Counted from the stretch's first letter, positions 1 through 64,000 are shown. The stretch is DNA of 64,000 nt from Chitinophagaceae bacterium (GCA_036262095.1 DATAJQ010000238.1:4304-68303), one strand, 5' to 3'. The notes: a model not told the origin generated them from the letters alone. Translations and numbers: made by a program.

Positions 1-2419
1 GAATCTCCTCTGCCAGTGGGTCTTCCAGGTATTTCTGGATAGCCCTGTGCAGCGGGCGGGCACCAAACTGAACATCATATCCTTTATCTGCCAGGAAAGA
101 TTTTGCATCTTCTGTCAGCGACAGGCTGAATCCAAGGCTGGTAAGGCGCTTCATCACACCTTTCATCAGGATATCGATGATGCTGAAGATATTTTCCTTG
201 CTGAGGCTGTTGAAGATCACCACATCATCGATACGGTTGAGGAACTCAGGAGAGAATGTACGTTTCAGCGCTTTTTCAATCACTGCTTTGTTCGCTTCAT
301 CTTCCTGCTCCATTTTGGAACTGGTAGTGAAACCAACTCCTGCCCCAAAGTCTTTCAATTGCCTTACACCGATATTGGATGTCATGATGATCAGTGTATT
401 CTTGAAATCCACTTTACGTCCCAGGCCATCGGTAAGCTGTCCATCGTCCAGCACCTGCAGCAGGATATTGTAGATATCCGGGTGAGCTTTTTCAATCTCA
501 TCGAGGAGGATCACGCTGTAAGGTTTACGGCGTACCCTTTCGGTGAGTTGTCCACCTTCTTCATATCCTACATATCCGGGAGGTGCGCCGATCAACCGGC
601 TCACGGTGAATTTCTCCATGTATTCACTCATATCGATACGCACCAGCGCATCTTCCGAATCGAACATATAACGGGCGAGTGCACGCGCCAGCTCGGTTTT
701 ACCCACACCGGTGGGGCCGAGGAAGATAAAGGTGCCGATCGGTTTCTTAGGGTCTTTCAAACCGACACGGTTACGCTGGATGGCTTTCACCACTTTGGTA
801 ATTGCCTCGTCCTGACCGATCACCATACCGCGCATATCGTCTGTCATCTTACGCAGTTTCTCTGTTTCTGCCTGAACCATGCGTTTAACAGGAATACCGG
901 TCATCATACTTACCACTTCAGCAATCGCCTCTTCATCGATTGGATAGCGTTTGTGCTTGCTTTCTTCTTCCCAATCAGCTTTTGCTTTTTCGAGGTCTTC
1001 GGCCAGGCGTTTTTCCGTGTCGCGCAATGAGGCGGCTTCTTCAAACTTCTGGCTTTTTACCACTTTATTCTTTTCGTTCTTCACATCTTCGATCTTCTTT
1101 TCAAGATCAACGATGTTTTGGGGAACGTTGATATTTTTCAGGTGCACTCTTGCGCCCACTTCATCCATCACATCGATGGCTTTATCAGGCAGCAAACGGT
1201 CAGTGATATAACGGTCGCTGAGTTTAACACAGGCTTCAATTGCTTCCTGGTTATACGTTACGTTATGATAATCCTCGTATTTGGATTTGATATTGTTCAG
1301 GATCTGTATGGTTTCATCTACGCTTGGAGGATCCACCATCACTTTCTGGAAGCGGCGGTCCAGAGCTCCATCTTTTTCAATGTACATACGGTACTCATCC
1401 AGAGTGGAAGCGCCGATGCATTGCAGTTCACCACGGGCAAGTGCAGGCTTGAAGATATTGCTGGCATCGAGTGAGCCACTGGCTCCGCCTGCACCAACAA
1501 TGGTGTGCAGCTCATCGATGAACAGGATCACGTCGCGGTTCTTTTCCAGTTCGTTCATGATCGCTTTCATGCGTTCTTCAAACTGTCCGCGGTATTTGGT
1601 GCCGGCCACTAAAGCAGCCAGGTCAAGAGAGATCACTCTTTTATCAAACAGTACACGGGAAACTTTGCGTTGCACGATGCGCAGGGCAAGTCCTTCCACG
1701 ATCGCTGTTTTACCCACACCGGGTTCACCGATCAGGATCGGGTTATTCTTTTTCCGGCGGGAAAGTATTTGTGATACCCTTTCAATTTCTGATTCCCTTC
1801 CTACAATAGGATCAAGGGTTCCCATTTCCGCAAGCTTGGTGATATCGCGGCCGAAATTATCCAGTACAGGTGTTTTGCTTTTAGCATTGCCGCTTTGCTT
1901 GGATCCTTTCTGTTGGGAATACTTTTTCTCATCTTCAAAATCGTCTTCGTTCTCATCGGTGAATTCGGCACGAGGGTCATTGGATTTTACAATGCCCAGT
2001 TCCTGCCTGAACAGATCGTAGTCCACGTCAAACTGATTTAAGATTTGTGTTGCAATATTTTCCTTGTTCTTCAAGATGGAAAGCATCAGGTGCTCTGTTT
2101 CAACAGTAGTGCTTTTAAGGGCTTTTGCCTCCAGCACAGTTACCCTGATCACTTTCTCAGCCTGTTTGGTTAAAGGCAGGCTGTTGATGTTCGCGATATT
2201 CTTTCCTGTTTTATCCTTGACGGCCAACTCAATTTCTTTTCGTAGCTCGTATAGGTCAACATTAAAACTTTTAAGAATACGGACGGCTGTGTTATCTCCC
2301 TCCCGGATCAAACCGAGCAGGAGATGTTCGGTACCAATAAAATCATTTCCCAATCTCAGTGCTTCCTCCCTGCTGAACGAAATGATCTCCTTTACCTGGG
2401 CTGAAAAATTATTATCCAT
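1..2419 (-). CDS. clpC: Clp/Hsp100 AAA+ chaperone ATPase, ClpC-type; the C-terminus runs off the left window edge
   Basis: Missing from the ORF track because it is open at the window edge. Hand translation from the ATG at 2419-2417 gives [43 protein letters not shown], a Clp_N repeat. An in-frame Walker A (GEPGVGKT) lies at 1729-1706 and a second (GPTGVGKT) at about 718-695. The + strand ORFs at 47..2429 are low-complexity antisense shadows. Confidence 0.9.
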
Positions 2420-2565
2420 TTTTAGGTAATTGGTTGTTATACAATATTAACAAATTAATTCGGATTCCTGCTCCTCCCTATTTATAAACGGAATGTTGAT
2501 AATTTAAGTTGTCAAGGGATGCTAAAATTTTGCTATTTGCCTGGACAAGAATCTAAATTTACAGT

Positions 2566-2964
2566 ATGCAGGTCAAAATAGATACCAAAGAGAAATTTCA
2601 TGCCATCACGGTGCCGGGCCCAACACTTTCTGCTACAATGACAGAAGAACTGGAAAATATCTTAGTCCCTTACCTGCAAAATGACGCGCAGCAACCCGAT
2701 GGGCAGGTCAAAAATGTGGTGCTGATACTCCAAGACATTCAAAATATGGATTATGCTGCGGCTGGCAAACTGGTAGATATTCAGCAAAAGTTCTATGAAA
2801 ATAACGCCTCCTTTGTGGTTTGCTCGCTTCAGAAACAAGTGGAGGAATTCCTCGACAAAAATGAACTTTTGGAGCTGATGAATGTTACACCCACCGAAAG
2901 CGAAGCCTGGGACATTGTGCAAATGGAAGAGATTGAAAGGGAATTACTGGATGGGGAAGGTTAA
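2566..2964 (+). CDS. STAS-domain-like small protein (anti-sigma-antagonist fold), function unknown
   Basis: The 132-aa ORF has the size and alternating beta/alpha pattern (KFHAITV..., NVVLILQDIQNMDYAAAGKLV) of STAS proteins. It sits directly upstream of rnz. Confidence 0.45.
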   Translation: MQVKIDTKEKFHAITVPGPTLSATMTEELENILVPYLQNDAQQPDGQVKNVVLILQDIQNMDYAAAGKLVDIQQKFYENNASFVVCSLQKQVEEFLDKNELLELMNVTPTESEAWDIVQMEEIERELLDGEG

Positions 2965-3040
2965 GTTTGAGTCTGCCGTCGATAGTCAGGGGCGGTAGTA
3001 TGAAAAGTTTTGATGTAATATTTCCTTTGTATTTTAGCTG

Positions 3041-3943
3041 ATGCTCGCTGTAACGATTCTTGGAAATAACTCTGCCGTACCGGCCTTCGACCGCCACCCC
3101 ACCAGCCAGGTAGTTACCCAGGATGGTACTAATTATTTGGTGGACTGTGGAGAGGGTACGCAGATCCAGATGATCAACTATAAAATCCGCCGGAGTAAGA
3201 TCTCCCATATTTTTATTTCACACCTGCATGGCGACCATTATTTTGGTTTGGTTGGCCTGCTCAATTCCTTTGGTCTGCTTAGTCATCAGCAGGAGTTGCA
3301 TGTATACGCCCCTGCTCCTTTACAGGAGATCATCGAAATGCAGTTGCGGGTAGCAGATACCAGGCTTTGTTATCCTTTGCATTTTCATGTCATCAGTGGG
3401 GAAGCAGTTTTGGTGAACAATGATAAGATCGAGATCCGTTGTTTTCCGACCCAGCATCGCATTGAATGTTATGGTTTTTCTTTCCGGGAAAAAAAGAAAC
3501 CAAGAAGGCTGATCCTGGAGAGCGTTAAAGAGAATAATATCCCGCTTCATTTTTATGAGAACCTGAAAAACGGGGAAGATTTTGTGACCACGGCCGGTGA
3601 AGTGATCCGTAATGAATGGCTTACCATCGCCGCACCAAAAGGGAAAAGCTATGCTTTTTGTGCAGACACCCGTTACTTTGAACCTATTATTGATCATATC
3701 AGGGATATGGACATGATCTATCATGAAACCACTTATCTCGATAACCTGCGCGACCGCGCCTACGAACGGTTTCATTCCACTACCAAACAAGCCGCGTTGA
3801 TAGCACAGAAAGCTAATGTCAAAAAATTACTGATCGGGCATTTCAGCAGTAAGTACGATACGCTGGAAGAATTTGAGCGCGAAGCAAGGGATGTGTTCCC
3901 CAATACGGATATAGCACAGGAAGGAGTTACTTACCGGGTTTAA
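3041..3943 (+). CDS. rnz: Ribonuclease Z (tRNA 3' endonuclease, metallo-beta-lactamase fold)
   Basis: N-terminus MLAVTILGNNSAVP...LVDCGEGTQ, HxHxDH motif in ISHLHGDHYFGL, and C-terminal LLIGHFSSKY. The 300-aa length is typical. Confidence 0.9.
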   Translation: MLAVTILGNNSAVPAFDRHPTSQVVTQDGTNYLVDCGEGTQIQMINYKIRRSKISHIFISHLHGDHYFGLVGLLNSFGLLSHQQELHVYAPAPLQEIIEMQLRVADTRLCYPLHFHVISGEAVLVNNDKIEIRCFPTQHRIECYGFSFREKKKPRRLILESVKENNIPLHFYENLKNGEDFVTTAGEVIRNEWLTIAAPKGKSYAFCADTRYFEPIIDHIRDMDMIYHETTYLDNLRDRAYERFHSTTKQAALIAQKANVKKLLIGHFSSKYDTLEEFEREARDVFPNTDIAQEGVTYRV

Positions 3944-3950
3944 GGTATCC

Positions 3951-4010
3951 CTTCCCGTTCTTCCCGCCTTACCGGTAAGTTTTTACCGGTAAGGCGGGAA
4001 GAACGGGAAG
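3951..4010. repeat. Palindromic intergenic element, copy 1: perfect 28-bp stem with a 4-nt loop, between convergent rnz and the esterase gene
   Basis: Left arm 3951-3978 (cttcccgttcttcccgccttaccggtaa) is the exact reverse complement of right arm 3983-4010; the loop is gttt. It probably also acts as a bidirectional terminator. A second copy lies at 45276-45338. Confidence 0.85.
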
Positions 4011-4050
4011 AAATCATTTAAATATATTCTTGTTTTGCTTGCAGTGAAGG

Positions 4051-5181
4051 TTATTGATGTAGCCACTCATAAAACAGGGGGAATTCTTTTCTCCATGTTG
4101 GTTCGTTGTGTTTTCCGTCATCGAGAATATGAATGGTCATTTCAGATCTGGAAACGGATTTCAGATCATTGTAAGCCCTTTGCATATCAGGTACCATTGT
4201 TTCTCCTTCCAGTTTACCTCCGTAGAAATAGATCCGGGAATTCACTTTCCCGCCATACTTCTTTATATCATCAAAGATGCCTGAACCACTGATCCAGAAT
4301 GCAGGAGAGAACACACCAGCCCCACCGAATACTGCAGGATATTTCAACACTGCATAAAGGGAAATCAATCCACCCATTGAACTGCCGGCCACAGCCGTGT
4401 TCTTTTTATCCTTTAATGTGCGGTAATGCTTATCGATATAAGGTTTTAATGTTTTTACGAGGAAGTCGACATACGCACTTCCCTCTCCTTCCCCGAAGCG
4501 TTCATTGTCGTAAGGATTATACTCGTTCAACCGTTTATTGCCACCATGATCTGCTGCCACCACAATGCTTTGAGCAAGTTTGGTGGAATCCAGAAACTCA
4601 TCTACTCCCCATTCACCGGAATAAGACGTGGCATTATCAAAGACGTTTTGACCATCGTGCATGTACAGCACGGGATAACGCTTTGTTACATCCGTTGAAT
4701 AGTTTTTAGGAAGATAGATCCATACACGCCGGGTGCGTTTTAATTGCGGTATCAGGAATGCTGTATCGATGATATGTACCTGTGCTGTTGCGGAGCTTTT
4801 TTTAGATTGGGCAGGGAAGCGGTCGGCCCATTCCTGCACTTCCAGTTCTATAGTCTTGCTGCCGGTTGTTTTAAGGATACGATTGGGCGAATGTGTCCCG
4901 TTTTTCTGGCATTCGGCCTTATCCCAGGCGCCACGGGTAAGTTTGAATTCGTAAGAAGTATCGGGCAATGACAGGTCGAGATGGTAAGCACCATTCCCTG
5001 TTTTCTTAAACCGGTAATTAGTATCTGCAGGATTCCAGCCATTGAAAGAACCGGCAGCAAAAATATCACTGCCCGTTGGATGATATTCCGGGAGTTTATT
5101 TATTTCAATACGAACAGTGTTCTGAGCCATTGTTGTTAAATGAGCTGAGAGTAGCAGTAAGCAAAAGTATACCCGTACCAT
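4051..5181 (-). CDS. Secreted alpha/beta-hydrolase esterase (esterase D / CE1-like) with an N-terminal CBM20/48-like carbohydrate-binding domain
   Basis: Signal peptide MVRVYFCLLLLSAHLTTMAQ. The segment GSFNGWNP...YEFKLTRGAWD resembles a starch/glycogen-binding module. PVLYMHDGQNVF and the nucleophile elbow GSSMGG mark the esterase domain. Confidence 0.7.
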   Translation of the reverse strand: MVRVYFCLLLLSAHLTTMAQNTVRIEINKLPEYHPTGSDIFAAGSFNGWNPADTNYRFKKTGNGAYHLDLSLPDTSYEFKLTRGAWDKAECQKNGTHSPNRILKTTGSKTIELEVQEWADRFPAQSKKSSATAQVHIIDTAFLIPQLKRTRRVWIYLPKNYSTDVTKRYPVLYMHDGQNVFDNATSYSGEWGVDEFLDSTKLAQSIVVAADHGGNKRLNEYNPYDNERFGEGEGSAYVDFLVKTLKPYIDKHYRTLKDKKNTAVAGSSMGGLISLYAVLKYPAVFGGAGVFSPAFWISGSGIFDDIKKYGGKVNSRIYFYGGKLEGETMVPDMQRAYNDLKSVSRSEMTIHILDDGKHNEPTWRKEFPLFYEWLHQ

Positions 5182-5200
5182 GATAAATTATAGAGTCAGG

Positions 5201-6082
5201 TTATTTCTTCATTAACTCCTTGATCATTGCATGCAAAGAAGCACTTACCGGCCAAACAGGCTGACGGAAAGTATTCTGACATAATCCCATTTCAGAAAGA
5301 TAGGCTTTCACGCCGCTGGGGCTACCCTCTGCAAACATGGAGTTGATAATATCTGTGTATTTATAATGCAGTTCGCGTGCCTCAGCAAATTTATCTGCCA
5401 GGCAAAGCCTTACCATTTCAGCAAATTCTTTGGGGTAAGCATTAGCTACAACTGAAGTAACACCGGCAGCGCCTAATGCGATCATGGGCAGGGTCAATGC
5501 ATCATCACCGCTGATCACCATAAAATCGGCTGGTTTGTATTTAATGATCTGCATGATCTGCTCCATATTACCGCTTGCTTCCTTGGTAGCAAAGATCTTT
5601 TTACATTCATGTGCAATGCGAAGCTGAGTTGCTGCAGTCATGTTCTGCCCGGTACGGGAAGGCACATTATACATCATGATCGGCAACGGTGCTTTATCAT
5701 TCAGTGCTTTATAGTGCTGAAATAAACCTTCCTGGTTGGGTTTGTTATAATAAGGCGATACAGACAATATCGCATCATAGCCCTGCAAATCGAATCTGGC
5801 AAAACCATCAAGCACTTCTTTTGTGTCATAACCGCCGATACCGGCCACAAGGGGCAGGCGGCCATTCACTGTTTTTGCAACAAAAGAAAACACCTGTTGC
5901 TTTTCGTCACCATGCACGGTAGCACTTTCGCCGGTAGTGCCCAATACCACCAGGTATTCCACCTTACCAGCGATCCAGAATTCGATCAGCTTTTTATAGC
6001 TGTCCCAATCAATGGATCCGTCTGCATGAAAAGGTGTTACGATGGCGATACCGGTGCCGGTGAATTTTTGCTGAAGTGACAT
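5201..6082 (-). CDS. dapA: 4-hydroxy-tetrahydrodipicolinate synthase
   Basis: TGIAIVTPF...VVLGTTGESATV...YNVPSRTG is typical DapA. The ORF-track start at 6109 is a GTG; the ATG at 6082 (MSLQQKF) gives the normal length. Confidence 0.9.
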   Translation of the reverse strand: MSLQQKFTGTGIAIVTPFHADGSIDWDSYKKLIEFWIAGKVEYLVVLGTTGESATVHGDEKQQVFSFVAKTVNGRLPLVAGIGGYDTKEVLDGFARFDLQGYDAILSVSPYYNKPNQEGLFQHYKALNDKAPLPIMMYNVPSRTGQNMTAATQLRIAHECKKIFATKEASGNMEQIMQIIKYKPADFMVISGDDALTLPMIALGAAGVTSVVANAYPKEFAEMVRLCLADKFAEARELHYKYTDIINSMFAEGSPSGVKAYLSEMGLCQNTFRQPVWPVSASLHAMIKELMKK

Positions 6083-6262
6083 ATAAACACGAATTACACT
6101 AATAAACACGAAATGCGCGAAGGATGTGAAATTGCCGCGGATTACGCGAATGGACTAGTCTGATTTTTAGAATATCTATTTTTTAATTTGATAATGCATC
6201 CTTTATTTATGGGCTTATCTGATTGACTGGCTCACGACTAAGACTGACTGCGGACTGCCGGC

Positions 6263-7234
6263 TCAACCTTCGTCCCAGAATCCCATTTTACCGAATTTCT
6301 CGATGCGGTCGTTGACTCTTTGTTCGGGTGTTTTTTGCTTTAGTTCCTGGAGAACGGGCAGCAGATAATCTTTGAGCAGTTGTGCAGCCTGGTCATAATC
6401 CCAGTGGGCGCCGCCGATAGGTTCGGGAATGATGCCGTCTATAAGTCCGAAACCAAGCATTTTATCGGCAGTGAGTCGAAGTTGTTCGGCAGCCACTTCC
6501 TTTTTGTCCCAGCTTCGCCAGAGAATGGAAGAGCAGCTTTCAGGACTGATCACGGTGTACCAGGTATTTTCCATCATGAACACCTTATCACCTACACCGA
6601 TGCCGAGTGCACCGCCACTGGCACCTTCTCCAATGATCACGCAAATGACCGGCACTTTGAGGCGGATCATTTCATAAATATTGCGGGCGATCGCTTCCCC
6701 CTGTCCCCTTTCTTCTGCTTCCAGACCGGGATAGGCTCCGGGAGTATCGATCAGTGTAATGATCGGTTTATTGAACTTTTCTGCCAGTTTCATCAGGCGA
6801 AGCGCCTTGCGGTAACCTTCAGGGTTGGCCATACCAAAATTGCGCAGTTGACGCATTTTGGTATTGCTTCCTTTCTGCTGACCGATGATCATTACCGTTT
6901 CCCCGTTCAGTGAAGCAAAGCCACCTACCATGGCTTTATCATCCTTTACATTCCGGTCGCCGAAAAGCTCCACGAAGTTTTCGGTCATTTTGGTAATGTA
7001 TTTCGTGGTATAAGGCCTGTCCGGGTGACGGCTAAGCTGTACACGTTGCCAGCTACTGAGGTTTTTAGTGATTTCCTTCCGTTTCTCAATGATGTTTTGT
7101 TCCAGCCGCTGGATCATGTCGCTCATATCGATATGCGTCTTCTCCTGGCGGTTCTTCGTATTCTCAATTTCGTCAATCAGGTCCTTAACCGGTTTTTCAA
7201 AGTCCAAAAATTGTCTATTGGCGTTTGATGGCAT
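6263..7234 (-). CDS. accA: Acetyl-CoA carboxylase carboxyltransferase alpha subunit
   Basis: [40 protein letters not shown] and [16 protein letters not shown] are diagnostic AccA motifs. Confidence 0.95.
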
Positions 7235-7270
7235 AGTCTAAAAATGTGGGGCTAAAATTAAGGGATTAAA

Positions 7271-7301
7271 TGCGAATGAGCGCGAATGAGTTATGAATGA
7301 G
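7271..7301. repeat. Three tandem 10/10/11-nt units ending in GAATGAG, upstream of accA
   Basis: The units are tgcgaatgag (7271-7280), cgcgaatgag (7281-7290) and ttatgaatgag (7291-7301). They lie 37-67 nt upstream of the accA ATG on the opposite strand. Confidence 0.8.
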
Positions 7302-7526
7302 CTTGAAGCTGTGAATAAAAAAGCAGCCACACAGTTAGAACTCAAACGGGTATGATGGGAAAGATACGAGGGTTACTCAGGAAAGATTACCAGTAAGTTT
7401 TTGAATATTAACTTTTTTTTACCCCTTTCCAACCCTAATACTATAGTAACCCTGAAGGCTTTTTTATCTTGTGCAAAATCCAGTCTTTAGAAAGACCGGC
7501 ATCGCCGTATTTCAAAACTGATACCC

Positions 7527-9479
7527 ATGAAGACACTTCTACCTGCCCTATTTTTAATGGTGCTTTGCTCCATTAATGCTCATACACAGATTGTTACACC
7601 AGTTATCAACGCCGGCTTCGGTGTAGATGGCGAACTCCGTTCCAATTACAAGGGAACGTCCATGTCGCTTAATACGGATGACTGGTTCACAGCCGCCTCA
7701 ACGATGGGTAGTGGGAAATCGGTGATCGATACCACCGGAGCCGCCGCCATCATGGCGCGCTATGCAACAGACATGAATTTCCGCCGCCTGCCCTTCTTCA
7801 GGCCTATGAGGATAGCCCCTTTTACCGTTGTGAACAACAGGGTCTGGATCGATGCAGTGTTCATCCGTGACTATCATGATAGCGATTCTACAGTGTTTGC
7901 TTCAGGATCGAATAAGAATGGCGATAGCCCGGGTTACTGGACCAGCCCACTGGCACAGTCCATCCCCGACAAAAATGATATCCTGGATATGATGGTCCAT
8001 ATCCGCCGGGAAGGGCCGCTGTCTACCGACTCACTCTGGATGTTCGGAGGTGTTTCCATGGACAATAACACGGGTAACCGTTATTTCGATTTTGAAATGT
8101 ATCAGACAGATATCCTTTTTGACCGCAACACGCGGAAATTCTCCGGCTATGGTCCTGATGCAGGACATACCAGTTGGCAATTCGATGCAGCGGGGAATGT
8201 ATTAACAACAGGAGATATTATTTTCAGTGCAGAATTTCAAAACTCTGCGCTTACAATGATCGATGCCCGTGTATGGGTGAACAGGGCCGCTCTTTCAATT
8301 ACACCGGTTGCGTTCGACTGGAACGGCACGTTTGATGGCGCTGCAATGGGCTCGACTTATGGGTATGCCGGCATCCGTCCTAAGCAGGCAGGTACCTATT
8401 TTACAGGGCTTGCGAACAGTGCAGGCGTCTGGGGTGGCCCATTTGGTATCATATTAAGGGATCAATCATTTGTAACTACTTACGCAGCCAATCAATATGT
8501 AGAATTCTCGGTGAACCTGAGCAAGCTGGGCCTTGATGGTTCTGGTATGCTGGGCGGGAACCAATGCGCCATGCCTTTTCGCCGCATCCTGGCCAAAACC
8601 AGGGCGTCCAGCTCCTTCACGTCTGAATTAAAAGATTTTATAGGACCATTTGATTTCTTCCTGGCTTCGCGTGCCGACGTAACTTCACAGACGCCTTTGT
8701 TGTGTGAGGGATCGGTAGCAGAAATATCCGTTACCAACCCTGTTGATGGATCGATCTATGAATGGAGTACCACTAACGGCAACATTGTAACCCCTACCGA
8801 TGCCACTTCAGTATATGTAGACCAGCCTGGTACTTATATTGTGAAGCAAACACTGCATGACGGCTGTGCGCCCTATGCAACCGACACGATCAATATAGTG
8901 CCGATGACAGGTTGTACGGTGCTCGCAGCAAATGAACTTTATGATCTTAAGGGATCACTTACAGGCACAACAGCCTCACTGCACTGGAAGGTCAGGAACA
9001 ATTCTTTTGCACAGCGTTTTGAGATCGAGCGCAGTTCAGATGGTAAGAGTTTTATGGTTGCAGGCCGCATGGATATGGTGCCATCAGCATCCCTCTCAGG
9101 TTCATATTCATTCAATGAAACACTGATCAATAATTCTTCTGCCGCTTATTACCGGATCGTGCTGATAAATAAAGATGGATCGAGGCAGGTAAGCCCCGCT
9201 ATTCAATTGTCTACATCCACCAGCGAACGGTTGATAATATATCCTAATCCGGCAACTGAATGGCTGCAAATGCAGTTGACAGTAGGCAGAACGTCTGCGG
9301 CAAAGATCAGGATCTATACTGCGGATGGCATTTTGGTATATAGCACTCAAACCAACCTGCAAAAAGGATATAACCAGCTCAAATTGCAAGGGCTTCAGGG
9401 CAAACCTTCAGGCACTTACCTGGTGATGGTTCAAACAGACGATGAGGTGTTCAGCAGGAAGTTTGTCCTCCGTCAATAA
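7527..9479 (+). CDS. Secreted protein with a T9SS type A C-terminal sorting domain; the N-terminal domain is of unknown function
   Basis: Signal peptide MKTLLPALFLMVLCSINAHTQ. The C-terminal roughly 80 aa (LIIYPNPATEWLQMQL...GTYLVMVQTDDEVFSRKFVL) match the Por/T9SS CTD pattern. Confidence 0.8.
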   Translation: MKTLLPALFLMVLCSINAHTQIVTPVINAGFGVDGELRSNYKGTSMSLNTDDWFTAASTMGSGKSVIDTTGAAAIMARYATDMNFRRLPFFRPMRIAPFTVVNNRVWIDAVFIRDYHDSDSTVFASGSNKNGDSPGYWTSPLAQSIPDKNDILDMMVHIRREGPLSTDSLWMFGGVSMDNNTGNRYFDFEMYQTDILFDRNTRKFSGYGPDAGHTSWQFDAAGNVLTTGDIIFSAEFQNSALTMIDARVWVNRAALSITPVAFDWNGTFDGAAMGSTYGYAGIRPKQAGTYFTGLANSAGVWGGPFGIILRDQSFVTTYAANQYVEFSVNLSKLGLDGSGMLGGNQCAMPFRRILAKTRASSSFTSELKDFIGPFDFFLASRADVTSQTPLLCEGSVAEISVTNPVDGSIYEWSTTNGNIVTPTDATSVYVDQPGTYIVKQTLHDGCAPYATDTINIVPMTGCTVLAANELYDLKGSLTGTTASLHWKVRNNSFAQRFEIERSSDGKSFMVAGRMDMVPSASLSGSYSFNETLINNSSAAYYRIVLINKDGSRQVSPAIQLSTSTSERLIIYPNPATEWLQMQLTVGRTSAAKIRIYTADGILVYSTQTNLQKGYNQLKLQGLQGKPSGTYLVMVQTDDEVFSRKFVLRQ

Positions 9480-9515
9480 ATTGCCTGAATAAAAATAAAA
9501 AACCGTTCAAAAAAT

Positions 9516-9547
9516 TTTGGAAAGAAGGGCGTGCACTCCTATCTTTG
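9516..9547 (+). promoter_or_regulatory. Candidate Bacteroidota sigma-A promoter for tRNA-Asp
   Basis: A TTTG at 9516-9519 and an exact TAnnTTTG box (TATCTTTG) at 9540-9547 are separated by 20 nt. The box ends 22 nt upstream of the tRNA 5' end. Confidence 0.5.
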
Positions 9548-9569
9548 CCGTCCCGAAAACAACGGGTAC

Positions 9570-9643
9570 GGATCGGTAGTTCAGTTGGTTAGAATGCCGC
9601 CCTGTCACGGCGGAGGTCGCGGGTTCGAGTCCCGTCCGGTCCG
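9570..9643 (+). tRNA. tRNA-Asp (anticodon GTC); CCA is not encoded
   Basis: Cloverleaf folded by hand. Acceptor stem GGATCGG/CCGGTCC with one G-U pair, D-arm TAGTTCAGTTGGTTAGAATG, anticodon stem CCGCC/GGCGG with loop CTGTCAC, T-arm GCGGGTTCGAGTCCCGT, discriminator G. Confidence 0.9.
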
Positions 9644-9651
9644 CAAATTTC

Positions 9652-9682
9652 AAAGACGCTGTTTATCAGCGTCTTTGTTTTT
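9652..9682 (+). terminator. Rho-independent terminator after tRNA-Asp
   Basis: A 10-bp stem aaagacgctg (9652-9661) / cagcgtcttt (9667-9676) with loop tttat, followed by gttttt. Confidence 0.75.
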
Positions 9683-9856
9683 ATAGCAAACAATACAACT
9701 CGGATCCAGCGCAACGCCTTTAGTCATCGCCTAAAAGTCGCTTAAAACGCTTCCAGAGCGACGCATTAGTATTTCTCCCTCCTGTGGACGGAATGCCTAT
9801 CAGGTATTTCTTGCAAAATACCTGATAGCAGGGGAAAATACCTTTCCCTATTCTTC

Positions 9857-10162
9857 TCAATCGACTTCTAATTCTTCAGAGATCTTTTTAAACGCCTCCG
9901 GTTTCTTCGCAAATTCCTTTTTAACCTGCTGCTCAAAACTGCCCAGGTAATTTTCCATTGTTTTCTTGTCCATGTGCCCTAAAACTTCTTGGATAAATTC
10001 GGTACTGGCATCTGAATACAAGAAGCTTCGAAGAAATTCGGGGCTTTTTTGCTTTATAGCCTTTCTCAACACATCATGATGAAAGTTAGTTCGGAAGTTC
10101 CTGTTATCCAACGAATGCTGGAATGGGTTCGGTAGTATTTCCATCCGGCCCACAGGAATCAA
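9857..10162 (-). pseudogene. Probable C-terminal remnant of a tyrosine recombinase/integrase
   Basis: The 101-aa ORF contains FHHDVLRKA...EVLGHMDKKTMENY, which resembles the HxxR...LGH...Y catalytic C-terminus of phage-type integrases. The roughly 250-aa N-terminal part is absent: the ORF begins 15 nt from the stop of the neighbouring regulator. It lies about 210 nt from tRNA-Asp. Confidence 0.4.
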
Positions 10163-10177
10163 TTTTAAGATATTCCC

Positions 10178-10795
10178 TCAATCAATAATTTGCATCTGAA
10201 CCGCCGCCCTTATCAGCGTAGCAGTATTCTTTACATCAAATTTGGTCAGGAGGTTTTTTCGGTGTGTGTCAACGGTCGTAGTTCCTATAAAAAGTTTAGA
10301 TGCAATTTCATTATTGGTGAGCCCATCGGCAATCAATTCAAGTACTTCCTTTTCACGACCGGTTAGTACAATTGGACTGGCTTTTACTTTCTGCAGGGTT
10401 TTACCTGCTTCGAAACTCAGGTAAGTTTTTCCATTGGCTACGGTGATGATGGCTTCCATTAATTCATCCTGTGTAGCGTTCTTTAAAACATATCCTGATG
10501 CGCCATTGTCCATCATTTTCTGAATAAAACTTTGCTGGTTAAATGTGCTGAGTCCAATAATAAAAACGGAAGGATATTTCCCTTTCACTTCTTTACAAAG
10601 TTCGATGCCCGATCTGTCAGGAAGATTTACATCCATCAACAAGACATCGGGCAGGCTATTACGTAAAAATGCAAGACAGGATTCTGCATTCATGGCATGA
10701 CCGGTCCATTCAAGGTTTCTTTCATTATTCAGTAATGATCGTATGCCTTCAATTACCATATAATGGTCGTCAACTATAAAGACTTTTATTGACAT
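10178..10795 (-). CDS. Two-component response regulator, NarL/LuxR family
   Basis: Receiver domain with VLLMDVNLPDRSGIEL. C-terminal LuxR HTH: LTGREKEVLELIADGLTNNEIASKLFIGTTTVDTHRKNL. Its start overlaps the kinase stop by 1 nt (TAATG). Confidence 0.9.
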   Translation of the reverse strand: MSIKVFIVDDHYMVIEGIRSLLNNERNLEWTGHAMNAESCLAFLRNSLPDVLLMDVNLPDRSGIELCKEVKGKYPSVFIIGLSTFNQQSFIQKMMDNGASGYVLKNATQDELMEAIITVANGKTYLSFEAGKTLQKVKASPIVLTGREKEVLELIADGLTNNEIASKLFIGTTTVDTHRKNLLTKFDVKNTATLIRAAVQMQIID

Positions 10796-12747
10796 TATAC
10801 ATTAAATTCTATATGAACAGATGTTCCCTTACCGACTTCTGACCGCACATCGACCTTTCCTTTCAGGTACTCTATACGGCTCTGAATATTATTCCACCCA
10901 ATACCTTTCGCTCCGTGTAAAATTGCTGTATTAAATCCTTTGCCATCATCTTCCACGGTGATCGTAATTGTTTCGTTTGTTTTTGTCACTTGCACAATCG
11001 CTGATTTGGCAGCGGCATGCTTCAATGTATTATTGATCAATTCCTGGACGATCCGGTAAATGGCGATGGCAGTCGTTTGTTCAATAACTATTTTATCTAT
11101 GCCGATAGATTGATAGGTTACCTGCGAAGAGCCGGTGTCATTTATATCATTACAAAAATCCATCAACGCCGTATCGAGTCCAAATTTTACCAGTGCTTCC
11201 GGCATCATATTATGTGCCACACGGCGCATTTCACTGATAGAACTGTCCAGCATGTCCATACTACGTTCAAAATCCTGCTGGTTTTCAGGTGTCATGATAA
11301 GATTTCGCTTCATAGTCAAAAATGAATATTTAATGCCCGACATCATGCCTCCCAGTCCATCATGAAGGTCTTTTGCCAGGCGGGTTCTTTCCCGTTCCTC
11401 ACCTTTTAATACTGCTTCCGCAGCAGTTAGTTGTTTTTCTGTTTCCAACTCATTGATACGCTGCTGCTGCAATTTTTGTTTTTGACGATAATTTCTATAG
11501 AGCAATAATGAGATGACCAGGATCAGCGCAGCCCCGGCGGCAAGAATATAGTTCAAGGTATTCTTCCGTTCGATCTCTGAATGCTGGAGCAATAACTGCG
11601 CATCTTTCTTTGCAGTTTCATATTTTTTCTCCAGTTCATTCGCATACTTTTTTGAGTCCATGCTCACCATGGAATCATTTACCTCTTTGTGTTTTTGAAA
11701 ATACTCGTACGCTTCTTTATATCTCCCGGTAACCGCATATACATCAGAAAGATATTTGTACCCCTGATTCAGTATTCCGAAGTAGTTAATTGTTTCAGCT
11801 TCTTTTATTCCCGACAACAAGTTTTGTTCTGCTTCTTTGTAACGCTTTTGCATAATAGCGATAGCTCCCATTTGCAACTGCGATTCTGCTTTGCCATAGC
11901 TATAGTTGTACATCTTCGAAATATCAAAGGCTTTTTGAAAGAAATAGAATGCAGAATCTGGTTGCGCTAGACTTCTAAAAACCTGTGCAGATACCAGGTA
12001 ATAAGAGAAGAGGATATCGATATTATCTGTATTGTCGGCTTGATTATAATAGAGGTTTGAACTGTCAAGGGCTATTTTCGCAGAACTGTCGCGATGCTGC
12101 ATGCTATAGGCATTTGCCAGGATGAAATATGCCATAAACACATCCTGCCGTGAGCCATCTTTTTTTGCAACAGCTACTGCTTTAAGTGCATATTCTGTTT
12201 GCTTTTCATTTTCACCAATATCTCCAAATACGGTAGAAAGATTGGTGTATTTGCTGACTAATCCTCCCGGTAACTTATACTGTTCCACCAATGCAATACT
12301 TTTCAAATAGTATTCTATCGCCTGCTGAAATTTATTCTGTGCTTTTAAAGAATTTGCTTTGTCGTTATAAGCATTCGCTTCCCATTGTTTCGCCTTGGGA
12401 TGATCTGATTTTTTATAATTCTCGATAGCATGATCAAAACTTAAGATCGCCTGTTCATAATTTGCCGCGCTGTTGAACAAAAACGATTGATTCTGATAGA
12501 TACGTCCCAACTGGTAATACATTTTTTTTTCGCTGGCAAATGCTATGGCCTCGCGATAAGACTGATAGGCTTTCGCAGTATCAACTGCTTCATAATCGAC
12601 AGCCAGCCGCATCATGCTCATGGCCCTGGTGCTATCGGGTATTGATTGTTTTAATTCTTTTGCAATACTGTCAACAAGATGTTGTTGAGCTTCTGCAAAA
12701 CGGAGTAATAGAATAAAAAGCAGACAATAAAATAATTTCCTTCTCAT
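10795..12747 (-). CDS. TPR-repeat sensor histidine kinase (HisKA_3 / HATPase_c)
   Basis: Signal peptide MRRKLFYCLLFILLLRFAEAQQ, using the ATG at 12747 (the track start is 12789). About 380 aa of TPR-like repeats, one TM segment (YILAAGAALILVISLLLY), a coiled coil, an H-box (LAKDLHDGLGG), then VEDDGKGF and GIGWNNIQ. Confidence 0.85.
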   Translation of the reverse strand: MRRKLFYCLLFILLLRFAEAQQHLVDSIAKELKQSIPDSTRAMSMMRLAVDYEAVDTAKAYQSYREAIAFASEKKMYYQLGRIYQNQSFLFNSAANYEQAILSFDHAIENYKKSDHPKAKQWEANAYNDKANSLKAQNKFQQAIEYYLKSIALVEQYKLPGGLVSKYTNLSTVFGDIGENEKQTEYALKAVAVAKKDGSRQDVFMAYFILANAYSMQHRDSSAKIALDSSNLYYNQADNTDNIDILFSYYLVSAQVFRSLAQPDSAFYFFQKAFDISKMYNYSYGKAESQLQMGAIAIMQKRYKEAEQNLLSGIKEAETINYFGILNQGYKYLSDVYAVTGRYKEAYEYFQKHKEVNDSMVSMDSKKYANELEKKYETAKKDAQLLLQHSEIERKNTLNYILAAGAALILVISLLLYRNYRQKQKLQQQRINELETEKQLTAAEAVLKGEERERTRLAKDLHDGLGGMMSGIKYSFLTMKRNLIMTPENQQDFERSMDMLDSSISEMRRVAHNMMPEALVKFGLDTALMDFCNDINDTGSSQVTYQSIGIDKIVIEQTTAIAIYRIVQELINNTLKHAAAKSAIVQVTKTNETITITVEDDGKGFNTAILHGAKGIGWNNIQSRIEYLKGKVDVRSEVGKGTSVHIEFNV

Positions 12748-12826
12748 ATAGGAATGTACTTCTTTGTTTGCCATTTTGCAAAAAAACATCTAAGTATTAG
12801 GGTTATCCATCCCCTTTTTCCATGAT

Positions 12827-12857
12827 TCTCCTGTTTTTCTAAAATCTCCTGTTTTTC
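12827..12857. promoter_or_regulatory. Perfect 13-bp direct repeat (TCTCCTGTTTTTC, two copies, 18-bp period) in the divergent kinase/operon intergenic region
   Basis: The copies are at 12827-12839 and 12845-12857. They lie 54-84 nt upstream of the ATG at 12911 and about 80-110 nt from the kinase ATG at 12747. Confidence 0.6.
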
Positions 12858-12910
12858 AGGGATAGAAAAATGGGATGTGGAGGTGCAATTTTACTCCCAC
12901 AAAGACTTGT

Positions 12911-15184
12911 ATGAAAAAAATTGCTTTCATCGCGATTGCCTTCCTTATTTATAGCGGCAGTTTTGCACAGCCAGGTAAAAAATCTTCGCAAAAAGACAAG
13001 CCTCCGACACAAAAAGAAATGCAGGACATGATGAAGGAAATGCAAAAAGAACTGGATGGAATGAGCCCGGAAGACAAGAAGATGCTGGACAGTATGGGTG
13101 TAAAGTTGCCTTCAATGAATGGCATGCCCAAAGTATCAGATAAGCAATTGGCTGATGCCCGGAAAAATGAAAACCGGGGTGTACCCAAACAGGATGCTAC
13201 CCGTATTGCTTCCGTACCCAAAGCTGTTACAGATTCAAAAATGGAAGCTTATATAGTTGCTATTCAAAAAAAATTAGTAACAACTTTTAAGCCTGCAGTA
13301 ATAACCACTGGCGATAAAATGTATGAATACATACGATCGAATAGTAAGAATACCGATGAAGCAGGCAATATGGCGATCGGACTTTGGTTGGCTGGTCAGC
13401 CTGAGATTGCTTTATATGTGTTGGGAAAATTTTGCATAACGGATGCCGGCAATACTGATAATCTCAATAATTATTCTGCCATGCTTTCAATGCAGGGCGC
13501 ACAGCATCTCGCCATTCCTATTCTCAATAATCTCAATGCAAAGTTTCCAAAGAATAGCACCCTGCTTAATAATCTTGGACAGGCATGGTTTGGGTTGGGA
13601 GAAATTGGCAAAGCTGAAAAGTATTTAGATAGTGCCATCCGGATTTACGCTTACCATCCACAGGCTAATCTCACTAAATCGTTCATCGAAGAAAGTAAGG
13701 GTAATAAACAGGGGGCGATCAATGCAGTCAAGCGCAGTATCGTAAAAGCCTACAGCATAGAGAAAGAGAATCGTCTGAATAAGCTTGGTCATGAACTTGA
13801 GCCTGAAAATGTAAGCTGGGACAGGCCCATGCCGCAGGATCCATTAGGACTCGAAAAATTTAAATGGCCCGGCTATCCAATGAGTGTTGCAGAAAGTGAA
13901 ACGCTGGAAAAGGAGTGGGATGCATTTAATGAAAAATGCCGGGAAAAAATAGATGAACTGAAAATGCAGGAGCAATCCCTTCAAATCCAAGCGGAAGAAT
14001 CAAATGCCGCACGCACAAAATTATTGCTTCAGGCAGGGCAAAAGGGAAGGATCGTTTCTCCAGTGCCACTTCTTGCCTATAAGGCGATTATTAAACTCAA
14101 TAACCTTGTTAATGACAAAGATGGCCATATGGCATTTTCATACCAGAAAAAAACACAGTCTGTATTGGATGCACATACAGAGGCTGCAAAACTGGAGGAA
14201 ATACTTAGCCAGCAGATACAAACGATACAGGAAAATTATAGGGATAAATTCGGAGAAGGAAAGTCGAATCCATTTGATGCCGCCTGCGCTGATGATACAA
14301 AAGCAAAGAATGGCTTTCTCAGTTCATCAAACGCCCTGATACGGGATGCCTTCAATGATTATCTTGGTTTTATGCGGCGCAAGATCACCAATGAAACATA
14401 TTACAATCAATACACCATGTGGCCAGAAAATTTTGAGCTCGCAAAGGTGCGGGCAAAGATCACCTGGCTTTCGCTAATATCAGGTCAGAATCCTAAATTC
14501 AAGGATAAAAGTTCATGGTGCCAGGATCAGACAGATGCAGAAGCAAAACCTTTTAAGCTGGCAAACTTTGATGACATAGCCTGCCAGTATAAAAGCAGTT
14601 TGAATTTAGGCTGTGTAAAAATGGAAACCAATTGCGGCCAAACAATCACTACTTACGGTTGTGGGGATATTACGTTCGCTGAAAGAGAATTAGGACAGAA
14701 TTACGTTGGCGGTACACTAAAACTGTCACATAAAGTAAAAACCGGGATCAATGAGGGACCTTTGTCAGTCACAGGTTATATCAGCACCAATATGACTATC
14801 GAGGTTGATGAAAACAATAATGTAAAAGATTGGAGCGGCAAAATAACTGCCGGTGTAGAAGCTGGAGCAGGAGTAAATACCGGTCCGGTAAAAATAGGTG
14901 CTACTATAGGTGAATCAGTGGAAGTGGAAATAGGCAGCACTGGTATTAGTGATATAAACATTGTATCAACGGGTAAAATAGAGGCAGGTATAGAAGCTCC
15001 CGGATCAGACGGTGATCAAAAGATAGATGCACAGATCAACAAAGGAGTTGGCTATGTAAATAAAGGGATAGGTAAACTCAATACAAGTGTTGAAATAGGT
15101 GTGGAGAGCCGTGCAAGCCTTATCAGTGGGCACGCTGTGGTAAACGGAACAGGTAAACTGGAAGGTATTAGGATCTCAGAATAG
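12911..15184 (+). CDS. Exported 757-aa protein of unknown family: TPR-like region, coiled coil, Cys-rich segment, Gly-rich alternating-polarity C-terminus
   Basis: The signal peptide MKKIAFIAIAFLIYSGSFAQ begins at the ATG at 12911 (the track ORF begins at 12875). TPR-like helices run about NYSAMLSMQGAQHLAIPILNNL...YLDSAIRIYAYHPQAN, followed by a K/E/Q-rich coiled coil. Six Cys occur within about 55 aa. The last roughly 170 aa are G/V/I/E-rich. Confidence 0.7.
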   Translation: MKKIAFIAIAFLIYSGSFAQPGKKSSQKDKPPTQKEMQDMMKEMQKELDGMSPEDKKMLDSMGVKLPSMNGMPKVSDKQLADARKNENRGVPKQDATRIASVPKAVTDSKMEAYIVAIQKKLVTTFKPAVITTGDKMYEYIRSNSKNTDEAGNMAIGLWLAGQPEIALYVLGKFCITDAGNTDNLNNYSAMLSMQGAQHLAIPILNNLNAKFPKNSTLLNNLGQAWFGLGEIGKAEKYLDSAIRIYAYHPQANLTKSFIEESKGNKQGAINAVKRSIVKAYSIEKENRLNKLGHELEPENVSWDRPMPQDPLGLEKFKWPGYPMSVAESETLEKEWDAFNEKCREKIDELKMQEQSLQIQAEESNAARTKLLLQAGQKGRIVSPVPLLAYKAIIKLNNLVNDKDGHMAFSYQKKTQSVLDAHTEAAKLEEILSQQIQTIQENYRDKFGEGKSNPFDAACADDTKAKNGFLSSSNALIRDAFNDYLGFMRRKITNETYYNQYTMWPENFELAKVRAKITWLSLISGQNPKFKDKSSWCQDQTDAEAKPFKLANFDDIACQYKSSLNLGCVKMETNCGQTITTYGCGDITFAERELGQNYVGGTLKLSHKVKTGINEGPLSVTGYISTNMTIEVDENNNVKDWSGKITAGVEAGAGVNTGPVKIGATIGESVEVEIGSTGISDINIVSTGKIEAGIEAPGSDGDQKIDAQINKGVGYVNKGIGKLNTSVEIGVESRASLISGHAVVNGTGKLEGIRISE

Positions 15185-15204
15185 TAAATAAAACATCTGC
15201 ATAT

Positions 15205-16185
15205 ATGAAATACACAATGGCGATTGCTTTTATCCTGTTTTCCATCTTTTCATTTTCACAGGATTGCTCAAAAGAATTATTAGCAAAAAAACCGGGATCA
15301 TGGAAGGCGGGCATGAAGGGCTTTATTCAAAATGTAACTGCTGCAGACCTGGTAAAGGAAAAAGCTGTGTTGGATGGAGTTCATAAAATGGTTTCTGCAA
15401 AGTATCACCCCACGGGATGTGTAGTATCCTATAGTACTGTGTTTGGAAAAAATAAAGTTGCTGCCAGTAACTGGGTCGCAGATCCGTATCACTATGAAAT
15501 GTATATTTTACGATACCTCTGCGACAATAACAACGCCGATAAATCAAAATACTATACAGACATTTCTACACCTACAACAGTCAATATAGCTGCCAACGAA
15601 ATTCTTTCTCTAAACAACCTGTATGCTGGCAATCTTGCTGCCGATGATTTTAGAGGCTATTTGAAATTAAGAACAAAGCCTGTGAAAAAAGATGGCTATT
15701 ATTTTATGGGTGAAGAGGTCATGGGTGACCGGGCCGACAAAATAAAAGAATACCGCTGGCTGATCACTTACAACGATACTCTTCCATTTTACTACGTAAG
15801 CCAAAAGGAATATTTAATGATCCAAAGAAAGAGATTGGAAAAAGATATCCAGGATAGCCCGGGTGATAAAAACTATTTGGGCCAATTCATCAAAAATATC
15901 GATGAGTATCTGAAACGGCCGGAAGAGGAACTTAAACAACCCGCTATCTGTATGTGGAATGAAGAACAGCGGTTTGAGAAATTCGTCAGTGAAGGCACCA
16001 ATGGTTCTTTTATTGCCGTTAAACCAAACCTGGGTTACTATCGCAAGAAACTACCAATGTCCGCCCCGCAATTTTTTACGGTCGTGTACAAAATTGCCCA
16101 TGGCGATCCTGTATTTGAAGAAAATATTGCCAACATACAGAAAGCAGTTGACTTTGCTGCATTGAAAAATATGTTGGGTAAATAA
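15205..16185 (+). CDS. Exported hypothetical protein (326 aa), no recognised family
   Basis: Signal peptide MKYTMAIAFILFSIFSFSQ. The gene starts 20 nt after the upstream gene. I recognise no motif. Confidence 0.65.
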   Translation: MKYTMAIAFILFSIFSFSQDCSKELLAKKPGSWKAGMKGFIQNVTAADLVKEKAVLDGVHKMVSAKYHPTGCVVSYSTVFGKNKVAASNWVADPYHYEMYILRYLCDNNNADKSKYYTDISTPTTVNIAANEILSLNNLYAGNLAADDFRGYLKLRTKPVKKDGYYFMGEEVMGDRADKIKEYRWLITYNDTLPFYYVSQKEYLMIQRKRLEKDIQDSPGDKNYLGQFIKNIDEYLKRPEEELKQPAICMWNEEQRFEKFVSEGTNGSFIAVKPNLGYYRKKLPMSAPQFFTVVYKIAHGDPVFEENIANIQKAVDFAALKNMLGK

Positions 16186-16208
16186 GAAGCTAGTTTAACC
16201 GGTGCAAA

Positions 16209-17573
16209 ATGAAAAAAATAATTCTCTTCTGTTTTTGTTTGTCAGCGATAACATCTATCGCGCAAAAACAAACCTATGACCTGGTCAGTTATCTGCCGCC
16301 CGTAGGCTGGAAAAGGGAGGTGAAAAGCAACATGACGGCCTATACGCTGACAGATAATAAAAAAAACAGTTGGTGCCAGGTCTTCATTGTTAAAAGCACA
16401 GCGAGTAAAGGCAGTGCTGAAGCAGATTTTGAAAGCGAATGGCAGGAACTGGTGGTAAAGAGCTATCATCCTTCCGGAACGCCGCAGTCGGAGGGCGCGA
16501 AAGAACTGGATGGATGGAAAATAAAAATGAGCGTTGGGAAATTTCTTTTTAATAGAAGAGATGCCGTGGTGCTGCTGACCACTGCCAGCGGCTATGATCG
16601 TTGTATGAGCATTGTAGCTATCATGAACAGCGGAGATTATAATGCTGCAGTATCAAAACTTCTGGAATCAGTTGAAATGGTTAAGCCATCAGCAAAGACC
16701 TCGCTCGCACAAACCAATACTATTCCAGTAAGCGATAAAAAATTTGTATTCAGTACAACCAATTTTGATGATGGCTGGAAAAGCACCGTGCAGGAAGATT
16801 GGGTAGAGACAGCAAAAGGAAATATAAGAGTGCTTTTGCATTATCCGAAGGAAGGAACCATATTCGCCGCCGATCCTGCACCATTGATAAACGCAGCATG
16901 GGATATTCTCGTTGCACCGCGGTACAGTAATTTAAAAAACTATAAGACTGCTTATATCATGACCTACGACAGGCCCTACCTGGGGATGGGGTATGCAACT
17001 GAAAACGCTACCGGGAAAAATGTTTTTATCGTTCTCTTCCGCCAAGGAGGCTCCGGTTGGATTGAGTTTATAGCCCCCGACAAAAACAGTTTTATACAGC
17101 AATACAAATTTGATCCTGAAACAATACAGTGGGATAGCAACAGTGACTTGATGATCCCGCTGGCAAATATGATTTCCTATAACAAATTCGCCGTGGCCGC
17201 ATCTGATTTTAAGGGTAAATGGACCAGTGATTTTACCGGCATACAGCAATTGTATAACGTTTACACCGGGCAATATACGGGTATGAATGTAAACCAGTCG
17301 AATGAAGAATTTATTTTCAATACAGGTAATTCCTACAACTGGAAATTGCTTGTTGTGAATGGCATGGTTGGAAATACAAAGTATACAGAAGTAAAATCAG
17401 CCGGGCAATTCACCGTACCAAACAACTGGCAAATTGCCTTTTCAAAGATCGAAACCCGTGCCCGTACGTATCATGCATTCTGGTCCTGTATAAAGGGTGC
17501 AAGGATTTTAAATCTCTTGCCTTCTGAAGCGCCAGGTTCCGGTATTTATACAAAATACGGGCTGGCGAAATAG
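16209..17573 (+). CDS. Exported hypothetical protein (454 aa), no recognised family
   Basis: Signal peptide MKKIILFCFCLSAITSIAQ. The gene starts 23 nt after the upstream gene. I recognise no motif. Confidence 0.65.
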   Translation: MKKIILFCFCLSAITSIAQKQTYDLVSYLPPVGWKREVKSNMTAYTLTDNKKNSWCQVFIVKSTASKGSAEADFESEWQELVVKSYHPSGTPQSEGAKELDGWKIKMSVGKFLFNRRDAVVLLTTASGYDRCMSIVAIMNSGDYNAAVSKLLESVEMVKPSAKTSLAQTNTIPVSDKKFVFSTTNFDDGWKSTVQEDWVETAKGNIRVLLHYPKEGTIFAADPAPLINAAWDILVAPRYSNLKNYKTAYIMTYDRPYLGMGYATENATGKNVFIVLFRQGGSGWIEFIAPDKNSFIQQYKFDPETIQWDSNSDLMIPLANMISYNKFAVAASDFKGKWTSDFTGIQQLYNVYTGQYTGMNVNQSNEEFIFNTGNSYNWKLLVVNGMVGNTKYTEVKSAGQFTVPNNWQIAFSKIETRARTYHAFWSCIKGARILNLLPSEAPGSGIYTKYGLAK

Positions 17574-17630
17574 TTAAAAGTACGGATGTTTATCGCAGGG
17601 TACATATTAGGTGTCTGTGTTTGAATTTCA

Positions 17631-17930
17631 TTAAAGCTTTGAGCAGTTACTACCGAAGATGCGTAATTGGGGAAGGGAGACTTGGGTTGAATATGCAGAA
17701 AATGCTATATTGAGTGCTTCACTGATGTAATACTGATATTTGTTGATAATCGATTTGTTCAGGTCGAATTGTTCTTTGGCGGATCTACCCGGAAGCTGCT
17801 CTTTTAGAAAATCGATTTTCTGATCTTTCTTTTTTTGATAGTACCCTTTATTTTTCAATGTATAATCTAACACATTTAAAAGGGAATCAACATTAGCTTG
17901 TCCCTTTGAATAATGAGAGATGAAAAGCAA
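17631..17930 (-). pseudogene. Probable N-terminal remnant of a DUF6377-type (TPR/HTH) regulator
   Basis: The 99-aa ORF reads LFISHYSKGQANVDSLLNVLDYTLKNKGYYQKKKDQKIDFLKEQL...KYQYY. This matches my memory of the conserved N-terminus of roughly 550-aa DUF6377 regulators, and everything after about residue 85 is missing. Confidence 0.3.
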
Positions 17931-17950
17931 GAGTTGAGTAAGCCTGTACC

Positions 17951-19924
17951 TTACAACTGAACAGCAAATGCCTTCTTCCCGTCCCAGTTAACCACTTTCA
18001 CAGGTTTATTTTCCTCTTTTATAGCAACCTGGCATTTACCTCCGGCACGCCGAACAGTGATATCAAACCTCGTATTGAAAGCATAAATATTTTTCAATGA
18101 CATGTGATCCCATCCCCCGGGCAACTTTGGGCAGATCATAAATTTTTTAAACCCTACAGGCTCAAACCCAAAAAGTCCTTCCACAAGGGCCCGGCAGTAA
18201 AGCCCGCTTTCTGCCGAAAGATGCCGCTGATCACCTTCGGGCCATGCCTCGATTGCATACGGTACATGCTCACCCAAAAGGCGTTGGGCAGAATAATAAG
18301 ATAAATAAGAAATTGCCGTATCAGTGGCGCCTGCTTTTAACAGTCCCCGGAATGCATACAGTGTGGACCTGTCCCAGAATGTGGTGGACCCGGATTCTGT
18401 CAACAGACCATTCCGGGTCCATAACTTTGGCGATAGCAATGCTGCCTGCGTTTGTTCTTTACGGTCATAGATACCCATCACCAGCGGTAAACAGATCCAG
18501 GAACGGAGTTTATTATTGCCATCATAGTAACGATACGTATTATACCCTTCCACTGATGCTCCGAAATAGCGTTCAATATTATTTTTCAATTCCTGTGCTT
18601 CTTTTTTCCATTCGCCTGCCTGCGCTGTTTTGTTCAATGCCGCTGCTAATCTTGAGCCATACAGGAAGGATCCATAAGCCAGCACATTAGTAGATAAATT
18701 GTATTTGCCGGCGGGGAACCTCCCTTCCAACTCATCAGAGTCAGAAAAAATAACACCCTGCGGAGATTTCTTATGCAGTAAAAAACGATTGCACCATTCT
18801 ATCAGTGGCCAAAGGGAATAAGCTTCGATAGTATCGGCACAGGTTAAAGCAAACACTGATGCTCCATAAGCTATCATCGCCTGGTCGCCTCTGTCACCAG
18901 CACCATTCCAGTAACCGGTTCCTTCAGCAATGATCGAACTGGGAATAGGCCGGAGCGAATCATTCATATACTTCGCAAAGTGCCGGAAGCTATTTCGGGC
19001 CGATTCAAGTCCTGCAGCATTTCCCAGGTATGCAAAAAAAGGATTGATATATTCAGCCTGATCATTGGCCCATATAGCGGCATAGTATTCACCGCCTCCC
19101 GGGCCATGCATTAGGCCCTGTTTCGTCTCGTAGATGCTTTCGGCAGCCCTGATCTTGGCAAATGCAAACATGCGGTTAATTGTATCGTTAGGTGTTTGAA
19201 GCAACAGTTTTTCCTGCAGTTCATTCACGAGCGCCTGCCTTTTTTCCCATTCATATCCGTCAGCGCAATAAGAAGGTTCATCTGGCTTTTTCCTGGCAGA
19301 GATCACCAGCCAGAAATGACAGGCGCCATTTGCCGGGATAAGGTGGCGCCCTCCGTTATATACCTTGTAGTTGATAACATATGAACCATACACTCCTTTG
19401 TTTTCATCGGTAATGATATTGCTGTCGACCGATGGGATGTACACAGTTACCGGAGAGGTAGTATTGTTCCGGATAATATAGGATTCCAGGTAAGCCGGCT
19501 TATCTGTAGAGGGGAATATTTTTCTTTCCAAACTGAGCCCCTGTTTTAAAATACTCCTGGATTGCAATACGCCCCTGATGGAAAATGACCGGGGAACTTC
19601 ATTTGCTCTTTCATCCCCGATCATGATAGAATCAACCAGGTTACCATTAAATTCCCGGATAAGATTACCCCTGGTATCATTCGGGATCGTGCGCAGCATA
19701 GGGAAAACAAGTTTCCTGCTGATGTACATCATCCCTGGCGATTTGAGGCCATACCTGACAATCGCAGAGATCTGCTTGCCGCTCATCTCTATATGATCAG
19801 TATGTGTTTGCCCCGGCTGCAAGGTCCATTGAATGCTTCCATCACTTTCAAGATGCCAGTATTTTTGTTGGGCAAATAAATGGATGCCGGCCAGTAATAA
19901 CACCGGCAGAATTATTTTTTTCAT
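17951..19924 (-). CDS. Secreted 657-aa protein, possibly a glycoside-hydrolase-like (alpha/alpha)6 fold; family not identified
   Basis: Signal peptide MKKIILPVLLLAGIHLFAQQ. The helix-rich C-terminal half (YYAAIWANDQAEYINPFFAYLG..., WPLIEWCNRFLL) suggests a six-hairpin glycosidase, but I see no diagnostic motif. Confidence 0.35.
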   Translation of the reverse strand: MKKIILPVLLLAGIHLFAQQKYWHLESDGSIQWTLQPGQTHTDHIEMSGKQISAIVRYGLKSPGMMYISRKLVFPMLRTIPNDTRGNLIREFNGNLVDSIMIGDERANEVPRSFSIRGVLQSRSILKQGLSLERKIFPSTDKPAYLESYIIRNNTTSPVTVYIPSVDSNIITDENKGVYGSYVINYKVYNGGRHLIPANGACHFWLVISARKKPDEPSYCADGYEWEKRQALVNELQEKLLLQTPNDTINRMFAFAKIRAAESIYETKQGLMHGPGGGEYYAAIWANDQAEYINPFFAYLGNAAGLESARNSFRHFAKYMNDSLRPIPSSIIAEGTGYWNGAGDRGDQAMIAYGASVFALTCADTIEAYSLWPLIEWCNRFLLHKKSPQGVIFSDSDELEGRFPAGKYNLSTNVLAYGSFLYGSRLAAALNKTAQAGEWKKEAQELKNNIERYFGASVEGYNTYRYYDGNNKLRSWICLPLVMGIYDRKEQTQAALLSPKLWTRNGLLTESGSTTFWDRSTLYAFRGLLKAGATDTAISYLSYYSAQRLLGEHVPYAIEAWPEGDQRHLSAESGLYCRALVEGLFGFEPVGFKKFMICPKLPGGWDHMSLKNIYAFNTRFDITVRRAGGKCQVAIKEENKPVKVVNWDGKKAFAVQL

Positions 19925-20074
19925 TTCTGATCACAGTTTGTTTTTGTACGCCTCTATCAGCAACTCCGGGCATGCAAATCTATTATAAACCAAAACATTT
20001 ATCCATTATATATTAACTTGTGAACTGGTTACTGTTGCCTGCCTCATTTATCACCCCCGGTAAAATCATTAGTC

Positions 20075-21148
20075 ATGTGGTATAACAACAAAGTCACTGA
20101 ATTATTAGGCATCGAATACCCTATCATGCAAGGCCCTTTTGGCGGGAACTTTTCAACAGTTGAATTGACGGCTGCCGTATCCAATACCGGCGGCATTGGA
20201 GGGTATGGTGCTTACACTTTAAGTCCGCAGGAGATCGTTGATGTGAATGCTAAGATCAAAGCTGCGACCAACAAACCATACAATATCAATCTATGGGTAT
20301 CGGATAATGATGTGCCGGGTGGAGCTGTAACTGATGAACAATATGAAGCAGCTAAAAAAATATTCAAGCCTTATTTTGATCAGGCCGGTATACCCGTACC
20401 TGAAAAACCTGCACCATTCAAATCAAGATTTGAGAATCAATTGCAGGTGATATTCGATATCCGTCCAAAGCTATTCAGTTTTGTGTTCGGTATACCTTCT
20501 GCTGATGTTTTGGAACAATGCCGCAAACTCGGTATTAAAACAGCAGGGGCTGCCACTACCCTGGATGAAGCCATTGCATTAGAAAATGCTGGTGTGGACC
20601 TGATCCTTGCCGCCGGTTTTGAAGCAGGCGGGCACCGCCCATCGTTTTTGGCACCAGCAGAGCAATCGACTGTCGGGACTTTTGTGTTATTGCAATTGAT
20701 CAGGGAAAAAGTAAAGCTGCCCATTGTAGCTGCAGGTGGGATTGCTGATGGCCGTGGTATTGCAGCCGCTCTCACTTTGGGAGCAGATGGTGTGCAAATA
20801 GGAACTGCTTTTCTCGCTACGGAAGAATCAGGAGCATTACCTGCCCATAGGCAAATGCTGTTATCCGGTGCAACAAAAAATACAAGTCTGACAAGAGCGT
20901 TTACAGGACGGTTAGGCCGGGGGATTGCTACTCAACTGGCAAAAGACCTGGCAGGAAAAGAAGATCATTTTTTACCATTTCCTTTGCAGGGCTCCTTTAT
21001 GTCTTCTTTAAGAAAAGCTGCGATCGAACAGCAGAAATGGGACCTTCTGCTATTCTGGAGCGGTCAGATAGCACCGGTGCTTCATCATACAAAAGCATCA
21101 GAACTGATGCAGTCGCTTGTTGAGGAAACGAACGCTCTCCTGAAGTAG
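20075..21148 (+). CDS. Nitronate monooxygenase / NMO-family FMN oxidoreductase (FabK-like)
   Basis: LGIEYPIMQGPFGG, IVAAGGIADGRGIAAALTLGADGVQIGTAFL. Confidence 0.85.
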   Translation: MWYNNKVTELLGIEYPIMQGPFGGNFSTVELTAAVSNTGGIGGYGAYTLSPQEIVDVNAKIKAATNKPYNINLWVSDNDVPGGAVTDEQYEAAKKIFKPYFDQAGIPVPEKPAPFKSRFENQLQVIFDIRPKLFSFVFGIPSADVLEQCRKLGIKTAGAATTLDEAIALENAGVDLILAAGFEAGGHRPSFLAPAEQSTVGTFVLLQLIREKVKLPIVAAGGIADGRGIAAALTLGADGVQIGTAFLATEESGALPAHRQMLLSGATKNTSLTRAFTGRLGRGIATQLAKDLAGKEDHFLPFPLQGSFMSSLRKAAIEQQKWDLLLFWSGQIAPVLHHTKASELMQSLVEETNALLK

Positions 21149-21158
21149 TGCACAGCTA

Positions 21159-21374
21159 TTATGCATTTGTCATTAACAGATCAAATGCCTTTTGACCGAT
21201 TATACTTTGTAAAACTTCAGGGCTGTCTTTAGCCTGGCTTCTTAAATCATTTACGAGCAGGGAAGGATCATAGTTAGTGCAAAAAGCAAGCTGGATGCCG
21301 ATTCCCCAGATAGTGGTGTCAGGGATCTTTTTCAAGAGCTCGATCAGCTCATTATTAACCAAAATATTCTCCAA
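21159..21374 (-). CDS. Hypothetical small protein (71 aa)
   Basis: ORF only, with no motif. It starts 10 nt beyond the convergent NMO stop and may be a fragment. Confidence 0.25.
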   Translation of the reverse strand: MENILVNNELIELLKKIPDTTIWGIGIQLAFCTNYDPSLLVNDLRSQAKDSPEVLQSIIGQKAFDLLMTNA

Positions 21375-21807
21375 GGAAGTTTCTTTAAATCAGTTTATAC
21401 ACTTCAGGCGGGTAAAAGCAGAGACCATTCCTTCACAGGTTAGCAACAGGGAATCCTGAGTCTGTATCCGGAATGGTCTCTAAGCTTTCATAGAGTAAAC
21501 CCTACTTGAGATCCGTTTTTAAAATCTGCAGTGCCGGCTTTTATGAAAAACACGCTGCTATTTTATCTCTTGCAGGTTTCCAATTTTCCTGAATTTTCAT
21601 AAGGGAAAAATTGTATCGTCTTCCGCCACCATTCAACCCCGGCGGGGATGGCTGCTGGCTGCGATTTATACTATGTAGACGACCGGACAGTATCCGGGTT
21701 GCCTAAGAAATTAAAAAAGAAACAGAAGTATATCATTTTACCTGCGTGACGAATAAAAACCGAAAAGGTTGCCCCACATATGAATTTTTTATTATATCTA
21801 GTAATTT

Positions 21808-21815
21808 TACTTTTG
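21808..21815 (+). promoter_or_regulatory. Candidate -7 box (TACTTTTG) for the ECF sigma operon
   Basis: An exact TAnnTTTG match ends 30 nt upstream of the ATG at 21845. I see no clear -33 TTG. Confidence 0.3.
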
Positions 21816-21844
21816 CATTTCCCAAAAACTACTAGAAGCATTAA

Positions 21845-22429
21845 ATGAATTCCATCGGGCTAAATAGCGGAACTTCTGCAGAGGGCAACGGAGATAGCGA
21901 TATTGGAGTCTTTATTAAAAAGACCCTGGAAGGAGATGATAACGCTTTCCGATATATCTATAATTTTTATTCCGGTAAAATGTACAGTCTATGCAGGCGG
22001 TATGCCGGTGTAGTGGATGCTGATGATCTGTTCCAGGAAGCGTCTATCAAAGTTTTCCGGAGTCTTGCCAATTATAAAGGACTTGGTTCATTTGAAGGAT
22101 GGATCAGAAAGATTTTTGTAAATACCTGTCTTGACTTTCTTAAAAAGGAAAACAAAATGGTGTTCCTGGAAAATATGGAAGAAGAGGAAGCGATTCACCC
22201 TTCTGTTGAAGCTGAAAATTCCATTACCCTGTCAAGCGATGACTTATTAAAAATAATCCAGAGTATGCCTGATGGCTACAGAACGATTGTAAATCTTTAT
22301 CTCATCGAAGGATACAGCCATAAAGAAATTTCAGACATGCTTAAGATCAATGAAGGCACCAGCAAATCGCAGCTTTCAAAAGCAAGAGCAAAATTACAGG
22401 AGATCATTTTAAAGCAAAATGCCCGATAG
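21845..22429 (+). CDS. ECF-type RNA polymerase sigma-70 family factor
   Basis: Region 2: DDLFQEASIKVFRSLANYKG...WIRKIFVNTCLDFLKK. Region 4 HTH: YSHKEISDMLKINEGTSKSQLSKARAKLQ. Confidence 0.9.
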   Translation: MNSIGLNSGTSAEGNGDSDIGVFIKKTLEGDDNAFRYIYNFYSGKMYSLCRRYAGVVDADDLFQEASIKVFRSLANYKGLGSFEGWIRKIFVNTCLDFLKKENKMVFLENMEEEEAIHPSVEAENSITLSSDDLLKIIQSMPDGYRTIVNLYLIEGYSHKEISDMLKINEGTSKSQLSKARAKLQEIILKQNAR

Positions 22430-23222
22430 CCAGAACGATATACTCAAAAGACTGTCCCAACACGAGGAAAAGCCCCCTGAGTTTCTTTTTGAGAAGATAC
22501 TCGTGGAAGTCCGTCATGGACATAAGGAAAACAGTTGGCAGGATTTGAAAGATCATTCCTTTACTCCGCCCCCTGAATTATACCAGCATATCAGGCAAAA
22601 ATGGATGCAGGAAAGATCACAAAAAAGGTCTCCGGTCTTTTTTATCCGGAAATACCGGGCAATTGCTGCCATTCTTCTGGCAGGCATGTTAGCTGTAGCC
22701 ATTTACATGCTGCTTCCCGGAAAAAGAGCGGTTGAGCCACTTGCAGAAAAGAAACCGGCCCCTGCCGGCCAATCGATTGACAGTGCCCGGAAATCTGATT
22801 CAGCGACTCTCAACGCAAAAGCGGATACCCTATCAAGGCAGGTCAACCGGAAAAAACGTAGCGTACCTGCCTGGCATAGTTCCGGTACCCAGCAAATACC
22901 TTTTGTAAATAATGATCTGCTTTCTTCATTGATGGAATGCACCAACTGCAATTTTGCAGCTTACTTTACAGAAAAGAAAAGGATCATATTGGATATTGAT
23001 CAGTACTCTGCCGTAGCTATCAGCGACAAAATGCGTTTATTCATGCAAGCATTGTACACAACAAACCGGAGAGGTAAATCAACGCATAAGTCAAGAAAAA
23101 CAAAAAGGATACTGGTAAGATGGCAAAAAGCAGATGCCGCTTATTTTGACAACGAATCATCCAGAACAGCATTAGATCCTCTTGACCTTACTGAATTCCT
23201 GATCAATAACAATAAAAAATAA
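22419..23222 (+). CDS. Putative anti-sigma factor (single-pass membrane protein)
   Basis: It overlaps the sigma gene by 11 nt and has one TM segment (YRAIAAILLAGMLAVAIYMLL). The call rests on position alone. Confidence 0.5.
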   Translation: MPDSQNDILKRLSQHEEKPPEFLFEKILVEVRHGHKENSWQDLKDHSFTPPPELYQHIRQKWMQERSQKRSPVFFIRKYRAIAAILLAGMLAVAIYMLLPGKRAVEPLAEKKPAPAGQSIDSARKSDSATLNAKADTLSRQVNRKKRSVPAWHSSGTQQIPFVNNDLLSSLMECTNCNFAAYFTEKKRIILDIDQYSAVAISDKMRLFMQALYTTNRRGKSTHKSRKTKRILVRWQKADAAYFDNESSRTALDPLDLTEFLINNNKK

Positions 23223-23240
23223 TTCTCCTGCATTAGAGCT

Positions 23241-23912
23241 ATGCTGCAAAAGACTTTCAAAATATTATTGTTCATTTTAGTTTTACAGCTGTCCACAAAC
23301 AGCAATGCACAGGGTTTTGCAGCAGGCGATACGTCCACAGAGGATATGGTAATATCCTATAACATTGAAATAAAAACCGGCTCAAAACGGACAAGCATCG
23401 CTGAAACATATAATGGCGGCAGCAAAACGGTTTTTATTTCAAAAAACAAAACGAGAATACGCTTATTAAGCTTAATGCGCATCGAGAGCTTTTTCTTTCT
23501 TCCCGGCGCTGACTCAACCATTCATATTTATCAGGAAAAGGAATCAGCAGCCAAATCCAACCCCAGGCAGGTATCCCTATCCAACTGGCAGAGGCTGAAT
23601 CTTAAATATGATAGCGCCTACTATAAACCCGTTGCCGGTGAAAGCAAAAAGATACTCGGCTACAATTGCAAAAAAGCCATTATTTACCTGAAAGACGGGC
23701 GTACCATCACCGCTTATTACACTGAAGCGATCAAACCCCTCCGCGCAATTTGCGAACCAGCTTTTGCCAGCTTGCCCGGACTGGCACTTGAATATACCTA
23801 CAACTATAAATCAGGAAGCTCCACTTACACTGCAACCTCTATAAAGAGAGAAATGATCAATCCCGATATCTTTTTGTTGAAAGGAAAACAACCTTCTCAT
23901 ATAAGACTATAG
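23241..23912 (+). CDS. GLPGLI-family (TIGR01200-like) secreted protein
   Basis: Signal peptide LFILVLQLSTNSNAQ. The segment ITAYYTEAIKP...ASLPGLALEYTY resembles the family's AWYT...GLPGLILE signature. The size is typical. Confidence 0.5.
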   Translation: MLQKTFKILLFILVLQLSTNSNAQGFAAGDTSTEDMVISYNIEIKTGSKRTSIAETYNGGSKTVFISKNKTRIRLLSLMRIESFFFLPGADSTIHIYQEKESAAKSNPRQVSLSNWQRLNLKYDSAYYKPVAGESKKILGYNCKKAIIYLKDGRTITAYYTEAIKPLRAICEPAFASLPGLALEYTYNYKSGSSTYTATSIKREMINPDIFLLKGKQPSHIRL

Positions 23913-24009
23913 TTCAGGACCTCCACGAGTGGGTTAGCTTTTGTTTTGTACCTTTATCAGGCCGGCGGCGAACGTACTGCTGGTATTTATTCAGCTTAAA
24001 CCTTATTAT

Positions 24010-24390
24010 ATGTCAGCAAAATCTGCGATGGATCTTGTAAAGGAAGCCAAGCAAAAAATTGAAAACCTCACACCTTCCCAGGTAAAGGAAGAAATAAACA
24101 GTGGTCAAGCACAGCTTATTGATATCCGCGAAGCAGAAGAGTTAACTGCTACAGGCAAAATCCCAGGCTCCACTCATGCCCCCCGCGGCATGCTGGAATT
24201 CTATGCCGATGCATCACTCCCCTACCATAAGCCCGAATTCGATAAAAACAAAAGGATCATCCTTCATTGCGCATCCGGCGGCAGATCTGCATTGGCTGCT
24301 AAAACACTTATGGATATGGGTTATGAAAACGTTGCTCACCTGGATGGTGGAATCAAGGCCTGGAAAGAAGCCGGAATGCCGGTTGAATGA
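24010..24390 (+). CDS. Rhodanese-domain sulfurtransferase (single domain)
   Basis: Active-site loop HCASGGRSALAAK (Cys-X4-Arg) and LIDIREAEE. The ATG at 24010 is preferred over the TTG track start at 23941. Confidence 0.8.
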   Translation: MSAKSAMDLVKEAKQKIENLTPSQVKEEINSGQAQLIDIREAEELTATGKIPGSTHAPRGMLEFYADASLPYHKPEFDKNKRIILHCASGGRSALAAKTLMDMGYENVAHLDGGIKAWKEAGMPVE

Positions 24391-24986
24391 TCATGGAAAC
24401 TAAAGCCGGACAACAATACTGGGATCAGTTATATCAAAACAAAGAAACACGCTGGGATATTGGTTACCCTTCACCCCCGCTGAAGGAGTATATTGACCAG
24501 CTTGAAAACAAACAGCAATCCATTCTTATACCCGGCTGCGGCAACAGCTACGAAGCCGGGTATATACTGGCCAGAGGCTTCACAGACCTTACACTTATTG
24601 ATATCTCACCATCGCTGACTTCCTCTCTCGAAGAGAAATTCAAACACTACCTGGACAAACAATTACAAATCATTACCGGCGATTTTTTTGAACTGAAAGG
24701 AAAATATGATCTCATACTGGAGCAAACATTTTTCTGTGCCCTGCCGCCTTCAAACAGGTATGCATATATGCAACAAATGCATAAGCTGCTAAAGCCGGGC
24801 GGCAAGCTGGTTGGAGTACTGTTCAACCGGTTGTTTGAAGAGGCCGGCCCGCCATTCGGTGGAACGGTTGAAGAATACAAGGAGCTTTTCCAGGAAAAGT
24901 TTTTGATTGAGACAATGGAGCTTTGTTATAATTCTATTGAAAAAAGAATGGGGACTGAGGTGTTTATCAAGTTGATACGCAAATAA
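24387..24986 (+). CDS. TPMT-family SAM-dependent methyltransferase (thiopurine / halide-thiocyanate / chalcogen methyltransferase-like)
   Basis: YWDQLYQNKETRWDIG...PSPPLKEYI, SAM motif I ILIPGCGNSYEAGYL, and KPGGKLVGVLF. Its start overlaps the rhodanese stop (ATGA at 24387-24390). Confidence 0.7.
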   Translation: MIMETKAGQQYWDQLYQNKETRWDIGYPSPPLKEYIDQLENKQQSILIPGCGNSYEAGYILARGFTDLTLIDISPSLTSSLEEKFKHYLDKQLQIITGDFFELKGKYDLILEQTFFCALPPSNRYAYMQQMHKLLKPGGKLVGVLFNRLFEEAGPPFGGTVEEYKELFQEKFLIETMELCYNSIEKRMGTEVFIKLIRK

Positions 24987-25007
24987 AACCGGATCTCCGG
25001 TAAGAAA

Positions 25008-25697
25008 TTACCAAACCAACTTATACCCTACCCCTCTTATATTAATGATCTGCACACCTGCATCTTCCCGCAGATGTTTCCTCAATTTGGTAATAAACAC
25101 ATCAAGTGTTCTTGAATTAAAAAAATTATCATCACCCCAGATCGCTTCCAGTATCTTCTTCTTACTGTTAAGTTCCTGCCGGTTCTCATACAATAACCAC
25201 AACAGTTCAGCTTCGCGGGCAGTGAGTGTTTGCCGGCGAAGGTTGAATACCAACTCCTGCTTTACAGGGTCAAATTGATAAAGCCCGATACTGACCGGAC
25301 CTCTTTGTTCCTGCTTTTTCAATAAGCGCCCATCGCTCAGCAGTACTTTGATCCGTATTACCAGCTCCTGCATGGCAAAGGGTTTCCGGAGGTAATCATT
25401 ACCACCGCTTTCAAAACCATCCACCACATCCTGGGGCATGGTTTTGCTGGTCAGAAAAAGTATGGGCACCAGTGAATCAGACTTCCTGATCTCACGTGCC
25501 AATTCAAATCCATTGATACCGGGCATCATCACATCCAGGACAATGATAGAAAAAGCCTGTTTCTTTAATGCAGCCAGTGCATCGTCACCTGAAAACACAT
25601 GCGTTACGGAAAAGCCAGCCGACTCAAGATTCTCTGCAATAATAGAACCCAGCGACTGCTCATCTTCTGACAGCAATATGGAATAACCGTTCTTCAA
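25008..25697 (-). CDS. OmpR/PhoB-family response regulator
   Basis: Receiver domain IIVLDVMMPGINGFEL. Winged helix LTAREAELLWLL...IRGVGYKLV. Confidence 0.9.
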   Translation of the reverse strand: MKNGYSILLSEDEQSLGSIIAENLESAGFSVTHVFSGDDALAALKKQAFSIIVLDVMMPGINGFELAREIRKSDSLVPILFLTSKTMPQDVVDGFESGGNDYLRKPFAMQELVIRIKVLLSDGRLLKKQEQRGPVSIGLYQFDPVKQELVFNLRRQTLTAREAELLWLLYENRQELNSKKKILEAIWGDDNFFNSRTLDVFITKLRKHLREDAGVQIINIRGVGYKLVW

Positions 25698-27175
25698 TCT
25701 TTTATGGGTAGTTGGATCAGAAAACTCAAGCCGTTATTGTTGACCGCTTCAATTCGTCCACCATGTGCCGAGATGATCCGGGCTACATAATATAGTCCAA
25801 GCCCAAATCCTTTGACACCGGCATTTTGAGAAGAAGCCCGGTAAAACTTGTTAAAAATAAATGGCAAATGGGCATTGTCTATTCCAGGGCCATTATCGCT
25901 TATTTCGATCAACAGCTTATCTGTTGTTGATCTGGCTTTGACATGCATTACAATACTATTCCCCCCATATTTTATCGAGTTTTCAATAATATTCTGGAAC
26001 ATGCTCATCAGCTTTTCCCTGTCGCCATATATCTTCAACAACGGTTCTATTTCAAGTTGCCAGGAAAAAGAAGCCTGAACTGTAAAAGACGAAAGCAAGC
26101 CTTCCAGGAACTCCTTTAAATAAAAATTTTCCTTTTTCAGTTTTCCATTGAGGTTTTCTGTCACTGACAGCGATAATACTTTAGATACCATTTCATCCAA
26201 CTTCCTTAGTTCCTTCCTGGAAGTATTCAGATAGCGTTGAGTTCTCTGCTTATCTTCCAAAGCGTCGTAATACTGAAGGCCGTCAACAGCGGCTGCTACA
26301 GTTGCAATCGGCGTCTTCAATTCATGTGTCATATTACTGATAAAATCGTTCTTGAGCTCATCCAGTTGCTTTTGCCTGATGATCGTCCTGTACATGCGAA
26401 AAAGGCAAAACAGGGTAAGCCCCAATAAGATCACGGATGAAAGAATGGCCAGCCACATCCGCTTCAGCAATACAAAACCGGGGGATTCGACCAGGGCAAC
26501 GGCTTTATATTTCTTGTCATAATCATTCAGCGTAAGATAATTGACCGGCAATTCGATGCTGCGTACGGCACTGAATTCTTCTCCTGCTGGTTCCTTTTGC
26601 ATTGTAGTATCCCGGTAACGGATCCTGAAACCAGTAGTGATATCATTCTTCCTAAGTTCATCTGCAAACAATTTACTCACCAGTCCTGTATCTATATTCA
26701 TTTCAGCATGCTTTTTTGTCCAGACCTTGCCGAATCGCTGAGTATAAAAAAAGATCACATCATTGAGCACATTCCTCCTGACATTATCCGATATATACCT
26801 CTCAATGATCTGTTCTTTCTGCCCGGGAAGAAGCTTCTCTCCAACCGGTATTGTTTTGCTTGACCAGGAAGAATAGTCGGAAGGATTTTCCGGATCATAC
26901 ATGGTGATCATCCACATCTTCTCTTTCTCATTGTACTTTGTGCCAATGCCAATAAAATTAGTGTCTGAAAGAAACTCCTCCAGGTAGGCAGACAGCGTAT
27001 CTTTCCGTTTATTCCATTCTTTTTCAATAGCCTGTTGAAATGAATAATCCACCTGCCTTTTCAGGATATCTTTCCCTCCTTTCCATTCCTCACTTATCCA
27101 ATAGGCCTGTAAACACAGCAGTCCAACAGATGCTATAACAGAAAGAGTAAATAATTGCTTTAGCCGGTGCTTCAT
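25694..27175 (-). CDS. Sensor histidine kinase (HisKA / HATPase_c)
   Basis: Two TM segments, H-box FISNMTHELKTPI, DNGPGI, GFGLGLYYV. It overlaps the regulator by 4 nt. The ATG at 27175 (MKHRLKQ) is preferred over the track start at 27235. Confidence 0.9.
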   Translation of the reverse strand: MKHRLKQLFTLSVIASVGLLCLQAYWISEEWKGGKDILKRQVDYSFQQAIEKEWNKRKDTLSAYLEEFLSDTNFIGIGTKYNEKEKMWMITMYDPENPSDYSSWSSKTIPVGEKLLPGQKEQIIERYISDNVRRNVLNDVIFFYTQRFGKVWTKKHAEMNIDTGLVSKLFADELRKNDITTGFRIRYRDTTMQKEPAGEEFSAVRSIELPVNYLTLNDYDKKYKAVALVESPGFVLLKRMWLAILSSVILLGLTLFCLFRMYRTIIRQKQLDELKNDFISNMTHELKTPIATVAAAVDGLQYYDALEDKQRTQRYLNTSRKELRKLDEMVSKVLSLSVTENLNGKLKKENFYLKEFLEGLLSSFTVQASFSWQLEIEPLLKIYGDREKLMSMFQNIIENSIKYGGNSIVMHVKARSTTDKLLIEISDNGPGIDNAHLPFIFNKFYRASSQNAGVKGFGLGLYYVARIISAHGGRIEAVNNNGLSFLIQLPIKD

Positions 27176-27402
27176 ACCAGGCAAATGTATCGGGTTTGTA
27201 CGGGACGGGGAAAACCAATTAACAAACATTAACAATGATTCGTAACCGGTTAACCGGGTTTGGCCGAAAGCAGATTTATGTTTGTTCAGATAATTTTTAT
27301 CGCATGAAATAACTCTTAAAATTTTCAGGTCCCATGCTCAAAATGCACTGATAATTTTTAGATGAACCCATGCCACCATTTTGAAGAATTAAAAATATAA
27401 GC

Positions 27403-28599
27403 ATGAAAAAGATACTCGTCTCCCTGTTAGTTATCCTTTTTAGCGCAGACTGTTTTTCACAGGCGCTCTCTCCCGGTGATCAAATGCCGGACATTGTTCT
27501 ACCCGTTCCTTTGGCCGGGGGATCTTCTAAACCGGTAAAAAATTTCCAGGGAAAACTATTGATCATTGATTTCTGGGCCACCTGGTGCAGCCCCTGTATC
27601 AGTTCAATGAAAGAGCTTGAGCAGTACAAATCCGCACTTGGAGACAGACTGGAAGTAGTAGCCATTTCTGAAGAACCGGCAGAACGACTGGTTAAGTTCA
27701 ATAAAGCCAGGCCCAGTACACTCACGCTGGCAAGCGATACAGCGGGCACACTTAAAGCTTATTTTCCCCACAGAACCATTCCGCATACTGTATTAATAGG
27801 ACCGGAAGGAAAAGTGTATGCTATCACCAATGCAAATAATATCTCCCTGGATATCTTAAAATTGGCTTTGCAGGGCGTCGCTGTCAACCTTCCATTCAAA
27901 AAAGACCGGGTTGACTTTGACATCGATGAATACCTGAAAGCAGACTCCACCAAACCTGAATACTTCAGCCTGCTGCCATCAGTTGAAGGGGCTGGCTCCA
28001 TGTCAAAGAAGTATAATACCGGCACTTTTAAAAACAGGAGATTAAGCATTATTAACATGACGCTCGATGGTCTTTTCCGCCTTGCTTATGGAAAAACATT
28101 CCACCTCGTGATCAACGAATATGATACCGTGAAGCGCAGCTTTGCCGATATGGAGAAATTTTCCCTTGATGCATGGATCGAGCAACCTGATAAAGCAAAA
28201 CTCATGCTGTTCATTCAACAACAGCTCAAGAAGCATTTTGTGGATGTGGAATCGGTACTAGAAAAACGCAAACAAACCGTTCTTCTTATCAAAGCAAATA
28301 AGGATGCGATCAGCCTCCTGAAACCTTCATCCGAAAAGAACGACAACTTCAACGCAGGCGGCGGCCATTTTGAAGGGAACGGGGTAAAACTGGATGCTTT
28401 GGCAGAATACATGGAAGGATTCGGATTGTTTCCAGGAAAAGTGATCAACGAAACGGGACTGGATGGCCGTTATGATATCTTTTTCCAATGGCAACCGGAG
28501 AAAAAGGATTCCTTAAAAGAAGCATTTGCCGCCCTGGGATTGTATTGGGAAAAGGCAGAAAGAGAAGTGGAAGTGCTGGTGATAAAAAAGAAGGGCTAA
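27403..28599 (+). CDS. Exported fusion of a TlpA-like thioredoxin domain and a TIGR03435 (DUF3738) domain
   Basis: Signal peptide, then LIIDFWATWCSPC (CxxC redoxin). The C-terminal half has LFRLAYGK... and ETGLDGRYDIFFQWQPE...LGLYWEKAEREVEVLVIKK, matching the TIGR03435 signature (TGL.G.YD, LGL.lE...v.vlVI). Confidence 0.7.
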   Translation: MKKILVSLLVILFSADCFSQALSPGDQMPDIVLPVPLAGGSSKPVKNFQGKLLIIDFWATWCSPCISSMKELEQYKSALGDRLEVVAISEEPAERLVKFNKARPSTLTLASDTAGTLKAYFPHRTIPHTVLIGPEGKVYAITNANNISLDILKLALQGVAVNLPFKKDRVDFDIDEYLKADSTKPEYFSLLPSVEGAGSMSKKYNTGTFKNRRLSIINMTLDGLFRLAYGKTFHLVINEYDTVKRSFADMEKFSLDAWIEQPDKAKLMLFIQQQLKKHFVDVESVLEKRKQTVLLIKANKDAISLLKPSSEKNDNFNAGGGHFEGNGVKLDALAEYMEGFGLFPGKVINETGLDGRYDIFFQWQPEKKDSLKEAFAALGLYWEKAEREVEVLVIKKKG

Positions 28600-29468
28600 G
28601 ATTGCCGGCTATTTAAAAAATGATCAATAAGGATCAACACCTCATCAAAATTTGTTTCCAGTACCATGTGGCTGGCATCAATTATATGAACTTGAGCATC
28701 CGGTAAATCTCTTTTGTAGCAATGAGCTTCTTTCACATCAAAGAATGTATCATACCTCCCCCATATAATCAATGCGGGAGGTTGATGCGTTCTGAAATAA
28801 TGCTGAAAAGCGGGAAACATTTCAATATTAGTTTTATAATCACAGTTCAACTCAAATTGCATATCAATATTACCCGGCCTCTTCATCAGTTCCCAATCCA
28901 GCATCCATAATTCAGGGCTGATATTAGGCAGCAGTTCTTCGGGCACGCCTGCAGAATATTGCATTCTTGTACCTTCTTCGCTTAAAAATGCGGCAACATT
29001 TTTCTTTTTTTCCTCAGTAGGGTTTTGCCAGTAATCTTTTGTTTCATCCCATTGCTGTCCGATACCTTCATCGTAGGCATTCCCGTTTTGAATAATGATC
29101 CGTTCTATCCTGCCGGGATGATTTATGCAAAGTCTCAAACCAATGGGACAGCCATAATCGTGAAGGTAAATAGTAAAGGACTCAAGATCTATAACCTCTG
29201 TAAACCTGCTGATACATGCTGATATATTCTCAAAGGTATACTTGAAAGTATTGCTGCCGGGGAAAGCGCTGAAACCAAAACCCGGGTAATCCGGTGCCAC
29301 AAGGTGAAACCTGCCTGAAAGTGCGATCATTAGGTTTTTGAACATTACAGATGAAGACGGAAATCCATGCAACAGCAGCAGGGATGGATTAGCTTTGCTA
29401 CCAGCCTCCCGGTAAAAAATATCAATCCCATCAACATTTACATGCCTGTTGAAGATCTGCCTCAGCAT
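28596..29468 (-). CDS. Alpha/beta hydrolase (epoxide hydrolase / haloalkane dehalogenase-like)
   Basis: LLLLHGFPSSS and the Asp nucleophile context YLHDYGCPIG, plus a C-terminal His region (IDASHMV). Confidence 0.7.
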   Translation of the reverse strand: MLRQIFNRHVNVDGIDIFYREAGSKANPSLLLLHGFPSSSVMFKNLMIALSGRFHLVAPDYPGFGFSAFPGSNTFKYTFENISACISRFTEVIDLESFTIYLHDYGCPIGLRLCINHPGRIERIIIQNGNAYDEGIGQQWDETKDYWQNPTEEKKKNVAAFLSEEGTRMQYSAGVPEELLPNISPELWMLDWELMKRPGNIDMQFELNCDYKTNIEMFPAFQHYFRTHQPPALIIWGRYDTFFDVKEAHCYKRDLPDAQVHIIDASHMVLETNFDEVLILIDHFLNSRQS

Positions 29469-29477
29469 ATTTTTATT

Positions 29478-30656
29478 TTAATTCAAAGGAATGCTCTGCC
29501 TTGCAATTTCCAGTTCCTCGTTTGTAGGAATAACCAGTATTTTAACTTTAGCATTTTTGGTATTGATCTCTGTAGCATTCATTTTATTTTTTTTCTTATC
29601 AAGATCAATAGCTAAGAATTCCATGCCACTGCAAACCATTTCCCTGATCTGTCCATCATTCTCCCCCACACCAGCAGTAAAGATCAAAGCGTCCAGGCCA
29701 TTTAATACAGCAGCATAGGCGCCGATATATTTTTTTATCCTGTAAGCATACAGTTCACAGGCAAAGCGGGCATCTTTATCTCCATTTGCTGCAGCTTTAT
29801 GAACCTCACGCATATCGCCATGTCCTGTAAGCCCCAAAAGCCCCGATTGCTTATTGAGCAAAGTGTTTACATAATCTGCATTCAGCCCGCATTGCGTTTG
29901 CAGGTGCAATACCACTGAAGCATCGATATCTCCAACCCTGGAGCCCATTACCAATCCGCTCAGGGGGCTGAATCCCATGCTGATGTCCATTGATCTGCCT
30001 TCCTGCACGGCAGCAATGCTGCAGCCGTTACCCAGATGTATACTGATCAGTTTTGCATCCGGCTTATTAAGATATTCACTGGCTTTCCGGGTTACATATT
30101 TATGACTGATACCATGAAATCCATAAACCCGGATCTTATCATTTTTGTAATAAGTTAGTGGAAGGGCGTATAGAGCAGCAACCTGTGGAAGCTGATGATG
30201 AAAAGCCGTGTCGAAAACAGCTACCTGTTTTGCCGAAGGAAAGAAAGCTTCTGTCACTTCTATACACCGTAAATTGACAGGATTATGAAGCGGTGCAAAT
30301 GAAAACAATTGCCTGATCTTTTCTTTTGTCTCCTTAGTGATTTCAACCGCTGTTGAAAAATATTCTCCTCCATGCACCACCCGGTGTCCTATTATTTTTA
30401 TTTCCAACGGATCCCTAATAATGCCATGGCCGGAATTGCAAAGCAACAGTACCACCTGCCTCACAGCCTCTGCATGATCAGCCACCGGCACATTCAATTC
30501 ATTTACTTCAGGATCATCTCCAATAGTAAAATGGATATATGATCTCTCATCGCCGATCCTTTCAGCTACCCCTGAGCAAAGCTGGGTTTCCTCAGGCATC
30601 CTGTAAAGCCTGAATTTCACGGAGCTGCTACCGGCATTAATCACCAGAATTTTCAT
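29478..30656 (-). CDS. ackA: Acetate kinase
   Basis: MKILVINAGSSSVKF, GHRVVHGG, FDTAFH, VYGFHGISH. The ATG at 30656 is preferred; the track start at 30689 would overlap xfp. Confidence 0.92.
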   Translation of the reverse strand: MKILVINAGSSSVKFRLYRMPEETQLCSGVAERIGDERSYIHFTIGDDPEVNELNVPVADHAEAVRQVVLLLCNSGHGIIRDPLEIKIIGHRVVHGGEYFSTAVEITKETKEKIRQLFSFAPLHNPVNLRCIEVTEAFFPSAKQVAVFDTAFHHQLPQVAALYALPLTYYKNDKIRVYGFHGISHKYVTRKASEYLNKPDAKLISIHLGNGCSIAAVQEGRSMDISMGFSPLSGLVMGSRVGDIDASVVLHLQTQCGLNADYVNTLLNKQSGLLGLTGHGDMREVHKAAANGDKDARFACELYAYRIKKYIGAYAAVLNGLDALIFTAGVGENDGQIREMVCSGMEFLAIDLDKKKNKMNATEINTKNAKVKILVIPTNEELEIARQSIPLN

Positions 30657-30670
30657 ACTATTCTTGTTGG

Positions 30671-33031
30671 TCAGTATTTCCATTTCCATTCCCTGATCTC
30701 GGGCATGTCCATTCCGTTTTCGTTGATGTAATTACGATGTTTGATCAGTTTGTCCTGCATTTCCTGCTTCAGATAGGAAGCATTGCTTCCAAGGGCGGGC
30801 AAACGGTCTATCACATCTTCTACCAGGTGAAAGCGGTCCATGTCATTAAGTACGGTCATATCAAAGGGTGTAGTGATGGTGCCCTCCTCTTTATATCCTC
30901 TTACATGGATATTATCATGATTGGTACGCTTGTAGGTAAGCCGGTGAATAAGCCAGGGATAACCATGAAAAGCGAAGATCACCGGTTTATCTTTTGTGAA
31001 CAGTGTATCAAAGTCTTTATCACTTAAGCCATGCGGATGTTCGGTGTTGGGTTGCAGTTTCATAAGGTCCACTATGTTCACCACGCGTATTTTCAGTTCA
31101 GGCAGGTTATCACGTAAAATGGAAACAGCCGCCAGCGTTTCCAATGTTGGCACATCACCTGCACATGCCATCACTACATCGGGCTCTGCGCCGGCATCAT
31201 TGCTGGCCCAGGTCCAGATCCCAATACCTTTGGTGCAATGCACTACTGTCTCATCCATAGACAGCCATTGAGGAGAAGGATGCTTACCTGCCACCACCAC
31301 GTTCACATAATGCCGGCTCTGCAGGCAATGGTCCATCACTGATAAAAGGCAATTGGCATCAGGGGGTAAATATATCCTTACTACAGATGCTTTCTTATTC
31401 AATACCACATCCAGGAATCCCGGGTCCTGGTGAGTAAAACCATTATGGTCCTGCCGCCATACATGAGATGCAAGCAGGATGTTTAAGGAAGGCAGCTTTT
31501 TTCTCCAGTTGAGATGCGCTGTCATCTTTAACCATTTTGCATGCTGGTTAAACATTGAATCAACAATATGGATGAATGCTTCATAGCAATTAAAAAGACC
31601 ATGTCTCCCGGTAAGTATGTATCCTTCCAGCCAGCCCTCACATTGGTGCTCGCTCAACACCTCCATTACACGGCCATCCTGTTTCAGGAATTCGTCTGTA
31701 TTGACAGTCTCTGCAAGCCATTGCCGGTTGGTCACCTCAAACACAGCATTCAACCGGTTGGAGAGGGTTTCATCAGGACCAAATAAGCGGAAGTTTCTTT
31801 GATCTGCATTCAGTTTGATCACATCGCGGATAAATGTTCCCAGCACTCTCGTATCACCCGGCCCCATATCACTCCGCTGCTTTATTTCAATGGCATATTC
31901 TCTGAAATCGGGCATGCGGAGATCCTGCAGCCGGAAACCGCCGTTCGCATGCGGATTGGCTCCCATCCTTCTTTCTCCTTTCGGCGCCAAAGCAGCCAGG
32001 GCTGGCTGCAGTGTTCCATTTTCATCAAACAACTCCTGCGGTTTGTAGCTTCTCAGCCATTCTTCCAACTGTTGCAGGTGTTCTTTCTTTTTACGTGGTT
32101 CCGATAAAGGCACCTGGTGGGAACGGAATGTTCCTTCCACCGGCAAGCTGTCTACCATCTTAGGGCCAGTCCATCCCTTCGGTGATTTCAGAATGACCAT
32201 CGGCCAGGCAGGCCTTTCTTTGATCTTTTCTTTTGCCGCATCTTTTTTGATCAGCATTATTTCTTCGATCACCGTATCAAGTGTGTTGGCCATTGCTGCA
32301 TGCATTGGCATGGGATCGTCTCCATCCACCCAATATGGCTTCCATCCATAACCTTTTAAAAGCTGGTCCAGCTCTTCATGGCTGATTCTCGCCAGCAGGG
32401 AAGGATTAGCTATTTTGTATCCATTCAGGTGAAGAATGGGCAGCACAACACCATCATTAACGGGGTGAAGGAATTTATTGGAATGCCAGGCTGTTGCCAA
32501 CGGGCCGGTTTCTGCTTCTCCATCTCCAATCACGCAAGCGACAATAAGACCTGGGTTATCGAAAACAGCGCCGAAAGCATGACTTAATGAATAACCCAGC
32601 TCACCACCTTCATGCATGGAACCCGGGCATTCAGGGGAAACATGGCTCGGAATTCCCCCAGGGAAAGAAAATTGTTTGAACAGCTTTTTCAACCCGTTTG
32701 CATCCTGTGTAATATCAGGATAGATCTCTGAATAGGTCCCTTCAAGATAAGTATTGGCAACCAATGCCGGTCCGCCATGCCCTGGACCCGAAATATAAAA
32801 CATGTCCAGGTCATATTGATTGATGATCCTGTTGAGATGTGCATAGATAAAATTCTGTCCCGGCGTTGTGCCCCAATGCCCCAGGAGCATGTTCTTTACA
32901 TGATCGATCTTCAAGGGCTCTTTCATCAGGGGATTATCCCGCAGATAGATCTGTCCCACGGATAAATAATTGGCAGCCCGCCAGTAGGCATCTATTTTAT
33001 GCAATAAATCAGGCGAAATTTCCTTTCCCAT
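30671..33031 (-). CDS. xfp: Xylulose-5-phosphate/fructose-6-phosphate phosphoketolase
   Basis: Both phosphoketolase signatures are present: EGGELGY and [19 protein letters not shown]. The 786-aa length is typical. Confidence 0.95.
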
Positions 33032-33079
33032 GTTTTATTGTTTTAAAATAAAAACTATGCCTGAACCGGATGGATGGCT

Positions 33080-34372
33080 TCAGAACTCTTCATTCAATCG
33101 GGAAGAATATTTTGTGTCCTTCATAAAAAGGTACACACACAGGGATACTCCAATACAGGCAGTGATATACCAGTAAAAATAGGACTCATATCCGATATCT
33201 TTCAGCCAGAAAGCAACATACTCTGCACTTCCGCCAAAAATGGCCACCGTAAGTCCATAGGGCAATCCGACCCCAAGCGCTCTTACCTCAGCAGGAAATA
33301 ATTCTGCCTTCACTACCGCGTTGATGCTGGTATAGCCGCTTACAATAACAAGGGCCGCCATCAGCAACAGGAAGGCTACTGTTAAGGAACTGGTCTGGCT
33401 CAAAGCTGTAAGCAATGGCACTGTGCATAAAACGCCCAGCACACCAAAACCGATCAGCAGGGGTTTTCTTCCTATCCTGTCAGACAAAGCACCAAACACT
33501 GGCTGCAACAAGGCAAACAATAGCAGGGATATGAATGAAAGTGTGGTGGATTGTTGCTTGGTAAGATGCACCGTATTCACCAGGAACTTTTGCATATACG
33601 TTGTATAGGTATAAAATGCCAGTGTACCTCCCAGGGTCAGTCCTGCTACAGTAAGAACTGCTTTCGGATGTTTAAGCAATTCCCTGATAGTCCCTTTCTG
33701 GCGCTTATGCTCTGAAGCATGCAATTCAAAAGAAGGCGTTTCATGCAGACTGCTGCGCAGGTAAAGCGCGATCACAGACAATACAGCGCCGATCACAAAA
33801 GGAATCCTCCAACCCCAGCTATGCAACTGATCTTCGGTCAATAATAATTTCTGCAACACCAGTTGTATGCCTAAAGCGATCAACTGACCTCCGATCAGTG
33901 TCACATACTGAAAGCTGGAGTAAAAGCCCCTCCGGTTGCGGGTGGCCATTTCGCTGAGATAGGTAGCAGAAACGCCATATTCACCCCCTACGCTCAATCC
34001 CTGCAGCAGCCTTGCCAGCAGCAGGATCACAGGAGCTGCAATACCAATCGTTTTATAGGTAGGGGTAAGTGCGATCAGCAATGACCCGAACGACATCAAT
34101 AATACAGACCATGTCATTGCTTTCTTGCGGCCCTGTTTATCCGCAATGCGGCCAAACAACCATCCGCCGATCGGACGCATTAAAAAGCCCAGTGCAAATA
34201 CTCCTGCTGTATTAAGCAACTGGGCGGTTGCATTGCCCTCCGGAAAAAAGGAAGAGGAAAAATATAAGGCAAATGCTGAATAAGCATACCAGTCGTACCA
34301 TTCCACAAGATTACCAATAGAGCCACCAATAATTGCTTTTAAACGGGGAAGGGATATTTTTTCAGCAGGCAT
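33080..34372 (-). CDS. MFS transporter, metabolite:H+ symporter (MHS) family
   Basis: GNLVEWYDWYAYSAFALYF and GRIADKQGRKK are typical of KgtP/ProP-type MHS carriers, with about 12 TM segments. Confidence 0.8.
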   Translation of the reverse strand: MPAEKISLPRLKAIIGGSIGNLVEWYDWYAYSAFALYFSSSFFPEGNATAQLLNTAGVFALGFLMRPIGGWLFGRIADKQGRKKAMTWSVLLMSFGSLLIALTPTYKTIGIAAPVILLLARLLQGLSVGGEYGVSATYLSEMATRNRRGFYSSFQYVTLIGGQLIALGIQLVLQKLLLTEDQLHSWGWRIPFVIGAVLSVIALYLRSSLHETPSFELHASEHKRQKGTIRELLKHPKAVLTVAGLTLGGTLAFYTYTTYMQKFLVNTVHLTKQQSTTLSFISLLLFALLQPVFGALSDRIGRKPLLIGFGVLGVLCTVPLLTALSQTSSLTVAFLLLMAALVIVSGYTSINAVVKAELFPAEVRALGVGLPYGLTVAIFGGSAEYVAFWLKDIGYESYFYWYITACIGVSLCVYLFMKDTKYSSRLNEEF

Positions 34373-34523
34373 AGTTTATTTTTTCGGACCCTGTATTTAC
34401 TAAAGATAAGGGGAATAAAAGAGACACCAGAGGAAGTATCCAACATATCGCAGTTCACTTCTACTGAAAGCCGTTAAAGCAGAATCGGAGAGAAGGAAAA
34501 TGGGTTGAAGAAGAATAAAATGA

Positions 34524-34550
34524 AACGGCCACTGAAGATCAGTGGCCGTT
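34524..34550 (-). terminator. Rho-independent terminator after the PhnB-like gene
   Basis: An 11-bp stem aacggccactg / cagtggccgtt with a 5-nt loop. On the minus strand it is followed by TCATTTTATT. Confidence 0.65.
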
Positions 34551-34590
34551 AGCTTATTTTAAACCCTGGCTGGTGATACGCTTCAGGTAA

Positions 34591-35091
34591 TTAGTCTCCG
34601 TTAAATGCTTTTTCCAATTGGGCAATATCAAGCTTTTTCATTTTCATCAAAGCCGCCATCATCCGGCCCGACTTTGCTTTATCTTCACTGGTTACCATTT
34701 TTTCCAGGATAACCGGCGTCACTTGCCAGGAAAGGCCATACTTATCTTTCAGCCAGCCGCATTGCTGCGATTTGGGATCACCACCGGCAGTCAGTTTTTC
34801 CCAGTAATAATCTATTTCAGCCTGGTCTTTGCAATTAATAACAAAAGAAACGGCTTCACTGAATTTAAAAATAGGGCCGCCATTCAGTCCCAGAAATTTA
34901 TGTCCGTCGAGTTCAAACTCCACAGTCATCACTGAGCCTGGTTGTTGGCGGTGCTCTTCCTGTCCTTCTTTTCCATAGTAAGCGATCTTGCCAATACTGG
35001 AATTCTTGAAAACAGATGTATAAAATTTCGCTGCTTCTTCCGCCTGGTTATCGAACCACAAGCAGGATGTAAGTCTTTGGAATGTAGCCAT
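34591..35091 (-). CDS. VOC/glyoxalase-superfamily protein, PhnB-like (3-demethylubiquinone-9 3-methyltransferase domain, PF06983)
   Basis: MATFQRLTSCLWFDNQAEEAAKFYTSVFKNS...GWLKDKYGLSWQV is typical. The ATG at 35091 is preferred over the track start at 35205. Confidence 0.75.
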   Translation of the reverse strand: MATFQRLTSCLWFDNQAEEAAKFYTSVFKNSSIGKIAYYGKEGQEEHRQQPGSVMTVEFELDGHKFLGLNGGPIFKFSEAVSFVINCKDQAEIDYYWEKLTAGGDPKSQQCGWLKDKYGLSWQVTPVILEKMVTSEDKAKSGRMMAALMKMKKLDIAQLEKAFNGD

Positions 35092-35191
35092 GATAGCCTC
35101 CTTTTTTAATTGTGATAGAACAAAAATATTAAGAAGCTCCGGAGCAAGAAGTGTGCAAATACGACAATCTGAGGGTTTATTGCGACCAGTA

Positions 35192-35554
35192 TTATCCCTG
35201 GTCATTCATACGCCGTTGCCGTTTTTCTTCCCTGAACAGTGCAGAAGTAGTGAGAGATAATAACAAACTGAATAAAAGGCCTGACCAGAAACTATCTATC
35301 TTAAAATCCTTTATCCATTCGCCTGCTATTAATACTATGACCGTATTGATCACAAAAATGAAAAGGCCGAATGTAAAGATCGTTAAAGGCAGGGTGATCA
35401 ATATGAGTAATGGGCGCAGGAAAACATTCAATAAGCCAAGCACAATCGCAAACCAGATCGCTGTGCCATAACTTTTGATATGCACACCTGGCAATACCTG
35501 TGAAAGGATATAGGCGATAGCCGCGATAACCAGCAGATGCAGGATCAGTCTCAT
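35192..35554 (-). CDS. Small membrane protein of the phage_holin_4_2 / DUF360 (YvlD-like) family
   Basis: 120 aa with four TM segments, and the pattern LSQVLPGVHI...AIWFAIVLGLLNVFLRPLL. Confidence 0.65.
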   Translation of the reverse strand: MRLILHLLVIAAIAYILSQVLPGVHIKSYGTAIWFAIVLGLLNVFLRPLLILITLPLTIFTFGLFIFVINTVIVLIAGEWIKDFKIDSFWSGLLFSLLLSLTTSALFREEKRQRRMNDQG

Positions 35555-35641
35555 GCTTCAAATGTATTCAACAAAACCCGAATTTTCCGGTTTTCTTACA
35601 GGGAATGTCTTGTTAAAAACAGAAGGCTCGCAGTGCAGTGA

Positions 35642-36526
35642 TTATATAATGCGCAAAGCACGGGCCAGGGATTCCCTGTCTCCTGCCGGCTCAGGCAGGC
35701 TCATCATCAGGGCAATCATTGCATAAATATCGGCCGGCTTTTTCCCTTCCTTACGTAAAAATTGTATCGAAGTGGAGCCTGCCGATTTGGAAAACTTCAA
35801 TCCGTCTTTTCCGGCAAGCAGGGGATGATGAAAAAAATGGATGCCGCTGAAAGCAGGTTTATTCAGTACTGTTGCGAGATACTGTTGCGCAAGCGTGGAA
35901 GGCCGGAGATCTTCTCCCCTCACTACCAGGTCCACACTCCAGTACAGGTCATCAACAAGAGAAGTCAACTGATATGCGGGAAAACCATCCTTTTTTCTTA
36001 CGATAAAATCTTTCAGACTGGCTGGCAATATGTCCCTGGTGATTGCCCGTTCAACCGTTTTTATGCTCAGCTCCCTGTTATCCGTTTGCAAGCGCCAGCA
36101 GGCATCTTTTGTATCCAGGGGAATGCTTTTATTGCGGCAGGTGCCAGGATAAACCCCAGCAGGGCTCGCAGACAGAATTTGTGCTCTTGAGCAGGTGCAG
36201 GCAAACACTGATCCCTGCTCTTGTAATTGGGATAACGCTTTTTCGTATAAGGGTAAGCGATGAAGCTGGGAGAATTCTTTTTCAAATTCTGTGTAGTTAC
36301 GCGGGCCTTCATCCCAGGGTATCTCCATAAAATGAAGCGAATCAAAAATATCCTGCACATATTCCCTGCCGGCACGTTCCCTGTCCATATCATCGATCCG
36401 CAATAAGATCTGCGCACCCGTTTGCCGGGCCAATACTGCTGTTAATGCAAATGACAATACATTGCCCAAATGAAGAAAACCACTGGGAGTAGGTGCAATT
36501 CTTGTTCGCTTAAACTGTAGATCCAT
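35642..36526 (-). CDS. gluQ: Glutamyl-Q tRNA(Asp) synthetase (truncated GluRS paralogue)
   Basis: RIAPTPSGFLHLGN (HIGH-like), RIDDMD, and LKFSKS (KMSKS-like). It is about 295 aa and lacks an anticodon-binding domain. The ATG at 36526 is preferred. Confidence 0.8.
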   Translation of the reverse strand: MDLQFKRTRIAPTPSGFLHLGNVLSFALTAVLARQTGAQILLRIDDMDRERAGREYVQDIFDSLHFMEIPWDEGPRNYTEFEKEFSQLHRLPLYEKALSQLQEQGSVFACTCSRAQILSASPAGVYPGTCRNKSIPLDTKDACWRLQTDNRELSIKTVERAITRDILPASLKDFIVRKKDGFPAYQLTSLVDDLYWSVDLVVRGEDLRPSTLAQQYLATVLNKPAFSGIHFFHHPLLAGKDGLKFSKSAGSTSIQFLRKEGKKPADIYAMIALMMSLPEPAGDRESLARALRII

Positions 36527-36664
36527 CACGCTTACTATACATACTTTAAGCATCAGGCTGCATAGCCATCAGCATAGTTAAATATAATACCTTTACTGAT
36601 TCGCCATGAATGTAATATTATTACTTCTTCCCTCCCCTGGCTCAAATTTTGAAAACTATCCTTT

Positions 36665-37357
36665 ATGAATAACTATGTACTCGATATAAAAGAAATTACT
36701 ATCCGGCTTCTTATTGCTGTTGTTTTAGGTGGTCTTATTGGTTGGGAAAGAGAACGCAAAGAAGGAGCTGCAGGCCTGAGAACGCATATGCTGGTCTGCA
36801 TCGCATCTTCATTGATCATGATCGTTTCCACCTTTGGATTTAAAGATGTGATAGGCCACCCTGGCATCTCTCTCGATCCTTCCCGGATTGCAGCGCAGGT
36901 AATCAGCGGTGTTGGTTTTCTTGGGGCCGGTACTATCCTGTTCCTGAAACCACAGATCGTAAAAGGATTGACCACGGCTGCAGGGTTATGGAGTGTTGCA
37001 GGCATCGGGCTGGCCGTTGGCGGCGGTTTGTATGCCGCGGCTATTATTACTACTGTAGTGGTGCTGATAATACTCGCCCTGATAAAGCCATTGGAACAAA
37101 GGATGTTTAAAAATAGCCGTGATCATACGATCAATCTTTCATTCAATACCAAACAATTTGGGCTCATTGACCTGGAAAAATTGCTGAAGAAAAATGAGCT
37201 CTCACCAGCAGAGATGATATTGCAGACCAGTAAAGGTGAAGAAAAAGGTAGTCTGAAAATCAGTTTTACCGAAAAAGTATCACGTGAATCCGTTCTGGCC
37301 GTTCTTGATGAATTAAAAAAAACAGAAGGGATCACTGAAATTTCTTCACGGATCTGA
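36665..37357 (+). CDS. mgtC: MgtC/SapB-family membrane protein
   Basis: RLLIAVVLGGLIGWERERKEGAAGLRTHMLVCIAS and GVGFLGAGTI. Confidence 0.85.
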   Translation: MNNYVLDIKEITIRLLIAVVLGGLIGWERERKEGAAGLRTHMLVCIASSLIMIVSTFGFKDVIGHPGISLDPSRIAAQVISGVGFLGAGTILFLKPQIVKGLTTAAGLWSVAGIGLAVGGGLYAAAIITTVVVLIILALIKPLEQRMFKNSRDHTINLSFNTKQFGLIDLEKLLKKNELSPAEMILQTSKGEEKGSLKISFTEKVSRESVLAVLDELKKTEGITEISSRI

Positions 37358-37539
37358 ATAAGGAATGAACTGTGTAATATCATGCCCTGCTGCGGGGATG
37401 ATATTACACAGTCAGCCTGCAATTGCTCTTTTCGGAGTACCGACCGCTGACCATAAGCTTTGTTGAACCGGCTATGGAATAAGGTTCAGTTTTTGATCCT
37501 GCAGATAAAGATCATATACAGGAACTTTAAATAACGGCC

Positions 37540-37872
37540 ATGGTAAACCATTCTAAAAATCCGTTGCAACCCGAGGAGCAGGAAGACAGGCGGATTGAAG
37601 AGGAGATCAAACGGAAATTCAACGCCATTACTACCTGGGATGCCACTGGTATTAAAGTCAAAGTCAAACACAGAACAGTATTGCTGACCGGTATCGTAGC
37701 CAATTCAAAAGCACTGGAGCAAAGTATCCTGGTCATATTTACCGTCAAAGGCCTGAAGCAGATCGACAATAAGGTCAGGATAAGAAAGGAAGGTATCGCT
37801 TCAATAGTCAGTCACCTTGCTTCAGACATTGAAGCAATGACGGACGACAAGAATAAAGACAAGGATAAATAA
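37540..37872 (+). CDS. BON-domain protein
   Basis: IKVKVKHRTVLLTGIVANSKALEQSILVIFTVKGLKQIDNKVRI matches the BON pattern. Confidence 0.6.
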   Translation: MVNHSKNPLQPEEQEDRRIEEEIKRKFNAITTWDATGIKVKVKHRTVLLTGIVANSKALEQSILVIFTVKGLKQIDNKVRIRKEGIASIVSHLASDIEAMTDDKNKDKDK

Positions 37873-37884
37873 GGCAATACCTGT

Positions 37885-39039
37885 ATGCCTAAAAAATATA
37901 GCCGCAACACAGTACAACTTATTCATAGCGGTCTGGAATTCTTTGATACGCTCTGCCGCATGATCGATTCAGCAAAGCAATCGGTCCATCTTCATACATA
38001 TATTTTCAATGATGATCATACAGGGACGCTTGTAGCTGACAGCCTCATCGCTGCAGCTAAGCGAAAAGTGGAAGTATTCCTGCTGGTTGACGGCTATGCT
38101 TCTCAACATCTTCCGGTTGATTTTATCCGTAATCTTCAGGAAGCAGGTGTTCATTTCCGTTTCTTTGAACCGCTTTTTCAAAGCAGGTATCTTTATTTTG
38201 GCAGGCGGTTGCATCACAAAGTAGTAGTAATAGACGCCGCCTGTGCATTGATAGGAGGTTTGAATATAGCGGACAGATACAATACTTTGCCCGGGCAGCC
38301 TGCCTGGTTTGACCTGGCTTTGTATATAGAAGGCGCTGCTGCAACCGAACTGTATCATATTTGCCAGCAATTATGGCTGAAGAAAGGGAGGTTCAGAAAA
38401 AAAACCGGTCCATCTTATTCTGTGCCGGATGATCCCGGCGTTCATGAAGGGGTAGCGGCAAGAATAAGAATAAATGATTGGGTGAAACGCCAACAGGAAG
38501 TAACGGCCACTTATATGGAATTGTTCAGATCAGCCAGCCATCGCATTACTATTATATGCAGTTATTTTCTTCCAGGCCTTGTTTTTCGCACACAGTTGAA
38601 ACGCGCAGCAAAAAGAGGTGTGAAAATAAAAGTGGTACTCGCTTCCAGGTCTGATGTCCCTGTTTCAAAATATGCGGAACGGTATCTCTACCGCTGGATG
38701 CTTCGGCATGCAATAGAGATCTATGAATACCAGCCTACCGTATTGCATGCAAAGATGGCCATAGCTGATGATGAGATGCTGACCATTGGGTCATACAACG
38801 TTAATAATATCAGCAGGCATGCCAGTATTGAACTGAATATTGAGGTGAAAGACAAAGAATTTGCCAGTGAAGTGCTCCAGGAAATTGACCGGATCATTCA
38901 GAGAGACTGCAAACCGATCAATACGATGACCTATACAACCCGTTTATTTTCTTTCAAGCAATTCCTGCAATGGATCGCCTTCCAGTGGGTCCGGATAATG
39001 ATGACAGTAAGTACATTCTATTTCAGGCAAAAGGAATGA
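37885..39039 (+). CDS. cls: Phospholipase D-family cardiolipin synthase (ClsB-like)
   Basis: Two HKD motifs: HHKVVVIDAACALIGGLN and LHAKMAIADDEMLTIGSYN. Confidence 0.8.
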   Translation: MPKKYSRNTVQLIHSGLEFFDTLCRMIDSAKQSVHLHTYIFNDDHTGTLVADSLIAAAKRKVEVFLLVDGYASQHLPVDFIRNLQEAGVHFRFFEPLFQSRYLYFGRRLHHKVVVIDAACALIGGLNIADRYNTLPGQPAWFDLALYIEGAAATELYHICQQLWLKKGRFRKKTGPSYSVPDDPGVHEGVAARIRINDWVKRQQEVTATYMELFRSASHRITIICSYFLPGLVFRTQLKRAAKRGVKIKVVLASRSDVPVSKYAERYLYRWMLRHAIEIYEYQPTVLHAKMAIADDEMLTIGSYNVNNISRHASIELNIEVKDKEFASEVLQEIDRIIQRDCKPINTMTYTTRLFSFKQFLQWIAFQWVRIMMTVSTFYFRQKE

Positions 39040-40050
39040 TCAATTCCCTTTTATCCTTCTGATAAATGATTCAGTCCTTTTCAAGTCCCATCCTTCAAAA
39101 CGTCCCCGCTGCACCACGAGATTATTTGCTTCGGGTCTGTCGCAATAATAATAGAACGTAAATCTTGCTTTCGGATTCTCCCAACCGGCTATCTGTCCAA
39201 AACGAAGTACATTAAAAATAAGCGTATCGTTTCTTCTTTCCACCGTATAGTATCCGTGGGCAAATACCTGGAGATCTTTTACTTCTTCTTTGTTCTCCAC
39301 GAGATCAAGTAAGGAATCCTGCCGGGGAAACCAGGTAAAATTCATTTGCTCACTCCTGTCAAACACAGAGCGGTAAGCAATATAGTATCCATCATCCTTT
39401 CTTACCACCGCCTGCCAAAGCCAGGTATTCATTATAGTCGGTATGGTAAAATAATGATCGGAAGGGATGTGTTGTGCTGCAAGATTTTTACGCACTACTT
39501 TATCTACCTGCAGTTTATTGGTGATGGCATAAGCCAGGTAAAGCACACTCAGGCCAATACCGATCTCCCAGCAACGCTTTCTTCGCCTGTCGTGCCGCCG
39601 CAGTATCAATAATCCAAGCACACCGAGGAATGGCCATATCGAAAAGAAAGGATCGATCACAAAAAGCACATTGAAGGAGAATCTGCGATGCGAAAAGGGT
39701 TCAAACCAACCGGTTCCATAAGCATTAAAACTGTCAATGAACACATGCACGAACAGGTTGATCCCGAATAAGAGGAACCAGGATCTATAACTCAAAGGTG
39801 TTTTCCGGAAGATCTTGTCTGATAAGAAGCTCAGAACAAGCGTGCCCACCACAATGAACAAAAGGGAGTGGGTAATCCCCCGGTGGGCTATAATGTCCTT
39901 CGTATCGCTTAAGAAGAATGCGGTAACAAAATCAATATCCGGAAGGCTTTGAGCGATAGCACCAAGCAGCATGGCTTTCTTGCCCAGTTTTTTTCCGGCC
40001 ACTGCTTCACCAATACAGGCGCCCAGAACAATATGTGTAAGCGAGTCCAA
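39040..40050 (-). CDS. Membrane-bound metal-dependent hydrolase (YdjM/DUF457 family) with an extra C-terminal domain
   Basis: MDSLTHIVLGACIGE...LPDIDF...HRGITHS. Its stop abuts the convergent cls stop with 0 nt between them. Confidence 0.7.
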   Translation of the reverse strand: MDSLTHIVLGACIGEAVAGKKLGKKAMLLGAIAQSLPDIDFVTAFFLSDTKDIIAHRGITHSLLFIVVGTLVLSFLSDKIFRKTPLSYRSWFLLFGINLFVHVFIDSFNAYGTGWFEPFSHRRFSFNVLFVIDPFFSIWPFLGVLGLLILRRHDRRRKRCWEIGIGLSVLYLAYAITNKLQVDKVVRKNLAAQHIPSDHYFTIPTIMNTWLWQAVVRKDDGYYIAYRSVFDRSEQMNFTWFPRQDSLLDLVENKEEVKDLQVFAHGYYTVERRNDTLIFNVLRFGQIAGWENPKARFTFYYYCDRPEANNLVVQRGRFEGWDLKRTESFIRRIKGN

Positions 40051-40225
40051 TTTTTATCGTTTTTATCGCAGGAACTGCAAAAACCTTTACCAGCTCTGGG
40101 TTGAAAACTACGTAAAAGCCGGGAAAATATAGGATACAGATGGGTACGGATAAAAAAATTGGACAATCACTGTTCAATTAAATGTATGTATCCGGTGAAT
40201 AGTAAATTACGGGACTGTAGGCGGG

Positions 40226-40672
40226 TCAACTCTTTTTAACATTTATTGCGCTGGGCCCGCGATCTCCCATTTCTACTTCAAAACTAACTTTATCGCCCTC
40301 TTTTACGGGGTCAGTTAAATTATTGATATGTACAAATACCCGTTCTCCTGTTTCTTTATCATTGATAAAACCAAATCCTTTTGCATCATTAAAGAAACTG
40401 ACAGTTCCTATCCTCACGGGCTCGACCAGATCTTCCCTCTTTGAAACGCCAATCTGGATATCCTCCTGATTGAACATCTTTTTGTTTCTTGGGTCAGGAG
40501 GCGTTGAGGAAATATTACCATTCTCATCTATGTAAGCCATCATTTCTTCCAGGCTTTTACCTTTCTTGCCATTCGCTTTTCTTTCCTCCATTTTCTCCTG
40601 CTTCTCCTGCCGTTGTTTTAAACGTTTCTTTTCTTTTTCCTTCTTGTTAAATGTTTCTTTGGGTTTTGCCAT
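40226..40672 (-). CDS. Cold-shock-domain protein with a Lys/Glu-rich N-terminal extension
   Basis: The CSD motifs GTVSFFNDAKGFGFI and VFVHINNL lie in the C-terminal half. The ATG at 40672 is preferred over the GTG track start at 40696. Confidence 0.85.
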   Translation of the reverse strand: MAKPKETFNKKEKEKKRLKQRQEKQEKMEERKANGKKGKSLEEMMAYIDENGNISSTPPDPRNKKMFNQEDIQIGVSKREDLVEPVRIGTVSFFNDAKGFGFINDKETGERVFVHINNLTDPVKEGDKVSFEVEMGDRGPSAINVKKS

Positions 40673-40800
40673 ATTTAATTTTTCAGCCGTACTCACGTAA
40701 CGGCTATTTAAGCCGGTAGGTGATTGAATTTGTTATGATTTTCTAAGCTGGTCAAAAATGATATTCTGACCAGTACACAATCAATGTGTGAAGACAAGAA

Positions 40801-41052
40801 TCAAACATTTTCCAGCCTGGTCATTTCAGCGCCATTAAAAATGCGCGCCAGGTTGATATCCTTTGAAGTGCTATAGGATTCCAGATGTGTTTCGCTGACG
40901 ATCCGCCACAGATTTTTACGACTCAGTTCAGGATAATCATCTGTTTTAATAAACAAACCCATAATGGGCTTCCGGGTCTTGAAATTAATACGAACCGGGT
41001 TATCGCCCTTAAGCTTGTTTTTCATAAATCTTTCTATTTCTTCGTACGTCAT
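40801..41052 (-). CDS. Hypothetical small protein (83 aa)
   Basis: ORF with no recognised motif, between the CSD and RRM genes. Confidence 0.45.
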   Translation of the reverse strand: MTYEEIERFMKNKLKGDNPVRINFKTRKPIMGLFIKTDDYPELSRKNLWRIVSETHLESYSTSKDINLARIFNGAEMTRLENV

Positions 41053-41082
41053 ATAAAAGCTTTACTATTATTAATTCAGGTA

Positions 41083-41367
41083 TTACGGAAGCAATTGCTT
41101 TGACGTATCTTTTATCCAGTTAAATACAGATATTTCGCTTTTTGCTTCCATTGGCAAATTATTGGCTATCTGCCGTTCCAGTTCGCGGGCCTCTTCCAAT
41201 GTGAACCTTTCAAAAAAGGATGCATAAAAATTGATGATAAATAATACCTGATCTCCATTAAACCTGTCGAATAACCGCCGGCTTGGCCTTCCGGCAAATA
41301 TAGCTCTCGAAGGATCCGTGATCCATTTGTAAAACCGGCCTTCCATATCGTTTTTTTGATAGATCAT
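41083..41367 (-). CDS. Hypothetical small protein (94 aa)
   Basis: ORF with no recognised motif, 30 nt upstream of the 83-aa ORF. Confidence 0.45.
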   Translation of the reverse strand: MIYQKNDMEGRFYKWITDPSRAIFAGRPSRRLFDRFNGDQVLFIINFYASFFERFTLEEARELERQIANNLPMEAKSEISVFNWIKDTSKQLLP

Positions 41368-41444
41368 ATAAACAACTTTAGATTAAAGAGCTGAAACAAC
41401 AATCAATTTATATTTTTCACAACTCAGCCTGCAAAGCCAGCGAT

Positions 41445-41714
41445 CTACCAGCGCTTGGTGTTGGGACGGTCTGTTTTTTCCCTTGCCTGCGTTACTGATA
41501 TCTGCCTGCCTTCAATTTCTTTATTGTTCAGATTATCCATTGCCGTTTTGGCTTCTGCATCAGAGCCCATTTCCACAAATCCGAACCCCCTGCTGCGGCC
41601 AGTTTCCCTGTCTGTTATCACTTTAGCAGAACTTACCTGCCCAAATTGTTCAAATAATTTTCTGAGGTCTTCTTCAACGAGATGAAAACCCAGGTTTGAT
41701 ACGTACATGTTCAT
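41445..41714 (-). CDS. RRM-type (RNP-1) RNA-binding protein
   Basis: RNP2 MYVSNL and RNP1 RGFGFVEM. The 89-aa length is typical of bacterial Rbp proteins. Confidence 0.9.
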   Translation of the reverse strand: MNMYVSNLGFHLVEEDLRKLFEQFGQVSSAKVITDRETGRSRGFGFVEMGSDAEAKTAMDNLNNKEIEGRQISVTQAREKTDRPNTKRW

Positions 41715-42068
41715 AAAAACTAGTTTAATAGAAAAAATATTTAGTGATAAAGAACGACAACAAGAGCGAAGAGAAGATGAACTATTACTGACGAGTAAAA
41801 GATTGATGCTGATCTGAACTGATTGCTGAGGTAGTTTTAAATCACTTCTGGTGAAGGTACGGTATTAATCGGGGCTTAGAGGAATTAAATTACTACATGG
41901 AAGTGAACCCTTGTCAACCAAGTGTTTAACAACCAGGGTAATTCGCATATTTTATTAGCTCTAATTAAAAGTAACACACTTTGCGTCGCGATCACCCTCC
42001 AGATTGTCGCTTTCAGACCTCATTAAACCTCGGACCGCATAATATCTTTATGAAGGAATTATATCACT

Positions 42069-42287
42069 ATGATAGAAGTTTTTAAAACAGATGTTAAAGA
42101 CAAGATATTTGCCAGTATTCTTGTAGAGCAGATACATAAAATGTATACCGGTTACACAGCCAATTTTGACCTGGATGATTGTGACAACATTCTCCGTGTT
42201 AAATCCTCTTCAGGAATTGTGCAGGCCGACCCACTTATCCTGCTGCTGGAGAAATATGGGTTTAGAGCTGAAGTGTTACCAGACTGA
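42069..42287 (+). CDS. Hypothetical small protein (72 aa)
   Basis: ORF only (MIEVFKTDV...FDLDDCDNILRV). I recognise no family. Confidence 0.45.
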   Translation: MIEVFKTDVKDKIFASILVEQIHKMYTGYTANFDLDDCDNILRVKSSSGIVQADPLILLLEKYGFRAEVLPD

Positions 42288-42302
42288 AGTAATAAAACTT
42301 TG

Positions 42303-45152
42303 CTACAATCTTACTTCTACCTTTTTACCGTTATAATTTATTTTTTTTCCGGAAATAATAAAATCCATTCCCAGTGGTTTGGCCTGACTGATAAGTTTTA
42401 TATAGATCGTTCTTTTTTGCAGCATACCATTAAAGCTCCCTTCCCTGTCTCCGATCGTCAGGGTATGCCTTTCTTCATTATAACTTAACGGGATCGGGCT
42501 AAAGCTTCCCTTCTCGTAATTATAATTTAGTCCTTCATCTTCGTACATATCAAACCGGCCGTCCCTGCCCGCATACACATATACAATCAAAGGATCAGCA
42601 GCATACTGATCAGTGTATTCCAGTTCAGGACCTGTGGGAATGATCGCTCCCTCTTTTACAAAAACAGGTATCCGCTGATAGGGGGCATCTGCATTAATGG
42701 ATTGTCCACCTTCATAATATTTTCCGGTATACAGATCATACCAGCCCTGGCCAGCCGGTAAATAAACACTTCTGTTCAAAGCCTTATATGTGTACACAGG
42801 ATTGATCAATAAGGAGGGGCCAAACATAAACTGATCACCTGTATTCTTCACTGCTGCATCTTTTCCAAAATCCATTACCAGTGCCCGCATGATGGTCGAG
42901 TTCTTATGATAAGCATCACCAGCCAGTGTGTAGATATAGGGCATCAGCCTGTAGCGGAGTTTGTTATAATACAACATGCTATTGTAAGCAGGATGTCCCT
43001 CAGGAGCAGTATTATAAATTTCACGGAAAGGGAACTGTCCATGCACGCGGAAAAGAGGTACAAAGGCGCCAAACTGGTACCAGCGGGTCTGCAGTTCCCT
43101 CCATTCAGCCAGGTCCGCTTCATTGGGCTTTTCATACCGGGGCTCAACAGAGAAACCACCAATATCCATAGTCCAGTAAGGAAGGCCTGAAAGGGAGAAA
43201 TTAAGACCTGCACTGATCTGCGCTTTCATATCTTCCCAGCGTGAAGCAATATCGCCGCTCCAGATGGAAGCAGCATAGCGCTGCGAACCAGCAAATCCGG
43301 AACGGGTAAGCAGGAACACTCTTTTATCAGGATCAACGCTGCGTTGTCCTTCATAAATACCTTTTGCATTCTGAAGAGGATAAGCATTCAGGTATTCAGC
43401 AGCAGTGCCTAAAGCTGTGGGGCTCATCTGCTCCTTTCTTTTTTGAGGAGAAACGTTGGACAAAATATCTGGCTCACTCGCATCCATCCACCAGGCATCT
43501 ATTCCTTTGGTGTAAAGCTTATCATGTATCAGTTGCCAGAAACCTTTCCGGGCTTCATCATTAAAAGCATCATAAAAGGTGGAAGTATATCCCTGCCCTA
43601 TCCAATCGCGTTGGCGATCGGCAATATTTCTTTTGTAGAGCCATCCTTTTGCATCGAATTGTTGATAAGCCGCTATTCCTTCATAAAATTTCGGCCACAC
43701 GGATATCATCAACTTCGTCTTATATTTTTTATGCAAAAGATCGATCATGCCTGATGGGTCAGGAAACCGTGTATTATCAAATTCCTGGCTGCCCCAATCG
43801 TTTTCTTTCCAATAGCTCCAGTCAAGCACGATATTATCCAATGGAATTTTTCTTTTCCTGAATTCTGCGACTGCATTAATGATCTCTTCCTGTGTTTTAT
43901 ACCTCTCGCGGCTTTGCCAGAAACCCATTGCCCATTTGGGAACGATCGGGGCTTTACCGCTCAATTGACGATAACCGCTGATCACTTCATCCATATTTTG
44001 TCCATAGACAAAATAGTAATCGATCTGTCGGCCGGCTTCGGAGTCAAAACCGAAAGTATTGTTCCACCCATCCGGCAACGGCGGCAGCCAGTTGGCAGTG
44101 ATATACGATTCTCCGCCATCCGGTATCCATTCTATTTTGATGGGATACTTTTCACCCTTCTCGAGTTGCAGGTTGATGACACTGGAACCGGGATTCCAGG
44201 GTTGTCTCCATTTATCCAGCAACAGTTCGCCATTCACCCACACTTTAATATAACCTGCATAGGTGAAACGAAGTTTATGATGGCCGCTGTTTCCGCTCGC
44301 AATAGCTCCTTCCCAGGTGATGCTCCCTTTTTGTATAGCAAACTCAGGAGGAAGTTTTAGTTTGGTATCTGTTACATACGGATAATTGATGGATGATTCT
44401 GCTTTTTCAAAAGCAATATCCTGGGGCTTGTTACGGTCATTGCAATAGCTGGCCGTCAACCACCCCTGCATACCTTTTTTATCAAACAGGCGCAGGTTGG
44501 AAAGCGGAAGAAAGGACCTGGTATCGCCTGCTTTTGAAAAGGAATAATTGTCCCATAAAATTCCATAGTTCTTTACAGATATCATAAATGGTACAGCCAC
44601 TTCCGTATTGTTCTGGAAAAGGGTTACCTGCTGATCCTTGTAATTAAATATTCCTTCCTGATGCTGTCCCAATCCATACAGTGCATCATTAGGAGCGATA
44701 TCAAACACCTGTTGCAACCTGTACATAGGTTCACCTTCCCAAACAACCGGTACGATCTCCCTACCGTTTACTTTTTTTTCGGACAATAAAAAATTCCCAC
44801 TTTCATCTTTAAAAGAAACAGCGCCAGAGAAGAGATCGATAGTTGCATTAAGAACAGCAGTAGAAAGGGTAAGGCTGCTATCTGTTGTGCTTGTATTCCA
44901 TTTTACCAGTTGCGGAGTATGAACGATCACCAGGCTTTTTGAAGACGATAATTCAATCGTAGGAGAAGCAATCACCCGAATAATCTTATCTGTAATAACC
45001 TGCAGCTTCACCAGTTTTACTTCAGCCGAAAACCGTTGATCCGGGTAGACCAACACCCCATCTTCTACAATTTTATACCGCGTATCAGGCGGTATGGAAA
45101 AACAGAAAGAAGAAAGAAAACAACAGAAAAGGAAAAATGCCATCCGTTTCAT
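42303..45152 (-). CDS. Glycoside hydrolase family 31 (alpha-xylosidase/alpha-glucosidase type) with a PA14-like insert
   Basis: GH31 nucleophile region GIDAWWMDASEPD, then GFAGSQRYAASIWSGD. The PA14-like segment is GHHKLRFTYAGYIKVWVNGELLLDKW. The signal peptide starts at the ATG at 45152 (MKRMAFFLFCC). Confidence 0.85.
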   Translation of the reverse strand: MKRMAFFLFCCFLSSFCFSIPPDTRYKIVEDGVLVYPDQRFSAEVKLVKLQVITDKIIRVIASPTIELSSSKSLVIVHTPQLVKWNTSTTDSSLTLSTAVLNATIDLFSGAVSFKDESGNFLLSEKKVNGREIVPVVWEGEPMYRLQQVFDIAPNDALYGLGQHQEGIFNYKDQQVTLFQNNTEVAVPFMISVKNYGILWDNYSFSKAGDTRSFLPLSNLRLFDKKGMQGWLTASYCNDRNKPQDIAFEKAESSINYPYVTDTKLKLPPEFAIQKGSITWEGAIASGNSGHHKLRFTYAGYIKVWVNGELLLDKWRQPWNPGSSVINLQLEKGEKYPIKIEWIPDGGESYITANWLPPLPDGWNNTFGFDSEAGRQIDYYFVYGQNMDEVISGYRQLSGKAPIVPKWAMGFWQSRERYKTQEEIINAVAEFRKRKIPLDNIVLDWSYWKENDWGSQEFDNTRFPDPSGMIDLLHKKYKTKLMISVWPKFYEGIAAYQQFDAKGWLYKRNIADRQRDWIGQGYTSTFYDAFNDEARKGFWQLIHDKLYTKGIDAWWMDASEPDILSNVSPQKRKEQMSPTALGTAAEYLNAYPLQNAKGIYEGQRSVDPDKRVFLLTRSGFAGSQRYAASIWSGDIASRWEDMKAQISAGLNFSLSGLPYWTMDIGGFSVEPRYEKPNEADLAEWRELQTRWYQFGAFVPLFRVHGQFPFREIYNTAPEGHPAYNSMLYYNKLRYRLMPYIYTLAGDAYHKNSTIMRALVMDFGKDAAVKNTGDQFMFGPSLLINPVYTYKALNRSVYLPAGQGWYDLYTGKYYEGGQSINADAPYQRIPVFVKEGAIIPTGPELEYTDQYAADPLIVYVYAGRDGRFDMYEDEGLNYNYEKGSFSPIPLSYNEERHTLTIGDREGSFNGMLQKRTIYIKLISQAKPLGMDFIISGKKINYNGKKVEVRL

Positions 45153-45275
45153 AAGCAGGCAGGTTTTAAATTCTAAGACAATGAAAATTAGCACATTTTC
45201 ATTCCGGCCAAAATACCCGGCTAATTAATGCAAAGGATCAGCTATTATAATATCAAACGCTCCTCATAAGTCCAT

Positions 45276-45338
45276 CCTTCCCGTCCTTCCCGCCTTACCG
45301 GTAAAAAACTTACCGGTAAGGCGGGAAGGACGAGAAGG
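45276..45338. repeat. Palindromic intergenic element, copy 2, in inverted orientation relative to copy 1
   Basis: Arms 45276-45304 and 45310-45338 pair at 28 of 29 positions; the loop is aaaac. The sequence equals the reverse complement of copy 1 apart from one extra A in the loop, one paired T>C / A>G change, and one unpaired change. Confidence 0.85.
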
Positions 45339-45654
45339 GGTCATTTGAGAAAGATTTTACTCTATTTATATGAAAGCAAGAAATTGTGATATATGCTCTA
45401 ATACATACAAGCTTACCTATATATGAATAAAGGCAAGGATCTATGTGTTTAGAAAAAAAAGTCTGTCTCACCGGTTAAAATACCTAACTTTGCCAATCTT
45501 TCGATGCCGATTTCAGGCGTACTACCAATAACCATCACTGCCCGGGAAGGATTTTAATCATCAGCAATCAACTCTGAGAAATTGTATTGCGTTGTCATTT
45601 TTTTACCTTAAAAAATTGAATATCCTCCCCCGGGTGGATGGTTAATCTGTAAAC

Positions 45655-46404
45655 ATGAAGAAAAAATTAAAGGGAACTTATTTACTTGTTTCGGCCTTGT
45701 TAATTGCGTTATTGCATTTGTCATTTGCATTTGGCAAAAATGTTTTCGGTTCACGCACTTTTGCCGCATTTGCACCAGACAAAACAAAAACGGATAGTCT
45801 TTCGCCTTTTTCTGGCGGAAAGTCCATTTATGATAGCCTTCGCTTAGACAGCATTGGCCTGAGCCGCGAGGCTTTTGAGTATGCACAAAAAGGCTGGAAC
45901 AAATTATTTCATGAAGGCCGCCTCAGCAATCCTGCTGTGCTGGCTATCGCCGATTTCAGTCAGCCCAGCAGCCACAAACGCTTATATATCCTGGACCTGA
46001 AACAATATAAGGTCCTTTTCCAAACCCTTGTAGCGCATGGGCGCAACTCCGGTAAGGAACTGGCTACTTCATTTTCCAACCTGCCTTCTTCTTATAAAAG
46101 CAGTCCCGGTTTTTATATCACAGGAGAAACATACAATGGTAAACACGGCTATTCGCTTAAGTTAAATGGCGTGGAAAAGGGCATTAATGATAATGCTTAT
46201 AACCGGGCCATCGTGGTGCATGGAGCAGATTACGTTGATGAGTCCTATGCATCAAGCCAGGGCTATATCGGCCGAAGCCTGGGATGCCCTGCTGTTCCCG
46301 AGAAGGAAGCACAGCCTATCATCAATACAATAAGGGATAACACCTGTTTCTTTATTTATGAGCCGGGCGTTTCTTATTCCGCCCGTTCCACTATGCTGAA
46401 CTAA
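45655..46404 (+). CDS. L,D-transpeptidase catalytic-domain family protein (YkuD_2-like)
   Basis: Signal peptide, then LVAHGRNSG and the catalytic Cys context GRSLGCPAV. Confidence 0.7.
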   Translation: MKKKLKGTYLLVSALLIALLHLSFAFGKNVFGSRTFAAFAPDKTKTDSLSPFSGGKSIYDSLRLDSIGLSREAFEYAQKGWNKLFHEGRLSNPAVLAIADFSQPSSHKRLYILDLKQYKVLFQTLVAHGRNSGKELATSFSNLPSSYKSSPGFYITGETYNGKHGYSLKLNGVEKGINDNAYNRAIVVHGADYVDESYASSQGYIGRSLGCPAVPEKEAQPIINTIRDNTCFFIYEPGVSYSARSTMLN

Positions 46405-46429
46405 TATTTTATCTGCTGCCGCCAATCTT

Positions 46430-46437
46430 TATCTTTG
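46430..46437 (+). promoter_or_regulatory. Candidate -7 box (TATCTTTG) upstream of the Gfo/Idh/MocA gene
   Basis: An exact TAnnTTTG match ends 17 nt upstream of the ATG at 46455. Confidence 0.35.
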
Positions 46438-46454
46438 GGCATTAATTCATTCTT

Positions 46455-47429
46455 ATGCTAAAGATCGGATTGTATGGCGTTGGCCACCTGGGCAAGTTTC
46501 ATTTGAACAACTGGAAAGAGATACCCGGTGTGGACCTCGTGGGTTTTTATGATCCGCATGACGATACAGCCAGGGAAGTCTCTGAAAAATACCAGCTTCC
46601 CCGTTTTCTTGACCCTGACGCGCTGATGGACGCCTGCGATGCCATTGACGTGGTCACTCCTACCAATCACCATTTCCAGTGGTGCGAAAAAGCGATCAAA
46701 AAGGGAAAGCATGTTTTCGTGGAAAAACCACTGGCCCATACCATGGAAGAAGCCCGTCAACTGGTAAAACTGGCAGAGGAATCAGGCAGTAAAGTGCAGG
46801 TAGGTCATGTGGAAAGGTTCAACCCTGCTTTCCTTGCCCTGAAGGATGTAGCCCTTAACCCGATGTTTATTGAAGTGCATCGCCTGGCGCAGTTCAACCC
46901 GCGTGGTACTGAAGTGAGCGTGATCCTCGACCTTATGATCCATGATATTGATATTGTGCTCAGCATTGTGAAGAGTGATGTAAAATCGATCTCTGCCAGC
47001 GGTGTGGGCGTGATGACGGAAACACCAGATATCGCCAACGTCCGCATCGAATTTCACAATGGATGTGTGGCCAATCTTACCAGCAGCCGTATTTCCATGA
47101 AGAAGATGCGGAAAATGCGGTTGTTCCAGAAAGATGCGTATATCGGCATCGATTTCCTCAATAAAAAAACAGAGATCATCAAGCTGAAGGAAGCGCAGGA
47201 TTCCAATGTATTTGCATTTGATATAGAAACACCTTCCGGTGTTAAAACAATCGCTGTAGCCAATCCTGCTGTGCCCGAAGTAAACGCTATTAAAAAAGAA
47301 CTGGAAGAATTTAAAGCAGCCATTCTTAACAATACCAAACCGATCGTTTCAGAAATAGACGGCTTTATGGCCATGGATGTAGCACACAAGATCCTGCAGA
47401 AGATCGGGAATAATGTGATCACCCACTGA
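46455..47429 (+). CDS. Gfo/Idh/MocA-family NAD(P)-dependent oxidoreductase
   Basis: Rossmann N-terminus [19 protein letters not shown] motif ([10 protein letters not shown]). Confidence 0.8.
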
Positions 47430-47430
47430 T

Positions 47431-48855
47431 ATGAGTACAGGCAAACAAATATCCATCGCCTGGTATGTTGCAGTTGATTATCTCATGTCTGCCTTTGCCT
47501 GGGCGGTTTACTATTTTATAAGAAAGGCTTTGCTGGAAAAAGACATTCCGGCAAGCAGCCTGTGGCAAACAGACTATCATTTCTGGATAGGTGTTCTTTT
47601 TATTCCTATGGGCTGGCTGGCTCTGTTTACTATTTCAGGTTCCTATCATTCCCTGTATGCAAAATCCAGGTTGTATGAATTCAGTTCCACACTGATCTGT
47701 ACACTGATCGGAACATCTGTATTATTTTTCTTTTTTGTAATGGATGATGTGAGGAATGATACCATATCTGCGGCTGCCTATTACAACAAAGCTTTTCTAC
47801 TGCTGCTTCTGCTTAACTTTCTCCTTATCTTTTTTGGCCGGTGGCTGGTGTTAAGAAAAGTGAAGCACCAATTGCTCAATGGTGATGTTTATTTCAATGC
47901 TCTGATCGTAGGCAACCGGGAAAATGCTACAAGCATATTTGAGAGAACTAAAAAGAACCTTCATGATGGAGGTTACCGCTATATTGGATTTGCCAGTCCG
48001 GCTGATGCTGATAGCAATTCTTCGCCATTGCCATTGCTGGGAACTTTACCGGAGCTGGAAAGATTGATTGATAAGAACAATGTGCAACTGGTAGTGCTTG
48101 CCCTGGAAAAATCAGAAAGCAGCCTGTTGGAAAACCTGGTTGCCCAGTTAAGTGAAAAGGATGTTTCCATAAAGATCCAGCCGGATACGATGGATATACT
48201 CTCGGGGTCCGTTAAAACCAATAACGTAATGGGCCCTGCACTGATAGATTTGAATACAGGGCTGATGCCTGAATGGCAGCAGCATATCAAACGGCTGATA
48301 GATGTGGCAACTGCAACTGCAGCATTGATCTTTCTTTTTCCGCTGATGCTTTATACGGTGATCCGCCTGGTATTATCGTCCAAAGGCCCTGTATTTTATG
48401 TGCAGGAAAGGATCGGTTATAAAGGAAAGCCTTTTATGATGTACAAGTTCAGGTCCATGATCGTAAATGCGGAAGAAAATGGCCCCGTTCTTTCTTCTGA
48501 CAATGATCCCCGCATTACCCGCTGGGGCAAAGTGATGCGGAAATGGAGGCTGGACGAGCTTCCCCAGCTATGGAATATCCTGAAAGGAGATATGAGCTTT
48601 GTTGGGCCCCGGCCTGAACGCCGTTTTTTCATCGGCCAGATAGTGGCCAGATTTCCCTATTACAAATACCTGTTGAAAGTAAAGCCTGGTCTCAGCAGTT
48701 GGGGAATGATCCAGTTTGGATATGCAGAAAACATCGAACAGATGATCGAACGCAGCAAATTCGACCTGGTTTATATCGAAAATATATCGCTTCTTCTCGA
48801 TTTCAAGATCATGATACATACCATCCGGATCATTTTTAAAGGCAAGGGGAAATAA
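47431..48855 (+). CDS. Polyprenyl-phosphate glycosyl-1-phosphate transferase (bacterial sugar transferase, WbaP/EpsB-like)
   Basis: N-terminal TM bundle. The C-terminal domain has [25 protein letters not shown] and [21 protein letters not shown]. It starts 1 nt after the upstream stop. Confidence 0.85.
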
Positions 48856-48949
48856 GTATTTTTGGGAAAACTCGGATCAGGTCCGAGGCGGCCCGCCTTC
48901 GCCAAGGCTTCGGCGGGTAAAGTAAGTTATCCTTACATTAAACCAGCCA

Positions 48950-51823
48950 ATGCAACCAATAAAATTCTTTTTCTTCCTCATAAGCTGCAGTTTCTTTTTT
49001 AATGTCCAGGCCCAGCGTCCATACTGGCAACAGGAAGTGAATTATTCCATTGATGTGTCGCTGAACGACAGGCAGCATAGCCTCGATGGATTTGAACGGA
49101 TGGAGTATATCAATCATTCACCTGATACACTTCGTTTTATCTGGATACATCTTTGGCCGAATGCCTATAAAAATGATAAGACAGCATTCACAGATCAGCA
49201 ATTAGAAAATGGCAGTACTGATTTTTATTTTTCCGGTAAAGAACAAAAGGGGTATATCAATAAGCTGGATTTTAAAGTGAATGATATAACCGCAGAAACA
49301 GCAGATCATCCGCAGCATATCGACATCATACAACTGATCCTTCCTTCACCATTATTGCCAGGACAGAGAATCCTGATCACAACGCCTTTTCATGTGCAAC
49401 TACCTAATAATTTCTCCAGGGGCGGTCATGATGGGGAAAGCTACCAGGTAACGCAATGGTATCCCAAACCGGCAGTGTATGACAAGGAGGGCTGGCACCC
49501 GATGCCCTATCTCGATCAGGGTGAATTTTACAGCGAATTTGGCAGCTTTGACGTAAATATTACGTTGCCGGATAATTATGTAGTGGCTGCTACAGGAGAA
49601 TTGCAGGATGCCAGGGAAAAAGAATGGCTTCGCGCCAGGAAGGATTTTAACTGGGAGCCGCTAAAGAAAAAGATCAAAACAAAAGGCGGAGGATATAAAA
49701 CGGTTCAGCAGCAATTCCCTGTTTCATCTCAACGGACTAAAACACTTCAGTTCCGCCAGGACCACGTACATGATTTCGCCTGGTTTGCTGATAAGCGTTT
49801 TATTGTTGATCTCGACACCTGCCGTCTTCCCTCAGGTAAGATCATTGAAGTCGGCAGCTATTATTTACCTGCAGAAAAAACAAGCTGGAGGAAGAGCCTG
49901 TCCTTTGCAAAAGATGCTGTAAGAAGCCGGAGTGAATGGATTGGCGAATATCCTTATTCTGTTATAAGCGTAGTGGAGGGGCCGCTCAGTGCCGGCGGAG
50001 GAATGGAATACCCTACGATCACGGTGATAGTCCCTACAGCAGACACAGGCCAGCTTGACCGCACGATCGAACATGAGATAGGGCATAACTGGTTTTATGG
50101 CATACTTGCCAGCAATGAGCGTCTCCATCCCTGGATGGATGAAGGGATAAATACTTATTATGGCAACCGTTATGTCCGTGATAAATACGGCCCCAAGGGA
50201 GATACATGGCTTGGCCAGTCCAGTTTCCTTATAGAAGATGCAGAAAGATTGTTGTTTGAATCGGTAGCAGCGATCCACCACGACCAGCCAATCAATACAT
50301 CCAGCGACAGTCTTTCTTCCTATAACTATCCCCTGGTTGCTTATATTAAAGCAGCTGCCTGGCTCGATTACCTGGAACAGAAAGTTGGGAGGCCTCAACT
50401 GGATAAAGCCCTTCAGCATTATTATCAGCAATGGAAGTTCAAACATCCCGGACCGGAAGATTTTAAGGCAAGCATCAGTGAAAGCCTGGGCATTGAGCAA
50501 GACAGTTTGTTTTCTTATCTGAACACAACAGGAGTTTTACCTGATCAACACAGAACAGGTACAAAAGCTGCTTTTATTCTTGACCTGAAATCTTACGCAT
50601 CATATATCCGGTCGCCAGTGGCCAATCTTATCAGCATTGGGCCGGCAATCGGCGTCAACAGGTATGATAAGTTAATGGCAGGCATTTTCGTAACCAATTA
50701 TAAACTTCCTGCATCACGGCTGCAGTTTTTTGTAGCGCCGATGTATGGTATTGCTACAAAAAAGCTGACTGGTACAGGTCTGATCAATTATTCCTTCTTC
50801 CCTGATGGAGCATTCCGGAGAATAAACCTTGGGCTTAGTGCGTCCGCATTTGGTATCAACCGGTTCAAGGACGATGACAAGACCACTTATATGTCTTTTC
50901 ATAAAATAGTACCGTCTCTCCGGCTGACATTAAAAGAACGTAATCCCAGGAGCACGCTCAACCGCTTCCTGCAATTCAAAACATTTTTTATTACTGAAGA
51001 AGCTTTGCGTTTTTACCGCGACACAACAATAACCGGGACTGACACTACTATAGAAAACAAATACAGGGTTATATCCAGCAATCGCACACTTAACCAACTG
51101 ATGCTGGTATGGGAAAATAATCGGGTATTGTATCCTTATCGCGGAGAATTTAAGCTGGAGCAGGGAAAAGATTTTATCCGTGCAGGTTTTACCGGTAATT
51201 ATTTTTTCAATTATCCAAAGGGGGGTGGGTTAGATCTCCGGTTGTTTGCCGGAAAATTCCTTTATACGGCCTCTAAAACGTTTACCAAGCAATCTGAAAC
51301 GGACCGTTACCATCTTAACATGACAGGGCCTAATGGTTATGAAGACTATACTTACAGTGATTATTTTGTTGGCCGTAATGAATTTGAAGGAACTGCAAGC
51401 CAGCAGATCATGGTAAGGGACGGGGGATTTAAAGTAAGGACAGATCTGCTTTCAAACAAGGTAGGTAAAACAGATGATTGGCTGGCAGCTATTAACCTCA
51501 GTTCCACTATCCCTTCCCATCTCAACCCGCTTAACCTGTTGCCGGTGAAAATCCCTTTGAAAGTATTCCTGGATATCGGCACAAGCGCAGAAAGCTGGAA
51601 AAGGACTTCCGGCCAGGACCGTTTTCTTTTTGACGCAGGCCTGCATATACCTTTGCTGAAAGAAACAGTGAATATTTATATCCCACTGCTGTACAGTAAA
51701 GTGTATAAAGATTACATACAGTCAACCATACCCGAAAACAGGTTCCTGAAAAAGATCTCTTTTTCCATTGATATTTCTCATTTCAGGATGCGCAAATTTA
51801 TCAGGGACATACCATTTGAATGA
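48950..51823 (+). CDS. Secreted M1-family (gluzincin) metallopeptidase with a long C-terminal extension
   Basis: Signal peptide, HEIGHNWFY (HExxH), and a downstream WMDEG glutamate. About 500 further C-terminal residues have no recognised motif. Confidence 0.7.
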   Translation: MQPIKFFFFLISCSFFFNVQAQRPYWQQEVNYSIDVSLNDRQHSLDGFERMEYINHSPDTLRFIWIHLWPNAYKNDKTAFTDQQLENGSTDFYFSGKEQKGYINKLDFKVNDITAETADHPQHIDIIQLILPSPLLPGQRILITTPFHVQLPNNFSRGGHDGESYQVTQWYPKPAVYDKEGWHPMPYLDQGEFYSEFGSFDVNITLPDNYVVAATGELQDAREKEWLRARKDFNWEPLKKKIKTKGGGYKTVQQQFPVSSQRTKTLQFRQDHVHDFAWFADKRFIVDLDTCRLPSGKIIEVGSYYLPAEKTSWRKSLSFAKDAVRSRSEWIGEYPYSVISVVEGPLSAGGGMEYPTITVIVPTADTGQLDRTIEHEIGHNWFYGILASNERLHPWMDEGINTYYGNRYVRDKYGPKGDTWLGQSSFLIEDAERLLFESVAAIHHDQPINTSSDSLSSYNYPLVAYIKAAAWLDYLEQKVGRPQLDKALQHYYQQWKFKHPGPEDFKASISESLGIEQDSLFSYLNTTGVLPDQHRTGTKAAFILDLKSYASYIRSPVANLISIGPAIGVNRYDKLMAGIFVTNYKLPASRLQFFVAPMYGIATKKLTGTGLINYSFFPDGAFRRINLGLSASAFGINRFKDDDKTTYMSFHKIVPSLRLTLKERNPRSTLNRFLQFKTFFITEEALRFYRDTTITGTDTTIENKYRVISSNRTLNQLMLVWENNRVLYPYRGEFKLEQGKDFIRAGFTGNYFFNYPKGGGLDLRLFAGKFLYTASKTFTKQSETDRYHLNMTGPNGYEDYTYSDYFVGRNEFEGTASQQIMVRDGGFKVRTDLLSNKVGKTDDWLAAINLSSTIPSHLNPLNLLPVKIPLKVFLDIGTSAESWKRTSGQDRFLFDAGLHIPLLKETVNIYIPLLYSKVYKDYIQSTIPENRFLKKISFSIDISHFRMRKFIRDIPFE

Positions 51824-52743
51824 GTCAGACATTTCACATACAATATCTGGCATATAAGGAAATTGATTTCCGGAAATGGGACCATTGTATGGCGAATGCT
51901 TCCAATGGTCTGATCTATGGGTATTCTTATTACCTGGATAATATGTCGAGACAATGGAATGCGCTGGTGTATGGCGATTACGAAGCTGTGATGCCATTGA
52001 CCTGTCATAGAAAATATGGAGTAGCCTACCTTTATCAGCCTTTTTTAGCAGCCCAGTTGGGTGTGTTTGGAAATAATATTACAGCAGGCCTTCTGCAATC
52101 ATTCCTGGATGCTGTTCCATCGAGGTACTTATACTGGGATATTTATCTCAATCATAAAAACCTCTTCCCGCTTGAGCGGTTCTCCTTATATCAGCGGAAA
52201 AATTTTGTCCTGCCTCTCCATAAATCCTACGCTGAATTGTATGAACAATACAGGGAGAATACAAAAAGGAATATAAAGAAAGCATTACAATTAGGCTGCA
52301 AGCCGGCAAAAGATATTCCTGTTGAAAAAGTAATAGAACTGGCTGTGTTGCAGATGCGTGGTTATACAAAAGAGTCCACAGACAATATTGAACGTTTCAG
52401 AAAACTCTATGATTTCTTATATGAAAGAAAACAAGCTATCTGCTATGGTATTCTTTCTTCCAAAAACGAATTGATAGCCTCCTGTGTGTTTTTCTTTTCC
52501 CATAATCGGGCTTATTATATCCTGGTAGGCAATCATCCTGACGGCCGTACATTGGGTGCCTCGCATGCCCTGATCGATGCGTTCATTAAAGATCATGCAG
52601 GCCAGGCTTTGCTGCTCGATTTTGAGGGCTCGGATATACGTAACCTCGCTTTCTTCTATAGCAGTTTCGGTGCTAAAGAAGAAAACTATCCGGCAGTAAA
52701 ATTGAACAGGTTACCATTTTATCTGAAATGGCTAAAAAAATAA
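51820..52743 (+). CDS. Hypothetical protein, possibly a FemAB-like/GNAT-fold acyltransferase
   Basis: Its start overlaps the M1 stop (ATGA). The size and composition recall FemAB-like GNAT proteins, but I see no diagnostic motif. Confidence 0.3.
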   Translation: MSQTFHIQYLAYKEIDFRKWDHCMANASNGLIYGYSYYLDNMSRQWNALVYGDYEAVMPLTCHRKYGVAYLYQPFLAAQLGVFGNNITAGLLQSFLDAVPSRYLYWDIYLNHKNLFPLERFSLYQRKNFVLPLHKSYAELYEQYRENTKRNIKKALQLGCKPAKDIPVEKVIELAVLQMRGYTKESTDNIERFRKLYDFLYERKQAICYGILSSKNELIASCVFFFSHNRAYYILVGNHPDGRTLGASHALIDAFIKDHAGQALLLDFEGSDIRNLAFFYSSFGAKEENYPAVKLNRLPFYLKWLKK

Positions 52744-53433
52744 TCAGGGATTGGAGGATGCGACACCTGATTCTTCCAATATTTTTTCTGCCAGCAGCAT
52801 ATCCACCGGTCTTGTTATCTTGATATTGTTCTCTTCACCATTCACGAGAGATACTTTAAGCCCATATGCTTCCACCACCGTAGCTTCATCAGTGAATTTA
52901 TCTTTATAATCTATCTGGAATGCGGGTAATAAGATCTTACTGTGAAATACCTGCGGGGTCTGTACCAGCATCACCAGGTTGCGATCTACAGCTTCATTAC
53001 CTTCTTCTGTGAGCATGCGGATGCTGTCTTTACTGGGAACTACCGGAATAGCGCTACCGGTTTCCATTGCCATTGTATAACAACGGCGGATCAGATCGCC
53101 TGACAATAAGCAACGTACGCCATCATGTACAAACACCACAGCTTCTTCTTTTATCAGTTCCAGGCCATTCTTTACGGATTGAAAACGGCTGTCGCCGCCG
53201 GCAGTGATTCGGATACGGTCTTTATCAAAATAAGCATCAATGATCTCCTGTCCCATGTCCATATATTCGACCGGTAGAACCAGGATCACCTGCAGGTCGG
53301 GGTAAGCGTCAACAAAAGCTTTAATGGAATAATAAAGAACGGGTTTATCTTTCAGCAACATGAACTGTTTGGGAATGCTTGCGCCCATTCTTGTGCCGGA
53401 GCCACCAGCCACTATTACAGCATATTTTTTCAT
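52744..53433 (-). CDS. ispD: 2-C-methyl-D-erythritol 4-phosphate cytidylyltransferase
   Basis: AVIVAGGSGTRMGASIPKQF and VFVHDGVRC. Confidence 0.9.
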   Translation of the reverse strand: MKKYAVIVAGGSGTRMGASIPKQFMLLKDKPVLYYSIKAFVDAYPDLQVILVLPVEYMDMGQEIIDAYFDKDRIRITAGGDSRFQSVKNGLELIKEEAVVFVHDGVRCLLSGDLIRRCYTMAMETGSAIPVVPSKDSIRMLTEEGNEAVDRNLVMLVQTPQVFHSKILLPAFQIDYKDKFTDEATVVEAYGLKVSLVNGEENNIKITRPVDMLLAEKILEESGVASSNP

Positions 53434-53451
53434 GAATACAAAAATCGGAAT

Positions 53452-53865
53452 TTACCGGATATAATAAAGAAATGGCTTAAAGGAAACCAGGTTGCCGTCT
53501 TTATCTTTTCCAAGTATACATTCAAGGGACAGCACATTCCTGCTTTTCATAGCCTGGATTGCTTTGGCATCTTCCTCTGAAAACGTATCACTGTATACAG
53601 TTCTTTGATGAGGTTCACAATCCTCACCACAATCGATAATATAAGTAAAGCGGGTAATTGTTACACCAGTTTCTTCCGGCTTTAATTTTTTGATCTTAGC
53701 CAGATCTTCCACGGAAAGCATGCCTTTGGCCTGTACTCCTTCAAAAGAGGCAGTGTAGCGGGGGAGCACTTTACATGAATCGTCATCCGACTGTGCAAAG
53801 CCAGTTTGCATATAAAGGGCAAATGCCAGGAGTAAAAATGATCTGCGTACTAAAGAGTATTTCAT
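53452..53865 (-). CDS. Exported hypothetical protein (137 aa)
   Basis: Signal peptide LLLAFALYMQTGFAQ. No recognised motif. Confidence 0.5.
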   Translation of the reverse strand: MKYSLVRRSFLLLAFALYMQTGFAQSDDDSCKVLPRYTASFEGVQAKGMLSVEDLAKIKKLKPEETGVTITRFTYIIDCGEDCEPHQRTVYSDTFSEEDAKAIQAMKSRNVLSLECILGKDKDGNLVSFKPFLYYIR

Positions 53866-54798
53866 TTACCGGTAAATATTTACTTCTTTTAATCCTTCAC
53901 TAGTCTGAATACCGCGGTACATTCCTGCACTGTTAAAGACCAGGGCTGCATTTCCTTTGGCATCCACACCGATCATTCCTCCCTCGCCTTCCATTTTAAC
54001 AAGTTTGTCCTGCACAACGATATCCATTGCTTCCTGTAAGGACAATCCTTTATATTCCATCAGGCAGCTTACATCATAGGCTGCTACAGCGCGGATAAAT
54101 ATTTCGCCATGGCCGGTGCAACTGATGGCACAGGTTTTATTATTGGCGTATGTACCGGCTCCGATAATCGGGCTATCACCTACCCTTCCCCATTGTTTGT
54201 TGGTCATACCGCCTGTGCTGGTAGCAGCGGCTATATTGCCAAACTGATCGCAGGCGGCTGCACCAACTGTCCCAAATTTCTTCTCGTTTACCTGTACATT
54301 ATGGTCCAGTGCTGCGTTTTCTGTTTCCCTTATTTTCAACCATTGATCATAGCGGAACTCTGAAAAGAAATAGTCATCCGGTTCCGTTCTTATACCAGTT
54401 GAAGAAGCAAAAGCAGTGGCGCCTTCTCCATTCAGCATTACGTGAGGGCTTTGGGTCATCACTGCATAAGCCAGTTCAACCGGGTTGCGGATATTATGCA
54501 CTCCGCTGATCGCTCCGGCCTGCAGGGTTTTTCCATCCATAATAGAGGCATCCATTTCCTGGCTGCCGTCTTTTGCAAATACAGATCCTCTACCGGCGTT
54601 GAACAGGATATTATCTTCCAGTGACATAACAGCGGCTTTAACAGCATCCACGGCAGAGCTTCCTTTATGCAATAAAGCATAGCCGGCATTCAATGCACCA
54701 TCCAACCCTTGCAGGTAAGCTTTTTCCATTTCCGGGGTCATATTTTCCCGGAGAATGGTGCCGGCTCCGCCATGTATTACAAGTGTGTACTTCGTCAT
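53866..54798 (-). CDS. Isoaspartyl peptidase / L-asparaginase (Ntn hydrolase, plant-type)
   Basis: LVIHGGAG and the autoprocessing site KFGTVGAAACD (Thr nucleophile). Confidence 0.85.
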   Translation of the reverse strand: MTKYTLVIHGGAGTILRENMTPEMEKAYLQGLDGALNAGYALLHKGSSAVDAVKAAVMSLEDNILFNAGRGSVFAKDGSQEMDASIMDGKTLQAGAISGVHNIRNPVELAYAVMTQSPHVMLNGEGATAFASSTGIRTEPDDYFFSEFRYDQWLKIRETENAALDHNVQVNEKKFGTVGAAACDQFGNIAAATSTGGMTNKQWGRVGDSPIIGAGTYANNKTCAISCTGHGEIFIRAVAAYDVSCLMEYKGLSLQEAMDIVVQDKLVKMEGEGGMIGVDAKGNAALVFNSAGMYRGIQTSEGLKEVNIYR

Positions 54799-54843
54799 AA
54801 TGAAATCCTTTAAGCCGCTTACCGTTGATATAAGCAGATATGA

Positions 54844-56283
54844 TTATCCTTCCTGGTTTTTCCGCTTTGATGAGATGGCGATATAATACAGGGGCACACC
54901 CAGCAAAACGATAATAAATCCCGGCCAGGTAAATTCAGGTTTATAGATAATCAATAACAAACAAAATGCCGTTCCCATCAGGATGTATAAGAGGGGAAGA
55001 ACAGGATAGCCGAATGCTTTATAAGGTCTTTCTGCCTCTGGTCTTTTTTTGCGCAGGATAAATATGCCGATAATGGTAAGCATATAAAATAATACAACCA
55101 CAAAAGAGATCATGTCAAGCAATTGGCCATATTTACCGCTCAGGCACCAGACAGATGCTACCAGGCATTGGATCCATAAAGCAGTCTGCGGTACAGAATT
55201 CTGGTTAAGCGTTCCTACTTTTTTAAAGAACAGCCCATCCTTCGCCATGGTATAGTATACTCTTGCACCGGCAAGGATCAGTCCGTTATTACATCCGAAT
55301 GTAGATACCATGATCAGTACGGCGATAAGCATTGTGCCGAAAGAAGGGAATATCTTATTTGCAGCAGCTACAGCCACACGATCATCCTGAGGCAGGGCCA
55401 GTTCATTCAATGGCAGTGCATTTAAGTACATGAGGTTTGCAGATACATAAATAACTGTAACTGTCAGCGTACCCAGGAAAAGGCTTAAGCCGATATTCCG
55501 TTTAGGGTTTTTCATTTCGCCTGCGATAAACGTTACGTTGTTCCAGGCATCGCTGCTGAAGATAGAGCCTACCATAGAAGCTGCGATGGCTCCCATCAGT
55601 GCAGCTCCGCCGATACCTTCCCAGGCTCCGGGGATAAACTTTCCATCTACATCTTTTACAGCTTGTCTGGCAGTAAAACCTGTTTCCCAGTTTTCAGCCC
55701 AGAAGCTTTGTTTTACCAGTAAAAAACCAAAAACGATCAATCCGAATAATGCCAGTAGTTTGGCAGAAGTAAATAATGTTTGGATAAACTTCCCTTCCTT
55801 AACTCCTTTTGAGTTGATATAGGTGAGTAAGATGATAATGGCAATAGCGACCAGTTGGCCGGAATACACTTTTGTTATCCCTGCATCGAACAAGAGGTGT
55901 TCATTCCCTAGTTCCGGTACCATATAAGCAAGGAACTTTGAAAAAGCCACGCCTACAGCGGCAATTGTTGCAGTTTGGATCACGGCAAAAAAGCTCCAGC
56001 CGTAGAGGAATGCCATTAATGGATTGTAAGCTTCTTTAAGATAAACGTATTGACCGCCGGCTTTAGGGAACATGCCGCTGAGTTCTCCATAGCTGAGGGC
56101 GGCTGTAAGTGTCATAAAGCCGGTGAGAAGCCATACGGCGACCAGCCAGCCGGCGCTGCCGGTATTGCGGGTGATATCAGCGCTGACGATAAAAATACCG
56201 GACCCGATCATGGAGCCGGCTACGATCATAGTGCCGTCGAATAAACCCAGGGTAGGTTTAAAAGAGGTTTGCTGTTGACTCAT
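54844..56283 (-). CDS. APC-superfamily amino acid permease
   Basis: About 12 TM segments, with N-terminal GTMIVAGSMIGSGIF, typical of APC/LAT-type permeases. Confidence 0.8.
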   Translation of the reverse strand: MSQQQTSFKPTLGLFDGTMIVAGSMIGSGIFIVSADITRNTGSAGWLVAVWLLTGFMTLTAALSYGELSGMFPKAGGQYVYLKEAYNPLMAFLYGWSFFAVIQTATIAAVGVAFSKFLAYMVPELGNEHLLFDAGITKVYSGQLVAIAIIILLTYINSKGVKEGKFIQTLFTSAKLLALFGLIVFGFLLVKQSFWAENWETGFTARQAVKDVDGKFIPGAWEGIGGAALMGAIAASMVGSIFSSDAWNNVTFIAGEMKNPKRNIGLSLFLGTLTVTVIYVSANLMYLNALPLNELALPQDDRVAVAAANKIFPSFGTMLIAVLIMVSTFGCNNGLILAGARVYYTMAKDGLFFKKVGTLNQNSVPQTALWIQCLVASVWCLSGKYGQLLDMISFVVVLFYMLTIIGIFILRKKRPEAERPYKAFGYPVLPLLYILMGTAFCLLLIIYKPEFTWPGFIIVLLGVPLYYIAISSKRKNQEG

Positions 56284-56602
56284 GCAGTTTGTGATTTGGA
56301 TAAAGCTAAGTGAAAAACGAAAAAGTTTTTCATCATTTTTTCTACGTTTTTTTCCGGGGAAAAATCTGGTTTTTTCCCAAGGCTTGGGATTTGCAAAAGG
56401 GGATATTTGCTTTGATTAATCGCTTTGAGGTGTGCGGGTGGGTTAGATAGAATGTGGGGGTATAGAGATAGAGGTATAGGGCCTGAATAGGCCCGGGTTA
56501 TGTTATTGCCTGGTGAGTAGCAACTGTAAATTGGTAGGCTGGAAGGCGGGGGAGGGAGGGCCCCGCAAGGGGTAGATTCAGATCGAACCTTAATTATCTC
56601 CC

Positions 56603-57199
56603 CTACTGCTTCTCCTTCTTATACTTCTCATTCAACCCCCGGATCACATCCGGCGTAATATCATACAACGTATCCTTATAATAAAACACACCCGGATCGT
56701 TCGCAACAATATACGCATATTCCCTTCCCTTATTATACTCCGCAATAAACTCCTCGATCTTCTTCTTTAACGACAAATTACGGCGGGTCACAAACTCCTG
56801 GTACTGCTGGTCCATATCCTGCTTTCTCCCCTTCAACACATCTTCCAGTTGCTTCAGCTCCATCTGCGCTCTCTCATAATCCGCCTGCGTCATGGTCGAC
56901 TGCTTCTGCTGGTATTCCTGGATCTTCTTCCGATATGTCATATCAAGCTGGGAAAGTCCATTGCTATATTCCTTTTCCTTTCCTTCAATCTCCGATTTCA
57001 CATCCTTCACCATGTCAAAATGGGCTTCAATAGAGTCCATCTCAAAATACGCAATGCGGAAAGGCTTGTTCAGTGATACTGTGTCATTGATCGTTTTCCT
57101 TGAAGTAGAGTCTCCCCCCTTCTTACCTAATTGAGTAAAAAGAAGATATCCGCCAAGAAGCGTCAATAATACATTCCATATCACGATACCATTTTTCAT
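56603..57199 (-). CDS. OmpH/Skp-family periplasmic chaperone-like protein
   Basis: An N-terminal TM/signal anchor followed by a long K/E/Q-rich coiled coil of about 170 aa, the typical size for OmpH. Confidence 0.55.
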   Translation of the reverse strand: MKNGIVIWNVLLTLLGGYLLFTQLGKKGGDSTSRKTINDTVSLNKPFRIAYFEMDSIEAHFDMVKDVKSEIEGKEKEYSNGLSQLDMTYRKKIQEYQQKQSTMTQADYERAQMELKQLEDVLKGRKQDMDQQYQEFVTRRNLSLKKKIEEFIAEYNKGREYAYIVANDPGVFYYKDTLYDITPDVIRGLNEKYKKEKQ

Positions 57200-57350
57200 C
57201 TGTGTTTCGCTTTTATTTTAAAAATCACCACCTGTTACACAAAACAAGGGGCTATGGCTTGCAAGTTAAATTCCTTACCGGGCAAATATAAGGATTCAGG
57301 TCACTTTATGAAACCCTTAACGCAAACGAAAATCTCAAATTTGAAGATAA

Positions 57351-57381
57351 AAAAAGGAGTAAGGGTCACTTACTCCTTTTT
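57351..57381 (-). terminator. Rho-independent (bidirectional-type) terminator after rpoC
   Basis: Stem aaaaaggagtaag (57351-57363) / cttactccttttt (57369-57381) with a 5-nt loop, flanked by an A-run and a T-run. It lies 20 nt beyond the rpoC stop. Confidence 0.75.
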
Positions 57382-57400
57382 ATCATTTGATAAATCGCTC

Positions 57401-60400
57401 TTATTCTTCTTCGTCGAAGGTCATCGCCTCACGGGTCGTTTGCAGCAGTTCATACTCTTCTTTGCTGCCCACGATCATATTCTCAAACTCACGCAAACCT
57501 GTACCTGCAGGGATCGGGTGACCAGTGATCACATTCTCTTTCAGGCCGAGCATATCATCCGTTTTACCGTGAATAGCGGCAGAAGACAATACTTTCGTTG
57601 TTTCCTGGAAGGAAGCTGCAGATATCCAGCTTTGTACACCCAGCGAAGCCTTGGTGATACCGAGAAGCGTAGGCGCTGATGTAGCGGGTTTCGCATCGCG
57701 GTATTCAACCAGTTTCTTATCTGAGCGGCGCAGGATAGAGTTCTCTTCGCGCACATCACGCAGGCTTACGATCTGTCCTGCACGCAGCTTGGTAGATTCT
57801 CCGGCCTCTGTAACCACTTTCTTATCGAATACATAATCATTCTCTTCAACGAATTCAAATTTATCTACTGAATCGTCTTCGAGGAACTTAGTATCGCCCG
57901 GATCAACAATGTTCACTTTGCGCATCATCTGGCGTACAATCACTTCAATGTGCTTGTCATTGATCTTCACACCTTGCAAACGATACACTTCCTGGATCTC
58001 ATTCACTACATACTGTTGTACGGCGAACGGCCCCTGGATGGAAAGAATATCCTGCGGAGAGATCTGGCCATCAGACAATGGAGAGCCTGCTTTCACGAAA
58101 TCACCATCCTGAGCCAGGATCTGACGTGTCAGCGGCACCAGGTATTTCTTGGTCACACCATCTTTCGCTTCAATCACGATCTCACGGTTACCACGCTTGA
58201 TAGCACCCATTGATACCACTCCGTCAATCTCAGAAACCACAGCAGGATTGCTTGGGTTTCTTGCCTCGAACAACTCTGTTACACGGGGCAGACCACCGGT
58301 GATATCACGCAGTTTACCAAGCACACGTGGGATCTTCACTAACACCTGTCCGGCTTTCACATCATCTCCTTCATCAAGCATGATATGGCTACCTGTAGGC
58401 AGGTTGTATGATTTGAGCTCTTTTCCTTCTACCACGATAGAAGGGATCTTTGTTTTATCACGGGTTTCAATAACCACTTTCTCACGGTGACCGGTTTGCT
58501 CATCCGCTTCTTCACGGTAGGTAACACCCTCGATCACGTTTTCAAATTTCAGCACACCATTGATCTCCGCAACGATTACGTTGTTGAACGGATCCCATGT
58601 ACAGATCACATCTCCCTTGCTCACCTTCTGGCCATCTTTCACCATCAATGTAGAACCATAAGGAATGTTATTCGTGATCAGCAGACGGTCATTCTTCGTA
58701 TCGATGATACGAACCTCACCAGTACGGCCGATTACGATCTGTACCTTATCACCTTCGTTATTTTCTGTTGTAACAGTACGCAGACCATCGAATTGGATAG
58801 TACCGTCAAACTTAGCTGTCAATGTAGAATCAACAGAAGCAGAACCAGCCACACCACCCACGTGGAAGGTACGAAGTGTAAGCTGTGTACCAGGCTCACC
58901 GATCGACTGTGCAGCGATGATGCCTACTGCATCACCTCTTTGTGCCAGTATACCGGAAGCCAGGTTCTTACCATAACACTTCACGCAGCATCCGCGTTTG
59001 CTTTCGCAGGTCAGCACGGAACGGATCTCTACAGTTTCAATACCTGCTTCTTCAATCCTCTTGGCAAGGGTTTCAGATATTTCCTCACCTGCAGCGATGA
59101 TCAGCTCTTCTGTTGTAGGATTATAGATATCATGCAAAGAAGTACGTCCCATGATACGGTCTGACAATGGCTCGATAATGTCCTCATTATCTTTCAATGC
59201 AGATGTCGCAATACCACGCAGCGTGCCGCAATCTTCTTCAGTGATCACCACGTCCTGTGCTACGTCAACCAGACGGCGGGTAAGGTAACCGGCATCCGCT
59301 GTTTTAAGAGCGGTATCCGCAAGACCTTTACGCGCACCGTGCGTAGAAATGAAGTAGTCCAATACGTTCAGACCTCCTTTGAAGTTGGAGAGGATCGGGT
59401 TCTCAATGATCTCAGATCCTGTAGAACCTGATTTTCTTGGTTTCGCCATCAGACCTCTGATACCAGCCAACTGTTTGATCTGTTGTTTAGAACCACGGGC
59501 ACCGGAATCAAGCATCATGTATACGGAGTTGAAACCTTGCTTATCGCTGCTCAACTCGCGGATCAATGTTTCTGTGATGCGGGTATCCACACGGCTCCAG
59601 ATGTCAACGATCTGGTTGTAACGCTCGTTGTTGGTGATCAGACCCATGTTATAGTTGTCCCATACTTCTTCCACTTCATTCTTCGCATTCTCCAGCAATT
59701 CTTCTTTAACATCGGGAATGATCAGGTCATTGATGTTGAACGACAGACCACCCTGGAAGGCTGTACGGAAACCAAGTTGTTTGATATCATCCAGGAACTT
59801 CGCTGTTTTCGGAACGTTGGTGATCTCGATGATGTCACCGATGATATCACGCAGGTTCTTTTTAGTCAGCAATGCATTCACGAAGCCAACTTCAGCAGGT
59901 ACGTGCTGGTTGAAGATCACACGCCCTACAGTTGTTTCGATCAGCTTATGTTCCAGCAAACCATCAGCATTGCGGATATTGGCTTTCACCTTGATCCATG
60001 CATGCAGGTCCACTTTTCCTTCGTTGTATGCAATGATCACTTCTTCGGAAGAATAGAAGGCTTTTCCTTCTCCCCTGATAGTCTCATTCGCATTTGTTTT
60101 CTTACCCTTGGTGATATAGTACAGACCGAGTACCATGTCCTGTGAAGGCAGGGTGATCGGCGTACCGTTCTGCGGGTTAAGAATGTTGTGTGATGCCAGC
60201 ATCAGCAATTGCGCCTCAAGGATCGCAGCATTGCTCAGTGGCACGTGCACCGCCATCTGGTCACCGTCAAAGTCGGCGTTGAACGCGGTAGTAACCAGCG
60301 GGTGCAGTTGGATCGCTTTACCTTCGATCAGCTTAGGCTGGAAAGCCTGGATGGAAAGACGGTGCAGCGTCGGGGCACGGTTGAGAAGGATCGGGTGACC

Positions 60401-61693
60401 CTTCAGTATATTTTCAAGGATATCCCAAACCACCGATTCTTTTTTATCTACCAGTTTCCTTGCAGACTTAACGGTTTTAACGATACCTCTTTCAATCAGT
60501 TTGCGGATGATAAACGGCTTGAACAGCTCGGCAGCCATATCTTTTGGCAGACCGCACTCATGCAGTTTCATCTCAGGACCTACCACGATTACAGAACGGC
60601 CGGAGTAGTCAACACGTTTACCCAGCAGGTTCTGACGGAAACGTCCCTGTTTGCCTTTCAATACATCTGACAGTGATTTCAATGCACGTCCGCCTTCTGC
60701 TTTAACGGCATTTGATTTACGGCTGTTGTCGAACAAGCTGTCGATCGCTTCCTGCAGCATACGTTTTTCGTTACGCAGGATTACCTCAGGCGCTTTGATC
60801 TCCAGCAAGCGTTTCAAACGGTTGTTGCGGATGATCACACGGCGATAGAGGTCATTCAGATCAGAAGAAGCAAAACGGCCGCCATCCAGGGGAACAAGCG
60901 GACGCAGTTCCGGTGGGATAACGGGGATATATTGCATCACCATCCATTCAGGACGGTTAGTGATCCTTGTATTGGCATCACGGAAAGCTTCCACCACACT
61001 CAGGCGTTTCAGGGCATCAGCTTTACGTTGCTGTGATGTTTCTGTAGCAGCAGCATTGCGCAGGTCGAAAGAAAGCTGGTCCAGGTCAATGCGTTGCAGC
61101 ATATCATGTACCGCTTCAGCACCCATCTTCGCGATGAACTTGTTAGGATCATCATCAGGAAGATACTGGTTGTCTTTAGGCAATGCATCCAGGATATCGA
61201 GGTACTCTTCTTCAGTGAGCAGGTCACCAACATTCTGGCCTTTATCCGCACGGATACCAGACTGGATCACCACGAACCTTTCATAATATACGATCGTTTC
61301 GAGCTTCTTGGAGCTAACGCCCAGCAGGTAGCCGATCTTATTAGGCAATGATTTGAAATACCAGATGTGAACAACAGGCACCACCAGTTTGATGTGCCCC
61401 ATTCTTTCACGGCGAACTTTCTTTTCCGTTACTTCCACACCACAACGGTCGCACACAATGCCTTTGTAACGGATACGCTTGTACTTTCCGCAAGCGCACT
61501 CATAATCTTTTACTGGTCCAAAGATCCTTTCACAGAATAAACCATCACGCTCCGGTTTGTAAGTCCGGTAGTTAATCGTTTCGGGCTTCAGCACCTCACC
61601 ATAACTTCTTTCCAGGATGGTATCCGGAGAAGCCAGACCGATAGTGATCTTGGAGAAAGCTGGCCGGGGACGATTGTCTTTTTTGATAGCCAT
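57401..61693 (-). CDS. rpoC: DNA-directed RNA polymerase beta' subunit
   Basis: 1430 aa, with [14 protein letters not shown] (catalytic Mg site) and the zinc-binding CACGKY...CDRCGVEV. Confidence 0.98.
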
Positions 61694-61741
61694 ATGTATT
61701 TTAATAGATTGTTAGTTGTTAATACTTTGAATTAGAAAGTC

Positions 61742-61803
61742 AAAATTCAAAAGTAAAAAGTCAAAATGCATTCGCGGTTTTTGAGTTTTTACTTTTGAAT
61801 TTT
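61742..61803 (-). other. AT-rich 25-bp hairpin in the rpoB-rpoC intergenic spacer
   Basis: Arms 61742-61766 and 61779-61803 are complementary with one mismatch; the loop is 12 nt (tgcattcgcggt). Confidence 0.7.
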
Positions 61804-61809
61804 TAATTC

Positions 61810-64000
61810 TTATTCAAACTTCAGATCCAGACCAAGGCCTCTCAGCTCATGCACCAATACGTTGAACGATTCAGGGATGCCCGCTCTTGGAACGTTATCA
61901 CCTTTCACGATCGATTCGTATGTTTTAGCACGGCCGATGATATCATCAGATTTGATAGTGAGCAATTCCTGCAGGATGTTGGATGCACCATAAGCTTCCA
62001 GTGCCCAAACCTCCATCTCACCAAAACGCTGACCACCGAACTGAGCTTTACCACCCAGCGGCTGCTGTGTGATCAAACTGTATGGCCCGATAGAACGTGC
62101 GTGCATCTTATCATCCACCATGTGGTGCAGCTTAATGATATAGATGATACCCACGGTTGCTTTCTGGTGGAAACGTTCTCCTGTTTCACCATCATACAGG
62201 TAAGTGTGACCGAATTTCGGGATACCTGCATCTGCACAATATTTCTCGATCTCTTCAGTGGTAGCACCATCGAAGATCGGAGTGGCGAACTTCAGCCCCA
62301 GCTTCTGACCAGCCCAACCCAGTACAGTTTCATAGATCTGTCCGAGGTTCATACGGGAAGGTACACCCAGCGGGTTCAACACCACATCCACCGGAGTTCC
62401 ATCCTCAAGGAATGGCATGTCTTCCTGGCGAACGATCTTGGCAACGATACCTTTATTACCGTGACGGCCCGCCATTTTATCACCTACTTTCAGCTTACGC
62501 TTAACAGCCAGGTAAACTTTCGCCAGTTTCAATACACCGGCAGGCAGTTCATCACCGATAGAGATATTGAACTTCTCGCGTTTGTAACGTCCGAGTTCTT
62601 CGTTGTACTTGATGTTGTAGTTGTGCAGCAGGATATTGATCTGATCGTCCACTTTCTTATCACCGGTCCAGCCCAGCGGATTGATGTTGGCATAATCCAG
62701 GCCAGTCAGGTTTTTTGCAGTGAACTTCGCGCCTTTACCGATCTGCACTTCGCCAAAGTTGTTGCTTACACCTGCTGATACATGTTCTCTCAGCAGTGTA
62801 GTGAGTTTTTCCAGCAACACTTCCATGAGGTCCGCTTCATTCTTTTCATGCACTTTCTCCAGTTTCTCGATAGCGGCTTTCTCACGCACTTTCGCATTTT
62901 TATCTTTCTTCGCGCGTTGGAACAATTTCTTGCCGATCACGATACCTTCCACACCGTTCGGTGCTTTCAGAGAAGCGTCTTTTGCATCACCGGCTTTATC
63001 ACCGAAGATGGCGCGGAGCAGCTTCTCTTCCGGAGTAGGATCGCTTTCGCCTTTAGGTGTGATCTTACCGATCAGGATATCACCTTCCTTGATATTGGCA
63101 CCGATACGGATGATACCGTTCTCGTCCAGATCTTTGGTCGCTTCTTCAGAAACGTTAGGGATATCCGGAGTCAGCTCTTCTTCACCCAGTTTTGTATCGC
63201 GTACTTCCAGTTCATATTCAGAGATGTGAACAGAAGTAAACATATCTTCTTTTACCACCCTTTCGCTGATCACGATAGCATCCTCGAAGTTGTAACCTTT
63301 CCATGGCATGAACGCCACTTTCAGGTTTTTACCAAGAGCAAGCTCACCGTTCTGTGTAGCGTAACCTTCAGTCAAGAAATCACCTTTCTTCACTTTCTGG
63401 CCTTTCTTCACAGCAGGCTTCAGGTTGATACAGGTTTCCTGGTTGGTCTTGATGAATTTGGTGAGCCGGTAAACACGAAGGTCTTCTTCAAAGCTTACCA
63501 GTTTCTCTGCTTCATCGCGCTCGTAACGGACATGGATCTCGTTTGCATCAACAAACTCAACCACACCAGTTCCTTCAGAGTGGATCTGGATACGTGCATC
63601 GCGGGCAGCTTTTCCTTCGAGACCGGTACCTACTACAGGTACGTCAGGACGGATCAGCGGAACAGCCTGGCGTTGCATGTTTGATCCCATCAGCGCACGG
63701 TTGGCATCATCATGCTCCAGGAAGGGGATCAGGGAAGCGCTCAAACCTACGATCTGGTTGGGAGCAACGTCCATGAATTCCACTTCATTTTTATCAAGGA
63801 TCGGGAAGTCGCCTGTTTCGCGGCTTACCACCTTTTCTTCAACGAAATTCCCTTTTTCATCCAGCGGAGTATTGGCCTGGGCGATTTTTGCCAGGTCTTC
63901 TTCCTCTGCACTCAGGAATTCCAATTCTTTCATATTCACTTTACCACCTTCCACTTTACGGTATGGGGTTTCGATAAAGCCCATATCGTTGATCTTCGCG
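61810..64000 (-). CDS. rpoB: DNA-directed RNA polymerase beta subunit; the N-terminal part lies beyond the right window edge
   Basis: [22 protein letters not shown] and [10 protein letters not shown]. The reading frame stays open upstream of the track's internal Met at 63984, through position 64000. Confidence 0.97.

Follow-up and report, generated by a model that had tools for sequence, protein, structure and literature searches.

A predicted kinase-controlled regulon of exported proteins, widespread in Bacteroidota, that matches no described system

Three consecutive genes in a 64,000-nucleotide stretch of DNA from a Chitinophagaceae bacterium (hereafter the window) encode exported proteins that resemble no known family and lie beside a sensor kinase and its regulator, which raises the question of what kind of system they form. 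To our knowledge, what is understood of the Bacteroidota envelope derives chiefly from a handful of gut and oral organisms, and the soil and freshwater Chitinophagaceae are almost untouched. The genes, here called gA (12911..15184; 757 aa), gB (15205..16185; 326 aa) and gC (16209..17573; 454 aa), are all on the + strand, and ORF coordinates bear out the gaps of only 20 nt (gA-gB) and 23 nt (gB-gC) given in a first-pass annotation of the sequence. The start of gA was placed at the internal ATG at 12911 (MKKIAF...) within ORF 12875..15184, in agreement with the N-termini of its homologues; those of gB and gC follow the ORF calls. Each protein carries the signal peptide that the annotation had described, with hydrophobic leaders ending ..SFAQ/PGKK (gA), ..FSFSQ/DCSK (gB) and ..SIAQ/KQTY (gC). 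The only terminator-like sites flagged within the operon are weak consensus matches inside gB (~15627 and ~16093) that do not rise above shuffled sequences. Gene spacing, together with the intergenic motif described below, suggests a single gA-gB-gC transcript under the control of the neighbouring regulator.

Database searches left the three proteins as unplaced as they had been by motif. Pfam and NCBIfam gave no above-threshold match for gA, gB or gC, PADLOC returned none, placing none of them in a PADLOC-DB defence system, and PHROGs yielded only weak matches, all to families without an assigned function. Against the PDB, neither sequence nor profile searches found anything for gB and gC, gA obtained weak TPR matches only, and no relatives of the trio were found in viral contigs. 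The profile searches thus produced no confident match to known, unrelated families, and the module, proposed earlier as a candidate undescribed system, is widespread in Bacteroidota and matches no described one. [quoted passage not shown] The same combination is also compatible with release, for example in vesicles.

Divergent from the trio, on the - strand, are a response regulator of 205 aa with REC and GerE/LuxR helix-turn-helix domains (10178..10795; Pfam Response_reg 1.4e-24, GerE 5e-19) and a sensor histidine kinase (10795..12789; TPR_12 8e-16, HisKA_3 1.4e-10, HATPase_c 1e-12), whose stop and start codons overlap as TAATG, as first read. The HisKA_3 match scores 42 bits against a Pfam threshold of 24, and the kinase reads as a signal or anchor segment, an extracytoplasmic TPR region of ~370 aa, one transmembrane helix (~aa 415-435), HisKA_3 and HATPase_c, its true start probably being the Met at 12747 (MRRKLF...). 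A HisKA_3 and HATPase_c kinase adjoining a receiver and GerE regulator is the classical composition of the NarL/LuxR class of two-component systems. This layout, from leader, periplasmic TPR and single transmembrane helix to the overlapping genes and the REC-GerE regulator, is shared with FimS/FimR of Porphyromonas gingivalis, as is the position of the pair beside an exported-protein cluster that it probably controls. The target genes in the window are, however, unrelated to type V pilins, and the NCBIfam FimS model (NF053520) reaches 65.5 bits against a cut-off of 600, over the N-terminal TPR part only, so that the kinase is not a FimS orthologue. MctS/MctR, the best NCBIfam matches of the kinase, were likewise rejected as scoring far under cut-off. 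Regulator orthologues (63-77% identity, as against 26-47% for unrelated LuxR regulators in the same loci) lie beside the kinase in 31 of the 78 loci anchored on gB and in 36 of the 44 metagenome loci anchored on the kinase. In the latter set, divergent genes of the gA, gB or gC families accompany the kinase in 27 of 44 loci, and the operator described next is present in 28.

The intergenic region shared by the kinase and gA contains, where a binding site for the regulator would be expected, a conserved and predicted two-part operator, CCCCTTTTTCCATGATTTT followed 35 bp on by ATCCTGTTTTTCAGGGAT. Its first half, S1 (12811..12829, + strand), reads CCCCTTTTTCCATGATTCT against a family consensus of tcTCCCCTTTTTCCATGATTTT, and its second, S2 (12846..12863, + strand), reads CTCCTGTTTTTCAGGGAT against AAATATCCTGTTTTTcAGGGAT and is an imperfect inverted repeat, ATCCTG-N5-CAGGGAT, ending 47 nt ahead of the gA ATG. 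A third copy, TCTCCTGTTTTTC, lies at 12827-12839 and gives this window three repeats with an 18-bp period. S2 has a single match across the 64 kb, where 0.09 would be expected. Both halves occur together in the divergent intergenic region between kinase and cluster at 25 of 34 loci, with S1-to-S2 start spacings of 35 bp in 18 of the 25 and of 34-36 bp in 24. Across 1.35 Mb of related loci, S1 matches the operon strand 45 times and the other strand once (0.6 in shuffles), and S2 does so 57 times and twice, respectively (1.8 in shuffles). Most operon-strand S2 matches (45/57) precede a gene start on the same strand by no more than 150 nt, the genes behind them being gA (13), accessory family f10 (6), the gC family (5), f19 (4) and f25 (3), and extra operator copies precede internal genes in larger clusters. 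Gene order, spacing and this intergenic motif recur in dozens of genomes, so the arrangement is far beyond chance. Action of the regulator through the predicted operator appears well supported, and as the kinase/regulator operon uses the same intergenic region it may be autoregulated. Our literature searches found no prior description of the S1/S2 operator, which permits regulon prediction in any genome and the construction of reporter strains for the inducing signal.

Genomic context indicates which parts of this arrangement are fixed. In 56 of 78 loci the gene immediately before gB is a gA relative, at a median distance of 16 nt; the two are duplicated as pairs in three loci (L054, L062 and L078), and distant loci retain the order, a divergent homologue of gB coming after gA there (hhalign probability 99.2%, E 3e-19). 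Natural gB-gA fusions occur in L056 (972 aa), L060 (987 aa) and P0361 (984 aa); here residues 1-325 correspond to gB and residues 389-963 align to gA 104-713 (E 2e-35). Since the alignment begins at gA 104, the leader and the Met-rich segment of gA are absent from the fusions. Searching with gB gave 52 loci of 18 kb or more; 41 of these have a gA relative (immediately before gB in 37), 35 a member of the gC family and 27 the divergently adjoining kinase/regulator pair, and the genes and the pair are therefore found together widely. The conserved operator ties the regulator to the operon. Three qualifications apply to the signal-controlled, self-contained module of three genes that the first-pass annotation envisaged. 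First, what stays constant is the pair of gA and gB; gC is a member of a variable, modular accessory family, often encoded elsewhere in the cluster. Second, the window holds the minimal form of a variable, Bacteroidota-restricted and probably kinase-controlled regulon of exported proteins, whose larger relatives encode up to ~12 of them. Third, searches from the kinase show the same regulator and operator also heading clusters that lack a close gB, many of which hold a divergent gB homologue; the kinase/regulator/operator unit is not exclusive to the trio.

The mature gB protein begins DC... and has conserved cysteines at 21, 72, 106 and 249. AlphaFold2 gives it a confident alpha/beta fold (pLDDT 88.6, pTM 0.85) that has no match in the PDB by Foldseek (best E 0.095, probability 0.04, TM at most 0.15). 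A profile search of 1.84 billion representatives recovered only 227 relatives. Species genomes with a gB relative number 80, mostly Chitinophagaceae, and identity is 49-81% among gB-anchored loci labelled as different Bacteroidota orders, several of these labels being MAG assignments. Across gB, a divergent B2 group and the N-terminal domain of the f5-type proteins, only G71, N131, A247 and P288 are conserved in the mature domain, and for this reason gB does not obviously appear to be an enzyme. The domain may merit a Pfam family of its own and would be well worth a solved structure. A polymorphic toxin/immunity pair, in which the immunity gene co-varies with the toxin and is usually not exported, was considered and rejected, as gB carries a signal peptide and keeps this level of identity.

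For gA, the AlphaFold2 model (pLDDT 79.4 overall, >90 for residues 100-530, 55-79 in the tail) agrees with the architecture of TPR-like helices, long coiled coil, six-Cys segment and Gly-rich beta tail first drawn from the sequence. The signal peptide is followed by a conserved Met-rich segment (~aa 30-75), a TPR-like region (96-291), long helices (326-524), a Cys-rich segment (537-585) and a Gly-rich tail to 757, modelled as beta-hairpins over 560-757; the cysteines are at 459/537/558/569/576/585. TPR profiles in Pfam all remain sub-threshold (aa 140-280; best TPR_19, 19.9 bits against 25), and the model shows residues 96-291 as a superhelix of helix-turn-helix repeats (pLDDT ~90) matched by Foldseek to MamA, consensus TPR proteins and the OGT TPR domain (probability 1.0, E 3e-5 to 4e-4, rmsd ~2-3 A over ~146 columns). 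Searched whole, the model finds TPR proteins only, among the matches listed, and none of the more than 1000 gA homologues is named beyond 'TPR'. As an exported TPR protein with long helices gA recalls periplasmic scaffolds such as NlpI, LpoA, CpoB/YbgF and BepA, and PorE of the T9SS, and related clusters hold domain types that such scaffolds contain or work with, namely OmpA-like domains, PD40 beta-propellers and an M48 peptidase, here a lipoprotein (PorE domains as listed in PMC5053529 and PMC12773672). The similarity nevertheless stops at the generic TPR fold: gA adds the Met-rich segment, a long-helix region of ~200 residues, the six-Cys segment and the hairpin tail, and it has in gB a putative obligate partner whose fold matches no solved structure.

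The gC protein consists of a signal peptide, an N-domain (~20-165) and a C-region (~180-454). Its 1889 homologues are all unnamed, and Pfam sees in the family no more than NTF2_YvbJ, which 22 of 46 members match below threshold. The N-domain can also stand as a protein by itself (153-171 aa) or be joined to different C-termini, in many cases ahead of gA, and relatives of 620-655 aa have an additional middle domain of ~170 aa.

We tentatively favour, as a reading that is plausible rather than probable, that gA, gB and gC are a minimal regulon under a dedicated two-component system and make an inducible scaffold or remodelling assembly of the periplasm or outer membrane. Homology connects none of the three with an envelope function, and confidence in the modelled gA tail is only moderate. 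The kinase would sense an extracytoplasmic cue through its TPR domain and phosphorylate the NarL/LuxR-type regulator, which would bind the composite S1/S2 operator upstream of a Bacteroidota-style promoter element and switch on one gA-gB-gC transcript. We propose that gA and gB form an obligate complex in which TPR and long helices make gA an elongated scaffold, with the Gly-rich amphipathic tail meeting a membrane or oligomerising, and gB is a non-catalytic, disulfide-stabilised partner docking on it, possibly on the Met-rich N-terminal segment, which is absent exactly where gB and gA are covalently fused. Proteins of the gC type would be interchangeable accessory binding modules that complete the envelope assembly. 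Whatever its role, the locus passes from three 'hypothetical proteins' to a defined and directly testable system, with a dedicated sensor and regulator, an explicit operator, a gA-gB pair backed by fusions, a domain without solved relatives and a catalogue of accessory modules. A bolder and rather unlikely version holds that gA-gB is a kinase-switched, membrane-active machine in two parts, of a class that would be new and confined to Bacteroidota, in which the helical scaffold of gA would put the beta-hairpin module into the cell's own outer membrane or that of a competitor, gB would be its obligate partner, and paralogues with gB or gC domains would serve as exchangeable adaptors. Membrane activity or envelope remodelling by gA-gB would represent a new mechanism in bacterial antagonism or outer-membrane maintenance.

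The main rival to the scaffold interpretation, to which we give a minor share of our belief, is that gA and gB form a bipartite pore-forming weapon against other microbes, with the gA hairpins inserting into the target membrane, the TPR and other helices together with gB keeping the tail soluble or targeting it, gC- and f5-type modules providing specificity and the kinase acting as trigger. The tail is built, in sequence and model, of 15-20-residue strands that alternate small hydrophobic with polar or Gly residues, a pattern that resembles the stems of beta-pore-formers. The 55 gB-adjacent gA copies share their first 300 aa and then diverge into three types (42, 11 and 2 members), which would suit a weapon. 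In L013 and L052 the first gene past the operator matches PDB 6nal, a 'thiol-activated cytolysin' (E 1e-4); in Bacteroidota, toxins of the CDC-like type act as antibacterial pore-formers with two components (PMC11169675). With these toxins and the MACPF-type BSAPs the trio has in common that its Sec-exported products are encoded side by side. T9SS cargo, astacin-like proteases and tail-fibre-like proteins are also encoded in related clusters, and these accessory genes, with the CDC-like one, are of plainly secreted or offensive kinds and are also compatible with an outward-facing role. However, the CDC-like gene is limited to 2 of 80 loci, no gA, gB or gC match to aerolysin/ETX-MTX2, leukocidin, CDC/CDC-like or MACPF families was found in Pfam (E up to 1) or by PDB sequence and profile searches, nor, among the fold matches listed, any to CDC, MACPF or aerolysin, and the proteins lack a T9SS domain or lipobox for export past the periplasm. 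No immunity-like gene or immunity lipoprotein is present, and gB is unusually conserved for a specificity or immunity partner. Toxin partners are usually far less conserved.

Slightly less likely still is an inducible ligand-binding or adhesive set for the surface or periplasm, serving for instance polymer capture or attachment, with gB as constant anchor and variable domains doing the binding. In addition to gA-like regions, the gB domain is fused to Fib_succ_major (2e-38, 2e-41) and to the f5-type C-terminal region (~230 aa, no Pfam match), the superfamily lacks conserved catalytic residues, and propellers (PD40, RCC1), CARDB and further putative domains of a binding type abound among the accessory genes (Wzt_C sub-threshold only). 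Against this, no transporter, SusC/D pair, glycoside hydrolase or pilin lies beside the core, nothing points to surface exposure, and no role would fall to the extensive helical and beta regions of gA.

Periplasmic defence against chemical stress (copper/silver, hypochlorite or other oxidants), with the Met-rich segment of gA as metal-binding or sacrificial, we regard as improbable. Every gA type keeps 8-12 Met in ~45 residues as MxxM/MxxxM patterns, motifs known from other proteins of the periplasm to bind Cu(I) or to scavenge oxidants, and DUF4920 proteins occur in some clusters. Yet this segment is less than 10% of gA and dispensable in the fusions, and no copper oxidase, efflux pump, methionine sulfoxide reductase or metallochaperone family was found in 159 loci. 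We disfavour, as very improbable, an outer-membrane polymer exporter, even though gA in its model has a TPR block followed by a beta-rich C-terminus, the order in which the PgaA/BcsC/PelB porins have a periplasmic TPR and then a beta domain: the beta region of gA is only ~200 aa, the family C-termini (..EW or ..FKK; ..ISE in the window) lack the alternating hydrophobic pattern of the outer-membrane beta-signal, no Pfam or PDB sequence match to these families was obtained, and the 159 loci hold no synthase or glycosyltransferase gene. That three unrelated exported proteins are adjacent by accident, with the kinase/regulator controlling something else, could draw on gC being often apart from gB or missing and on gB being alone in 6 of the 52 long loci, but is contradicted by the recurrent adjacency, fusions and paired duplications of gA-gB and by an operator common to the cluster genes, and is hardly credible.

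Two features of the neighbourhood touch on secretion more generally. An Hcp-like protein (PF05638, 8e-10) bearing a signal peptide is encoded in 10 related loci, none of them the window; type VI secretion was set aside, this being the only component seen in related loci. The Por_Secre_tail domain is found in accessory family f28 and, within the window, in the neighbouring gene at 7527-9479 (1.4e-9).

The three + strand genes encoding exported products are tightly packed: gA (ORF 12875-15184, ATG at 12911; 757 aa), gB (15205-16185; 326 aa) and gC (16209-17573; 454 aa) are separated by only 20 and 23 nt, so the ORF list bears out the layout reported in the first-pass annotation, and the signal peptides noted there are seen as hydrophobic leaders ending in AQ or SQ on each product. 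Starting at the ATG at 12911, the gA product (MKKIAF...) agrees with the N-termini of all homologues. Domain search and sequence likewise confirm the divergently transcribed (-) strand pair, a 664-aa kinase (TPR_12, HisKA_3, HATPase_c) and a 205-aa REC-GerE regulator, the kinase stop and regulator start sharing a TAATG overlap. Searched as single sequences and as family profiles against Pfam, NCBIfam, PADLOC, PHROGs and PDB, gB had zero matches, and gA and gC had only sub-threshold signals (TPR and NTF2_YvbJ, respectively), in keeping with the original claim that the three proteins belong to no recognisable family. A paralogous relationship between the gA TPR region and the kinase sensor domain was rejected (BLASTP E 1.2), and relatives sought in viral contigs as a sign of phage origin were not found.

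By homologue search, gA has more than 1000 relatives, gB 679 and gC 1889, all annotated as 'hypothetical' or 'TPR' and, where labelled by organism, mostly from Chitinophagaceae-type bacteria. Scanning a gB alignment against one genome per species produced 80 gB-anchored loci, the genes of which were defined by our own simple ORF calls and clustered by BLAST/HMM. The majority are from Chitinophagaceae, with others in Emticicia, Mariniflexile and MAGs that bear the labels Flavobacteriaceae, Prolixibacteraceae, Lentimicrobiaceae and Chryseolinea; a large share of the loci come from metagenome bins, for which taxonomy is uncertain. Carriers that can be cultured include Terrimonas, Sediminibacterium soli, Ferruginibacter paludis and Flavihumibacter petaseus. 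A gA relative is located immediately 5' of gB in 56/78 loci, and the median gap is 16 nt over 59 pairs. Among the 52 loci of at least 18 kb, gA is present in 41, the gC family in 35, the kinase/regulator pair in 27 and all of them in 22, while gB occurs alone in 6; the co-occurrence that the first-pass annotation had named as a check is therefore found. Cluster-adjacent regulator orthologues are 63-76% identical to the window regulator, and other LuxR regulators within the gB loci 26-45%. In one Chitinophagaceae group (L002, L006, L010, L037, L042, L046, L061 and L065, with metagenome loci L097, L099, L107 and L109), the whole cluster occupies a fixed chromosomal slot, with between 2 and ~12 genes separating the flanks. 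On one side are a DUF1343-like gene (family f12), a gene for an FKBP-type isomerase (f13) and, in some loci, peptidase T (f26); on the other, where the contig is long enough, are fmt (f14) and genes for a LysM protein (f15) and an RsmB-like methyltransferase (f16).

The divergent intergenic region between kinase and gA contains the two halves of a candidate operator, S1 (family consensus TCCCCTTTTTCCATGATTTT) and S2 (consensus AAATATCCTGTTTTTcAGGGAT), the latter an imperfect inverted repeat. Both are present in 25/34 such regions; their starts are exactly 35 bp apart in 18 loci and 34-36 bp apart in 24. In a 1.35-Mb set of related loci, the operon strand has 45 copies of S1 and the opposite strand one (0.6 in shuffles); for S2 the counts are 57 and two (1.8 in shuffles), and 45 of the 57 operon-strand S2 sites lie within 150 nt 5' of a same-strand gene. 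The genes behind S2 sites include gA (13), families f10 (6), f19 (4) and f25 (3), and the gC family (5), and since some of these are internal to larger clusters, the sites point to a regulon rather than a single promoter. Within the window, S1 spans 12811-12829 and S2, a single site in 64 kb (0.09 expected), spans 12846-12863, with a third copy of TCTCCTGTTTTTC between them creating an 18-bp period; S2 ends 47 nt from the gA ATG, the usual distance among relatives. A TTTTAC/TTTG-type element ~25-30 nt 3' of S2 in most loci would put S2 at about -45 relative to a promoter of the Bacteroidota type, a position that fits an activator. Reciprocally, a kinase alignment searched against metagenome contigs identified 44 loci with at least 6 kb upstream, which retain a regulator of at least 55% identity in 36 cases, the S1/S2 operator in 28, and divergent gA, gB or gC-family genes in 27 (gA 22, gC 19, close gB 10, plus divergent gB homologues). 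There is good support for reading gA-gB-gC as one probable transcript, and for the regulator as its probable activator via S1/S2. An S1-like sequence was also observed antisense within the regulator gene, ~300 nt from the start of the coding sequence at a point that encodes ~KIMEKG (L004:5301, L007:5287, L013:3197, L028:4228, L041:5552, L098:10902 and L137:9277), and is absent from the window regulator (QKMMDNG); either chance arising from the codons or a regulatory site inside the gene could account for it.

An AlphaFold2 model of gA built from a 72-sequence alignment (pLDDT 79.4, pTM 0.53, the domain arrangement being uncertain) comprises the N-terminal leader, a Met-rich helical segment modelled at low confidence and highly conserved (consensus ~PPTQKEM..MMKEMQK.MD.MSPEDKKMMDSMG), TPR-like repeats (residues 96-291) and four long helices (326-524), both with pLDDT >90, a Cys-rich stretch, and a C-terminal tail of 15-20-residue beta-hairpins (pLDDT 55-79). 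The model agrees with the architecture originally described, which combines TPR-like helices, a long coiled coil, a 6-Cys segment and a Gly-rich beta-type tail. Foldseek comparison of full-length gA to PDB and BFVD gave only TPR proteins among the matches listed. The first 300 residues are common to all 55 gB-adjacent gA proteins, and the remainder falls into three types (42, 11 and 2 members). For gB, a shallow alignment (83 sequences, identity at least 66%) still gave a confident model, a compact alpha/beta domain (pLDDT 88.6, pTM 0.85) with no recognisable solved relative, its best PDB match having an E of 0.095, a probability of 0.04 and a TM of at most 0.15. Four Cys are conserved across the gB core family. 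In the whole superfamily, mature-domain conservation is limited to G71, N131, A247 and P288, favouring a structural or binding domain; an enzyme is unlikely as conserved polar residues disappear once divergent homologues are included. By sequence comparison gC is modular, with an N-domain (~20-165) that also stands alone or with other C-termini, often directly 5' of gA, and a C-region (~180-454); gC relatives of 620-655 aa contain an additional middle domain.

Natural gB-gA fusions occur in L056 (972 aa) and L060 (987 aa), each with a full gB domain (profile E ~1e-163) followed by a gA-like body, and ten fusion proteins of 936-1037 aa are among the matches listed in a search of representative proteins. 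In one of these, P0361, residues 1-325 correspond to gB and residues 389-963 align to gA 104-713 (E 2e-35), so that exactly the gA leader and Met-rich segment are missing. The two genes are also duplicated as pairs in L054, L062 and L078, which provides, with the fusions, good support for gA and gB probably forming a complex or functional pair. The tandem pairs (~3.5-14.3 kb) combine a 678-745-aa gA with a 366-380-aa gB (~30-37% identical to window gB), and an 848-914-aa gA with a 324-335-aa gB, suggesting cognate pairing. The gene that follows gA in distant clusters encodes a divergent gB homologue of 400-446 aa (hhalign probability 99.2%, E 3e-19, 324 columns). The gB profile found only 227 relatives in 1.84 billion representative proteins; some other gB-domain proteins end in a Fib_succ_major C-terminus.

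In larger clusters, genes for up to ~ten extra exported proteins separate the operator from the housekeeping flanks, and nine of the accessory families have no NCBIfam name. The commonest, f5 (~620 aa), joins a gB-like N-terminal domain (probability 96.3%, E 2e-9) to a C-terminal region of no assigned family. Others are PD40 beta-propellers, OmpA-domain proteins (628 aa), a lipoprotein of the M48 peptidase type (1e-35), DUF4920 and CARDB proteins, T9SS-tailed RCC1 proteins, an astacin-like protease and tail-fibre-like proteins that contain Peptidase_S74. Ten loci, among them L041 (18506-19018), encode at the cluster end an Hcp-like protein of 171 aa (PF05638, 8e-10) that has a signal peptide and no other type VI secretion genes nearby, which is unusual for a T6SS tube protein. 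The periplasmic flavour of accessory genes (OmpA, PD40, M48), together with type I leaders and the lack of a lipobox or T9SS domain in gA, gB and gC, lends moderate support to a site of action in the periplasm or outer membrane. The hypothesis we favour is that the gA-gB complex would serve as an inducible envelope scaffold or remodelling assembly, with gC-type proteins as its exchangeable binding modules.

The main rival is that gA-gB is a membrane-attacking weapon. In two species (L013:5558-7297 and L052) the first gene after the operator encodes a 580-aa exported homologue of PDB 6nal, 'thiol-activated cytolysin' (E 1e-4, residues 152-353), which places a CDC-like pore-former homologue under the same operator, and CDC-like proteins in Bacteroidota are two-component antibacterial pore-formers (PMC11169675). 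This occasional neighbour, the hairpin composition of the gA tail and the three C-terminal types of gA favour attack; the absence of toxin homology and of an immunity gene, and the extreme conservation of gB, weaken it. Adhesion, metal or oxidant defence and polysaccharide export are less likely, and exopolysaccharide-exporter and T6SS readings were rejected as their partner genes are absent. On the regulatory side, the module is an ordinary two-component system of the NarL/LuxR class; its TPR sensor is arranged like that of FimS, but the kinase is not a FimS orthologue (65.5 bits vs 600). The effector half fits none of the kinds tested, namely TPR scaffolds (beyond the generic repeat), T9SS cargo, pore-formers, polymorphic toxins, exopolysaccharide porins, T6SS and defence systems, and no description of the cluster, operator or gB family was found in the literature searched. 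We therefore rate the module, of putative function, as outside known kinds of system, in agreement with its initial designation as the best candidate for an undescribed system.

The window module lies near a tRNA-Asp gene (9570-9644, +), which is followed by a terminator-like hairpin (9651-9677) and a C-terminal integrase remnant of 101 aa (9857-10162, -; Phage_integrase E 0.022) adjoining the regulator gene. GC is 0.40 over 10-18 kb vs 0.44-0.48 in the flanks, and the window flanking genes are common to 0/80 related loci, suggesting that the five genes were acquired on an island that targeted the tRNA and later decayed; a search for att-type repeats of the tRNA-Asp 3' end found none of at least 12 nt. 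A tRNA-Lys is present on the regulator side in L019 and L001. Between gC and the next gene, a 99-aa ORF (17631-17930, -) with no Pfam match resembles the N-terminal part of a longer regulator-type protein; it may be another gene remnant, at the opposite boundary of the insertion. On the 5' side of the tRNA, a 650-aa T9SS cargo protein (7527-9479, +; Por_Secre_tail 1.4e-9, Ig_7) indicates that the host has a type IX secretion system, the sorting signal of which is lacking in gA, gB and gC. Window gA itself ends in ...TCA GAA TAG TAA (15179-15187); since close relatives (758 aa) finish in ...EW and about half of the family ends in W, the terminal Trp seems to have been lost from window gA, and from P0001, a relative 97% identical to it, when TGG changed to TAG.
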